From: Epiperipatus broadwayi | Lineage: Eukaryota > Animalia > Onychophora | Length of the DNA stretch: 64,000 nt | Direction: 5' to 3' | NCBI GenBank assembly: GCA_028023455.1 | Contig: JAQFVV010000002.1 | Location: 4,650,001-4,714,000, forward strand | In this document: in pieces, positions 1-64,000 of the stretch | How positions within the stretch are numbered: the stretch's first letter is position 1 | How the letters are laid out: each line of letters opens with the position of its first letter | The notes under the pieces: model-generated | Seen by the model: only the letters and a program-made list of their open reading frames with translations | Databases searched by the model: none | Told to the model about the DNA's origin: nothing | Position numbers and translations under genes: made by a program

Positions 1-9
1 TTGTATTGA

Positions 10-810
10 ATTATCTTATCATTATCAACCATTATCAATCCATTGCAGAATGAAGGTCTCTCCAAGTTCATTCCATTTTCTCTTCTCCACATCACCCCTG
101 CACATTTTCTTCATCCATCTCACATGTGGTCTCTTCCTGGGTCTTTTACAATCTCTTGGAATCCAGTTTAAGATTTCAATTGTCCATCTATTATCATCTT
201 TTCTAGCAATATGTCCAATCCAACTCCACTTCAGTCTTTTAATTTTTATCAATGATGTCAGTAACACCTGTTTGTTCTCTTATCCACATATATTGTTTTC
301 GATCTCTTCTTGTTACCCAACATGCATCTCTCCACACTTCTTTGAGTCATCTGAAGTCTCTGTATAGTTCTTTAATTAAGTGTCCAAGTCTCAGATCCAT
401 AAGTAAGAACTGGTAAACACATTTATTAAAAACCTTCCTTTTCAAACACAGGCATATTTTCTTTTAGTATCAAGTTATTTCTACCAAAAGCACTCCAACC
501 AAGTTTATTCTATGATTAGTTTTATCCATTATGTTTCCATCTGTATTAATAATCTGACCAAGGTATTTGTAACTGTTAACTTCTTCTAACTCATCATAAT
601 CGATCTTTATTTTCATATTTTGAGAAAATCCATTAAACATTACTTTAGTCTTTTTAACATTTATCTTTAGTCCTACTTTCCTACTTTCATCTGATAGCTC
701 CTGTAACATTTCCTGCAGCTTTAAAGCATTATTTGCAAAAACAACTACATCATCTGCAAAATCTAAATGATTTAAATAATCTCCATTTACTTTCACTCCT
801 TTAGCATTTT
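10..810 (-). mobile_element. RTE-clade non-LTR retrotransposon, 5'-truncated 3' end (RT C-terminal half, frameshifted)
   Basis: Minus-strand frames give GVKVNGDYLNHLDFADDVVVF...GLKINVKKTKVM...YKYLGQ (470-796), RKVFNKC/VLTYGSETWTL, QRSVERCMLG and IKRLKWSWIGHIAR...W...RPRKRPHVRW (25-267). These are the standard RTE ORF C-terminal motifs. They end in a short GATAAT-type repeat tail at about 10-45. Confidence 0.9.
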
Positions 811-829
811 TTTTTATCCTTGAATCTGA

Positions 830-1090
830 TGTTGTTCTCCATTCTCAGGATATATATCAATATCACATTTCATGAGTGGCTTTGTTTTAGCCAATGTTTG
901 CAACTATTTTAAATTGTATTTGTAGTCACAGATTTTGTAAACCAGTCATGAGAGGCAGATACTTTTAAATTTTAGTTAACTTTCCACAGTTCAATGGAGA
1001 CATAGTTACTAAAACAAAAGAGATACTTCCCCAATTTCTTGCTGCTATTTCTAACCTGCTATCATATTTTTAAGTAATCCATTAATTTAC
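830..1090 (-). mobile_element. possible Tigger/pogo transposase remnant (CENP-B-type HTH)
   Basis: Minus strand reads VSASHDWFTKS, resembling the F.AS.GWF.KF motif of pogo/Tigger transposases. The rest is heavily degraded. Confidence 0.3.
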
Positions 1091-1290
1091 ATTCGAATAT
1101 CAGCCTTTCAAGCTAATTGTGCAAACGCTTTGCGAGTGTTAATAATAAATGAATACATTCTCACCAATACAAGATATAGTATTTATGCAGGAATAAAAAG
1201 GAATCATCTTATTCTTACGACTCAAATATTTATATATGAGCAAATCTGAAGTACTGGCAAAGAAAGTGTGATGATAGAACAGTTTCCCCA

Positions 1291-1384
1291 TGTGTCATAG
1301 CATCATCCGGGAAGCGAACCCACTAAACCAGGACATCTGCTTAAAAGCAGCTGTCACTGACCTCTCGATCACCAATGCTTGACA
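1291..1384 (-). mobile_element. tRNA-Gly-derived short SINE, diverged copy A
   Basis: Minus strand TGTCAAGCATTGGTGATCGAGAGGTCAGTGACAGCTGCTTTTAAGCAGATGTCCTGG...GGGTTCGCTTCCCGGATGATGCTATGACACA. It has A-box- and B-box-like segments and is homologous to copies at 37901 and 43058. No TSD seen. Confidence 0.65.
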
Positions 1385-1499
1385 AAAATATTTTATTTAT
1401 TGTTAATAAACAAATGTTTGTCAGTTTTGTCACTTTTTTCTCTTCTGTTTAATATCAAAATGAATATTACTTTTATGTTTATCATCATCATTTTCAACC

Positions 1500-1773
1500 A
1501 TTATTGATCCACTGTGGGACTCAGCTTATCTATCAGCCATATTCGCTCAATCTCCCTTCATGCAATTTTTTTAAAATCTCTCAAATGAAAAAAAATTTCC
1601 CTTTTTTTTTTGCAGACTTAGAAGCGGTGAAGAAAATAACAGAAGCTATTAAAAGGCATCACTATGCAAGTATTTCAGGATCACTTTGAAAAATGAAAGA
1701 TTAAATTTATAACACTTAAAAATAAACATTTTTTTATTATAAAATTCCAGTTATTTTGGAGTCCCCCCTTGTA
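1500..1773 (+). mobile_element. Mariner transposon 3' remnant with terminal inverted repeat
   Basis: Translation QPYSLNLPSCNFF...MKK...FADLEAVKKITEA matches the mariner PYSPDLAP.DF...F.D.E.VK C-terminus. It ends in TTCCAGTTATTTTGGAGTCCCCCCTTG followed by TA (1772-1773), a mariner-type TIR end. Confidence 0.75.
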
Positions 1774-2370
1774 TAATTAAAATAAAAAATATATAAGAAT
1801 TTATAAAAAAAACTTAGTTAAGAAATATTCATATATGGAAATAAAACAATCTTAAATAAAAGAAATGAAAAAAATATAATGTATAATATTTATAATAAAA
1901 AAAAGATTAGGTGGATGGACAGGGATGAGATACATAACGGAAAAAAGCATTTGCTATTATAGAAAAAAAAAATTAAAAAAATAATAATGAGAGAGGAGAA
2001 ATTAATAAAAAAATTTAAAACCTGAAGAAAAAGAAGAAAAAGATAAAGTTTGCTCATAATGGATTTAAATATTTTAATTTTAAGATTATTCTATTAATGT
2101 ATCCCTTTTATAAATGCAATAATGGGATAGAAATATATATTATAAATAATAGAGTAGAGCTTGAATTAAGCTATAAAGTATGTTGCTCTAATCCCCTTCA
2201 TGTAAAAACATATATAGTATATAATAGCTTATGTTTTGTTGATAAATATTGATTAGAATTAGAATACATATTGTTTATTGAACTACAAGTGTACAGACTT
2301 TTCAACCCACACACATATATATATTGTAATCTTCCTTTATGAGAATACACTTAACTTACTAATTTCTAGG

Positions 2371-2588
2371 AACAATTCAAAATACAGCAAAACTCTCCAT
2401 ATAGTAGTGCCATCTTGTGCTAACAAGAGCAATCAATGGATGCCAGAAGGCTTGTGCATAAAATCCCTATCTAGTGCCTACTCATCCAATATCCCCAGAC
2501 TAGTTTCTGGCTTGTGGCCTTCATCAGTGAGGAGCCTTGGATCTGAGAGCACTACTATATGGAGAGTTTTGCTGTATTTTGAATTGTT
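2371..2588 (-). mobile_element. Penelope/retrozyme-like fragment (family A) flanked by a perfect 40-bp inverted repeat
   Basis: 2371-2410 is the exact reverse complement of 2549-2588. The enclosed ~110 bp differs at about 4 positions from 32955-33065 and contains a hammerhead motif. Confidence 0.8.
2492..2533 (-). ncRNA. minimal type I hammerhead ribozyme motif (variant helix II)
   Basis: Minus strand TCCTCA-CTGATGA-A-GGC-CACAA-GCC-A-GAAA-C-TA-GTC-TGGGGA. Core, palindromic helix III ACTAGT, GUC site and helix I TCCTCA/TGGGGA are present. Confidence 0.65.
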
Positions 2589-2964
2589 TAATAACAATTA
2601 TTGTGCTAGTATGAGATAGTGATCATGTGATGTTTAGTGGTTTAATTTCTAGGAAGTATAACAAATAGAACATAACTCACCTAAAATAAAATACAAGTAG
2701 TATTATTGAAATTCTATTCCATAATTACAGTTGACATAAGATATTCTATAGATGAGATCACAAAGCATATGCTTTAATATTGCAAAACACATAAAATAAA
2801 CTTCCAATGGCATTGCCATTATAGAAAATTTCCATATATTATCATGCTACAATCATTAGGAAAATCCCTGTAGCAAACAATGAGTAACATAATAAATTCA
2901 TATTTAAATAATTACTACAACTATTTACATAACTACCTATTCAATTATACCTATAATAAACCAC

Positions 2965-3056
2965 AATATTATGAATTTAAACTTTACAGGGATAATGATT
3001 ATTTCTTTAATATTATGAATTTAAACTTTACAGGGATAATGATTATTTCTTTAATA
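2965..3056. repeat. 44-bp tandem duplication
   Basis: AATATTATGAATTTAAACTTTACAGGGATAATGATTATTTCTTT repeated at 2965 and 3009. Confidence 0.9.
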
Positions 3057-4038
3057 ATAATATTAATGGTTAACAGTTAGATAATTGAATGACAAGAGGA
3101 ATTTTATTGAAATCCAGTCATCTAATAAGAATACTTTTATAATTGACAAATGCTAATTAAAACAATTATTGAACAATACATCTAGCTTCAATACTAAACA
3201 AATAATAATTAAATTACTAAATTAACATTAGAATAATAACTTATGAAAGCACTTTTTATTAATTAAGTAATGACGATTAAGTAGCATAATTATTATCTAG
3301 TCATCACATCACTTATCTCTAATCAAAATATAATCTTTTATAAATTAATCTTAAAATACTAATTATTTTAGCAATAACCCATTCCATTTATCTTTCAAAC
3401 AAACATTGTAATTGACTTAAGTTTTATCTAGTTTTAATAATACAGTAATTGATCATTTTCAAAACTTTTATAAACTTTTATGATCTTTGAATTTTATAAT
3501 AACCAAAATAATTTGGAAAAGTATATGTGACTCTATAAATAGAATAAATTTCCTTAATGCTCTGAACATAAAATGATACTCTGTAATTAGATTTCATATA
3601 TCTTTCCATATACATATATTTTAAATAGAGTAACAAGTAAAATTTACATTATTATTATTTGTCTATAAATCAAAATTGACAAATATTTGATTTATCTGAT
3701 GTTAATTCTTTTACAACTGATACTATTTAAGAATTATCAAAGTTTCTTTATTACTAATGAATATTTAATGACATCTCATTCAAATTCTTTATTTGCAATC
3801 TTGTGATAAAACATTAAATAAATAAAGTTTATATGAAAATTTTAATGTGCTATATGATTAAGTATGATGTTATGACATTTATGGTTCAATAAAGGAGTCG
3901 ACTCTAATCATCTACTTTAAATCAAAACATACATTTACTTACAATAGTTTGACATTTAGAAAAACATTTTCTATTTACATTAAAATTAAACTATTTTATA
4001 AATAACATTATGAATATAATATTTTTAAGTTTATACAT

Positions 4039-4118
4039 AAAATATAAATAAATAAACATAAGTTTAGAACAATTATTTAAAATATAAATAAATAAACATA
4101 AGTTTAGAACAATTATTT
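4039..4118. repeat. 40-bp perfect tandem duplication
   Basis: AAAATATAAATAAATAAACATAAGTTTAGAACAATTATTT repeated at 4039 and 4079. Confidence 0.9.
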
Positions 4119-6299
4119 CAATATTACTAACATCCATATTAATATTGAAAAGTTTCAATTCTTATACTTTTCTCAAAAATTTGATAAATTATATATCTTG
4201 ATAGTAACACTTAGGTGGTAGGTTATTTATTATTTACCATTTTTTAGATTTATTAAAAATACAATGCAATGCAAATTATAATTATTGTATTGATATCTCA
4301 TTGTTTACCAAATTACCTTTTAATATTTATATTGTCAATGTAATATAACTAAGATACCATAAATAAATATTGGAATCAAGAATATTTTTATCTTTAGTAT
4401 TTTATCTTCATTCATCTTAATTATTATATACATTTCTTTCATAATCTTCATTTATTGATCTCATACAATAATTTATAACAATATCTGATTATTTTTTATA
4501 ACATTTTTGTTTATTTGTTTTGCAAACGCTCATTTGTCATTCTTTAAACTATCCTTACTTACTATAGGAAAAAAGCTATATCCTATCCATGTTACTAACA
4601 TATGATGCTTAAAATATAATTAACTATCTAAGATATCACTTTTCAATTTAAATAGGTATTGTAGGAATTGAGATAACTAACATGTATTCTTCAACAAACA
4701 TAATTTAAGATAATCATTATTCTTTGAATGATATTACCTCTGAAATCCTGGCTTTTCTCTTAAGCACTTATGGAATGGGATGGTTATCTGCTGTAAAAAT
4801 ATTCTGATTGCTTTCCTAATAAAATATGGGTATCCTTTAGATCTAACCCATTACATTCAATATTAGTTCTTTGGGACTTATACTCTACTATTCTCACATT
4901 TTATCTCATCCAACATAAAGCATTAGTATAGAGATTATATTTTCAATCCAAGTATATAACACTTTATCTCCTAACATTTATAAAACTTTCATCTATAAAA
5001 GATCATTTATCAAAACAAATATCCTCTATCAATGACCATCATCATATTATACTCTTAATGCTTGATAATATTTGAGATCAATTATAATATAATGAAATAT
5101 CTATCACACACACCACTTATAAATATTACACATGTATTATACAGTTATATTTTATCCTAGAAATATAACTCTTCTTGATCTATAATTATTTATTATATAA
5201 AATTAGACTATATCCTAGTAAAATAAATTAACAATGTAACATATACCACTTTCTTAACTAACATACATTTACCTTTTTGCATATTAACATATATAATATC
5301 ATAAAATTATATTACCATTTTATCACAGATATCATAAAATAACCAATTACTATTCCTCAGCTTTTTTATATATCAATGAGGCAATTCATATAAAACGTAT
5401 AGAAAATAATTGTAATATATACATTTAATATCTTAAAATCTTATATTTTAAATAACATTTATATTTGAAATACCTATAAACACATATATTGTCTAATCAT
5501 TATCCTTATTGTCATAATAAGAAATGAATATTCTAAACACATAAAAAAAAATGTAGATTTTTTTTTTATCTTCCCGAACTCTGAACAGATATCAACCATA
5601 ATGATGATGATCACTAGTTTCAATTTCTTCTTTTGTTGCCGTTTTTTTCTCTCCTCCTACTTGCAAAATCATTGTTAAAAAAATACATTTTAAAGAAGCA
5701 AATATATATACATACACAAATATACTTTTAAACTTTTCCTTAGTGTTTTTAATTGTTCATCCTAGGATCCTTGGTTTGAATTCAGTGTACTTCATAGTTT
5801 TAAAATATGATTATATTAAAATACTTCTTTAAACATTCAATATTATTTTATAATCTTGGTTATCCATTATAGGCACATATAAAATAACTGGCTTCACTTG
5901 TAATTATTTTTAAATTTCAGCTCTTTATCTTTTCATCTTTTATTCTATATCCTTATATGTCATATTTATTTATAATATATTTGTGTGGTTTTTTTTAAGA
6001 CTATCTTAGTTTATATTCTTCACATTGATATTAATTTATCAAAATAAATATTTTTTCTTCTTTTAAAAGGTCATAATAATCTTTTAGCTCATCTTAAAAT
6101 ATTTTTCAAAATGTAAGCAATAGTTCTATTTCACCTTCTATCTTTTCATTATATGAAAAAATGTTCCTTACATTTGCTAATTTATTTAGGTTAGTAAAAG
6201 TACATATTGTTCATTAAATATTTTGTTTTAATTTTCATTTAGTACACAAATAATTCCTATCTAATCTAATTCCTTTTAAAATCAGTTTCATTATTATTA

Positions 6300-6463
6300 A
6301 ATAACTGAGACACACAGGCTTATTATATACACCTGTGTTTATATATGTAACATATAGGGTATATGAGCACAGACTTTCACACGACCCACCACTCTCCACA
6401 CTATCTCATAACACTGATACACTTGAACACATATATGTTGAAAAGATAAATAATCACAATATA

Positions 6464-6494
<31 letters not shown>
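6300..6494 (-). mobile_element. family B hammerhead-associated repeat fragment plus (ATT)n microsatellite
   Basis: 6300-6464 is homologous to the reverse complement of about 57040-57197. It breaks off inside the hammerhead core and is followed by about 10 ATT units (6465-6494). Confidence 0.8.
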
Positions 6495-6495
<1 letters not shown>

Positions 6496-6701
6496 GATAG
6501 ACAACTTGAAGTTCTATAGAGCATTTTAAACTGTCTATAATTAATGTTTTTTTTTTTTAAATAAATAAAGGTTCATTTATAAATTACTTCTTAAAATTAT
6601 TAAAAATGAAGAAATAATAAAACACATTCCTACACGAATACTTTTGCTGACTACACACACAATTCCACTCTTCTGTTGAAAGTAATATTTTTTCTTCTCA
6701 G

Positions 6702-7490
6702 CACTGCTGGACCAGAGGATATCTAAGATGGGCACTGGGAGCCAAGAGACAACAAGAAGTACCTTCAGTACTAGATATCAATGGTGCAAAGGTCTCTGGC
6801 CAACAAATGGTCATTCATATTGCTTCCTACTTTAAACAATTACTTTGGAAGAATCTGCCAGATGAACATCGCAGATGGGAAGGCTTGGATGACAAGCAGG
6901 AACATGGCATCACTGCAGATGCTATCAAAGACAGAGAGTCACATCTGCCTGATAGTGTGCACCCTGGCATGCATGCCATTCCGAAATTCTTATTGGCCCA
7001 TCTGGGTTATTTTTCTATTCCTATCATATTAAATATGATCAACCACCTTGCAAAACAGCAGAGAGTGATTAATGATCTCTACCCTGTTTCGCTTGTCCCA
7101 TTTCTTAAAAAGAACAAGGACCTGACAAATATTAAAAACATCAGACCCATTTCAATGTCACAGATTCTAATTAAAATTATTGAAGACGTCATTAAAGAGA
7201 AAATTCATTGTAAAATACTGGACCACATATCTCATTCTCAGTATGCCAAAAAGGGCATGTCTGCACTGACAGCGATTGGTGAAGTTAAGATTCTTTTCAA
7301 TTTCATACGCATTAAGAGACTTTCCAAGCCAATCGCAGTCCAACTAGATATCACTCAAGCATTTGACTCAGTCAACATTGGCTTATTATTAAACCAGCTT
7401 AAAGAGCTGAGCATATCAACAGAAATTATTCAAATATTGGATAATCTGCTGTATAACCGGCAGATCTTTATTTCTTCACATTTTAAGTAG
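6702..7490 (+). mobile_element. non-LTR reverse transcriptase N-terminal fragment with an uninterrupted reading frame
   Basis: ORF 6807-7490 contains PFLKKNKD..NIKNIRPIS...LIKIIE, QY..KG.SAL and LDITQAFDSVN (RT subdomains ~1-3). The frame stays open upstream to about 6690. There is no YADD domain. Confidence 0.85.
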
Positions 7491-8948
7491 TAACTATAGT
7501 TTAATTATAAGTTGATGTCAAGTAGGATTAATTTTTTTGGCAAAAAATTTGTTTATTTCATGGTAAATTTATAATCACTTTTAAACATATTGTACATACT
7601 TATCCAACCTACTAAAGTCAAATTTTAACTAATTTTAAAATAATACACAATAAAATTTTATATTTTTATGGAACTAAAAGTAACGATTAACTAGCTCCTA
7701 CTGTTTCTTCAAATCTCCCTTAATTTTGTCTGCTAATTCTTTTAGATAGTAAACAGTGGAATATATTTCTAATTAAACAGATTTCATTGATCATTTAAAT
7801 TTAATTAACTGAAAATTTTTTGAATAAATTAATTTTGCCTATAAATTTAAATAATAATAAAGTATAATAAAATATTTTAACATTTAAATAATAAATATAA
7901 TTATACTTAAATATAAATTAAAAATTAGAAATTAATAATTTAATCCCCCTATTGGAATAGAACATATCATTTCCAACCAGGAATTGTAATCAATTTATTC
8001 TTTTTAAATAAAATTCTGCACAGAGATTCAAAGACATTTTTAAAGAGCCAATTATAAAATTAAACAAATGTTACTATTATAATTACTATAATAATTGATA
8101 AGTGGTGTAAATTTTTATAAATATAATTTATGTGTATTTATTATTATTGAATAAAATCATAACAAAAATAAATATAACATTTAAAGCATAAATGATTACT
8201 TAAAAGGTGTATGCTGTTTAAATTAACAGAATCTTATACTAATATTATATGTAAATTAAGCTTTTAATAAACTGCAAGTAAGAAATTAATACTTATATAA
8301 TTATTCATTCTATAAATTTAAAATTTGTATCATCTTAAATCTAAATTAAAAGAGCTACTAAAATAAAATGTTATAATATATATAACAGAACACAGTAGGT
8401 ATATATAAATAAAGATTACAAATAAACAAAAATTTAAAAAATAATAATATACTTGTTAATAATAAATTGAAGAGACATATTTACATAAATTTTACAGAGT
8501 GTATATTTTATTTACTCATGCATTCATTGAAGCAATAAAAATAAACAACTAACTCCTATTATATTTTTATTTTTAAAATAATAAAATGTCTGATTTTTCA
8601 TCACTATTGTTTTCTTTAATATTTTTTTCTCATATAAAAACATAATAGTGGTTTTGTTATTAAGAAATTAAGATCTCTAACTGGTTTGATATTTTTGATT
8701 CAATATCAACTTTTATTATGTTTAAAAATTTATAAAACTTTTAACATTATGCTTAAAAATATTTTATTATGCAAAACACTGCATATCTAATTAAGAAAGG
8801 ATAATAGAGGAAGACTAAAATTTATGTGTTTCAATGTAAATTAAATAAATTTTATAGATATTGTGATAATAGACAAGAGCTGATAAAATACTCCCCTCAT
8901 AAAATAAAATTGTAATCTGAGTTAAAACAGTCAATAAACAATAACTAC

Positions 8949-9500
8949 ATGAAACTCCAGTGCCTACTGAAAGTAACCCCTATGAATAACCCTCCTCCTT
9001 TAATGCCATATCTCACAGATCTTACTTACTCAATCCTAGGTACCACCAACCAGATCAGTGTCTCCCACAATTCCAAGTACACTTATTGGCAAACATGTAA
9101 CCTGATTTATCCAGACCCAGCAATGATTACCCACTCCCAATGCTTTGAATAAATAACCTTCACCTTCTCTGCCAATTTAAAAAATGGGCACTAGAACTGA
9201 AGATTTTTAACTGCGTAATTAGACTGAACATGTACATGCTTCCAACATGTTTTTTCTGTGGTATTGTCATCTGTAGAAAAATAACCCATTCTGTGATCTA
9301 TGCCATGAAGCTGAGGAGACTCAACATCTTCTCAAAGATTGTCAAGTACTGAACTCCACATGGAAAATTATGTCAAATGCATACAGGAAGATCACTGTTT
9401 ACATCTACTACATAACTAATTCCTTCCAAAGATTACACATTCCTGCAGTGCTGTACTTATTACATTTTCTGTTAGGCAACAACACCAGGAGGCATCCATC
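8949..9500 (+). mobile_element. non-LTR retrotransposon C-terminal CCHC zinc finger (zf-RVT-like) remnant
   Basis: Frameshifted translation ...RLNMYMLPT / NPFCDLCHEAEETQHLLKDCQ...W matches the LPT...P.CxxC..ET..HL..C...W motif. It may be the 3' part of the element at 6702. Confidence 0.6.
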
Positions 9501-9799
9501 CATATTTATCAATAAATTATGCTAGCTAAAAGTACAGGATAACAATGTAGACCTCCAGACATTTTTGCATCCACCTGGTCACTCATTATAAAGAAGTCCA
9601 AACTATAAGCTGCCACAACACAATAGGCAGTACTAATAACTTTCTTGGACATTTTATTTGCTTTATAATACAACTAGCTAAATAATAAATTATGTTCTAG
9701 ACACTCATTACATTACAACTGTTCAATAGCACAGAAGGCTATTTAACCTGACAAGTCAAGCTCAAGACAAATGTACATTAATTTAAAAATTATGAACAT

Positions 9800-10290
9800 T
9801 TTTTATATATCCAATATTATGACTTACAAAAAAAGTATCATTAACACCAATCATGTACAATTACCAATGTTCTAATTTATATAATAACAAACAATTATTA
9901 TACTTGAAATGCCTTTGAAACTCTGACAAAACCCTTGTAAAACTTATATAACACATTTATATATTGCACTATTTCCATAATCTAATATGAATATTGAAAG
10001 TTGCATACAGAAAATACTTAGCCTTTACATCCAATCACACCAGAAACACAAAATATGGTGTTAGACTATTCCTATGGAACAGAGCAAAATAAGTTTGTTC
10101 AGAAATCAGTGATTTGGAAAAATAAAAATCTATATAGAACAAACTCATGAAAAATGGTTATCCATCAGCTGTTATTAAGAAAACTTTAAATAGATAACAA
10201 AAAGAATCATCAAAAGAACAAACAATTATTGGTTCTGTAGAGTTCCCATGCATACCAAAAATAGCACACAAGAGCCATATCATATTATGA
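9800..10290 (+). mobile_element. Penelope-like RT C-terminal remnant
   Basis: Fragments AYRK..YLAFTSNH, LMKNGYPSAVIKK and GSVEFPCIPKI match the Penelope YRK...YL.F.S.HP, NGYP and LPYIP motifs. Many stops and frameshifts. Confidence 0.6.
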
Positions 10291-10629
10291 GGAATTTGAA
10301 CATCTACAAAGCCTCTCACATTCCATAATAATATATTTCCTTCTTCTTTATTTTATTATTAAAAATGCAAATTATTCAAATGATAAAGTGCAGGCACTAC
10401 TCCAATAAAATAAAATTGCCATCTAATACCCTTGATTAAAGGGGAAAAAAACCTAGTGATGAAAATTTATGGTAATAAAAATAAATAGTTTGTTACAAGT
10501 AAAGAAGCTCTTAATAATATTTTATTTTTTACTCAATTGACAAATAATTAAAAACAAACAAATATTTAAAGGTTATGCACTTAAATGTTTAAAATCTAAC
10601 TATCTGCTGTTAATTTGCTTCTTATATGG

Positions 10630-10720
10630 CAACCAACCAACCAACCTACCTACCTACCTACCTACCTACCTTACCTAACTATCTATCTATCTATCTATCT
10701 ATTTATCTACATATCTAGAT
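10630..10720. repeat. compound tetranucleotide microsatellite (CAAC)n(CTAC)n(CTAT)n
   Basis: Directly visible; followed by degenerate CTAT-rich sequence to about 11150. Confidence 0.9.
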
Positions 10721-11819
10721 ATGTGTCCACAGACATGACAACCTATATTTTTATACCTGTCTATCTATTCATATCTATTTACCTAACAATATATACCTAC
10801 CAATATAAAATCTATTTTTATTCATTCACTCAATTAAGAGTATTTATATCCAACTCAGTATATGCATTTAGATTTATCTATTATTTGTATTTTATATGTC
10901 TCTGTGTCTATCTATCACTCCGTTCATCATTATGTTTCTGTTTGTCTGATTTCTTTTTCCTTTTTACATTCATTTATCTACTTACTTATATATCTGCCTA
11001 TTTAATATATTACTCTCCATTTAGATTAATGTAGATTTATGTAGAAATCTTATTTACATTTTCACCTTCTCTACTATTATCTATCTATATTTGTCTATAT
11101 ACAACTTTTTGCTATTTCTTCATCTATCTATCTCTTTTATTCAATTATATGCTATTTTATATTTCCTTCATTTACATTATTTATTATATGTTATTAACTT
11201 AAATTTACCCGCCTTATTATACATATATTAAGCAAAAAAATATGGAATAAATTCTACAATATTCATTATACCAATATATAAAATTAATAATAGCAGCAGC
11301 AATCTTATGTTATATCTGCCATCCTGTATAGCATTTTACAGTTAAGAATTTTAAAAAAAAAATCTCATTAAAGTCACATAATACTAACACTCCCATGTGA
11401 TGGCTGACTTTCCATAATTTTCATATATTTACACAATTTTATTGTTTATTTAATAAATTTACTATAATATTTATTAAATATGTCTTTTTGATTTTTCTTT
11501 TCTTCAAATCATTTTCAAATAATAACTGTCAAAGCAAAAAAACTTCCATTACAAATAACTGAATATTCTGCAAATACAGATTCAAATCTATCCAAATACT
11601 ATCTTAATTTATTATACAAAAGTTTATGTTCATGAATTAATTTTTTTCAATGTGGGCACATGTCAGCATCCCATATATGATATTACATTTGTTGATTTTA
11701 TTAATATCATCCTCTCATATTAATAATTAACCTAACAATATTTGGTTCAATATAAACAACATTAAAATGAGAAGAAATCAATGATGTAATTACACTATAC
11801 ATTCTATTATTTACAAAGA

Positions 11820-12000
11820 AATTAAGTCAGATGTCATGTGACCTAATTTAACAAGCTTGTATTACAAATGTTATATATAGAACTTGCAAATGAGGTCTTA
11901 GCAAGCTTTGCAAAATATCCCCAACCCAAGACCGTTTTCTGCTACTGGCTTTCTCAGTGAGGTGCTAGAGTATTCAAGCATTAGATTCTATTTATATATG
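11820..12000 (-). mobile_element. family A Penelope/retrozyme-like fragment with degenerate hammerhead (11925-11962)
   Basis: Minus strand CCTCA-CTGAGAA-A-GC-CAGTA-GC-A-GAAA-ACGGTC-TTGGG. Homologous to 36430-36545. The core G8 position appears mutated. Confidence 0.65.
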
Positions 12001-12431
12001 TAATGAAATCCATGTTTTTTCTTCAATATTCTTATTTCTGCATCTATATTTATATAATATATATAAAATGTCTTATTATAACCTACATTCAATATTTATT
12101 AGTATATATTTCAATGTAGAATAATTTATCACTCTGAAATTGTACAACATATTATTTCTAAATAAAAATATTCTAAATCCAGCCAATTTTATACTTTTTT
12201 GTATTATATTCACTTCATAGTTAAATCAAGATATTTTATTTTATATAAACAGTCATCAGAAGTAACAGCCAATTTCAAGCTACGAATGGACTATAATTTA
12301 ACTTTATGGAGAGAATATAGCAATTATTAAAAAATTTGCACAATCCAAATTAAATATTTTTTTTTTTGAATAATTTGGCTGAATTGAGAATATTTTTTAA
12401 GAAATAATCTGTTATGTAAATTTTGAAGTGA

Positions 12432-15393
12432 TGTAACGGTATAAATTGTCCCTCCACGTAACAAAATCTAGAACATAGGCAAAATACACTAAAGCTGATA
12501 GAATCCAGATGCTGTGATCCAGAATCTGACCAACATTCAACCCTTCACCTCTGTTCAATGATTTACTACCCTATGGATGACATTCCTCAATGTACACAGA
12601 CAATCAATTCACTCTCAGTCCAGCAGTCACTCCCGGTAGGACAAGAGACTCATAATTGAACTAATTTATCACTTATTTGATAAGATATATACACATATGG
12701 CTAAGTAATTAATTATAGAACCTAACAGGCTGATCTACATATATATGAAATAGTGTATGTGCAATTAAATATAGAGTTGGACAAAATGAATTCATGGACA
12801 ATAAAATATGCAAACGAGTCATAATTTTAAATATGATTACTTTAATAAAACAATAACAAATAATAAATTAAAACATACCAAATTATATGGTGGGAACATG
12901 AGGTATAATGCTCGCAGGCATTAGATAACTGCTGAGATTCAAGTTATATATTTCATTATAAGCATTTAATAATGTGTATTGTGGTATTGGAATTTCATGC
13001 CTATATTAATTAATATGCCAAATTTCTAGCTTTATTGTAGTCTACTAGATCATGCAGAACTTTATAGCCAAAGCTATATAACTAACTATCAAAATGCTCC
13101 TATGGCATCTATTTAATACAAAGTTAATTCGAGCACGTAATTAGGCTCAGAGATATGCAGGTTAGCGTGTTAACCTAGATTAGGATGTATACTAATGCTA
13201 GATAAGTGTTTAACATAAAAGGGAGAGAAAACTGATTTATGATAGGTTTACCTATATTCTCTATGGCACATATTAAAATATTAACTAAGCAAAAAGGTGC
13301 GAATGAGTCATTATTCACGGGCTTCAGTCTCCAAAGACTCGGTTTGCCCTAATACCACTCAACCTGCCGCGAATAAGAACATTAGTAGTTCAGATAGATA
13401 AGTGTTATGAATCATCTAGGTCCTTGTGCCCTAGTTCTAAAAGTGTGCTTGAACCCGAACTAAAGTGGATGAGAGTGACCTCCGCCAGAACTCATTGAGA
13501 ATCATGCAGCAAGCTGATAAGTGTACATTGCGTACTTTGTAATGACACATTCGCAACTTATACATATATATAACGCAATCACGTAACATTACATTATTGT
13601 GCCTTAATATTAGATAGCGTATATTTGCATATCTATATAATTCAGTTCTCAAATTTAGTATTTTAAATATACTATTAAGGGACTAAATTAATTAGTAACT
13701 TAGTTTAATATTATCACCTGCGTCTCAACATAAATAAATCTAAGGAGGATAAAGCATATTTGCAGAGTAATTACGAATAAAATATTAAAATATGCTTTGA
13801 GAATATTTCCGTAACTAGTTCTGGTGATATATGAGTTATATATATAAATAGTTATAATTCATAACTAAAATTAAGCAAACTGCATAAAATAGCTAGATAA
13901 CTGATTATTGTAATATTGATACCCAAAACTTAATCAGTAACATAATATGATCTCGAAACAGCGAGTGAGAATGAAGAATAATACTTCAATTGATTAATAT
14001 TAAATTATAAGGAAGATTTGAAGTTATCTTCGCAAATCGATAAGTTAAAATGATATTTAGAAATACTTGCGGTTTCAAGTCATTTGGCATATTAAATACA
14101 CATATTATATTAAAATGATAAAATCATAAAACAAAATTGAATAGATTTAGAAATAGGCATAAAAGACCGCAGAAAATTATACATTTAAAATAGATTATTA
14201 GGAGTTTTACAATTTAAAAGAGAATTCGAGTTTTACATTATAAAAGAAATTTTATAATCAGGCAAGACTTAGCATTTAACAATCTTCTTTGTAAAGTTTA
14301 GTAAAGGTGTTTGATGAAAGCAGATTTAGTGAATAGCTAGCTTTTAACAATAGAAAAATGAAAGTCACAGTTTATAGACAAGAGCTCTGAGAAAATTTTA
14401 CCGTTTAGTTGTTTCCATTGCAGCTGGTTTTGAAGCACTTGGGATGATAATTAATAAGTTGACACTTGATGATGATGCACAGTTAACAGAGATTTACCAT
14501 GGGCTACTTTTGGCTGGTGATGGCATTAGGTTTCATTGGACCAAAGCTCTCCATTATCCGCGAGGAGAGGCGGTGAATTATGGCCTCTACTCGAACATTT
14601 TAAGGTGAAACCAGCATAGATTCGGCCTACAGTTCACTTTATATATATATATATGATTGATCCCCTTGTTAATAAAACTTCAAGTATTTATTATACCTTT
14701 TGAAATCTGCACACCTGTTATTTTTTTGCGTAGCTGAACAATCCATTTTATTTTAGCCAAACATTTAATTATTCCCACTGGCAGAAAAACTCATTTCTTT
14801 ATTTAGATAAACAATTTTAGCGATAACAAAGTAATTTAGATTCTGTTTTCCCGGCTTATCTTGTTAACATTATATATTTCAAACAATATCCACACTATTT
14901 TAGGACTGTTTTAGAACTAGATGTGTGACCTAAAATCGAATGTTATTTTTGACAAAATTACCCTGTAATTAGCAGAAAACACTTTATAACCAGAGGCAGT
15001 AGAATAAATGCAGAATAACAGGAGATATGTAAATGCGATTTCACTAATACAATAATAAAGTTGCTAAATAATTTACCTAAAATATTTTTTAAAATAGAAA
15101 TGTCTATAAAATGAATTTACCTATCTGTAATATATATATATATACCATTAACTTAAATAATTTAGAATAAAATATTTCCTAAATGAGAATTTTTATAAAA
15201 TTGATCCATATCTGTAATCTATACATATTCAATTAAATTACAAACATGCTGCTCACATATATATGTGATTCTGCATCTATAATAATTTAATGTTATTCAG
15301 ATGGGGTACTCTGGGAGTGTTTAAACCTGGCATATAGATAGATATGTGGGTAACATAAGTGAAATGGGCAGATGGATGAAATTGACCATTTCA
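12432..15393. repeat. left LTR (2962 bp)
   Basis: Hand alignment of the first ~670 bp to the right LTR gives 28 substitutions (~96% identity). TG...CA ends. Confidence 0.92.
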
Positions 15394-15747
15394 TATCCCC
15401 AAACTTACTTAAAAAAATTAAAAAAATGCCTTTACTTAATCTGGATTACACCCAAATTTAGAACTCTACTCCTATCATAACATATCTCAAAGTATTCCTA
15501 GCCTTGCTTACTATTATATTCAAGCTCCACCCCAATAAAACTTAGATTAAAATTAAGATATATAAAACAACAAAAAAAACTTCCTAAGCTAATGAGATAA
15601 TATAAATTTATATATATAAAACTATATTTCTAAAGTGATATAAAAAACAAATGTATAAGTAATATAGATGTTGTTAGTAAACCCCAGGGTTGGTTAGTTT
15701 AATATACGAGTAAAAGGTAGGTGTTTGATCCATGTTCTTATGATTGT

Positions 15748-17852
15748 TTAGGTAGGATCTGGGGGTTGTTTGATATCTGGGGCAGGTGATACGGTATCAA
15801 AAAATCCTAGGAGGTCATCATTTTCTGACACCCAATCATACTCACTCTCATCCATCCCATCAAACAGGGAGGGATTATCCTTAACTGTCTCCAGGCATTT
15901 GGCAAATGCACTTCCTTCAAAAGGAATCTCCCTACCTTTTCTATATTCATCGTATTCAGCACATAAATTAGTGTATAACTCATTAAAATAATGGCCACCA
16001 CACATGGCAGGTATCTCTTTAATTTCCCCCTTGGCATCACTCTTGGGGTCTTAGGTTTAAATCTGACCTTGGAAGCACACCAATCTCTACCTCTGTCAAT
16101 ATGCTGGTAACATGATATTTTGATCAGGGTTTGATCCCATTTATCAAAGGGTAAGTACTGTAAAAGAAACCCAAAGGATGGCTTATCTGGTGGTTTCTTG
16201 TGAAACACTGTTGAAAGATTGGCATGTAACTCAGACCAGCCAAATGGTTTCTCAATGGTCCTCCAAGGTTCACAACAAAACCAACCCTTCTCCAGACCAG
16301 GAGCAACAGCTTGATTTTCATCCAACCTACTATAACTGCTTTGAATAAACCTATGCTCCTGTTTGAACAGCTGCTTACTTTCTAAGGACTCTGGAGGTCT
16401 ACCTTGCCAGCAATGAAAGTCTCTGAAATCCTTCTGGCTCAAACTGCCTACTGTATTGGCCAACACTGCCAACTGTTGGTATTTCATGTGCCTAAACTTT
16501 AGTGGATGTCTATTGACACTATTCAGGACTCCCTGACCAGAGTGGTATACCATCCTATACTCAAGTTCCTGCAGTGCCACTCTCCATCTCACTGTGGGAC
16601 TACTGTTACCAACCTCCAGATCAATGATATTAAATTTTTCAGCTCCACTCGATATTCCTAGCTCAGATGGACCTTTCTCGGTTTCTTTCTCTTCTCTAAC
16701 TTCCTGGTGAAGCTCTATTTGTTCAACTATTTCACCTAGTACTTTGGTTAGAATTACTATCTCTGCCTTTTCTATTTCTTTTGTTGGAATATATTCTACT
16801 TTGGTGATTGTTTCTGAAAGCAGTTTTTCTCTTTCTTCAATCATTTCTAAATCAACTTTTAATCTTTCTGTTCCATCACTTCCAGCTTCCAGCTTTTCTG
16901 CTCTTCATAAAGGCTCCATAATTTCAGGTATGATGGTCACTATTTCTTCCTCACTTAAGGGAATTAATTTAATAGTTTCCTTTATAACTTCTATTTCTTC
17001 CTTCTTAGTCCCAACTGTTTTTGCTTCCTTTGATATAATTTGGGTTGTAAGTTGTACAGTTTTTGTAACCTGCTCTAATTCAGCCATATACTCTGGTTCT
17101 TCTGTTTTGTCCCTTTCTTCTTCCACCGTACTATTACTATCCATGATATACTCAGCCAATTCACTACCTTCTTTCCTTATCCTCATCTCTATCTCTTTCT
17201 TCATTACCTCTTGCTCACATGGACCTTTCTTGGTTTCTGCTATACTCTGGTATGTCTGATCTTCTGTACTCTCTTGCTTGTTCAACTCCTCTCTTCTATC
17301 TACATTATCTCTCTTTTCTTTCTGATCTATCTTGGTGGTCTCCAAAATTACAACTTTCCCCATCTTTGGACTTGCAACCTTCTCCTCCAGACATTTCTGC
17401 CTTTTCCTCTGTTGTATTTCCTCTGGATCAGGCTGACATGAAACCTCTGCTCTTTTCTTCATCTGTGCAGCCGCTTCCTCGATATATTGCTCAAAGATTC
17501 TTTCTATCTTTAGCCGCTCCCCCTTATGGTCCTCTTCTATGTCTAAAATTTCTCTTCGATAAACTTCCTCTAGCTCTAATAGTTTTTTTGCAGGGTCACC
17601 ACCACTAGGCAAACCAGACTGGTGGCACAACTGGTATAACAAATCATTCTGGTGTTGAAGAGCCACCCGGTCTTTTTTTAACATTAAGGCCATCCTGGCC
17701 CCTTTCTTTTTTATCATTAAGGACACCTCCAATATCATGGTCCATGTTGCCTTGGTATATCCCTCATGGGCTATTTCACTGAATGCTGTCTCCTTTATAC
17801 TATCATTCATTATTAATTTTCTAAATATTCTATGAATATGGTTAACCACCAC
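15748..17852 (-). pseudogene. disrupted ~700-codon orphan ORF inside the LTR element
   Basis: ORFs 16905-17852 and 15807-16844 are in the same frame, separated only by TGA at 16905-16907 (intervening codons read RAEKLEAGSDGTERLKVDLE). A frameshift between about 16050 and 16005 leads into 15748-16005 (KSDAKGEIKEIPAMCGGHYF...). The N-terminal half is E/K-rich. Confidence 0.8.
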
Positions 17853-18719
17853 TCTCCCCTCCCCGAATGGTTCTACCTGTGGTCCAACTTTCCAATAGCC
17901 TCAGCCTACTCCAACTTACTACTAGCTTGCCCTATCTCCATTATATATAGTTTCATACTTAACTCAAAACATTTGGCTAAATTATAATAGCTATGTCTAA
18001 TATGGTTATTAAATTTTCTGCCTAATATAGATATAGTTCATAAATTACAATACTAGAAATTTGAAATATAGGTTATATAAAATTCATGAATCAGTATTTA
18101 TTAAAACAAAATTTATTCTTACCAAGTGCCTATCCCCTTTTAAATCAACTGCAATCGTTTCTATTAATAATAAAAAAATTATAAAGATTTATTATTGTGT
18201 TTAATATTATTATTATCGTTACTATGCCAGTTTTAATTTTATTTGAGTACTCATACAATAACATCATTTATAAATCTTGCACAACTCGTTTCATTGTCCG
18301 TATCCAACTCCAAAATATTACCAAAATATTACAAAAACATTAGATTTCTTTTACTATTAATATGCTTTTCTCACTTCTGATGACAACATTTATAATGAGA
18401 GACATATGGTCTTCTCTGAGCACCAGTCATCAGTGAACAAGTAACATTAAGCTTGTGCACATCATATATCAAAAAAAATTTTTATTTGCTTATTAAACCA
18501 CTCCAATAATAACGAAGTATTTCACTTCAATAGCCCCATGTGTATATATCCACTCTGTGCCAGCAAAAGAGAACAACAAAAAAAAAATTATTTGGCCTCT
18601 CTCTCCAGTATATGCCAATAAAAAAATATTTTACATATATATAGTATGGAAGAAAAATATTTTTTTATCCCCATATTATTTTATAATTTTAACTTTTGGC
18701 TAACGGGATTGGTGACTTG

Positions 18720-20170
18720 ACAAAGTTTGAACCCAAACAAAAAAAAACAATTTTTATTAATACATGATATATCCCGTGTTAATATATTATAAACATACAT
18801 ACAACATATCTTGATAACAGAAGTTATGGCATATAAATAAAAAATTTTAAAAAAATCTGGAAAAATTTCGTATATATATATTTAATGACACAGAGTGAGA
18901 AGATATGGATCAACTCAGTGTATGAAATAAACTACTATTTCCCAATAAAGTATTCGAACCTGGACGAAATAATTTTCTACATGCATTAATGTCAATGTAT
19001 AAATAGTTATGCCCACACATTGATGCGTATTCGGTGTGGGAACTAGATCGAGGACCTCATGTTTGGATATCCGGAATCGTGTTTAAAAAAAAAATTTATA
19101 CCACATATATATCAAAAAAAAACTTTACATCCCATATAACTCTTTTCTGCTATACTTTTATCCTTTTATTTAAACCGAAATTATCATTTAGGTATGTGCG
19201 TGTTTACATTATAAAATCTATATTGTTGCGTTAAAAACTCGGGGGGGGGGGGAATCAATAAATATATTTTTTTGGAAAAAAAAAATTTAGTACACATATA
19301 TATATATTTACCCCCTTCCACCTATCCTTTCTTTCTCTAACCGCCTGCATTCAATTAATGGTCATGTAAAACAATTACCGAAATCTAACATCTGGGCATT
19401 TATAATCCGAGAGAAAAATTGTACAAATATATATTTCCTATTTCCACATACATTCGATTGAAGGTAGGGGAAAATAATTAACGAATCAAACAAAAGAAAC
19501 TAATACTTATACACATTCAATTTAGGGTTATGGAAATAATTAACGAATCGAGCAAAAACAAAAAATTAATATATATATATTGAGGGATTTAAAAAAACAA
19601 AGTTTTTTAAAATTTATTCTACTTTGTAACCTGAATTCGGAAAAATATTTTACTCAGGATATATGTGTGATTTATACAATTGAAATCCCAGAATCTGAAG
19701 AGAAAATAATTTATACATACATCAATCAAAGGGAGTGTGGGTATATTATTCGAAATCCCTAATTTACAGTGTCAGAACTCGGACAAAAAAAATTATACAC
19801 ACATATATGCACATCTCTTCTCTCTACATATATTCGGTTCAGGAAGAAAAATTTCACATACACATATACAGCTAACATGCTCATGATCGTGGGAGTAATC
19901 GAATAGACTCAAAAGTTTGGGTGGTCAGAACCTAGAAAAAAAATTACACATATACAACGAGCGATATGGGAACATACCCACCTCAATATCCCCTCTCAGG
20001 TATGCAGATTTATATTCAAATGCCCTATTTGGTACGTCAGAATCCGGAGGAAAAAATCTACATATGCATTTTCCCTCTCTTGTGCCAGATTCATTCATGG
20101 TTTGCTCAGGGTCATGTAACTAAGTAACTGCCCCTGTTGAGCGATCAGAACCTGGAGAAAAAAAAACCTA
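18720..20170. repeat. degenerate repeat/spacer array (about 13 units) inside the LTR element
   Basis: Recurring motif CAGAAYCYGGA-(A-run)-TTTAYACATATA. It is clearest at 19689, 19773, 19926, 20038 and 20146, with weaker copies near 18729, 18855, 18956, 19070, 19237, 19404, 19631 and 19838. Spacers are dissimilar. Confidence 0.7.
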
Positions 20171-23152
20171 TGTAACGGTAAGAATTGTCCCTCCACGTAA
20201 CAAAATATAGAACATAGGCAAAATACACTAAAGCTGATTGAATCCAGATGCTGTGATCCAGAATCTGACCAACATTCCACCCTTCACCTCTGCTCAATGA
20301 TTTACTACCCTACGAATGACATTCCTCAACATACACAGACAATCAATTCACTCTCAGTCCAGCAGTCACTCCCGGTAGAACAAGAGATTCATAATTGAAC
20401 TAATTTATCAGTGATTTGATAAGATATATACACATATGGCTAAGTAATTAATTATAGAACTTAACAGGCTGATCTACATATATATGAAATAGTGTATGTG
20501 CAATTAAATATAGAGTTGGACAAAATGAATTCATGGACAATAAAATATGCAAAGGAGTTATAATTTTAAATATGATTACTTTAATAAAACAATAGCAAAC
20601 AATAAATTAAAACATACCAAATTATATGGTGGGAACATGAGGTATAATGCTCACAGGCATTATATAACTGCTGAGATTCAAGTTATATATTTCATCATAA
20701 GCATTTAATAATGTGTATTGCGGTATTGGAATTTCATGCCTATATTAATTAATATGCCAAATTTCTAGCTTTATTGTAGTCTACTAGATCATATGGAACT
20801 TTATAGCCAAAGCTATATAACTAACTATCATAACGCTCCTATGGCATCTATTTAATACAAAGTTAATTCGAGCACGTAATTAGGCTCAGAGATATGCAGG
20901 TTAGCGTGTTAACCTAGATTAGGATGTATACTAATGCTAGATAAGTGTTTAACATAAAAGGGAGAGAAAACTGATTTATGATAGGTTTACCTATATTCTC
21001 TATGGCACATATTAAAATATTAACTAAGCAAAAAGGTGTGAATGAGTCATTATTCACGAGCTTCAGTCTCCGAAGACTCGGTTTGTTCTAAGACCGCTCA
21101 ACCTGCCGCAAATAAGAACATTAGTAGTTCAGGTAGTCGGATAAGCATTATGAATCATCTAGGTCCTTGTGCCCTAGTTCTAAAAGTGTGCTTGAACCCA
21201 AACTAAAGTGGATAAGAGTGACCTCTGCCAGCACATCATCAAGAATCATGCAGCAAGCTGATAAGTGTACATTGCGTACTTTGTAAAGACACATCCGCAA
21301 CTTATACATATATATAACGCAATCGCGTAACATTACATTATCGTGCCTTAATATTAGATAGCATATATTTGCATATCTATATAATTTAGTTCTCAAATTT
21401 TGTATTTTAAATATACTATTAAGGGACTAAATTAATTAGTAACCTAGTTTAATATTATCACCTGCATCTCAATATAAATAAATCTAAGGAGGATAAAGCA
21501 TATTTGTGGGGTAATTATGAATAAAATATTAAAATATGCTTTGAGAATATTTAAAATATTAAAATATGCTTTGAGAATATTTATGTGGCTAGTTCCGGTG
21601 ATATATGAGTTATATATATAAATACTTATAATTCATAACTAAAATTAAGCAAACTGCATAAAATAGCTAGATAACTGATTACTGTAATATTGATACCCAA
21701 AACTTAATCAGTAACATAATATGATCTCGAACAGTGAGTGAGAATGAAGAATAATACTTCAATTGATTAATATTAAATTATAAGGAATATTTGAAATTAT
21801 CTTTGCAAATAGATAAGTTAAAATGATATTTAAAAACACTTGCGGTTTCGAGTCATTTGGCATATTAAATACACATATTATATTAAAATGATAAAATCAT
21901 AAAACAAAATTGAATAGATTTAGAAATAGGCATAAAAGACCGTAGAAAATTATACATTTAAAATAGATTATTAGGAGTTTTACAGTTTAAAAGAGAATTT
22001 AAATTTTATAATAAGGCAAGACTTAGCATTTAACAATTTTCTTTGTAGATTTTAGTAAAGGTGTTTGATGAAAGCAGATTTAGTGAATAGCTAGCTTTTA
22101 AAAATAGAGAAACAAAAGTCACAGTTTATAGACAAGAGCTCTGAGAAAATTTTACCATTTAGTTGTTTCCATTGCAGCTGGTTTTGAAGCACTTGGGATG
22201 ATAATTAATAAGTTGACACTTGATGATGATGCACAGTTAACAGAGATTTTTTATGGGCTACTTTTGGCTGGTGATGGCATTAGGTTTCATTGGACCGAAG
22301 CTCTCCATTCTTCGCGAGGAGAGGCAGTGAATTACGGCCTTTACTTGAATATTTTAAGGTGAAACCGGCATAGATTCGGCCTACAGTTCACTTAATATAT
22401 ATATGATTGATCCCCTTGTTAATAAAACTTCAAGTATTTATACCTTTTGAAATCTGCACACCTGTTATTTTTTTGTGTAGCTGAACAATCCATTTTATTT
22501 TAGCCAAATATTTAATTATTCCCACTGGCAGAAAAACTCATTTCTTTATTTAGATAAACAATTTTAGCAATAACAAAGTAATTTAGATTCTGTTTTCCCT
22601 GCTTATCTTGTTAACATTATATATTTCAAACAATATCCATGCTATTTTAGGACTGTTTTAGGACTAGATGTGTGACCTACATTAAATCTGTTTTACAAAA
22701 TCGAATGTGATTTTTGACAAAATTACCCTGTAATTAGCAGAAAACACTTTATAACCAGAGGCAGTAGAATAAATGCAGAATAACAGGAGATATGTAAATG
22801 CGATTTCACTAATACAATAATAAAGTTGCTAAATAATTTAACTAAAATATTTTTTAAAATAGAAATGTCTATAAAATGAATTTACCTATCTGTAATATAT
22901 ATACCATTAACATAAATAATTTAGACTAAAATATTTCCTAAATGAGAAATATTTATAAAATTGATCCATATCTGTAATCTATACACATTCAATTAAATTA
23001 CAGACGTACTGCTCGCATATATATGTGATTCTGCATCTATAATAATTTAATGTTATTCAGATGGGTACTCTCGGAGGGTTCAAACCTGGCATATAGATAG
23101 ATATGTGCATAACATAAGTGAAACAGGCAGATGCATGAAATTGCCCGTTTCA
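20171..23152. repeat. right LTR (2982 bp)
   Basis: Colinear with 12432-15393. Carries a private ~30-bp tandem duplication (AAAATATTAAAATATGCTTTGAGAATATTT, about 21522-21582) and small indels. Confidence 0.92.
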
Positions 23153-23422
23153 GTGATAAATTATCAAATACTGAAATTTATGCTAATGAATTATTGAATG
23201 TAAAATATAATAGTAAAGATATTTTATATATATTATACAAATTTATATATAGATGGAAGAAAAATATTATAGTAAACATGAAATATCATTACTATATATA
23301 AATATTAGAATGTGTAGTGTGATTACATCATTGTCTTTTCTGATTTCAATGTTGCATTTAATGTTAGACCAAATGCTGTTAAATTACTTATTAATAAAAA
23401 ATATGTTTTTCAAAAAATCAAT

Positions 23423-23820
23423 AAGTTGAATATTAGATATAAAGCAAAGTGCTAATGTGGATCCAGTTACACTGGTAAGTCAAAATGCACATTGAAAAAG
23501 ACAATTCATGAATATGAATGTTTGTACATTTAAATCTGTATTTGCAGAACATTCAATTCTTTGTAATAGAAGTTTTTGCTTGGACAGTGGTTTTATTTTA
23601 CATGTGGTAATTGATTTGAAGAAAAGAAAAATCAAACAAGCATATTTTGTAAATATGACAGATAATTTATTAATTAAACAAAATAATTGTGTTAATGTAT
23701 ATATAAATTATGGAAAGTTGGCCATTTACATAGGAATGTTAACTAAATGTGTTTTTAATAAAAAAAATTTCATTTGTAAATTTTAACTTACTCAGGATGG
23801 TAGACATACTGTAAACTGCC
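23423..23820 (+). mobile_element. Penelope GIY-YIG endonuclease remnant followed by a decayed hammerhead
   Basis: Translation KLNIRYKAKC*CGSSYTGKSKCTLK then KSVFAEHS...ILH...KRKIKQA matches the PLE GIY-YIG pattern. 23791-23816 CTCAGGA-T-GGTA-GACA-TACT-GTAAAC resembles a mutated CTGAGGA-T-stem-GAAAC. Confidence 0.65.
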
Positions 23821-23941
23821 TGTTGTTATTATTTACTTTTATGTAATAGTATTTTGATTATTATAGAGATTATTCCAGAGTATTTTGTTTATTATATTTA
23901 TTCTATCTGATTTTAGAACTATATAATAAATAGCATGCTAA

Positions 23942-24460
23942 TAGCTCTAAACAAGCCTTTTTTTATGATAAATGCCACAAGAAAAAGCATTTGAAATATT
24001 TATCTAGGATTGTCCCCAGACCAGTTTTGAGCTATGGCTTATAATTTGGCTGTTAAAGCTTTGACTATATTAAATTTCTAAGCCTACTAATATCTGGGGT
24101 CACTGACTTTAGTTCAGACCCTTATAGCTTCTTCAGTTGAAGAGCTAAATTTGAAGACATATAGATGACTGAAAATTTCAGAGCTTCTTCTTAATAGTTA
24201 AGTATTAGATAAATGCTTGAGATAATATTCTAATATAATATCATGGCCCCTCACTGAAGAGAGCCATAGCTTGAAACTGGTCTGGGGTTGGAGACAATCA
24301 TAGATAAAGATTTCAAATGCTTTCTCTTATGGCATTTACATAAAAAAGCTTGTTTAGAGCTATCCACACTCTTTATTTATTACATATTGGTAATGCATGC
24401 TATATAGGTTGTGTGATATATGACTTGTTTTCATTAATATATAATAACAGTTCTGTTATA
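23942..24460 (+). mobile_element. family A unit preceded by an inverted partial copy (Penelope-type fold-back)
   Basis: 23942-24039 is an imperfect reverse complement of 24262-24362. 24041-24450 is homologous to 62267-62653. Confidence 0.85.
24248..24287 (+). ncRNA. minimal type I hammerhead ribozyme, canonical core
   Basis: CCCTCA-CTGAAGA-GAGC-CATA-GCTT-GAAA-C-TG-GTC-TGGGG. It has the CUGANGA and GAAA core, 4-bp helix II, 2-bp helix III, GUC site and 5-bp helix I. Confidence 0.85.
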
Positions 24461-25899
24461 TGGCCCACAATAATATAGTGTGTGCACAAATATATATAAA
24501 GTTGAAAGGAAAAGTAAAAATAAACATGGACATAACTTTTTGTAGATATTTTTCTACATTCCTGGAATAATAATAACTGTAAAGGGTTAAATTATTCTGA
24601 ATTTAAAATTAGAATTTTATTATAAATTAAACAGTTAAAAGGGTCTAATTAATATTGTATTCTGATTTTGGAATTAAAAAAACAAGCATGTTTTATATCT
24701 AAAATAGAACTGATAATTGTAAAAATATCTATAATCTATTTTTAAAAATCTTTGATAAGATTTCCCAATGTAGCTTTCTAATTAAAAATGCTTTTATAGG
24801 TATTAAAATTGTTTTAATCAAGAGAGATAAGATGAAAACAATTTTAAAATGTATTTTTATCATTGCAGATCACTTTTATATAAAGAGATTAGAACAATCT
24901 GGTTTTAGTTTTTGAGTTTAGCTAAAAGTTTTTTGGCGAAGAGTTGGCAGCAATTAGCTGGCCAGAAGAGTTTGGTTTTAATATTTTTGAGCAGTTGGCT
25001 AATAGCTAGCAGCAAATTTGTCTAACATATTTTGTGAAGTAATTAGCTACAGTAGTTGGTAACTGTAGCAGAATAGCTAGCTGCAGAGCTGGTTTCCAGA
25101 GTTATACAGAGATACCATGAAGATGTAAGAAGAAGTAGTCTACTACTTCTATATGCTGGAGATTTGCTTCACATGAACCCAGACCCATTTCTAATGGATC
25201 AATTAACCTGTACAAATGTAAACAAGACCGCTTTCAGGCCTGAAACCCATCAAGCTCTAGACAGATGGGAGATCATGGCAGACCAACTTATCTGGACTAT
25301 ACTTATCTTGATGACAATCCAAGACCAACTCACCAAGGGAATCTCATCAGTTGATGAAGTTGTTAGATATATGCTGCTGTGTATACATTCAAGGAACCAC
25401 AGACAAATGCATCACACCACATATATATAATGTGAGATCTTTTAAATAATTCATTTTTGAAGTGGCATTCTAAAGATGAGATATATAATATAGAATGCTT
25501 TTGCTTAAAATCATTTATTGAGACAACAAAAAGACATTTTGAAATTTATATTTTAAATTCTAAAAAACTTTATATTTAAGAGTGACCTGACAGTCATACA
25601 TACATAGAGAGAATATTATTTTTAGATAATTTATTGAGAAAAGAAAAAGAAAATGACATTTTAAAAATATATTTTTAAAAAGTAATAATTTTTCTTGGAT
25701 AAATAAAAAATGTAAAGGATTAATAAATGATTCTATAATCTAAATTTAAAGACATTGATAATTAATCAATCAAAACAGTTACCAGTTCAAAACTGATTTT
25801 ATTTTTTAAAAAAATATAAAAAAGAAAGCTGTAATAAAGTTTAAAACTGATTTGAATTTTTTTATATACTCATGTATATGTGTGAATTTTATGTATATT

Positions 25900-26760
25900 C
25901 AAAATGAAATTAGTTATTATAAAAATTAATGCCATTTATTATTTTGATAAATTCAAATATGATAGAAAACGAATTTTATTTATATGTTATTCATCAATTG
26001 TACTGCACTCTGTGTGCTTATTTATATATCAATGCATGTGAAATAGACATATTTAGGGAAAAATTAATGCCATTTATTATTTTGACAAAATTAAATTTAT
26101 GTTAATAAATTAATAGATCGCACATCTGTACAATTCTATATACGTGTCTAAGTAAACCTAGTATAAGGTATTTGTATTATTAAAAATATAACTCAAAAAT
26201 TTTAAACATTTTTTATATTTATTTGCAGATTGAAATATAAATCATTTGTACTGCACATGTATGTGCATATATCAGTGAGTGTCAAATAGACACAAAATTT
26301 AATCATTTTTTTGTCATTATTGAATGTCAATTGAAATATATTTATATAATAGTAAAATGTGTGTCTGTATACTTATATGGACTATATATGTAAATCATAA
26401 TGTAATAACTTGAATTTTGTATATTAATCAAGTAAACACACATATATATAATTTAATCCTCTTTTTAATTTTATTAAACGTCAATTCAAATATGTTCAGA
26501 AATTATATGCACACACATGTATGTATGCATATATATGTCAATGCTTGTCAGTATAACACGTAAATTTTAATCATTTTTATTCTTAAATATCAATTGAAAT
26601 GTATTCAGTGTATACTATAAATGTGCATTTGTGTGCATGTCTATATATGTGTTGTATGTAACCCCATTAAGAAGTATTATAAAACCAATTTAATAATTTG
26701 AATTTTATACATTAATCAAAATCATTTTTTATTGTTATTAATAAACTCATATGTTATTGT
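25900..26760. repeat. old degenerate tandem repeat (about 250-260-bp period)
   Basis: Recurring TTGTACTGCAC..TGTRTGC..ATATATCAATGC..GT.AAATAGACA blocks near 25998, 26246 and 26505. AAAAATTAATGCCATTTATTATTTTGA occurs twice. Confidence 0.5.
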
Positions 26761-29565
26761 TAAAATTATTCGAGTGATTTAATTCTAAATGTTTTTAGAA
26801 TGTAATTTAGAATATTATGTAAAATCATCATCTTTTGTTCACTGTAACAGTAATAGAGCTTAGTTCTCTAAGCTAGATTTATGCATAATGGTCTGATTAT
26901 ATGAATGGGGGTGTACATTAGTTTTATGATCATCCAGTGATGATGATGATATTCCCATCAATCATCACCTTCCTCATCATACTGGTTGGTGCTAAGAGTA
27001 TATTCTTTAAGACCCATGCAAAATCATTTTATTTTAGTTTAGTCTTATTAGAAATTAAGTTTATAATGGCCAATACCTTAATGATACTAAGTGGCAGATC
27101 ATTGATGATGATCAGCATGTTTTAATATCCCAGCATTATTGTTTTTGTAATTATATATTTTAAGGTATTAGCATTTAGGTTTGTGCATCCAAATTAAGAT
27201 TTAAATAATCACCCAAACTGGAAAAGGCTAAATAGTTGGCCTGGTCTATAGTAGACTAATTTCAAATCCAGTCACAAGATTGACTGTTGATTTATGTTAT
27301 TATTAATCACTCATATTGATGAATACCACTTATGTTATTTTTACTTATTGATAATGGTGGTGAATTTAGTTAATTATACTTACAGTTGCTCTAAGGAGTT
27401 AACTGTGCTGATTTCCCAGAGAGATATCAAGATCTCTCATGATCTCTTGTAAGATATAACTTACTTACATATATATTTTTGGATGTTAAACATTACTTTT
27501 AACATTTTTAATGACTCTTATTACTTAAATATTATAACTTTAATATATAATTATGATCTGTTTATGTAAATTTTATATTTTGTCTGTTTATGTGGGGATG
27601 TTGCTTCATCATTCCAGATTTGACCATCCCTGATTCCCCATCTCATTACTATATATATATGATTTTAAAAGTATTGCATTAAGTAATGTTATAGATAACT
27701 ATTTATTAGTCTGCATTATAGTGACATGTTTATTCATGTTTAAAGAGGTTTATTTAAACTTCATTGTAACAATATTTCATACTCTGTAGTCAAGTTGCAA
27801 TCTTTAAGTGTCCATACATATTCAATGGACCATTAGTAAGAATGGATTTCCATTTTCTTATTATTAAAAAGGTGAGAAGGTTGCCTTGACAGCAGTGAGA
27901 AATATTGATTATTATATTTACTGTGAATGTTTAGGTGGTGACTGGTTGGAATCTAATTATCCATATATATTGTTATTTAGAAACTAAATCTAAAGTCAGA
28001 TTGTTTTAAATGTAAATGACTTGATAACATCTAAGGCTTACATAAAACATAAAATCTATATTCTGTTGTCAAGGTAACTTCTATATGTAAAAATTGGATT
28101 CCATTTTTTAATTGGCTTAAGATCTTAATACAAGTAAAGAAAACCTGCACTTGGACTATAATAGTTGAAGAATTTTTTTAATTTCCCTATAAGTTTAAAT
28201 AAACCCTATCAACATTAATAAAAAAATATGTTTAAATGGTATATTTTCAGTGGATAATTAAAAAATGGGCAGTGCTTAAAATATTTAGATATTTGTGTGT
28301 TCAGAAATTATAATGAATTTGGATTTCAAGATCATTGTAAAACCTTTGAATGTAAGAGGATTTATGCACTCTTTATTATGTATTTCTTTATAATATAAAC
28401 TTTCAGGATTTAATTTTTTTTATTCAATAATTGTTATTTATTTAAATTTAAGACATATAGTAAACAGAGTTTTGAGAGATATATTAAAGATTTATAAATT
28501 GTGACTATAATAAACTTTATTATTTAGGCATTTAAAATTATTTTATAATTAAGTCAAATCACAGATCAATAAGATTAAAAGTAATAAAAAATGAATTTTT
28601 TGTCTTATTTATATTCAAAATTGAAAAAGATTATTTTTTACTCATTTTAATACTGGATTCAAACTAGTTTGTATATGTATTTGAAGCAGCACATTTGTTT
28701 AATTTTCAACTTAATTCTATTTTGTTTAATCATGAGAAAAATTTTGGACATGGCTTCATATATTATTAATTCTAATAACATTATAAATCAAAATTACTCT
28801 TGGTTTTTAGTCATTTAGTAAGTTTTTTAATAGTCAGTTGCCTAAGTCTAGTGGACTGTATAAAAAAACATACTTGGCTATTTATATTTTAAAAAAGATA
28901 ATTATTATGCATAACATATTAATATACATATATTTATTATTTTCAATTCAGATATAGACTTTATTTCATATATATAATTATGTCAATTTCATTGAAGTTA
29001 TTAGACTATAATAAATATTGAGTAAAAAATTAAAATTAATTAAAGCTCTAATTAAAGCAATCAAGAATTGCAATATTACTCATTTTTGTCTAACAAATAA
29101 AAAATACACGTTAAGCACAATAAAAGAATCTTTAATATTTTACAAGTTAAGATTCTTATTATAGATTCTCATGTTTATACAAATTTGAGATAAATGAGCT
29201 GATTTTGGTAAGTAATAACTATTATTGTGTTTACAATATAATTATAAATATTGTAGAAAATGAATAACTTAGGCAAGGAATATAGAAAAAATAATACTAG
29301 AGTATTTCAATTATTTTTCAAATTATATTGATCTAAATTCAATTTATTATATTATTGGACTTTAGGATTATTATGTTAATTATTTTCTGCATGCTTTTTT
29401 ACTTAATGTAAATGTTTTATTAATAGGAATATTTATATGTTTGTTTTTTTAAAATAGAGTAATGCATGATATACAAAAAAAAGTATTTCTAAAAGAACTA
29501 AAACTTTTCCAATAATAATTATCATAATGATATATGTTGATTTTCCAATCTTAATTTATCTAGTT

Positions 29566-31242
29566 CAGCGATCAGCAACCTTTTAGATATTGATGACCAC
29601 TAACATAATTTTTAAATGTACAAATTAATACGAGCATTGCTTATGATATACATTGTGAGGGTGGCTTACAAGCCTGATCAAACCAACCCATAACTACTCA
29701 TAACACTAATTATGTCCATCTCAAATATTAAAATTAGCTTATGTAATAAATTTTAATTAATACACAAATAATATAAATATATGTTAGCAATGTACTTGTC
29801 TTTATTGTCTTATGCATCATTAAAACAAATATGAAATGACAGGCACTGACAATTGTTAAGTAATGAAACGAATAAATGTCAAAGCAGTCTTTATATAAAC
29901 AAGTATGAAAATAAAATGATACTTTATTACATGACTTTTAAATCGATTATCATGGTATAATATCTACAACAATGAACAATTATGGCAACAAAAAGCAAAT
30001 GAAAATTTGAATACGTTAAACAGTAGGAATTACGTGAGATGTAGATATATAACATCATTTTTACTTGCATGATCTTCGTGAATTTTTTTACATGCTACAA
30101 AAGACAAGATGAAAAAAGAGCAAAAAACATTTTGGGAATACGAGAGAAAATGGATCTGTTATTCCAAAAAATTTATATTTTCAGACATATAATTATCATG
30201 TGATAGCACAATAAATAAAAGAAGTTTTGAAAGTGAAATAGAATAAAAATTTCATCTGAGTGAATAAAATCAGAAACTTTTTATACGTATATTGTATCAA
30301 GTAATTATATCTATTCTAATCGAACATAAATTAAGAACATTAAAGACCGCCAATATTCGATGTAGAATTTTAATTAATCATCAACCATTTATAAGATCTA
30401 TACAATGTCAAATCTGATTTAAAAATAGGATATATAATTAGTTACCATAAAGTTTTCTAGCTAAATTGACAATGTCATAGGGGAATCGATGTTTTCCCAG
30501 CCATGGAAGCATGATATTTTTCTTTATCCATTCTTAAAATGCTGAAGAAATATCTTTTGCCTCATATGGAATGCTTATTGATGAATCAAAGGAAATAATG
30601 AGTGAGGACCAAGACATAACTGTTTTGAATACACAATGAACAGATGCCAACAGATAACCTATAACTCATTTAGGAATAATCATCTGTAATGCATGAACTA
30701 TACCTATGAAGGACTTTTCCCAACTCACAAATTTTAACTAAATCGATTTAAAGAGATTGTAAAATCTTGATATGTAATTTAAATTTTTAACTCTTATAAA
30801 TATTTTTTTTTAGTTTCATTTTTTTAATATTTGGAAATGTGAACTTTCTATGATTTAAAAATGTTTCAAACAAAAGTTAAAAAGAAGGGAGGATGGTTAA
30901 CTCTAGTTAAAAGGTTCTTTGGTAAATAAAATCCATATTAGCTTTTCTCCAATCATAGTGACTGATATTTGACTAATTACCACATGATAATAAGGAAAGA
31001 CTTTATTATTATTGTACTACATTAAATACATACACAGTAGTAATTTTGTGTCAAATCAATTAGCAATATAATGTTCTTGTTCTATTTTACATATAATAAT
31101 ACAGCTTAAACAAAATTTATTTTTTATTTACAAATTTTATTAAATGAGCTTAGAGAATTTAAATAATAACTGAATTTTTGTGGACCATTAAAATTGCATC
31201 ATGGACCACCAGTGGTCCACGATCACTGGTTGCCAACTGCTG
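29566..31242. mobile_element. non-autonomous hAT (Charlie-like) element, 1677 bp
   Basis: TIRs CAGCGATCAGCAAC and GTTGCCAACTGCTG, both derivable from CAGCGGTCGGCAAC by transitions, mostly at CpG. Perfect 8-bp TSD ATCTAGTT at 29558-29565 and 31243-31250. No intact ORF. Confidence 0.88.
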
Positions 31243-32479
31243 ATCTAGTTAATCAACAAATCATACTATAGTATTTTGCAAGACTGATTTAATCACTAAA
31301 GAGAAAACTTGTAGTATTATTCCAAAGAAATAGAATCAAAACTTGTTGCTAGTTTGTGTGAAAAAATAAAAAAGTATTTCCTATATTACCTGATTCAGTT
31401 TTAAATTTTATTTTCATAAGAACTGAAATTGTCAATAAGACAAAATTATCTAAAAACTTTTATTATTAAAATACAATGATTTAAATATGCAAGTTTTTAT
31501 GCTAGACATTATTAATATTTGAAATTGAGAATTGAAAACACTTTTGAGCATAAGGATTGCCAAACAATATCAAATTGAATAAAACATAATTTGTTTTTTT
31601 TAAAAAGTTGAAAATTAAAATATATAAAAAACTAAAAAAATATGTCTGTTATTTTTTATATCATAAAAAAATCTTGCTACATGATGATTCTAACATAGGT
31701 GTGTAAGAAATTCTTTGTCATCTATTTAAAGTATATAACTTATGTAGTTTATTTAAAAACATTTGGGTACCAATGGACTTAGGTATCTACATTGCTATAT
31801 ATATTTATTGATCATTTAAACACTGAATCCATGTATGAAACAATATTGAGAAAAGTAATCAATAAATTTAAGATTCTTTTTATTTTAAAAAGTGATTTCT
31901 TATAATAGTATGTAATAAGGACTTACAAATTAATTTATAAATTAAAAGTGTAATTTAAAATTTCTAATTGCTAGTAATTGACATATTTATTTCAAACTTT
32001 TAATATTAGTTATCTTTTTAATTTTGTTATTTGGTTTTGGAAAAAAAAAAATAATGGGGGAGAAAAAAAATATAATTTTAAGTTTTAAAATTTGATTTTT
32101 TTTCTAATAGTATCTAATAATAACTTATAATTTAACTTATAAATTAAATGTATAATTTCAAACTATCTCATTACTTTTAATTGACAACTTTGTTTGGAAT
32201 TTTATTATTATTTGTTTTTTAAATTTTTTATTTGGATTTCAAAAAGTGATTAATAAAATACAGCCAATTGTAAGAAGTCTAGAGTTTTATGAAAACAATG
32301 CTAAAGGCCAAAATATTTGTTAGTTATAAATTTATTATTTTTCATCTAAGACATTTTTTGTTGTTGTTATTATATACAAATTACAATAAAACAAATATAA
32401 AACAATCCAAACAAAAATGACCTGGCCTTGAAACAACAACAAATCAAATGATGGTTAAACAATGCACTTTAAATTCCCT

Positions 32480-32600
32480 CTTGCTTAGTACTTTTTTCTT
32501 TTGTGCATCATAGCTGCAAACTCGTCTATGATGGAATGTAGTTCACATTCAGCAATGTTAAGGAGAATCTCTGGCAGTTACTTCACCATAGAAATATTTT
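32480..32600 (-). mobile_element. hAT transposase dimerisation-domain remnant
   Basis: Minus strand LPEILLNIAECELHSIIDEFAAMMHKRK resembles the hATC end L..L.IE.E......IIDEFA..K.RK. Confidence 0.4.
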
Positions 32601-32929
32601 TAAAAAAATTATTTTAAACAATGACATATAGAACTCAGCAAGTTCTCTTAGAATCCCAAATGGCTAGGGTTCTGGGATGATAAGATCTAAATGAATAGCA
32701 GAAAGTTTAGTGTTATATTTCTTTTAGAAAAGTGAAAAGAAAACACATTACAACACTATAAATGAAATGATTATTTTAAAATTTCTTTATCAAATACAAC
32801 ATTGTAATGATATACATAAAGAATACAAAGTTTATTTTTAATTAATTTTTTTTAAAAAAAGTATTTATTGTAAGATACAAAAATGTTTTATTTTTAACTT
32901 TTATATTAAAAAAGGCAAAACTCACTATA

Positions 32930-33066
32930 CATATTGCCACAGCACAGCAAGTTAAGAGTAATCAATGGATGCCAGAAGGCTTGTACATAAAATCCCTATC
33001 TAGTGCCTACATATCCAATATCCCCAGACTAGTTTCTGGCTTGTGGCCTTCATCAGTGAGGAGCCA
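32930..33066 (-). mobile_element. family A fragment with hammerhead motif (33021-33062)
   Basis: About 96% identical over ~110 bp to 2425-2536. The hammerhead sequence is identical, including helix III ACTAGT. Confidence 0.8.
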
Positions 33067-33469
33067 GTCATTAAATCTTAAACTCACATTTTAGTTTTAA
33101 TAATTTGATTAAAAAATAATAAATAGCAAAAAATAATTGCATTATTCAATATTTATAATACTGAAATAAGCACAAGCAATAAAAGTTAGTGATTACAATA
33201 ATGCTATTTTACCCCTCACCATAAATTTTACTAGGTTTCTCTAAAACCTTTGTATAGACACTTAACAAGTCATATTTTGTACGTTTGATCCTTTAAAATG
33301 GGGATAAATTACTGGGTATATAGACAGAAATATAACATGTAAATAGATAGTTGGATAAACAAATAGAGAGATATAAAAATAGATACATATAAAGGCTAAT
33401 GGGAAGATAGATAAAGGAAATATATATACATATAGGTAGGTAAGAGGGTAATGTATAATAATTGTTCTA

Positions 33470-33800
33470 AAGTATAATAATCATAATTTAAATTTTTTTA
33501 TTGACTTTCTTATGATAATATTATTTAAAATATTATATCTTATAAAATGATTCTCACAAGTTCAATATGTCATCCCATATATCATAAATTCGTGGAATTT
33601 TGTATCAAATTTTGAAGTTGTAGTAAAATAATCTAGCATTGATTTTCATGTAAACACACATACACAATTAAAATTTAATAAGAGACAATACGCTATGAAA
33701 ACATCCAATTTTTAAAAAATGTAACTGAGTGATTTAAATAAAATTAATAAAACAATAATCATATTATTTATATTCTATAATTATACTTACTAACATTTTA
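33470..33800. repeat. unclassified interspersed repeat, copy 1 (second copy about 37400-37720)
   Basis: Colinear similarity, e.g. TTATAAAATGATTCTCACAA...CATCCCATATAT...CATTGATTTTCATGTAAACAC...CTATGAAAACAT.CAAT, at both loci. Confidence 0.75.
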
Positions 33801-35754
33801 TTTACTTAATTAAGTTAGATAATAAAGAGTTATACTAATATTATCCTATCAGCTTGATCTGAAATTGAAAGTGTGAATTTGAATTTAATGCAATACATAG
33901 AGAAGATGCAGAAGAAATTTAGTAAAATGCTTAGTAAATTTAAAGTTGATTCTGATGTTAAATTTGATAAATTAGATGCATCTACCACTGATTCAGATAT
34001 TAAGTATAATACATTGGATATTGAGTTAGAGGCATTTTATGAGTTGAAAGTTGAGTTTAAGGAATCTTAAATTAGATTGGATAAGTTTAAGGCTTAGTTA
34101 AAATACTGTTTTTAAAACTAATTTTAATGAATTAAAGACTGACTGTGCTCACTAAGTTTAGTATGAGGTTTGATAAATCAAAAATTGATTCAAATGCAAA
34201 TAAAGCTGATTTGATGCTGAATTAGATTTTAGACTAGATGTGTTTAGTGTTAAGGTAGATGAAACAAAAATTGAATCTAAAGTTGAACTTGAAGAATCTG
34301 TAGAAACTAGTAAAGGTGGTAACACTTAGAAAAAGGGTAATTTTTGAAGCATAGTAAAAATAATATTATTATAAATGATAAAACGTATATAGATAAAATA
34401 CTTACTAGTAAAGTTGATAAATATTGGGCTCCTCATGAGATAATTAATTTTGATTGTTTATTAAAGATGACTACCTTGGATATGTATGAGCTATAGAAAG
34501 GAAATAGCTTTATATGGTATTAATTTGAGGGAAGTAAAGTATTATCAACTTAATGATGTGAATGAAAGTTATAATCTTTATTAGGTGATGGTGTAAGGTA
34601 TTATAAATTTCTTTTTGATAAGAGAGATTATCACATTAGAAAACATGATCAGTGGATAATATGTGAAAATCAATCAAATATAGTGTAGGGTTTGGTTCAT
34701 TTCATTCCATAACTAATGACAATAAAGCTAGTAATGTTTGTTTGGTGAATAGTTGTAATTACTTAAAAATTAGGTCATTCTATAAGGATACATATGTTTT
34801 TGATCTTATTGATTTTGATGCAATAAGTCATTGGTATAGTTATACTTATGGATATAAAATGATTGTACAAAATATAAATAATTAAGAATTTAATAATAAT
34901 GAATATCTAGGTAATTTTGTCTGGTACAAAGTTGTTATATTCATGTGGAAGAAACAAATTGAATATATTATTGGTGATATCAAGAGTTATCATTTTGATT
35001 TGTTTAAAAAAGGGTATAAAAATGTAATTTATAACATATCTTTTGTTTGAATACAATAAATATAAAAATATATGCATTGTTAGAAAGAGCAAATATGAAA
35101 ATGATAAATCTGATAAAATAGTCATTACCTCGAATAAAACTTAAGAAAAAAAGAGATTCTTAATATTTTAAAAAATGTTTATTTTTACATTAGTTCACAA
35201 ATTTTAAATTTTAAAAGTTAAATGTTAAAATGACATTTTCAAAGAGAGAGCTTCATCACATTTATCATAAAATGCTGAAAAAATTGATATATAACTTGAC
35301 TTACCTGAGATAATCTTTTATTTAAAAAATTATAAAAACAAAGCGAGTGGTGACTTCCATTTTTACTAGAAGACTCAGATCTTGTTTTTTTCATGTAGGG
35401 TATCTGCTAGTCCTTCCATGCAGAGTATCTGTCAAAAATATGTTTGTTTTTAGTATGGACAAAAAAAATAACAGTAAGAACAATGTATGAAATATTATGC
35501 AAATGAAACATTAGTAAATTTTAATGCATGAAAAAATATAATTAATTATTATATTATTAAAAAATAGGGGGAGGAATGACCTAAAATATGTATACTTTTC
35601 AAGTAAAAAAAATGTATTCAGAAAATAAATATCAAACAAAAATTTCTCTAAGATAAAATGAATAAAAACTAAGTAAATCAATAAACATCAAAATAAACAA
35701 ATTTATTATGAGCACTAATTATATACATGTGTGTGGGAGATGATGATCTAGACT

Positions 35755-35850
35755 AACTGATGTATGAGATAGAGTGGATGGCTGAGGGTGCTTGAAAGTC
35801 TGTGTTCAAATCCCTTATATTACATCTAGACCCCAGGTATATAAAATATT
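35755..35850 (+). mobile_element. diverged family B fragment
   Basis: TATGAGATAG.GTGGA...TGAAAGTCTGTG.TCA..TCCC..TATTACAT.TAGAC..CAGGTATATA matches about 57095-57180. Confidence 0.6.
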
Positions 35851-36429
35851 CTTGAATTTAAAATATTAAAACTAAAATAAATGTAAATACAATGAAATAA
35901 AAAGGTAATCAAAAATACTTATTATATAGAAGTCATAAGAAAATTGATGGTGAAGATACTGTAAAACATGAATACAAAACATTGAGTAAGATGGCTAGAG
36001 TTCAAACTGTCTCACCTAAAACAGACAAAATCAAGAGATTACAAAAATGTAACAAATAAGTATAATGATACTATAATCATGCAATAAATGAATGATCATC
36101 TAAATAAAATATGATTTATTTTACTTATTGTGGGCCATATAGGTATATGATTCTGAGTCTTGATGTGTGTTTTTATTGTCGTTGAAATGTAAATTGCCTA
36201 AAATTCCAATAAATCAATCTTGGAACAACCCGATTGATGCAATAATTCTTTTTTAAACCAAATGAATTTGAATCTAGTCATACATAGTGTATTACAAATT
36301 TGAATGATCATGCCTAAAAGTGCATTCAATTCATACATTGAAATATTGACCACTTCAGAATTTCTTTCCATTCTTTAGCATATTTATTGCTTTCACACAC
36401 ATATAATCATTTATTATATATAGAGCTCA

Positions 36430-36545
36430 CAAATAAGCTCTTAACAATCTTTGCAGAATATACCCAACCCCAGACTGGTTTCTGCTACTAACTTCCTCAG
36501 TGAGGTGCTAGAATATTCAAGCATTAGATCATATATATATATTTA
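36430..36545 (-). mobile_element. family A fragment with hammerhead motif (36468-36505)
   Basis: Minus strand CCTCA-CTGAGGA-A-GT-TAGTA-GC-A-GAAA-C-CA-GTC-TGGGG. Homologous to about 11890-12000. Confidence 0.7.
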
Positions 36546-36579
36546 TAAAAAATGTAATAAAAAAACACTAATTGAATAC

Positions 36580-36730
36580 TCATGAGTGATGGGAAAATTT
36601 AGCCCTGGCATTCGCGACTCATAAACGTTATTGTTCAGAATTGAATCCGAGTCCGGTCGTGAAGAAGGCCTTGGCATAAACTCCATATTCAAATCAGATG
36701 CAAAACAAGCAGTGAGAGAATCCACTTCAG
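36580..36730 (-). CDS. candidate internal coding exon of an unidentified host gene (151 nt)
   Basis: Acceptor ATGTTTTACAG| at 36731. Open frame EVDSLTACFASDLNMEFMPRPSSRPDSDSILNNNVYESRMPGLNFPITH. Locally high GC with several CpGs retained in a CpG-poor background. Possible weak donor GA|GTATTC at 36579. No TE similarity recognised. Confidence 0.5.
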
Positions 36731-37399
36731 CTGTAAAACATTTATATGATTACTAAATCTAAAAAAATCAGAAAAAAAATTATAAAAAAATCCCAATTTC
36801 ATCATACAAAAAAATATGTACATCATTTTAAAGGCAACAATATGGTGTAAAGAATGAAATAATACTGATAAGTGTAAGACTTACTGATTTTGCACAAAAG
36901 CAATGCTTATTCAAAATTCTGAAATGGGGTAGTAAAGTGGTAGGTTGGGCTCAAAAAGAAATTTAATAGCATGTTCATTTAGTGTGAAAGTAAATTAAAA
37001 ATGTGTGGATAGATGTAAGTTTTGCATTAAGTAAAATAATTATAGTTTGTTCTAATAAAGATAGCATATTTAGAGATTTTGTATCATATAGTATGAGAGA
37101 AAATTATATACAGGATTTGTAAGATATATAATATGTATTTGTCAAAATAATTAGTCTATTTTAATTTTAATTATATGAATTTAAAAATGGGGTATATGTA
37201 ATTTTTCTCTATTTTAAAATATTAATTTGCTATTGAAGGTAAAAGTCAATATAGTAATTATAATAATAATTAAGTCATTTAAAATCTTGATAAATATCTA
37301 GTTATTACTATGTTATAGCTAATATAAACTTTAAAAAGCCAAGAAAATTTTTTACATTGGAGAAAGGCAAATGTAATATATGAGAATCATTCTAAAGCA

Positions 37400-37720
37400 T
37401 AATAATAAGCATAATTTAAAAATTTTTATTGACTAATTGTCAAGATAATATTATTTAAAGTTTTATACCTTATAAAATGATTCTCACAATTCGAATTTGC
37501 CATCCCATATATTATGAATTTGTAGAATTTTCTATCAAATTTTGACATCATGGTGAACTAATCTAACATTGATTTTCATGTAAACACCCATATTAAATTA
37601 AAATATAATAAAGGGACAATACACTATGAAAACATACAATATTTTAAATATGTACATCAATGATTTAAAATAAAATTAATAAAGCAATAGTCATATTAAT
37701 TTTTACATAATATTACATTG
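37400..37720. repeat. unclassified interspersed repeat, copy 2 (see 33470)
   Basis: Colinear similarity to 33470-33800. Confidence 0.75.
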
Positions 37721-37900
37721 ATCTATAATAGTTAATATAATTTTAATTTAATGCTTTAACATGTATCTGTATGCATAAATATATATATATAAATTTTAAA
37801 TGAGTACTATTATGAAAATTCTAATACAAAGTTATTTTAGTAATCAAGTAAAGTGCTTGTTTATTATGAAAATAAATAGAAAAGTAAACCAAGAAAATAA

Positions 37901-37990
37901 GCATTGGTGGCCAAGTGGTTAGCACAGCTGCCTTACAAGCAGTTCTCCCAGTTTTGCTTTTCTGCCTATGCTTTGACACATGAAAAAAAA
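37901..37990 (+). mobile_element. tRNA-Gly-derived short SINE, copy B
   Basis: GCATTGGTGGCCAAGTGGTTAGCACAGCTGCCTTACAAGCAGTTCTCCCAG...GCCTATGCTTTGACACATG(A)n. TSD AAGAAAATAA at 37891-37900 and 37991-38000. Confidence 0.8.
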
Positions 37991-38784
37991 AAGAAAATAA
38001 TTATTTTACTATTTGTAGCTAAATATTTATTGAATTATGTAATATTTCTATTTTTAAAATAGTTGTTAAATATTTTCTGTAATTAAAGAAATATTAAAAG
38101 AATTGCAATTTCTGGCAAAAATATTATTTTTGTACATGAATATATATGTGTAGGTCCATCTAAATAATGAAAAGTTGACATTAATGTACAAAAGAGTTTA
38201 ATAAATTAGAGTTAAATTAGGACTTTGATTGACATTGCCAAAGTGATGATGCTCTAACCTCTGACATTGATATAAACCTATAAATAGGATTGCATTAAAT
38301 AAATCTATCTCTTACCTTTACCTAGATTTGCATCCTTAATCTTAATTTTGTGTATATATAAAATAGCCATATTAGATAGTCATTTTAAAATGGAAAGCTA
38401 GAACATTTTTTACAAAGGATTTCTCTTTAGGAAAAGGGCTCTACTTGGATTGTTCACATAAATAAACAACACCTGTAACAATTGAGGATTTGTTATTGCA
38501 TAACTCATTTATTAAAAGAAAAAAACAACTTAACACCTGATTTATTTTAAATAGAAAGTTATTCTGTCATCCTTTAAATTTATATGAAATAGAAGTGCCA
38601 AGGAAATTATTTGGTAAAATTTTGCATCATTTTAAAACTATACAAATTTAAAACATCACTAAATTCACCTTTATGGAAAACAAAGGACATTCAAAGAACT
38701 TTAATTATCAATTATTATTTTTATATGATTATTATTATTGTAACCGGACCACCATACAACCCTTTTATTACCTCGGTTGTAACA

Positions 38785-39460
38785 ATTTTCTGATGAGCAT
38801 GTTGCAGGAAGGAACTATTGATTGGCATTCCCCATTGCAGATGTTAACCCCTCCTACAACAATATTTCCTGCTCATCAGAGGATGTAGTATCATAGAGAC
38901 TGGAAGCATCTAGACATTTATATGTTTGGTTTTCCAAACAGCGCTACTAGAGTTCCATCTCACTACAAACTGACTTACTTAGGTCTAGTTATGCCAGTCA
39001 TAGCTCAGGAGGCATGAGATTCTCATGAACAAGTTCACTGAATGATGAGTGATGCAATAAAAACAAAATAGAATTGGACAACTGGATAACTAAATTTAAT
39101 TTTTAGTAACAATAATTTTATTTAATAACAATTAATTTGCAAGTTCTAATAAAGTTCATTCCTATCCATGTGATGACTCATTTTCATTTCATTTATGAAA
39201 AGGTGGGGAGCAGTTTAGTTAGTTACTTCACAGAGAAGAGTGCATTTATGTGCATAAGTTTCATTATTTTCTTTCCACAAAATCAATATTCAGGTAAGTA
39301 TTAAGCATTTGTAATTTTATATCAATATGCAGGTAAGCATTTAGAGTCCATATAGTATTTCATTAAATTTACCAAATCCAGTAATGTGATTTAAATTACT
39401 CCCACAAAATCAATATTCAGATAAGTATTAAGCATTTGTAATTTTATTTGTATATCTAAC
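38785..39460. repeat. unclassified repeat: ~400-bp head plus short tandem tail (sister of 58613-59890)
   Basis: 38785-39180 is colinear with 58613-58990. It is followed by two copies of CCACAAAATCAATATTCAG.TAAGTATTAAGCATTTGTAATTTTAT (about 39273 and 39402). Confidence 0.75.
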
Positions 39461-39706
39461 ATAAATATTGCTGTTTGGTCAGGCACAGATGTATGTTTCC
39501 AGATATAAGTTGATCAGTATTTTCATTTATACTTTATCAAGAATAAATGATTTTTATAATTTTAGTTTCATTCATAATTTCCCAGTAACACATATTTTCA
39601 TGCAGCTAAATTTATTCATGATTTTAATTTCATTTATAATTTATCAATAATAAATGTATTTTCATGTAGCTATATTTATTAATAATTCTTTTTTTTTATT
39701 TATAAT

Positions 39707-39837
39707 AAAGACGTTTTGTTTGACTTTTAAAAACACATATAATTTTAGTTTAAGAAAGACGTTTTGTTTATCTTTTAAAAACACATATAATTTTAGTTTA
39801 AGAAAGACGTTTTGTCTTGTTTTTACAAACGCACATA
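39707..39837. repeat. 48-bp tandem repeat, about 2.7 copies
   Basis: AAAGACGTTTTGT...AAAAACACATATAATTTTAGTTTAAG starting at 39707, 39755 and 39803. Confidence 0.9.
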
Positions 39838-42800
39838 GTATCAAATATTTTTATAAAATCATTACCTTCATTTATCCAGTTTGTCACTTCAAAAAGGGAC
39901 ATCACATTTCAGCTGAATGGCATTATCTTCTTTCTATGATGTCTATCCAGGCAAATCTTGGAAAATCATGGCTTAGAATGAAGAGGAAAAGCTGTTACGT
40001 TAGCCCTCCATTGTTATATTTTCCTTAATAATGTTTTCTTTTTCCATTATTAATAGTGGTTGTAAAGGTTATATTCCAAGGTGACGAAAGTCAGAGTTGA
40101 GTAACACTTAAATAAGAATTTTAACTTTTTAATTCTTCACTTTTCTTACTATCTTTTTCAAAAAAATCTTTCAAAAAAAAATCTTCTTTAAACATACACT
40201 TTAAAAATCTAATCTAGTCTGCTGTTTTTTAAGGTGGGAGGGTAACTAGCTCTTAGAATAAATACACATGTGAAACAGCATTCTTGTTTCATTATTAATA
40301 AGAAAAGTACAAAATCCTCATAATAGATTATATTATTGTCAGTTATACAGATTTTTAACAGAAAACAATCTTGGATCAGATGCTTATCATTTAAGGGTTT
40401 ATTTTTAAAATTAATATTTTATTGAGTATTGGTATGAATGATGTTTCTAAGATTATTATATTTAGAATTAGTATTTTTAGTAATATTAAATTATTATGTG
40501 TTTTATTGATCTTTGATTATTTTCTGATCTAGTGACATCGAGCCTTTTTATTTTATGTTATGTGACATACAGTGAAAGAAAATAAACTCATGACTTTATA
40601 TTTATTGTAACACCATGTATGCAGTGAATTCTTGTATTTGTAGTGACCCATCATGCAGTTGAGAAAAGCATCTGATGATTTATTTCATATTATTACTCAT
40701 AAAGTCATTATTATTTGTTTTGTTTAAGAAATATGTGCAGTAAACTATAAGTGTCTTATATTTTATTATCATACAATCCAGGAAAGTAAAGATGAATTTA
40801 TATTTATTGCCTATGAAGGCATTATTATAACATTCTTGTTTAAAGACCAATGATATTGTAATATAAATACAAAGATCAAATAAAACATATTTGATCAATA
40901 TATTTTGGAATAGTAATTGTAAAAACACATTTTGTTTTATCAGATCTTTTTAAATTTTGGTTTGTTTCAATGCTTATAAATGAAACATTTATACATGTTA
41001 GCTATAGTAAATATATTTAATGGAATATTATTAATATTTTTAAAATCTGAGAAAATATCCTGCTATTACTAATTTTAATTTATTATTATATTATTATCAA
41101 TATTTGTAAATAAACATCTTCATATTAATTTAAATTAATTTGATCCTCATGTTTTAATATTCGCATATCATCACATGATTTGTAATCGAGAGTCATCTAG
41201 AAATATTATATTTTATTTTATAATATAATTTTAAATTTTATATTTTGTTATAACTGAAATATTTAAGACGACCAAATTGAACAATGAAAGTGTAGTTTAT
41301 TAAAGTATTCTGATTTCTTATTACAGGATAGCTAGCTTAGAAAATACATATACATTATAAAGATAACATTAGTTTAATTAAGTTTCTCAATGCATAGAGA
41401 TCTTAAAGATTATGTAAATTTAATCATTATAGTTGATTATAGTTGGGTACAATAAAATTCCTTTTATACAGCTTTATTACTTAGAGAACTTATTTATTGT
41501 AGTTTCATAATAATTTAGAGTTATTGTAAAGTCAAAGACTTATTTTAATAGTATTTATTATTATTCTGAGAGTCTTGATATACATTTTCATACTATTATA
41601 GATATTTGGAGTATGTAAATATTTTGTTACCCTGATAAATTTATTTGTTATTGGTTACGCAAATGTTTTTTTTTTGTTGCAAGTCACTTAAGATATTAGT
41701 GGTTTTATACTATTTCATTATGTAGGTAAGAGGGTAGGTAAGTCATTTAGTAGATCGTAAGTAATTAGGTAGATCAGTAGATAAGTAGTTCTGTGGGCAG
41801 ATGTAAACGATGTCTTCAAATCATAATATAGTGTTTAATTTTCTTTAAATTGAATGCAATTACATTTTTTCAATATATATATTTTATCCCTATTATTTTT
41901 TTTTTGTTGCTTAATATATATACAACCAGTCATTTATTTTATACAACAAATATATATTAGCTTCTAGGCAGTTTTACCCTGAAAAATAAAAAGTAAGAAT
42001 TAGTTTAACTTGTGCTTCTGAATTTGTAAGATAAGAAATTTAAAACATTTTATAAAGATTGTAAAGTCTTCATTTAAAATGAAAGCAAATTGTTAATGCT
42101 ATTATATATATATTACGTATCCAGATAAATCATTTCATGTCAACAACAAAAAAACAGTGCAACTTCTTCAAAACAATAACTATTGAGTAATATATAATTT
42201 CATATAAAATTTAAAAAAACAATAACAAATAAACACATTTAAAGGTGATAACATAATGCAAAGTATTTAAGAATAAAATTAAGAATTTAAATTATATGTT
42301 CTTAAAACGAATATTTTTTACATCATACTAAATGCTGTTATTGTGTCTCATTCCAAATCATTTGTTTTTTAAGCACTACTATTATTTGTCTTAGTCTTTA
42401 AAAGCTCATACATAATTTATTTTTTAAAATCATCTCTATTTATCTTTTTTTAAGCTTTGTTTTATATTTTTATTTACTCACTTTTCACAAACATTTAAAG
42501 ATGTCATTTACAATATTCTTTAATTATATGACTAATTTAGCTCTGAGTTTTTTTTTCTCAAAAAAGTGGACTTCATTAAAGCTATTATGTTTAATATTAG
42601 TTTTAATACTATTGAGTATTTGGCAATCTTACCCAAGGAAAGATGAGGATAATAAATAAGAAAATAAAAATAATAGAAAGGGAAAAATGAATCTGAAAAT
42701 TTCAAAATAAAAAATGGGTAATGTCCTACTATTGCTGCTATATTAAAAATGAAACTGACTGATTGGGTGTTGTAATCCATGGACCTTGACCTCCTCAACT

Positions 42801-43057
42801 CCATTTTCACAGCACTGACCCAACCAAGGCAATGTAAAGGCTGAGTCTTTCAAGTCAGTTAAAATGTAATATCAATTAATGACTGGATTAAATTATTTTA
42901 TTAATTAGAAATAAGATCATTAGCATTGGCAGCCACTCATAAAGAGATTTAACCATTCTATGAACCATATATTCATCTTCACATTACATTAATAGATTGC
43001 AATGCTAGTTTTTTTATGTTTTACAGCAAATATTTTTCCTGAAAAAATCTTTAAAGC

Positions 43058-43148
43058 TGTCAAGCGTTGGTGGCTGAGTGGTTATCACACCTGCCTTGCA
43101 AGCAGTTGTCCCAGGTTTCACTTCTCTGCCAATGCTTTGATGTATAAA
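43058..43148 (+). mobile_element. tRNA-Gly-derived short SINE, copy C
   Basis: TGTCAA-GCGTTGGTGGCTGAGTGGTTATCACACCTGCCTTGCAAGCAGTTGTCCCAGGTTTCACTTCTCTGCCAATGC-TTTGATGTAT(A)n. 16-bp TSD AAAAAATCTTTAAAGC at 43042-43057 and 43149-43164. Confidence 0.85.
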
Positions 43149-44918
43149 AAAAAATCTTTAAAGCATTGCCTAAATGTAGTTCATTAACTATTACATCTAC
43201 ATACTTGATTTTCTTGATGAAAGCAATTATTTAATCTATCTTTGATGTAATGTTTATGGTATATATGAGCTTTGCCTTTTAAGTAAAAACTATTGTTAAA
43301 ATAATCATAAAATAACTTTTTAAGAAATCAATCATTTTTAATTTTCATTATGTGTGTAAATTATTAAGTTGTTCTTCTATAACTATAGTGATCATATTAA
43401 AAGGGTATTCCATAGTAACCACACTTTAAAAACATTTTTCAAGTATCTCTAGCTATGTTCGTAGAAAGTTCATGTCTTATTTTTTCAGAAATTTTTTTAG
43501 CACCCAGATAATGTTCATAATTTTAAAATTAGAAAGAACCATTCCAACCTACTAAGGTGGATATGTCCAAATTTAAATGAGTCTAAAGAATTAAATTATC
43601 ATTTAATGTAGTCATATGAATTATTGTAATATTATTCAATAAAAGTCTTTCATTTTAAAATTGTATTATTACTTTATAGCTATTTCTGTAAGCTTGAACA
43701 ATCATTGGATATCAGATAGTATAGTTGTATAAAATCCACATCTCCAGATCACTTTTCTTGTTTTTGCCTCCATCAGTTGAAGATAAGAAATTTAAAGCTA
43801 GTATAAATGGATTTATGCATTTGGCAATATCTTTTTCTATCTAATATTCTGAATGTAAAAAAAAAAAACTCTAAGGGCTAAATCAAAATTATCTACTTTT
43901 GCAAGCATAAGTGGAATGTCTGATTTATTGATATTATACTATTTGTTCTGCTGTTATTTATATATTTGATGTGCCAAAATTACAAAGGATTCCAATTAAA
44001 AAAAGTATATTATCTTTATAGTTTAATCATTCTTAAGTCTTCTTATCAATTGTTTAATGTTTTCTTTAAAATTTTATATCACTTACAGCTGTGATATCTA
44101 ATTCTGATATCAAATATTTAATAAAACATGTCTGAAAATAAACATCAAATCTTCTATGAATATGTTTGTGAGTAGTATGTATTTCAATGTTATGATTTTA
44201 AGCTTAGTGCATGCTAGTATATGATCTGTACAATAGTTTTTATTTATAATTGCTTGTAATATTATCATTGTTTACTTAATAAAACCTAGTAGAGTACAGA
44301 TTTTTATGGTGGATACATCAAAAGTTCTATTATAAGCATTTTAGTGGGTTACATAAAAATTCAATAACTAAACATGTTTACAGAATCAATAATACTATTA
44401 TTTCAGTAAAACACTTGCATGTAAAGTCTTTATAAAACTAAATTTATTCTTTGATTGATATTATGTAATGGTGGTGAAAGCCTTTTTACCAGAGCATCGT
44501 GAAAACAAGATTACATTCAGATTTTCTGTTTAATTTAATTAAAGGATAAATATGATTACACAAACTCATAATAAAATTGTTAATTTTAATGTAGAACTAT
44601 GTACCACAAAACTTTATGATGATTAAGTTCTTTACTCACCTAAGTGACTAATGAAAGTATGAAGAGAAGACAGAAATATTTTTTTATCAACAACAATAGA
44701 TAGCTTTTGATCACATCCAACAAGATGAAGGGATATACTTTTACTTACACTATAGATATTGCTTATATTTTACCAATTAAACATCTTCAAGATGAAAGGT
44801 ATATAATGCTTATAGAAAGAATATCTAATATTGAAAATATGTATTATAAAAATAATATAATATAAAACTATACTATAAATATTCTGCAAATAGAAAACAA
44901 TCTGCGATAAGAAACTAT

Positions 44919-45086
44919 AATATTAATAAGCCAATAAGCTAATGCACATGTGCTTTGTAGATTTAACTACCTAAATGAATACTCCCACTTTCCAAACACA
45001 AGATAAAGTTAAATCTACAAAGTGCCTGTGCGTTAGCTTATTGGCTTATAAAAACACTGCGCTATATAAAATAAATGTCTTGTTTA
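44919..45086 (+). mobile_element. 168-bp insertion with internal 43-bp inverted repeat and 13-bp TSD
   Basis: GATAAGAAACTAT at 44906-44918 and 45087-45099. Arms 44926-44968 and 45007-45049 have 4 mismatches. The 3' end contains GCGCTATATAAAATAAA. Confidence 0.7.
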
Positions 45087-48000
45087 GATAAGAAACTATC
45101 TAAAAAATGAAATAATATTTCTATTTTATTTCATTCCTCCACTATCAAAACATGTTAAAGTTTCTATTAACATTTATGATGCAGAATTTTATTCTAAAAA
45201 TAATATGGTGATTACTTATTAAATTACATAAAAAAAACAAATCTAATTTGTTATAAAGAAAGTGTTTTTGTAGAACATTATGTTATAGATCTGCAGAGAA
45301 CCTGAAACTCGTAAGTCTTTTATTTTTTAATGTTATAATAGATTTATACTTTATCTTCAAAGCACATAATGAATAAGTAGATTCAATGATTATGTTTATA
45401 AAAGAGATTCTCTCCATATTTATATTAGATAAAATTGCATCACTATCAATTGTTCTACATGTAAGTACTTTAATTGGATGCATTTTAATAGAATTTGCTA
45501 TAAATGTTTTGTGGTAATGTAAACAGAAATAATGTTAGTATAGATTTATTTTATATTTCTAATACAAAATGATAGATTTAGTGCTAAATATCTGTTGTTT
45601 AAAAGTGTTAATGTAAATAAAATTCATTTTAAGTCAAAGAATATTATTGTAAAAAATGTTGCTGCACTTGAAACTAAATTTATTAAAACATCCTTGAATT
45701 ACTGCAGGGCTATATTTTTAAAGATGCACCCAATTTTATAGGTAATTCAAAGTATCACAAATTTTTTGACTGATCAATTTTGTCTGATTTCTTTGGATAA
45801 TGCTAGTTCTAATCATGACTTAATGCATGATGAATTTAATTTAAACATTGCTCATTTGTTAATTAGATTATGATCTTCTTTCTTGTTTTTAAAATATCTA
45901 TACAATTTCATAAAACCTTTATTTAAAGGACAGTCCACTTATGTGCTTTCATAAAACAGGTAAATTAATTCTTGTGATGATTAATGTTGGGAAGTAAATA
46001 CAAAAGGAAAATATAATGAGGTTATATAATTCATAATTGTTTTATTTTAAATTCACTTATAATAAATCATCTCAAATTAAACATTCTCTGTAAGTTAACC
46101 ACCTGTACCTTCACAAATTTAAGGATATTAAATAAGAAGTTGCATATTAATTGATTCATCAGAATTACTTCTAAGAATTTAAATTATTTATGTATATGCC
46201 TTCTATTTCAAGGCTAATAATCCAGAGTTAATTAATGCTTTCAAGATTTACCTATTGTGAAACTTGATTTTTGATTGTTTGGGTGCTTTTAAATACTTAT
46301 TTGATTTTAGACCAGTATTAATTAAATGTAGTCCAAATTATTTGCAATGTCTTCTTCACAATTTTTTTGCTTGCCTTTAGGTTTTTATATTATAAACAGC
46401 ACTTCATCATTGATTAATTTAGTTTAATACCATTTTTGATCAACTTCTATCATAACTGTTCACAGACTATTTCAATGCCATATTAGCTATTTAGTACTCT
46501 TAAAATGCTATCTCATTATTTTTAAATAGTATCTTTTACATACTGTTGAGTTTTTTAAAAACTATTTTCTATTTTATATGAGAAGAATGACATATAATCA
46601 AGAAAGATAAACAAAGCATTAAGTATTTCAAATTTGTTGGATATCCTCATAACATACCAAAGAAGTTTAGATATATAGTAATTTATATTTAAAAAATGAA
46701 AGCATGATATATGAAATATTTCATTAATAAAAAATATTATGCTCAAGAATAATCCTTAACTTGAAGAAATTTTATAAACTGACAAAAAACTAATCGCAAA
46801 TTTATTCATTCTACATTAAAATAAGAAAAAGCTGATATTATCTATATTTTTTTACATATTTCCATGATAATTCCTTGCTTTAAAGATGATTTTTAAAGAG
46901 TATTTAAAAGTCTAAAATTACTGAATCCATAATATATAAAGAGATAAAGGAGAATATACAAACATTGCCATTTTGTATTGAAATAGCATTAAATATTTTT
47001 TCTGTTTTTTCCAAAAATGTTTGACGTATATGTATCCTTCCCTCTTGTTTGATTATAATTTAATGCATAATAATTGACCATATGTTTCATGAGTAAATAT
47101 ATTATTTTTTGAATAGAATTGAACAATATATTTTTTGATAATATAAAATACACAATTGTAAAAAATCTAAGGCTTAAAATTTTATAAGAATTTATTATAA
47201 TAATGTTTAACCTATTTCTTTACATAACATTTTATATCATCATTATCATCATCAGCATTTTATTAAAGGTCATATAGTTTATAATAATTCTCTTATGTTA
47301 ACACAAGCAATTACTTATACTATCAAATTTTATTGATTATTTTAAAGTTTAATTTTAATCTGGGACTAATATAGTGGTCTGCATCCGTTTGTCAAAAATC
47401 TTTATTTATATTGAAATGATATAATCACTTCACATGATTATAATCACCCATTATCTCAAAACAGTCAGATAAGAAGGTGTAACACAAGGATAGGTCATCC
47501 ATTGTTTAGAGACAAGTTAGAAAAAACAATGGAAGAATTAAAGCCATTTGAATATAATAATATATATATATTGATAAAGAAACAACTCTGAATACTAACA
47601 TATAGGTAGGTATTACATATATGTGCATATGCATGTATGTGTGAATAACATTTTCTATTTATTTTTGCATTAATAATAAAACAAATATTACATTTTTAAT
47701 AATTAAATATAAAATTACCTTACACAACATTAAAATTATCTTATATAAATCTTGAATATTAATCATACATTATTATTATTACATTTTTAATAATTAAACT
47801 TAAAATTTTTTTACACGATATTAAAATTACTTTATATAATATTTTAACGAATTCTTACAATATATAATATATTATTAATATTTAGGCATTTATTTTTATA
47901 TAGCGCTATGTATTAATATTTAATGTATTAATATTTAAATGTATAAAACACTTCACAAAAGTTTTATTAATTTCTAAATACACATGAATGTGTTAGGAAT

Positions 48001-49370
48001 GATATTATTTTTAAAAAATAATAATAATAAGCAGCTCTGAACTGTATTTTATTGTCTGCAGCATTCTAAAAAATCCTATAAGGAAATTCTATATTTAGTA
48101 ACATTTTGAAATTGTTGCAGCTAAATCTTAAGTTGTTACAAATGTCCGTCATGAAATTAGCTTTTTTACCAATGCTAAAATCTATGGCAGACTAAATTAA
48201 TAAGATCCTTCTTAACTATAGGAACTAACTTTATATTCAAAGTCTTAAAAAATGTCTTAAGAAGAAATATCATAGACTGCCCCATTCTCTACGGCAACTT
48301 AATATATACACAAAGGATTACATTTAATAGAGATTATCACCATTAAATACCATACATAAAATTCAAGAATCAAAAATAAAATAATAAAGGATCTACTATC
48401 AATAGATGGGATACATGTATTAGAGCTCTGAAATCAATAACTGAAGGGTACTGTATATCAATGACTATGACTTAGTTTAATTCAAATTAAATTTAACATC
48501 TATCAAAATCTCAGTTCAATGTCTAAGCTATTTGCAAACTGTAATATCAATTGTTAAATTACAGATAAACTTTTAATACAGACAATATTTATTATATATC
48601 AGTTATTGTTATTTTTCAATGTTTTATATGTGATGTATATTTTTTAGTAAATAAGTTAATAATTAATCTTTTAAATATTTAAAATTTAAATAATATTTTA
48701 GTTTTATCTTAAGATAATGAAAAGCTTCATTTCAGTTTAATTATAATCATACTCTTAAAAGAATAAACTGTTTACTCTTCAAATTAATGAAATTATCAAA
48801 ACTCAAATTAAAAACACATATAATTCTACCTTGAACAGAGTGAAATTGAATGATTAAATGTTAATTTTTTTCTATACCTTTTTGGAATTTTATTATAAAA
48901 TAATAATGCCTCTTTAGTAATTCAAATATGTGTTTTTATCTGTTGTTTATTTATAGAGATGTCAAGACTGAGATGTGTGTATATTTAATATTATTTTATA
49001 TATGATCACTATTATGTTAAGTAAATAAAAGTTTTGAATAAGTATTCTGCCAATAAGAGTAATTTATATTGTTTTGTCTAAAGTATATAAACTACAGATG
49101 GGATCTTCCTGCTTGTAATATTGTAGACTTTGACCATCACTGGTCAAATCAAATATTCCCAGCTTCTTAAAATATATAAGTTTATAATTGGGGAATTTAA
49201 GCTAAAAAATAAATTGAAATTAATAGTCATAAAATCTCAATTGATTTTATATATTTGTTTACATAACTTCAATTTATACAATAAGCATAAAATACTAATA
49301 TATATTAAAAGAATTGACAGTTTGTGTATTTTTAATATGCTAAATTATAAATTAAATATAAGATAGAAAT

Positions 49371-49551
49371 ATAATAATTAATCTAAATAAGATTGAAACA
49401 AACAACCATTTATATTTACAATTGTTTAATTTTCAATCCCGCTTTCATCTCTAATTGAGACCTTTTCTAAGAGATGAAAACCAGGTTGATATTTAAATAA
49501 ATGTAAATATAATTAGTTGTTTGTTTCAATCTTATTTAGATTGATTATTAT
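49371..49551. repeat. ~180-nt fold-back (MITE-like hairpin)
   Basis: Outer arms 49371-49420 and 49502-49551 have about 3 mismatches. Inner imperfect pairing ends in TTTCATCTCT/AGAGATGAAA around a 17-nt loop. Confidence 0.85.
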
Positions 49552-49830
49552 ATGAAGTATATGTATATAACAACTTTGTGGAAAAATAATTATTATATTG
49601 AATATTTAACTATTGTATATATAAAATTGAAATTATATAGTTTATAAACCTAAATAATGATTTAATTGAAAGTACAATCTGTCTTTAAGAAGAAAAAAAA
49701 AAAACTGAAAAAAACAACAACAGCTAATTAAGTTATAAACAATGAGCATTGACAATTGCTCAATAAGCTTTGTGATAAATGCTTAGCCAGAGAAAGCATT
49801 TAAAATGTCTGTCAGGAAACCCCTCCCCCC

Positions 49831-49871
49831 AACCTGACCATGATTTCATGCTTTGGCACTCCTCAGAGAGG
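49831..49871 (-). ncRNA. hammerhead ribozyme motif (weakened helices I and III)
   Basis: CCTCT-CTGAGGA-GTGC-CAAA-GCAT-GAAA-T-CATG-GTC-AGGTT. Confidence 0.65.
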
Positions 49872-50257
49872 TGCTAGGGCAGCTTTAGACACTAGATTTA
49901 AAAATACCAACCCAAAGTCAGCATTTATTTAAAAGTTATCCATTGAGTGAAAATCTGAAATTTTCAGACACCTACATGTCTTCAAACCCAGCTATCCAAT
50001 TCAAATAGCTATATGGGGCTGAGATATCTTCAGCCATACCATATATTAGTAGACTTAGCAATATGACAATGCATAAGACTTAAACCAGAGACTATAAATA
50101 GTCAAATAAAAAAATAGTCATAGATCGCATGACCCAATTCTCTTAAGCTTGTAAGATATAAACAATGAGCATTGTCAATTGCTCAACAAGCTTTGTGATA
50201 AATGCTTAGCCAGAAAAAGCATTTAAAATATCTCTGTCAGGAATCCCCCCTCCCAAA

Positions 50258-50298
50258 TCTCTGACCATGGTTTCATGCTTTGGCACTCCTCAGAGAGG
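50258..50298 (-). ncRNA. minimal type I hammerhead ribozyme, canonical core
   Basis: CCTCT-CTGAGGA-GTGC-CAAA-GCAT-GAAA-C-CATG-GTC-AGAGA. Palindromic helix III ACCATGGT, GUC site, 4-bp helix I. Confidence 0.82.
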
Positions 50299-53200
50299 TG
50301 CTAGGGCAGCTTTAGACACTAGATTTAAAAATACCAATCCAAAGCCAGCATTTATCTAAAAGTTATCTATTGAGTGGAAAATGTTGAAAAACATAGAATT
50401 GTTACCAAGAGAATTCCAATGATGATGCCATAGACATAATATTCATTTAGGGTTTTTCTTAAGGGGAAGTCATGCCTGAATGTGGATAATTGGGTTCAAA
50501 CCCAGTAATAATAAAATCCTGATAAATGAATATTCAGTAAGGCTCTCTGTGATAGGATTTAATTTATGGTAATCAGGAAATATAATCAGGTTGTCATATA
50601 TAAATATTGATAAGGCATATAATGTTTGATCTTCATCATCAAATTCGATTTTATTAGTAGATATATTGACAAAATATTATTTTTTAATTAAAAAATACTT
50701 ATATGCTAGAAGTATTGTTTGACTATGTAGAAATTTATTGCTGGTTAGTAGGTGTTATCATCATCAATTAAATAGTTCCCAATATATGCTCTTATGATAA
50801 ATAAATATAGATGCAGATGTGATATTTTTGTTCTCATGCTAAATAAAGATCAATGCAGATGTGGCATTTCTGCTCTTACATTGAAAATAATATGTGTGCC
50901 CACTGTTTATATTTTGATAAATTTGGTATGTTGCAGAGGACGTCTGGCATATGATGATTAATTTGCTACATATTATCCTATGTATTAATATAATATTTAT
51001 GGACATATATGTATTTATGCTTGCATCAAATTTTCAGATAGATCCATTAATAGAAACACATTGTTGCTATGCTCTACTAATGATGAGAATCTCAGTCACA
51101 TCCACCTGATCATACTTTGAATGTTATCATTTAGTAAATGTATTTCCTCACTCATGTCTCATCTTTGCCTCTTTATAGAGAACTGAATATGATATAGGGT
51201 AATGAGTTATAATATTATTGTTAATAGTAAATATAATATTCTTGCATATAGCAAGCATACTTTGCATGCTTAGATCACCACTCCATCATATTAAATTATT
51301 GATTTTTGAACTCACTCTTATTTGAATGTATATGAAGGGGTTAATGAATTATGATATATTCATGTATATGTGATACACATGATCAATATTTAGAATAGGA
51401 TTTATATATTAATGAAATTCATCTATAAGTGTAAGATAAATAAAGATACTCATAAAATTATGCTTTAATAATCAAATGAAAATTAGAGATATTTGATTTA
51501 GTAATTTGTTAGAGTGCATCATAAGCACTCATCCTATTTGTCATTTTATTTTTTGTAACTTTGGTGCTACCATTGTGAGCAAATAAACTACATTTATAGT
51601 TGTGGAATTATTGAAATATATTATTCAATTTATGTGTTAATAAATATGTTAATCAGTTTATTTTTTTTATCTGTTTCATTCCTAATTATCCACTGTCAGC
51701 TTATAGACTGACCATATTTACCCGGTTGATACTTGAATACTATTACATCAATTTATTAATTGAAATTATTTGATAAATGATATATTATGATGCTAAATAA
51801 CACTGTAAATATTTAAATACTGTTTGATATTAAGCTTTCTTTTGGTTACTCTGTTATTTTAGTTTATGCAGATTTATTGATTAAAAATATATAAAAGTAA
51901 TATAATTTAGATTATATATTTTTCAGATAACAATTTTAATATGATAAATATTTATGTGAGATTTATTTTTAAAGATAATATTTGTGTCTATTATTGAAAT
52001 ATTTTTAAATTTTAAACAATTTACAATTTTTTGATATTTCATCTTAAATATCTATCTGATCTGCAATTACTATCAAATAAAATAACATATATCTTCCATC
52101 AATGATATATCCGTAAGACCATTTCTAATATGATAAATTAAAAATTGTCTTGTTACAAACAGTTCACATTAATCACTTTTTTCATATTGTGTTTTGAGAA
52201 TAACCACATTTTTGATTTTAATAAAACATAATGCATAATGTTATTACTCCTGACCATATAATTATCAAAAGTTTAGTTGGATAATAATGTGTGCCTTTAT
52301 ATACAAGCTTACATTTTTTGCTTTTGCAGAAAATTCCATACTACTAAATGATTAATAATGGAACTGTTTTTGTCTTGATAATAAATGCAACATATCTAGC
52401 TTATATTGTATTATGTATAAAAATATTTCTATATCCAAATATTCATATATTTACAAGGACAGTAACATTTGTCTAATACACACTCTTTAAAAAAGCTTAA
52501 TTGCTTATTGATACTAACACTTAATAATAAATATTTTTTACTAATTACCCATTAATTTCTCTGTCAATTAGGTGTTTCTTAGCAAATTACTTTAGGTTTT
52601 TATGTAACTAATGTTTTCTTTATTATTATCTCGTAGAGTTCTATAACCACCATTTTGTAGAATGTGACATTGTGCCTCAATTTAAATAAACATTTTTTTG
52701 ATATGTAATAAATCTTCAAAAGATTCTTAAACATATTATCAGTGCATTAAATACACATACAATTAAGACTTTATTAATCACTTTGAAAATTATTTAAATA
52801 ATTATGTGCAAATTAATCTTTAAAAGCAAACATCATATATCTTAGAATTTTTGATGATATAATGTCAAATTTATGATCTGAAGATTACAAAATTTCTTCC
52901 TAAGAAAAACCTTATGAAAAACATAGATCCCTTTGCTATGTGATGCTCACTATTTTTTGATAATCTCTTCATCATATCTATATTCATACTTTCTGAATAC
53001 AATTACTTGGTATTATATTTAACTATAACACTGTGATATAATTTCAGAATATACTATGTAAAATGTTTCTTTGCATATAATCATTTTTTAATCAAATATA
53101 ATGTTTTATTTAAAACAAAACAATGTATGGAGAATTAAACTTAAATTTTCTGCTATTTAGTATAAATATTTGAATCCATTATATAATAGTCTATTTGTTT

Positions 53201-53346
53201 TCTATGGATTCTGTGTTAATGTTTAAAAAAAATTTCAATTATCTCTATCATGATCTTTCTAAATAATTTTTAGTGCACTTAAAATAATTAATCAATGAAA
53301 AGCTATATCTTAACAACAAACTTCTGCAAGATTCCATGGTTTAGAT

Positions 53347-54314
53347 CAGGGGTGGGCGACAGCCAGCCCTCATGCTATATCTGGTCCATCCAATAAATGC
53401 TTAAATATAGAAAATCTATACCTGACTATACTCGCTGTAAACCACAATCTCTAGGCCTATTACTCACAGTTCATATAATGTTAACTTTATCCTATTGCCA
53501 TGAAAAATATAAAATACTACTTATAAACATTTTATTATAATTCAGTAAATTTAATCATAACTTCTAAAATACCAATTTTATATAACAAAATATAAAAATA
53601 TGGGAGGAATCACATCGCAACTAATGTTAATTTTTGTTTTTAAAAAATACTATATATTCTACACAGCATCCAAATATTATTTTCTAATTATTATTGGAGC
53701 ATCAATTGAACAAAGCTACTTTGAGTTTAACTTCTTATTGAAAAATAATATTGGTGCATGATATTTTATAACTAAGTTTATGCCTTTTCTAATTACTTCA
53801 ATTTTTAATTTAATATAATTTATAGCCTATAAAATGAAACAATTAAAAAAAAGAAAAATTGATATCAAGAATGCCACGTTTTCAATGATAATTGGACATT
53901 CAGATATTTATTTGCAAATATTAACGATAAAGCTGTTTGGTTTGTAATGAAACTACTTCTGTTTTTAAAGAATAAAATCTAAAAAGGCATTTTTCAACAA
54001 AACATTTCGTAAAATATAAACTATTTTCACTGGAACAAATGAAAATTGAAGCAGAAAACTAAAATGTGGTTTGCATAAGCAACAAAATAAAAATGTTCCA
54101 AATTGTAATTCTTATCTGTATCTATCTATAATCAATTCCTATTTAAATCATTAAATATTATATTTCCTTTTTTAAAAAATACATTAATAATTCAAGTGAT
54201 GGAACATTTTTTAAGTTCTGAATTTTTTTTGTTAAATTGTTCGAACTATTATGGTCCACATTATCAGACAAAAAATTTATTTGGCCAGCTGATGAAAAAA
54301 GTTGCCCACTCCTG
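53347..54314. mobile_element. non-autonomous hAT element, 968 bp
   Basis: TIRs CAGGGGTGGGCGAC and GTTGCCCACTCCTG. Flanks GTTTAGAT and GCCTAGAT match at 6 of 8 positions, consistent with a decayed NTCTAGAN-type TSD. Confidence 0.8.
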
Positions 54315-55856
54315 GCCTAGATGCACTTAAAAAATGAATCAATAAAATTATAGCATTTGAAGTAGACTTCTTGCGAGACCAACTTATATTTTCCAGATCA
54401 ACAATGAAAAAGCTGAAATCTCATTAAAAGATTATTTACAATGGTATTGTGCTTATTTGCTTTAGAAAAAGAAATTGTCAATTGACTTATGCGGCTGTTG
54501 GAAAACATCAATTTTAATCATATAATTGATGACAATGTAATTTATACATGCAATGGCTCAGTGTTAAGATTTTATAGAGACATAATTTGGAATTTCTAAA
54601 GATATTATTATAATTACTCTCAACATGAAAGATTAATGCAAAAATAAATAAATAAATGTCTTTTTTTTTTAAAGTAAAATGATGGAATACAATGATATAC
54701 ATATTTTGTTTTCAAAAAACAGTTATGTCTAAATATTTTATTGTATTTATTAGTATTTTAGTCACTACTAATAATAATTATCTATCATTTGCATTTTTTG
54801 ACAATTTTAGTCTCTGTTATATTATGCAAACTTTTTTCCCATCATTACACTTGGTCATTATTTTATAATTAATTAAATATTATTAAATTCAAATGAGATT
54901 GATTAATATTCAAAAAAGCTTTATATATATTCAAGCCAATAGTTTTAACATAAGTTATGGGAAGAGAAAATAACTATGAAGATAATAATAGAATAGTGGC
55001 AAACCTATTTAATTAATTTTTTAATGTTATTAAATCACTTGCTTTTATTGCAAATATAAGAAAATAATAATTGTGAAAACAATAAAACATAATTTTATGT
55101 CAATTACGAATGGCAGAATTAAGTGTGGAATTAGTGAATATGCTCATGTGGATGTTGAGTGGATGTAAACACACACACACAAACCTCCAATTGGCACATT
55201 TATTTATTGGACAAAACTAATACAAATAATAAATTTAAAAACTAAAATAAAATATTTTGATTAATTATTTTTTATTTAAAAGTAAAAAATTGAAATATAA
55301 ATATAATATAAAATCATTTATTTTATTTATGATGTTTGATTGGGAAAACAGAAGAGCATGAATCCTAAAATATAAAAAAAAACATTGAAGTGATAAAACA
55401 TAAATAGAGTTTGAGCTTTAGAATTGACAAACAAGAAAAATGTATTTTTATTTAGTTATTCTTTAAAAGTGAAAGAAGAAAAATGAAGATCTTAACTTTC
55501 TTCTCATCAATTACACTTTAAGAAACTGGAGAAATAAGCTAAGTTCTCCTTCATGATCTGATTTATGAAAACTTCAATTGTTAAGACAATTCAAAATCAT
55601 TAGAAACATATTATCAAAGCAATACTACTCTATTAATTAAATATCATTGGATCACTACTTGTGAATCATGGTGAGTCTGAAGATCTAAGCATATCAGACT
55701 AGAAATTTTTTTGCAACGTATCATACTAAAAATAACATAATGCAAATGATAGCACAGTCCTAGTTTTATGTTACTGTTGTTACAAAATAACTGCATAAGT
55801 AAAAAATAATTTAAGTGCATTTATTTGGTTTAAATAACATTTAAATCTTTAATTAA

Positions 55857-55928
55857 AATGGTACTTATCTATTAGCAGCTATACTGCACCACCAAGTAAT
55901 GTACAGCTGCTAGTAGATGAGTACCATT
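55857..55928 (+). other. 72-nt hairpin with 24-bp stem
   Basis: AATGGTACTTATCTATTAGCAGCT pairs with AGCTGCTAGTAGATGAGTACCATT. The only two non-Watson-Crick positions are G.U in the plus-strand RNA. Confidence 0.8.
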
Positions 55929-56692
55929 AAAACATAAATTTGTTGATATATATATATGTTTGACAAAATAATTAAATATAATCATGCTTATTTGAAAATG
56001 AATACTTTAAGACTGACATTATCATATTTTTAATACAAGCATGGACACACTAAAAAAGGTGAAGAAAACCCATCACTATAAATATTGATTTTGTCTTGAA
56101 ATATTTTTTAATGGATGTCAGTGGGCCTTCACATATTAAAAGGCATGATAAAATAATAATGCAACTTTACATTAAAACAAAATTGGGCATTAAAAGAATA
56201 AATAATTGTTATTGTTTTCTGACTTAAACATTAAGAAATGTGTAATCAATATGATATTGAATCTTCCATTAGAGTATAAAGACTTCAATATTTATAAATA
56301 AGTTAAATAAAGATATAAGTTTAAAACATAAAATTTTGTGATAGGATATAATATTCATGTGATATGTTGATTGCAATAAAATTAAAAATAAATGTTTATA
56401 TTTTTAATTCAATTATAAAGGAAAAGCAGATACAAAAATATTTATATTTTTTATTTATATGGTATGACATGAAATTATTTTAAAATATATTCTGAGAGAT
56501 AAACTATCTACAAAAAATCATCTGCCCAAATTCTGGAAAGAAAAATTTTCACAAAACAATATGTCACATAAAAAAAAATATATATATATAAGATAGGGTA
56601 TGAGCACAGACTTTCACATGACCCACCACTCTCCACCCTATCTCATAACACTGATACCCCTGAACACACATATGTCGAAAAGATAAATAATC

Positions 56693-56736
56693 ACCAATAT
56701 ACGTATTTCATGCTAAACCAACAATCATCAGTTGGT
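56693..56736 (-). ncRNA. hammerhead ribozyme motif (family B, inverted copy)
   Basis: ACCAA-CTGATGA-T-TGTT-GGTTT-AGCA-T-GAAA-T-ACGT-ATA-TTGGT. Confidence 0.7.
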
Positions 56737-57005
56737 CCAGATTATCATCTCTACACATATATGCTACAAGTGCTCAGATATATATTAAGATAGCAAATCC
56801 TCCTACTTTAATGGACAGGCTTCAATCTACTCCACACTCCAACTCTTCAACTGTCCATCCAATTAAAAATCTGATGATGGAATGCTCAAAGGCCACCCTG
56901 AGGCTGAGATTATTGTCACACCCATGTTGACCTAAGGTCAATCTGACCCCTCATGTACAGGACATAATCCATTAAATACATATACAAGGGATAGGCAGAA
57001 TCTGG

Positions 57006-57049
57006 ACCAACTGATGATTGCTGGTTTAGTATGAAATACGTATATTGGT
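57006..57049 (+). ncRNA. hammerhead ribozyme motif (family B), AUA cleavage triplet
   Basis: ACCAA-CTGATGA-T-TGCT-GGTTT-AGTA-T-GAAA-T-ACGT-ATA-TTGGT. Perfect 5-bp helix I and self-complementary ATACGTAT helix III. Confidence 0.72.
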
Positions 57050-58612
57050 GATTATTTATCTTTTCGACATATGTGTGTTCAGGTGTATCAGTGTTATGAG
57101 ATAGTGTGGAGAGTAGTGGGTCATGTGAAAGTCTGTGCTCATACCCTGTCTATTACATATATAGACACAGGTATATATAAGCCTGTATATTTCAGCTAAT
57201 ATATAAGATGAGTCAGAATGTGTGATTTAAATATGTGTCATTGTCTTAAGATTAATGAATTAATGTCTTTCAAATATGGATAAACTCAAGCATTGTCATG
57301 TAAATTTTCCTTCAATTCAAAAAAAGAAATTTCAACATGTTTATATATTTAATTTATCTTCTTTTAAATGATAGTAAGAAACTTCAAATTAAAGAACCAA
57401 ATTTAAAAGTTGACTTAAATAAAAATCAGCTCTTTAATACTTTGTTGTTATTGTTTTAATTTTTTTTATTTTTAGACAATTTTTATTTTTTATTACTTTG
57501 TGCATATTTCTGTAATAAAGTTATATAGCTTTAATTTCTTGATGGTTCTCATTTTCATTGATCTATTTATTTATTTTAATTTAGAAATTGATAATTATCA
57601 ATGTATATCAGTTAGTCAGTTGGGTTATATTTTAATTTTATGCTTTATTCATCATTATTAATATAACAATTGGGATTATGTTTTATGATTTATATTTTCA
57701 GTGTCCTTGCCATGTAAAATGGATAAGGAGATTTAGCAGGAACATACATTAGACAAATATCATGATTTACTTGACACTCATAAATTGTAAATATTTTTAT
57801 GTTAGGATGAATAACAAAAATTGGATTTATTAATTATATGTTTTATTATTCATGCTCTAGTAGATACATGATTTTTGATATGTGCTCACTATACATACAT
57901 GCATGTATAGAATTATTTAATAGGGTCTGTTAATAAATTGCTTTGTCCAGATGCAGTCATCTTACATAAAAGGAATCTCTCATCAAATTTTCTTTAATTA
58001 TATTTTTGATGCTATCCTTTTTAGATAAATTTGTTAATGATTATTAATAATCATGTATATTAGGCTAGAGATTATTATATTATTTTTATCTAGATATAAA
58101 CTTTAAAGCTTAGTTATGCCAGATGGTTATGTTTAATAAAAACAGATGTATTATTGTTTGTTTTTTTATTAAAATAACATCTTATTAATCCAATTTTGTT
58201 TTTCATTTTTTTACATGTATTATCTTTTTCAGATATATTTAAAACTTCAATTCTACATCACTTTCTTGAAACATATAATAAAGATATTAAAAAATATGCA
58301 GTACTGGTTCAACAAGAAATACATCTTGGGGATCGTTGATGTGTTTTAGATGTTTATATTCTATTGCTTCAGAAATGTATTGATGAATAAAATTTTAAGA
58401 ATGTACAAATAACATCTATTTCAATATTTTTTACTCTTTTTTTTGTCACTTATATCAGAGTATTTCTTAATTTTTCGAATGAAATTCTCACAGGCTAAAG
58501 TTCAAGATCTATGAATCATGATGAAACTCTGACACTTCCAGTGCTTAAACATCTTGAGAAATAACCTTAGTAACTGGACACATGACTATCCCCACTCTTC
58601 GTTGGTTTTATT

Positions 58613-59890
58613 TCCTGATGACCATATTGCAGGAAGGAACTATTGATTGGCATTCCCCAATGCAGATGTCACCCACCTACAACAATATTTCTTGCTCATC
58701 AGAGGATGTAGCACCATAGAGACTGGAAGCATCTAAAAATTTATGTGTTTGGTTTCCCAAATGGTGCCACTAGAGTTCCATCTCACTACAACCTTACTTA
58801 TCATCATCTGGTTATGCACAGGAGGTATGAGATTCTTGTGAGCAAAATGCAATGAATGACTAGTGATGCAAAATAGAATTGAACAACTACATTAATTTTA
58901 AGTAACAACAATTTTATTTAACAACAATTCATTAGCAAGTCCTTCTAATATAGTTCATTATTAATATCCAAGTGAAAACTCATTTTTTTAGTTCGTATAA
59001 TGAGAAGAAGCCTATAAATATTTCAGGTAGATTATCCCAGAGAAAACCCATTTTTTTAGTTCACATGATGAAAAGAAGTCTAGAAGCCACATTTCAGGTA
59101 GATATATGTATACAATTAATATATAAAAAGAAAGTTACTGTTAACACTAACTGAAATAATTATAGAAAATATACAAACCATTATACAATTACAAATATCC
59201 AGTAACACCCTCTGTTTAAAGATCTATATTTCAGTAAGCTATTATTGAAATATAGATCTTTAAACAGAGGGCATTACTGGATATTTGTTATTGTATAATG
59301 GTTTGTATAATTAATATATAAGTATTGATAATCGCATTTTGATGCTGATAGAAGCATTTCAGGTAGGCATTCAAATAATATATGTATTCATAATTATATT
59401 ATGATGTTAATAGAAGCATTTCAGGTAGATATACATATACAATTAATATGCAAATGTTTTTAACCATTTATTCCAGGTCAGTAGAAGCATTTTAAGCAGG
59501 TACACATACACAATTTACACATAAATGTTTTTTTTGGACTATTGATTTCAAGTCTATAGAAGCATTTCAAGTAGATGTGCAGATAACATCAGTATTGCAA
59601 TTATTATTCCAGGTATGTGAAAGCATTTCAGGTAGGTATACATATTATATTAATACATAAATGTTTGTAATCATTTATTCCAGGTCTGTAGAAACATTTT
59701 GAGTAGGTGTACAGCTAATATCAGTATTGCAATTATTATTCCAGGTATGTGAAAGCATTTCAGGTAGATGTACAGATAGTATCAGTATCGCAATTATTAT
59801 TCCAGGTTTGTGGAGCATTTCCTTTTATTATTTTTTAAGAATCATTATAGGTAAGTAAGCATGTAATATGAGCAATTCCAGATTTGTGGA
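58613..59890. repeat. unclassified repeat head (58613-58990) plus ~55-60-bp minisatellite (about 59020-59890)
   Basis: The head is colinear with 38785-39180. Downstream are about 12 degenerate units with core TTATTCCAGGT..GT.GAAGCATTTCAGGTAG. Confidence 0.8.
59170..59309. other. 140-nt near-perfect hairpin (68-bp stem, 4-nt loop) inside the minisatellite
   Basis: 59170-59237 versus 59242-59309 shows 4 differences, two of them a CA/TG pair at an inferred CpG. Confidence 0.9.
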
Positions 59891-61841
59891 GCATTTATAA
59901 TCCAATCAAGTATAGGTGTATATTTATACACATACGTTTTATTATTTTATTAAGATATCGATAACATGCACATAAGCATTTATGATTCATATAGCATTTT
60001 ATTATTTTTACCATATCTTTGATTTTTTTTATAATTGACATTTCCATTTAGCTGGTTCATTTGAAATAACTATTACAATTATTATAAGTATTTCTATTAT
60101 TTGAACATATCTTAAATTTTATGAAATAATTGGTGTTTAACTAATGAAATATATAACACATATATATGTGTGTGTTTGTAATTAAGTAATAATTTTCATT
60201 TCTTGTTTTCATTTTAAATAAAGATAATTAAAAAAAACTATCCGTTGACTTATATAAAATTTTATCTCTTTTGTTTTATAAAAATTAATAGCTATAATTT
60301 TAATTCATATTTTATTCAATTGAATCATTTCTAATTGCTTACCTCTAAATTCATGTCTTCATTTATTTCTGCATTACTAAATAACTGGGGGTCTGTCTTG
60401 AAGCTGAATGGTTAAAACTTCTGGGCAAGGCTTGCAGTTTGCATGTTTTGCAGATGGAGAGAAGACAATTGGTCTAGCCTACTGTCATATTAGGATGATT
60501 TTTGATTAGGCTGCTTGATGGTTCCATTAAGTCACTTTTTAGTAGTTTTGTAGCTAAATCTTTGATCAATTCATAAGTCTTGTATCTCTGAATCAATTAA
60601 TAATCTTCTACTGATTTTCCAGACTATATTTTTTTCTCTCTGACAAACAGATTTGCCTTACATGTCCCTTTTCTCCCATTGGTAGCAGTGCTTTTTCATC
60701 CTTATCTGCATTTTTTAATCCCCTAGATCATAGGACAGTTTCTCCTTGACAAGAATAGACTTTTAATTAGTGACTATTTTTAATTATCTGCCTTACATTT
60801 TTGGATTTTAATTTTTCTTATCCTGCAGCACAGTGATTTGTCATCTTTAATTTATATTACAGTTATTCTCATCTAGAAGTTTTCTTCAATCTGATTTTAT
60901 TTAAGTGTATTTTAACTTGGTGGTTTTAATAAAAATTAAAATTATACTTTTTTTCTCTTTTTAATTGCACTATAAACGTGTTTAATTTCTTTTAATTTTA
61001 CCAAATTATCATTTTCAATTGCAGTCAAATTTCATTATTTCTTCCTTTTCTTTAAAATATTTAGTTTTCCTTAAAATATTATTAGCCTTTTTTTAATATT
61101 ACTAGTCTGACTTGGTTTAACCTATGTCATTTTAATTTGAGGGGGGAGGAAATTTTCTAAACATATACACGAAACAGCATGTCTGTTTCACTATTTAATT
61201 ATATATGTTAGGTTTACTTAAAATATTTTAATTTCCATATTGTTTATCTTTTTCACTCAATTTATTGTTGATTTAATTGATTTGTTGTATTTGTAACTTC
61301 AGATATTTTTTGATAATAAATAAACATTAGATCAGAATAACTCAATATATATGTAGTTAATGGAATAAATCACTCTCCCCTTCATACAAATAACATTCTT
61401 TTGACAAAGAGTCAAGAATAGAATGGATTGACCTATTCCTTCAGCTGTTGATGTTTCTAAACTTATCTCTACCAACATTTATGGAAATATTGAATAAATT
61501 CAATATAGTAGAGGAAAATATATTGCTAATAATTATTAAATTAATTGGAAATTATTAAGGCATGTTTTATCTGGCTAATGTATTGAATTCACTCTGTATA
61601 ATTTGTTTATAACCTGAAGCATAGCATGGTGCTATAAAAATCTTAGACTTTTTTAGACAAACATATTTTATCTACTTCTATTATGAGAAAAATATGATCA
61701 AATACTACTTCTTATTGGGATTTTAAAGTAAAATATAGAATATGTTACAGGTACCTCTTTTTAATACAGTTCACAATAACATCTTTTTTCAAATTGTGAA
61801 AGAGATTAGCTGATTTATATTGTCTATTTATACATATCAAT

Positions 61842-62653
61842 TGTAATATATAAAGAGCCTGCTAATAGCTCTAAACAAGCTTTTTTATGATAAATGCTAC
61901 AGGAGAAAATACCTGAAACCTTTATCTATGATGGTCCCCATTCCCAGACTGGTTTTGGGCTATGGCTCTCATCAGTGAGGAGCTAGGACATTAGATTCAA
62001 AATATTAACTCAAGCCAAGCATTTATCTAATTCTTAAATATTAAGAAAAAGATCCAAATCTTCAGATACCTACGTGTCTTCAAATTCAGTTCTTTAACCC
62101 AAGAAACTATATGAGCCTGAACTAAATTCAGTGATCCCATATATTAGTAGGCTTAGCAATTTAATATAGCCAAAGTCCTGATAGCAAAATTATAATATTA
62201 GTAAAAATCATATTGGTAATACAAGCTATATAGGTCATGTGACATATGACTGATTTTTACTAATCTTATAATTTTGCTATTAGGGCTTTGGCTATATTAA
62301 ATTGCTAAGCCTACTAATATATGGCATCACTGAATTTAGTTCAGGCTCATATAGTTTCTTGGGTTAAAGAACTGAATTTGAAAACACGTAGGTGGCTGAA
62401 GATTTGGATCTTTTTCTTAATATTTAAGAATTAGATAAATGCTTGACTTGAGTTAATATTTTGAATTGAATGTCCTGGCTCCTCACTGATGAGGCCATAG
62501 GATGGGGACCATCATAGATAAAGGTTTCAGGTATTTTCTCTTGTAGCATTTATCATAAAAAAAAGCTTGTTTAGAGCTATTAGCAGGCTCTTTATATATT
62601 ACATATTGGTAATACAAGCTATACATGTCATGTGGCATATGACTGATTTTTAC
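61842..62653. mobile_element. large family A fold-back (arms ~350-370 bp) with two disabled hammerheads
   Basis: 61842-62210 is the reverse complement of 62251-62603. The left hammerhead (61943-61981, minus) has GAAA changed to AAAA. The right one (62481-62510) has lost ~18 nt including GAAA. TATTGGTAATACAAGC recurs at 62211 and 62604. Confidence 0.9.
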
Positions 62654-64000
62654 TAACATATCAATTGTGTAAAATAACAAAAATGCAATTACATCAAAGA
62701 TAAAACTGATAAAGGAGGTTAATGTTAAATTCAGTATAGATATTTATACACAATATAAAAGATATAATTATTTATTGAAAAGAAATATATTTATGTATGG
62801 TGTATCAGATATAAACTTTATATGAGTATTGAAAATTGAAATTAGAGAACAACTGAGATAAAACTCTAAGGAGTTGCAGACTTCTTTACTAATATATCAT
62901 TAGGAATCCCTGTTTCTTCTTTTAGATTCTTTATATTTAGTTGAGAACTTTTTGACATTATTATATTATTTTCAAAACATTAGTTAGTAATAAAGCAAAA
63001 TAGGAAATTTTAATCCCTATATATATAGAGAGAGAGAACTTAGATAATTAACATTTCAGAATTTTACAGTTTGAATGTTTTGAATTCATAGTATACCATG
63101 CCTTCTTTATTTTTCTTCTTCATAAATTATGCTGGTATTATCATGGTGAAATGCATAGCCTTTGTCTATCTCATAGTTTAAAAAAACTAAATTCTAATTT
63201 TAAAAAAATCTTGTTCTGTTGTATAAATGTTTGTCTTGGATTACCTGATCACTAAATTTTCTCTGGTCTCCATGATATATTCAAAATAGCAATTGGGGCT
63301 GGAAAATACATCATATTTAATCATTCAGAAATATAGTTTGTTTTTTTCATTATAGTGAATTCTGTTGAAATTTAATGCTGCTTTGATATTGTATTAAAAA
63401 TATGTGATAGAGATATATATTTTTTCTGGGGTTTTTATTGATCAATATAAAGTTAATATATAACTAAATTTTATTATTAAACCTCATAAAAATGACCTAA
63501 AAATTCAAAAATATTTTCAACTGAATGTTATAAAATTAAAAGAAAAAATTGCTATTGTTTATGAAATATTGCCAAATTAAGTCTTAACTTTCATTCTTCG
63601 CTAACTTTCTTAACCTAAAATTTCAAATATATACATATATCTAATGGAAAAAACTTAAATTTAATAATTTTTATTAACTTTTTTAGGTACATCCAATATG
63701 TTTATAAATATAGGCACGTATATATATATTGTGTGTTTAGTGCACGGAATAGTGTATATCTTGAATTGTAGAATTTATGTTATAAAACTGAAAATTTATA
63801 TTTTTTATTGCTATCCATATTTTAATCTCTAAAAATATTGTTTTAAACATAATAGTTACATTTTTTAAAATAAAAATTATTATTTAATGAACTTCACCGT
63901 TTTAGATGTCACTTTACTCATCATTTTGAATATTTTATAACCCTGTTTAAGACAACGTTCAACATATCGGAAAGCTTTGCAAATTAAATTTTTCTGTTAG

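Follow-up and report, generated by a model that had tools for sequence, protein, structure and literature searches.

What kind of transposable element occupies nearly 11 kb of an onychophoran genome, possesses long terminal repeats (LTRs) of about 3 kb, and shows none of the enzymes by which such elements normally move? The locus in question lies in the window, a stretch of 64,000 nucleotides from Epiperipatus broadwayi. A first-pass annotation described a LARD-like family of LTR elements, non-autonomous and mobilised in trans, with cargo of its own in the form of an orphan open reading frame (ORF), a repeat array and an LTR-embedded frame. With a probability of about 0.7, we regard the window element as an older copy of an abundant, long-lived non-autonomous LTR retrotransposon family, inserted on the minus strand. 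Its features are collected in Table 1.

Table 1. Features of the window element (positions and strand refer to the window; 5' and 3' to the element's own orientation)
Feature	Positions	Strand	Remarks
Target-site duplication, left copy	12428..12431	.	GTGA
3' LTR	12432..15393	-	2962 bp
Conserved block just upstream of 3' LTR	15394..15440	-	T-rich box, then AAGTAAGTTTGGGGA-TA
Single ORF	15748..17810	-	~686 codons; ATG 17810-17808, stop 15750-15748
Conserved orphan domain of ORF	16023..16655	-	~211 codons here (about 220 residues)
5' leader	17811..20129	-	~2.3 kb, non-coding, AT-rich; DNA conserved in all copies
Three stacked ~110-nt units	19925..20166	-	heads at 20166, 20056 and 19943
Degenerate tRNA-Lys1,2 primer-binding site	20130..20147	-	reads TGATCGCTCAACAGGGGC in the window
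Spacer, LTR end to primer site	20148..20170	-	23 nt; T-run of variable length
5' LTR	20171..23152	-	2982 bp
Target-site duplication, right copy	23153..23156	.	GTGA

Boundaries and copies of the family

Alignment of the direct repeats and reading of their ends confirmed the outline first proposed, with TG...CA repeats of 2962 and 2982 bp between two copies of GTGA. The repeats share 95.7% identity across an alignment of 2928 bases (K2P 0.045). They open with TGTAACGG and close with TTTCA (in short form, TGTAACGGT...ACCGTTTCA), and their termini form an imperfect inverted repeat, TGTAACGGTAAG against TGAAACGGTCAG (also given as CTGACCGTTTCA), complementary at 10 of 12 positions. The interior (15394-20170) measures 4777 bp and the LTRs account for 55% of the 10,721-bp element, so that it is indeed more than half LTR. 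Among the features of the order LTR, long direct repeats, TG...CA ends, short inverted termini, copy-specific 4-bp target-site duplications (TSDs; 4-6 bp is the range for the order) and a tRNA primer site next to the 5' LTR are present.

The source genome (5.6 Gb, ~25% GC) contains 3096 and 3111 LTR candidates for queries from two subfamilies, together with 845 candidates for the interior and 1364-1874 for the ORF; 40-150 out of thousands were scored per search. The resulting sample comprises about 22 copies in at least four subfamilies, with LTRs 70-95% alike. A common architecture is seen in seven near-full copies (that of the window and six others) and in three diverged ones, and the spacing between paired LTRs is 7.0-8.4 kb among the candidates scored. 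Each of 12 solo LTRs and three further full copies (about 15-16 other insertions) has its own 4-bp TSD, often ATAT. A chance arrangement is excluded by the repeated occurrence of LTR and interior throughout the genome with differing TSDs, which likewise rule out a single copy or a segmental duplication; together with the many solo LTRs they bear out the suggestion of a multi-copy family inserted by an integrase. The lineage spans LTRs that are 25-30% diverged between subfamilies and within-copy LTR pairs at K2P 0.012-0.085, the closest of them, 1.2% apart, indicating recent activity.

Priming sites and the sense strand

The sense strand of the element is probably the minus strand, as set by the tRNA-Lys primer site beside the right LTR. 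At the primer-site position L019/L035 read TGGCACCCAACGTGGGGC and L014 reads TGGCACCCAACATGGGGC, matching tRNA-Lys1,2 at 17 and 16 of 18 positions, respectively; the tRNA-Lys1,2 primer-site sequence was confirmed in the literature (PMC8775094). Within 365 kb the match is confined to this position, and it never appeared in shuffles. The site is degenerate (~14/18) in most copies, young ones included, and is separated from the LTR by 22-25 nt, where 0-5 nt is usual. Both the 4-bp TSD and the tRNA-Lys primer would fit Ty3/gypsy elements (Metaviridae) without being defining for them. ARAGORN found no tRNA gene in the window, where the single Rfam match (43064-43136) is borderline. Tf1-type self-priming was considered and rejected: comparison of the two junctions with the LTR gave no matching stretch as long as 9 nt.

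Each of the stacked ~110-nt units consists of a T-run, the motif CTCCRGRTTC and a stretch resembling the tRNA-Lys primer site. Apart from these three units only tiny arrays were found in a search for tandem repeats in the interior, and the repeat array once listed as cargo comes down to them. In the leader, neither strand has a frame that stays free of stops for as many as 80 codons; a leader length of 2.3 kb is in itself unusual. At the far end of the interior, we interpret the block preceding the 3' LTR as a region akin to a polypurine tract that may prime the plus strand. The AAGTAAGTTTGGGGA-TA behind its T-rich box is invariant and kept in all subfamilies, with purines at 10 of 15 positions and T's among the rest. 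On the minus strand, the element would run from its 5' LTR (23152 to 20171) through the 23-nt spacer, the decayed tRNA-Lys primer site, the 2.3-kb non-coding leader, the ORF of ~686 codons and ~350 nt ending in the T-box and a G-rich purine tract, to the 3' LTR (15393 to 12432).

Could the element be read in the opposite direction? The spacer reads GGAGA(9)CCTA on the plus strand, and GGAGA(9), a cleaner purine run than that before the presumed 3' LTR, could be taken for a polypurine tract. In that case an unusual primer site would be formed by the invariant TATCCCCAAACTTAC that follows the left LTR, and the ORF would be an antisense accessory gene, comparable to those of the plant elements Retand, Grande and RIRE2 but remaining after a loss of gag-pol; antisense ORFs near repeats are a known architecture (PMC11963269). 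The purine-only run (11-14 nt, 4 nt from the LTR) is present in all copies. TATA and AATAAA motifs also lie near the plus-strand 3' end of the LTR (TATAAA, AATAAA and ATTAAA in its final 160-290 nt), whereas 415 nt of the minus strand contain none; a possible minus-strand TATA box that precedes the ORF's ATG by ~130 nt has also been counted towards this reading. The purine run, however, varies in length and composition as an unconstrained homopolymer would, the left junction offers nothing tRNA-like or self-priming, and the 17/18 tRNA-Lys1,2 site is a minus-strand feature next to the right LTR. Moreover, the first ~100 nt of the plus-strand LTR (12432..15393) are the most conserved between subfamilies (~89% versus ~72% overall), as expected if they are U5, as we take them to be, in the minus orientation. 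In strand and layout the ORF in turn agrees with an abundant family of coiled-coil ORFs. Since the tRNA-Lys site lies on the minus strand, the plus-strand reading, and with it the GGAGA(9) tract and the antisense ORF, was dropped as improbable; primer site and ORF are on the same strand, which is not the antisense arrangement of Retand.

A fixed reading frame with drifting amino acids

Every subfamily has the ORF in the same position, even those with LTRs only 70-75% alike, and its end comes within ~350-650 nt of the LTR junction in 11-12 of the 15 ORF-bearing loci. It occupies the position of gag. Being fixed in every subfamily and on the sense strand defined by the primer site, it is no recent capture and not the cargo that had been proposed. 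The LTR-embedded frame does not qualify as cargo either: its 92 codons are open in most close copies and broken in diverged subfamilies, which makes it a conserved DNA block rather than a maintained ORF.

In the window the ORF is interrupted by an in-frame stop (16905-16907) and a frameshift near 16005-16022. Its orphan domain extends from SSPT[VM]RW, via CWQGRPPE and FCCEPW, to DWCA.K.RF.PKT.RVM, with 45-56% amino-acid identity between subfamilies. No relative of the ORF was found in Pfam, among PDB sequences, by word-index search or in the ESM Atlas, and the window-type ORF contains no Pfam gag family and no CCHC motif. A profile search of 1.84 billion representative proteins returned no credible relative; its sole match, a repeat protein in which a 30-residue stretch was matched eight times, was judged spurious. 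The ORF thus appears to be without relatives outside its own repeat family. AlphaFold, given a 17-sequence alignment of the orphan domain, reached a pLDDT of ~37.

One frame of the aligned copies, which were picked for being stop-free, contains 0 stops where 14-35 are expected and the other frames have 9-53. Its base composition shows coding-type periodicity, and in simulation the probability of finding no stop at 10% neutral divergence is at most 0.004. Frames of 487-576 codons are open in subfamilies ~25-30% apart, and the copy at locus L040 is naturally intact. Differences, fixed differences between subfamilies included, are flat over the three codon positions. The Nei-Gojobori dN/dS of 0.4-0.5 is given no weight because of these flat counts and an excess of transitions over transversions of ~2.7 to 1. 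As judged from sequence comparison, these data show active lineages holding the frame open and amino acids drifting almost neutrally. The ORF product may be a loosely constrained structural or RNA-binding protein that substitutes for Gag, or translation of the RNA may itself matter.

It is unlikely that the ORF is functionless for the element, that is, a decaying former gag or captured sequence that seems open only in the copies chosen. The flat substitutions, fixed differences among them, would suit such decay, as would the selection of stop-free copies for alignment, the 1-5 stops in most copies, the broken or partly deleted ORFs of young copies and the absence of the orphan domain from one subfamily. 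Yet the long frames remain open across the subfamilies ~25-30% apart, stops per copy are as many as decay after insertion alone would give, not as many as the whole divergence would, and the periodicity of base composition is of the coding type.

The subfamily without the orphan domain, the L034 type, has another module in its place. Where the window-type ORF has its orphan domain of ~220 residues, the L034-type ORF has a module in common with intact ORFs of 445-690 codons, which start with a coiled coil and form an extremely abundant family, and ORF and module lie on the same strand. The module has no match in Pfam, PDB or a word-index search, is a putative Gag at most, and gave a pLDDT of 37 in AlphaFold from a single sequence. 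As the L034 type has spread without the orphan domain, the domain is dispensable in cis. The exchange with so abundant an element family points to co-packaging with a putative helper.

Inferred mobilisation in trans and relation to known systems

Among about 22 sampled copies of at least four subfamilies, none contains protease, reverse transcriptase or integrase. Pfam found no match on the interior's long ORFs, and a six-frame motif scan of the interior detected no CCHC, D[TS]G protease or HHCC motif, its sole YxDD-like match lying in a frame full of stops. The original description of the interior is upheld by these searches, and so is that of the element as non-autonomous, since the lack of pol in every sampled copy requires mobilisation in trans. 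We propose that an autonomous LTR element in the same genome would supply the enzymes that package the element's RNA, copy it into DNA from a tRNA-Lys-type primer and insert it with 4-bp duplications, preferring AT or ATAT sites. Such a helper would make the family its semi-autonomous parasite.

That the family is an ordinary internal-deletion derivative of an autonomous element with the same LTRs, still present and missed by limited sampling, is likewise unlikely. In its favour, the genome has 16,902 integrase candidates and intact pol frames of 1489, ~1258 and ~1150 codons, and each search scored only 40-150 of thousands of candidates; the L034-type interior also combines the module from another element family with possible protease-like debris. 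Against this stand the ~22 pol-less copies, which share one layout across at least four subfamilies with LTRs up to 30% apart, and the lack of any LTR pair more than 8.4 kb apart among the candidates scored. Furthermore, no listed ORF place comes closer than ~170 kb to any of the 150 integrase places listed out of 16,902. A genome search with Retrotrans_gag (PF03732) gave 16 matches, none linked to the family or to the abundant coiled-coil ORF family.

Mobilisation of this kind has precedents in mammals. Mouse ETn/MusD and VL30 and the mammalian MaLR elements, parasites of retroviral type, are LTR-bounded and pol-less, are amplified via helper proteins and can outnumber their helper, which is known and has LTR and leader sequences in common with them. 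Our presumably trans-mobilised family resembles them in its LTR-bounded, pol-less build, whereas its helper is only postulated. Among the size classes of non-autonomous LTR elements (summarised in PMC13570524), LARDs, first described from Triticeae, are similar in exceeding 4 kb, in ~3-kb LTRs, a conserved interior without pol, high copy number, many solo LTRs and presumed mobilisation in trans. They are, however, non-coding by definition and known in plants, whereas here a long ORF is kept open in an animal host. The label LARD-like is therefore only a loose fit: the absence of reverse transcriptase, RNase H, integrase and protease from ~22 copies agrees with it, and an interior with a frame-specific ORF of 487-686 codons, open in several subfamilies, does not. 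Semi-autonomous elements of the TR-GAG or BARE-2 type also have LTRs, a primer site and just one ORF, placed where gag would be, and encode no enzymes (PMC13570524), but the window-type ORF has no Gag, capsid or zinc knuckle recognisable by Pfam, PDB or profile comparison, and its near-neutral amino-acid drift and the 2.3-kb leader set the family further apart. Retand, Grande and RIRE2 (PMC11963269) share a long non-coding interior with repeats and a lineage-conserved extra ORF of unassigned function; theirs is antisense beside an intact gag-pol, while here the ORF is sense and gag-pol absent.

A pol-less family with a long-readable orphan gene is an unusual, not an unprecedented, genomic parasite. 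Tentatively, and with more doubt than confidence, we suggest a long-standing animal lineage without gag-pol whose relative-free protein swaps modules and is selected for its frame and not its sequence, acting as a Gag substitute or as a translation-dependent cis signal. For annotation, the family means thousands of 3-kb LTRs to mask and an orphan ORF that is no host gene. While plant non-autonomous LTR elements have been well studied, those of animals are poorly described, and this family shows that a lineage without pol can split into subfamilies and remain active in a large invertebrate genome, alongside one fast-drifting orphan ORF that is kept open. Finding the role of this ORF would reveal what a hyperparasitic retroelement must itself supply, and if the Gag-substitute or cis-signal reading is true, it would represent a new way for a retrotransposon parasite to persist.

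A mobile family without recognisable enzymes

The element at window 12432-23152 is bounded by two direct repeats, both beginning with TGTAACGG and ending in TTTCA, which enclose an interior of 4777 bp, and GTGA stands on either side of the whole unit. Repeat alignment and junction reading thus confirm the coordinates, lengths, ends and target duplication described in the first-pass annotation. The two long terminal repeats (LTRs) match each other in eight collinear blocks (94-97% identity), and their full alignment gives 95.7% identity (K2P 0.045; 92 transitions and 34 transversions). As the LTR pairs of other copies are only 1.2-3.0% apart, with 8.5% in one diverged subfamily, the window copy is of middle age and the family was recently active.

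When the source assembly (5.6 Gb, about 25% G+C) was searched, the window LTR returned 3096 first-look candidates, the diverged LTR of fetched locus L037 a further 3111, and the interior 845; the 40 scored among the 3096 were full-length, 89-94% identical and spread over many contigs. Solo LTRs, defined by having no interior within 1.5 kb, made up 12 of the 30 fetched LTR loci, and each carries its own perfect 4-bp duplication (ATAC, CATG, TTAT, GTAG, CTAT, ACAG, ACAA, and ATAT several times), as do three other full elements (CCAT, GTAT, ATAT). Such distinct duplications at each insertion indicate that the copies were made by integrase, favouring AT-rich or (TA)n targets. The first reading had proposed a mobile multi-copy family, to be recognised by copies with distinct duplications and by solo LTRs; both were obtained and, together with the thousands of candidates, they rule out a local duplication.

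Seven near-full copies, including that of the window, share one layout: a 440-nt block adjoining one LTR, an ORF block of about 40% G+C whose middle differs among them, and a 2.1-2.3 kb AT-rich stretch adjoining the other LTR; the stretches without stops in the 2.3-kb part are AT-rich noise. Three loci were fetched for the low amino-acid identity of their ORF (40-51%); each belongs to a diverged subfamily of this element, in which the layout is retained and the LTRs show 70-78% identity. In 11-12 of 15 ORF-bearing loci, about 350-650 nt separate the ORF end from the LTR junction beyond it, and same-contig LTR pairs are 7.0-8.4 kb apart, start to start. A Pfam search of all long frames gave no match, and a six-frame scan of the window interior revealed no CCHC, D[TS]G or HHCC motif. 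Taken with the short LTR-pair spacing, these results bear out the absence of protease, reverse transcriptase and integrase in the sampled copies, and of a CCHC motif in the window interior.

The cargo suggested earlier included a frame embedded in the LTR. This frame, of 92 codons, is open in most close copies and broken in diverged subfamilies, while the DNA block containing it is conserved between subfamilies above the LTR average (translated, it is 70-77% conserved); the frame is not maintained as an ORF, and the block may be regulatory. One diverged copy has, at its interior/LTR junction, a tandem duplication of the ~100 nt with which the LTR begins (L039:8156-8342), and a long (TA/AT)-type simple repeat occupies its interior at ~6700-7050. 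Elsewhere in the window, a 227-codon ORF at 6807-7490 (+) has non-LTR (LINE-type) reverse-transcriptase motifs, its nearest Atlas clusters carrying PF00078, and at 43064-43136 (+) Rfam reports a tRNA at a borderline 29.5 bits (cut-off 29) without an ARAGORN call; this could be a decayed tRNA gene or a SINE of tRNA origin.

Features of the element and its relatives
Feature	Position	Strand	Remarks
Left LTR	12432-15393		2962 bp
Right LTR	20171-23152		2982 bp
LTR block with 92-codon frame	13412-13688 and 21151-21427	minus	LTR ~981-1257
Primer-site match	20130-20147	minus	window copy
Three stacked units	19925-20166	minus	~110 nt each; also in L002-L026
ORF	17810-15748	minus	~686 codons
ORF part 1			N-terminal module, MNDSIKE... 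in window type
ORF part 2			Glu/Lys-rich stretch; coiled-coil stretch instead in L033-L035 types
ORF part 3			conserved ~220-residue domain (orphan domain); Trp and Cys positions fixed in alignment
ORF part 4			basic tail, end ...IKQPPDPT
171-codon module	L034:4703-5215	minus	replaces orphan domain

Orientation and primer sites

At first, the plus strand was taken as sense, which would make the ORF antisense as in plant Retand elements (PMC11963269). On that strand, the right LTR is preceded in every copy, at a distance of 4 nt, by a run of purines only, GGAGA(7-10), and the final 160-290 nt of the LTR contain TATAAA, AATAAA and ATTAAA. This reading was overturned by a tRNA-Lys primer site at the right junction on the minus strand, where in eleven copies the LTR end is followed by TA, GG, a T-run, CTCCRGGTTC and an 18-mer. 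The 18-mer matches the tRNA-Lys1,2 primer-binding site, TGGCGCCCAACGTGGGGC (PMC8775094), at 17 of 18 positions in L019 and L035 (TGGCACCCAACGTGGGGC) and at 16 of 18 in L014 (TGGCACCCAACATGGGGC), and is degenerate (~14/18) in most copies, that of the window among them. Within 365 kb of fetched sequence, a site with at most three edits occurs only at the right-junction position, and in shuffled sequence it was never found. We therefore consider the minus strand to be very probably (about 85%) the element's own orientation. The minus orientation also fits the strand of the ORF, the strand that the L034-type module shares with an abundant ORF family, and the first 100 nt of the plus-strand LTR, which would then be U5 and are the best-conserved LTR part between subfamilies. 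Against it stand the missing minus-strand AATAAA near the LTR end and the 22-25-nt spacer. At the other junction, an invariant minus-strand block, consisting of a T-rich box and then AAGTAAGTTTGGGGA-TA directly before the 3' LTR, is plausibly a polypurine tract, albeit impure.

Each stacked unit is headed by a T-run, CTCCRGRTTC and a stretch like the tRNA-Lys primer site, and this head recurs three times at 110-113-nt spacing. Its resemblance to the LTR end and spacer gives the impression of a tandemly copied "LTR end plus primer site", and only the LTR-nearest unit keeps a close match to the real tRNA-Lys site. Of the repeat array first ascribed to the element, these three units are what stands; the other tandem repeats are tiny.

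A drifting orphan ORF and its exchanged modules

The window ORF has its ATG at 17810, its stop at 15750-15748, and two defects, namely an in-frame stop at 16905-16907, after which the same frame resumes, and a frameshift near 16005-16022; defect-free frames reach 576 codons in L040 and 487-522 codons in L037. The frame is real, as it contains 0-1 stops, compared with 14-35 predicted from base composition and 1-53 in the other five frames, and its first codon position is enriched in G and depleted in T. Its protein returned 1364-1874 genome candidates, whose amino-acid identity ranges between 40% and 100%, and no relatives outside the family in Pfam, a word-index search, the ESM Atlas or PDB sequences. 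The single match of a profile search over 1.84 billion representatives, a repeat protein aligning to one 30-residue stretch eight times, was judged spurious. AlphaFold on the orphan domain gave a pLDDT of 37.

The Nei-Gojobori dN/dS of 0.4-0.5 is distrusted, because differences are spread evenly over codon positions, both between copies (e.g. 64/64/70 and 73/73/70) and at sites fixed within but differing between subfamilies (28/32/30, 31/25/29 and 18/18/18, counted as site patterns without a consensus). This even spread indicates that the amino-acid sequence drifts nearly neutrally. Judged from LTR pairs, each copy has decayed by only 0.6-4% since insertion, compared with 25-30% divergence between subfamilies, which places most of the divergence in active lineages. 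In a simulation of 576 codons with 10% neutral change and indels uncounted, 5.7 stops were expected and P(none) was 0.004; the listed copies hold 0-5 stops, mostly 0-3, per 200-270 codons, about the load given by post-insertion decay alone. From aligned copies chosen for being stop-free, we conclude that in active lineages the frame appears to have stayed open under selection that left most residues unconstrained.

The L034-type subfamily is without the orphan domain and has in its place, on the same strand, a 171-codon module. The module returned 21,435 genome candidates, the closest (72-82%) being other copies of this LTR family and the next, at 52-56% identity, intact frames of 445-693 codons in very large number; a coiled-coil piece just upstream of it weakly matches (24-28%) the N-terminal part of the 445-472-codon frames. 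These matches suggest that the protein of the abundant family combines a coiled coil with a helical domain, an arrangement known from many retroelement Gag proteins, and on this resemblance we infer that the family and the L034 module may be "Gag-like". Pfam, PDB and AlphaFold lent this no support, PF03732 run over the genome did not pick up the abundant family, and a word search of a 5.8-billion-protein collection gave no match. Probably the abundant ORF serves another, very successful retroelement as its structural gene.

Candidate helpers and classification

Since such chimeras are the expected product of template switching between co-packaged RNAs, the abundant family or an autonomous relative is the first candidate for a helper. 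Integrase candidates in the genome number 16,902, and many of them are identical, intact frames of 1489, ~1258 and ~1150 codons, so autonomous helpers exist; among the 150 integrase places listed, none is near a listed ORF place. The many identical 1489-codon pol-type frames, with the others, imply that several LTR retrotransposon families were active very recently.

By published definitions (PMC13570524), the family resembles both LARDs and semi-autonomous elements of the TR-GAG/BARE-2 type in its way of working. However, LARDs are strictly non-coding, whereas this family is coding, and unlike in the TR-GAG/BARE-2 type its ORF has no recognisable Gag. The earlier label "LARD-like" thus fits only loosely, and we file the family as a variant of non-autonomous LTR retrotransposon outside both definitions. 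For a transposon specialist the family structure itself is ordinary; what deserves attention is the long-kept, fast-drifting, module-swapping orphan ORF, together with the stacked primer sites.
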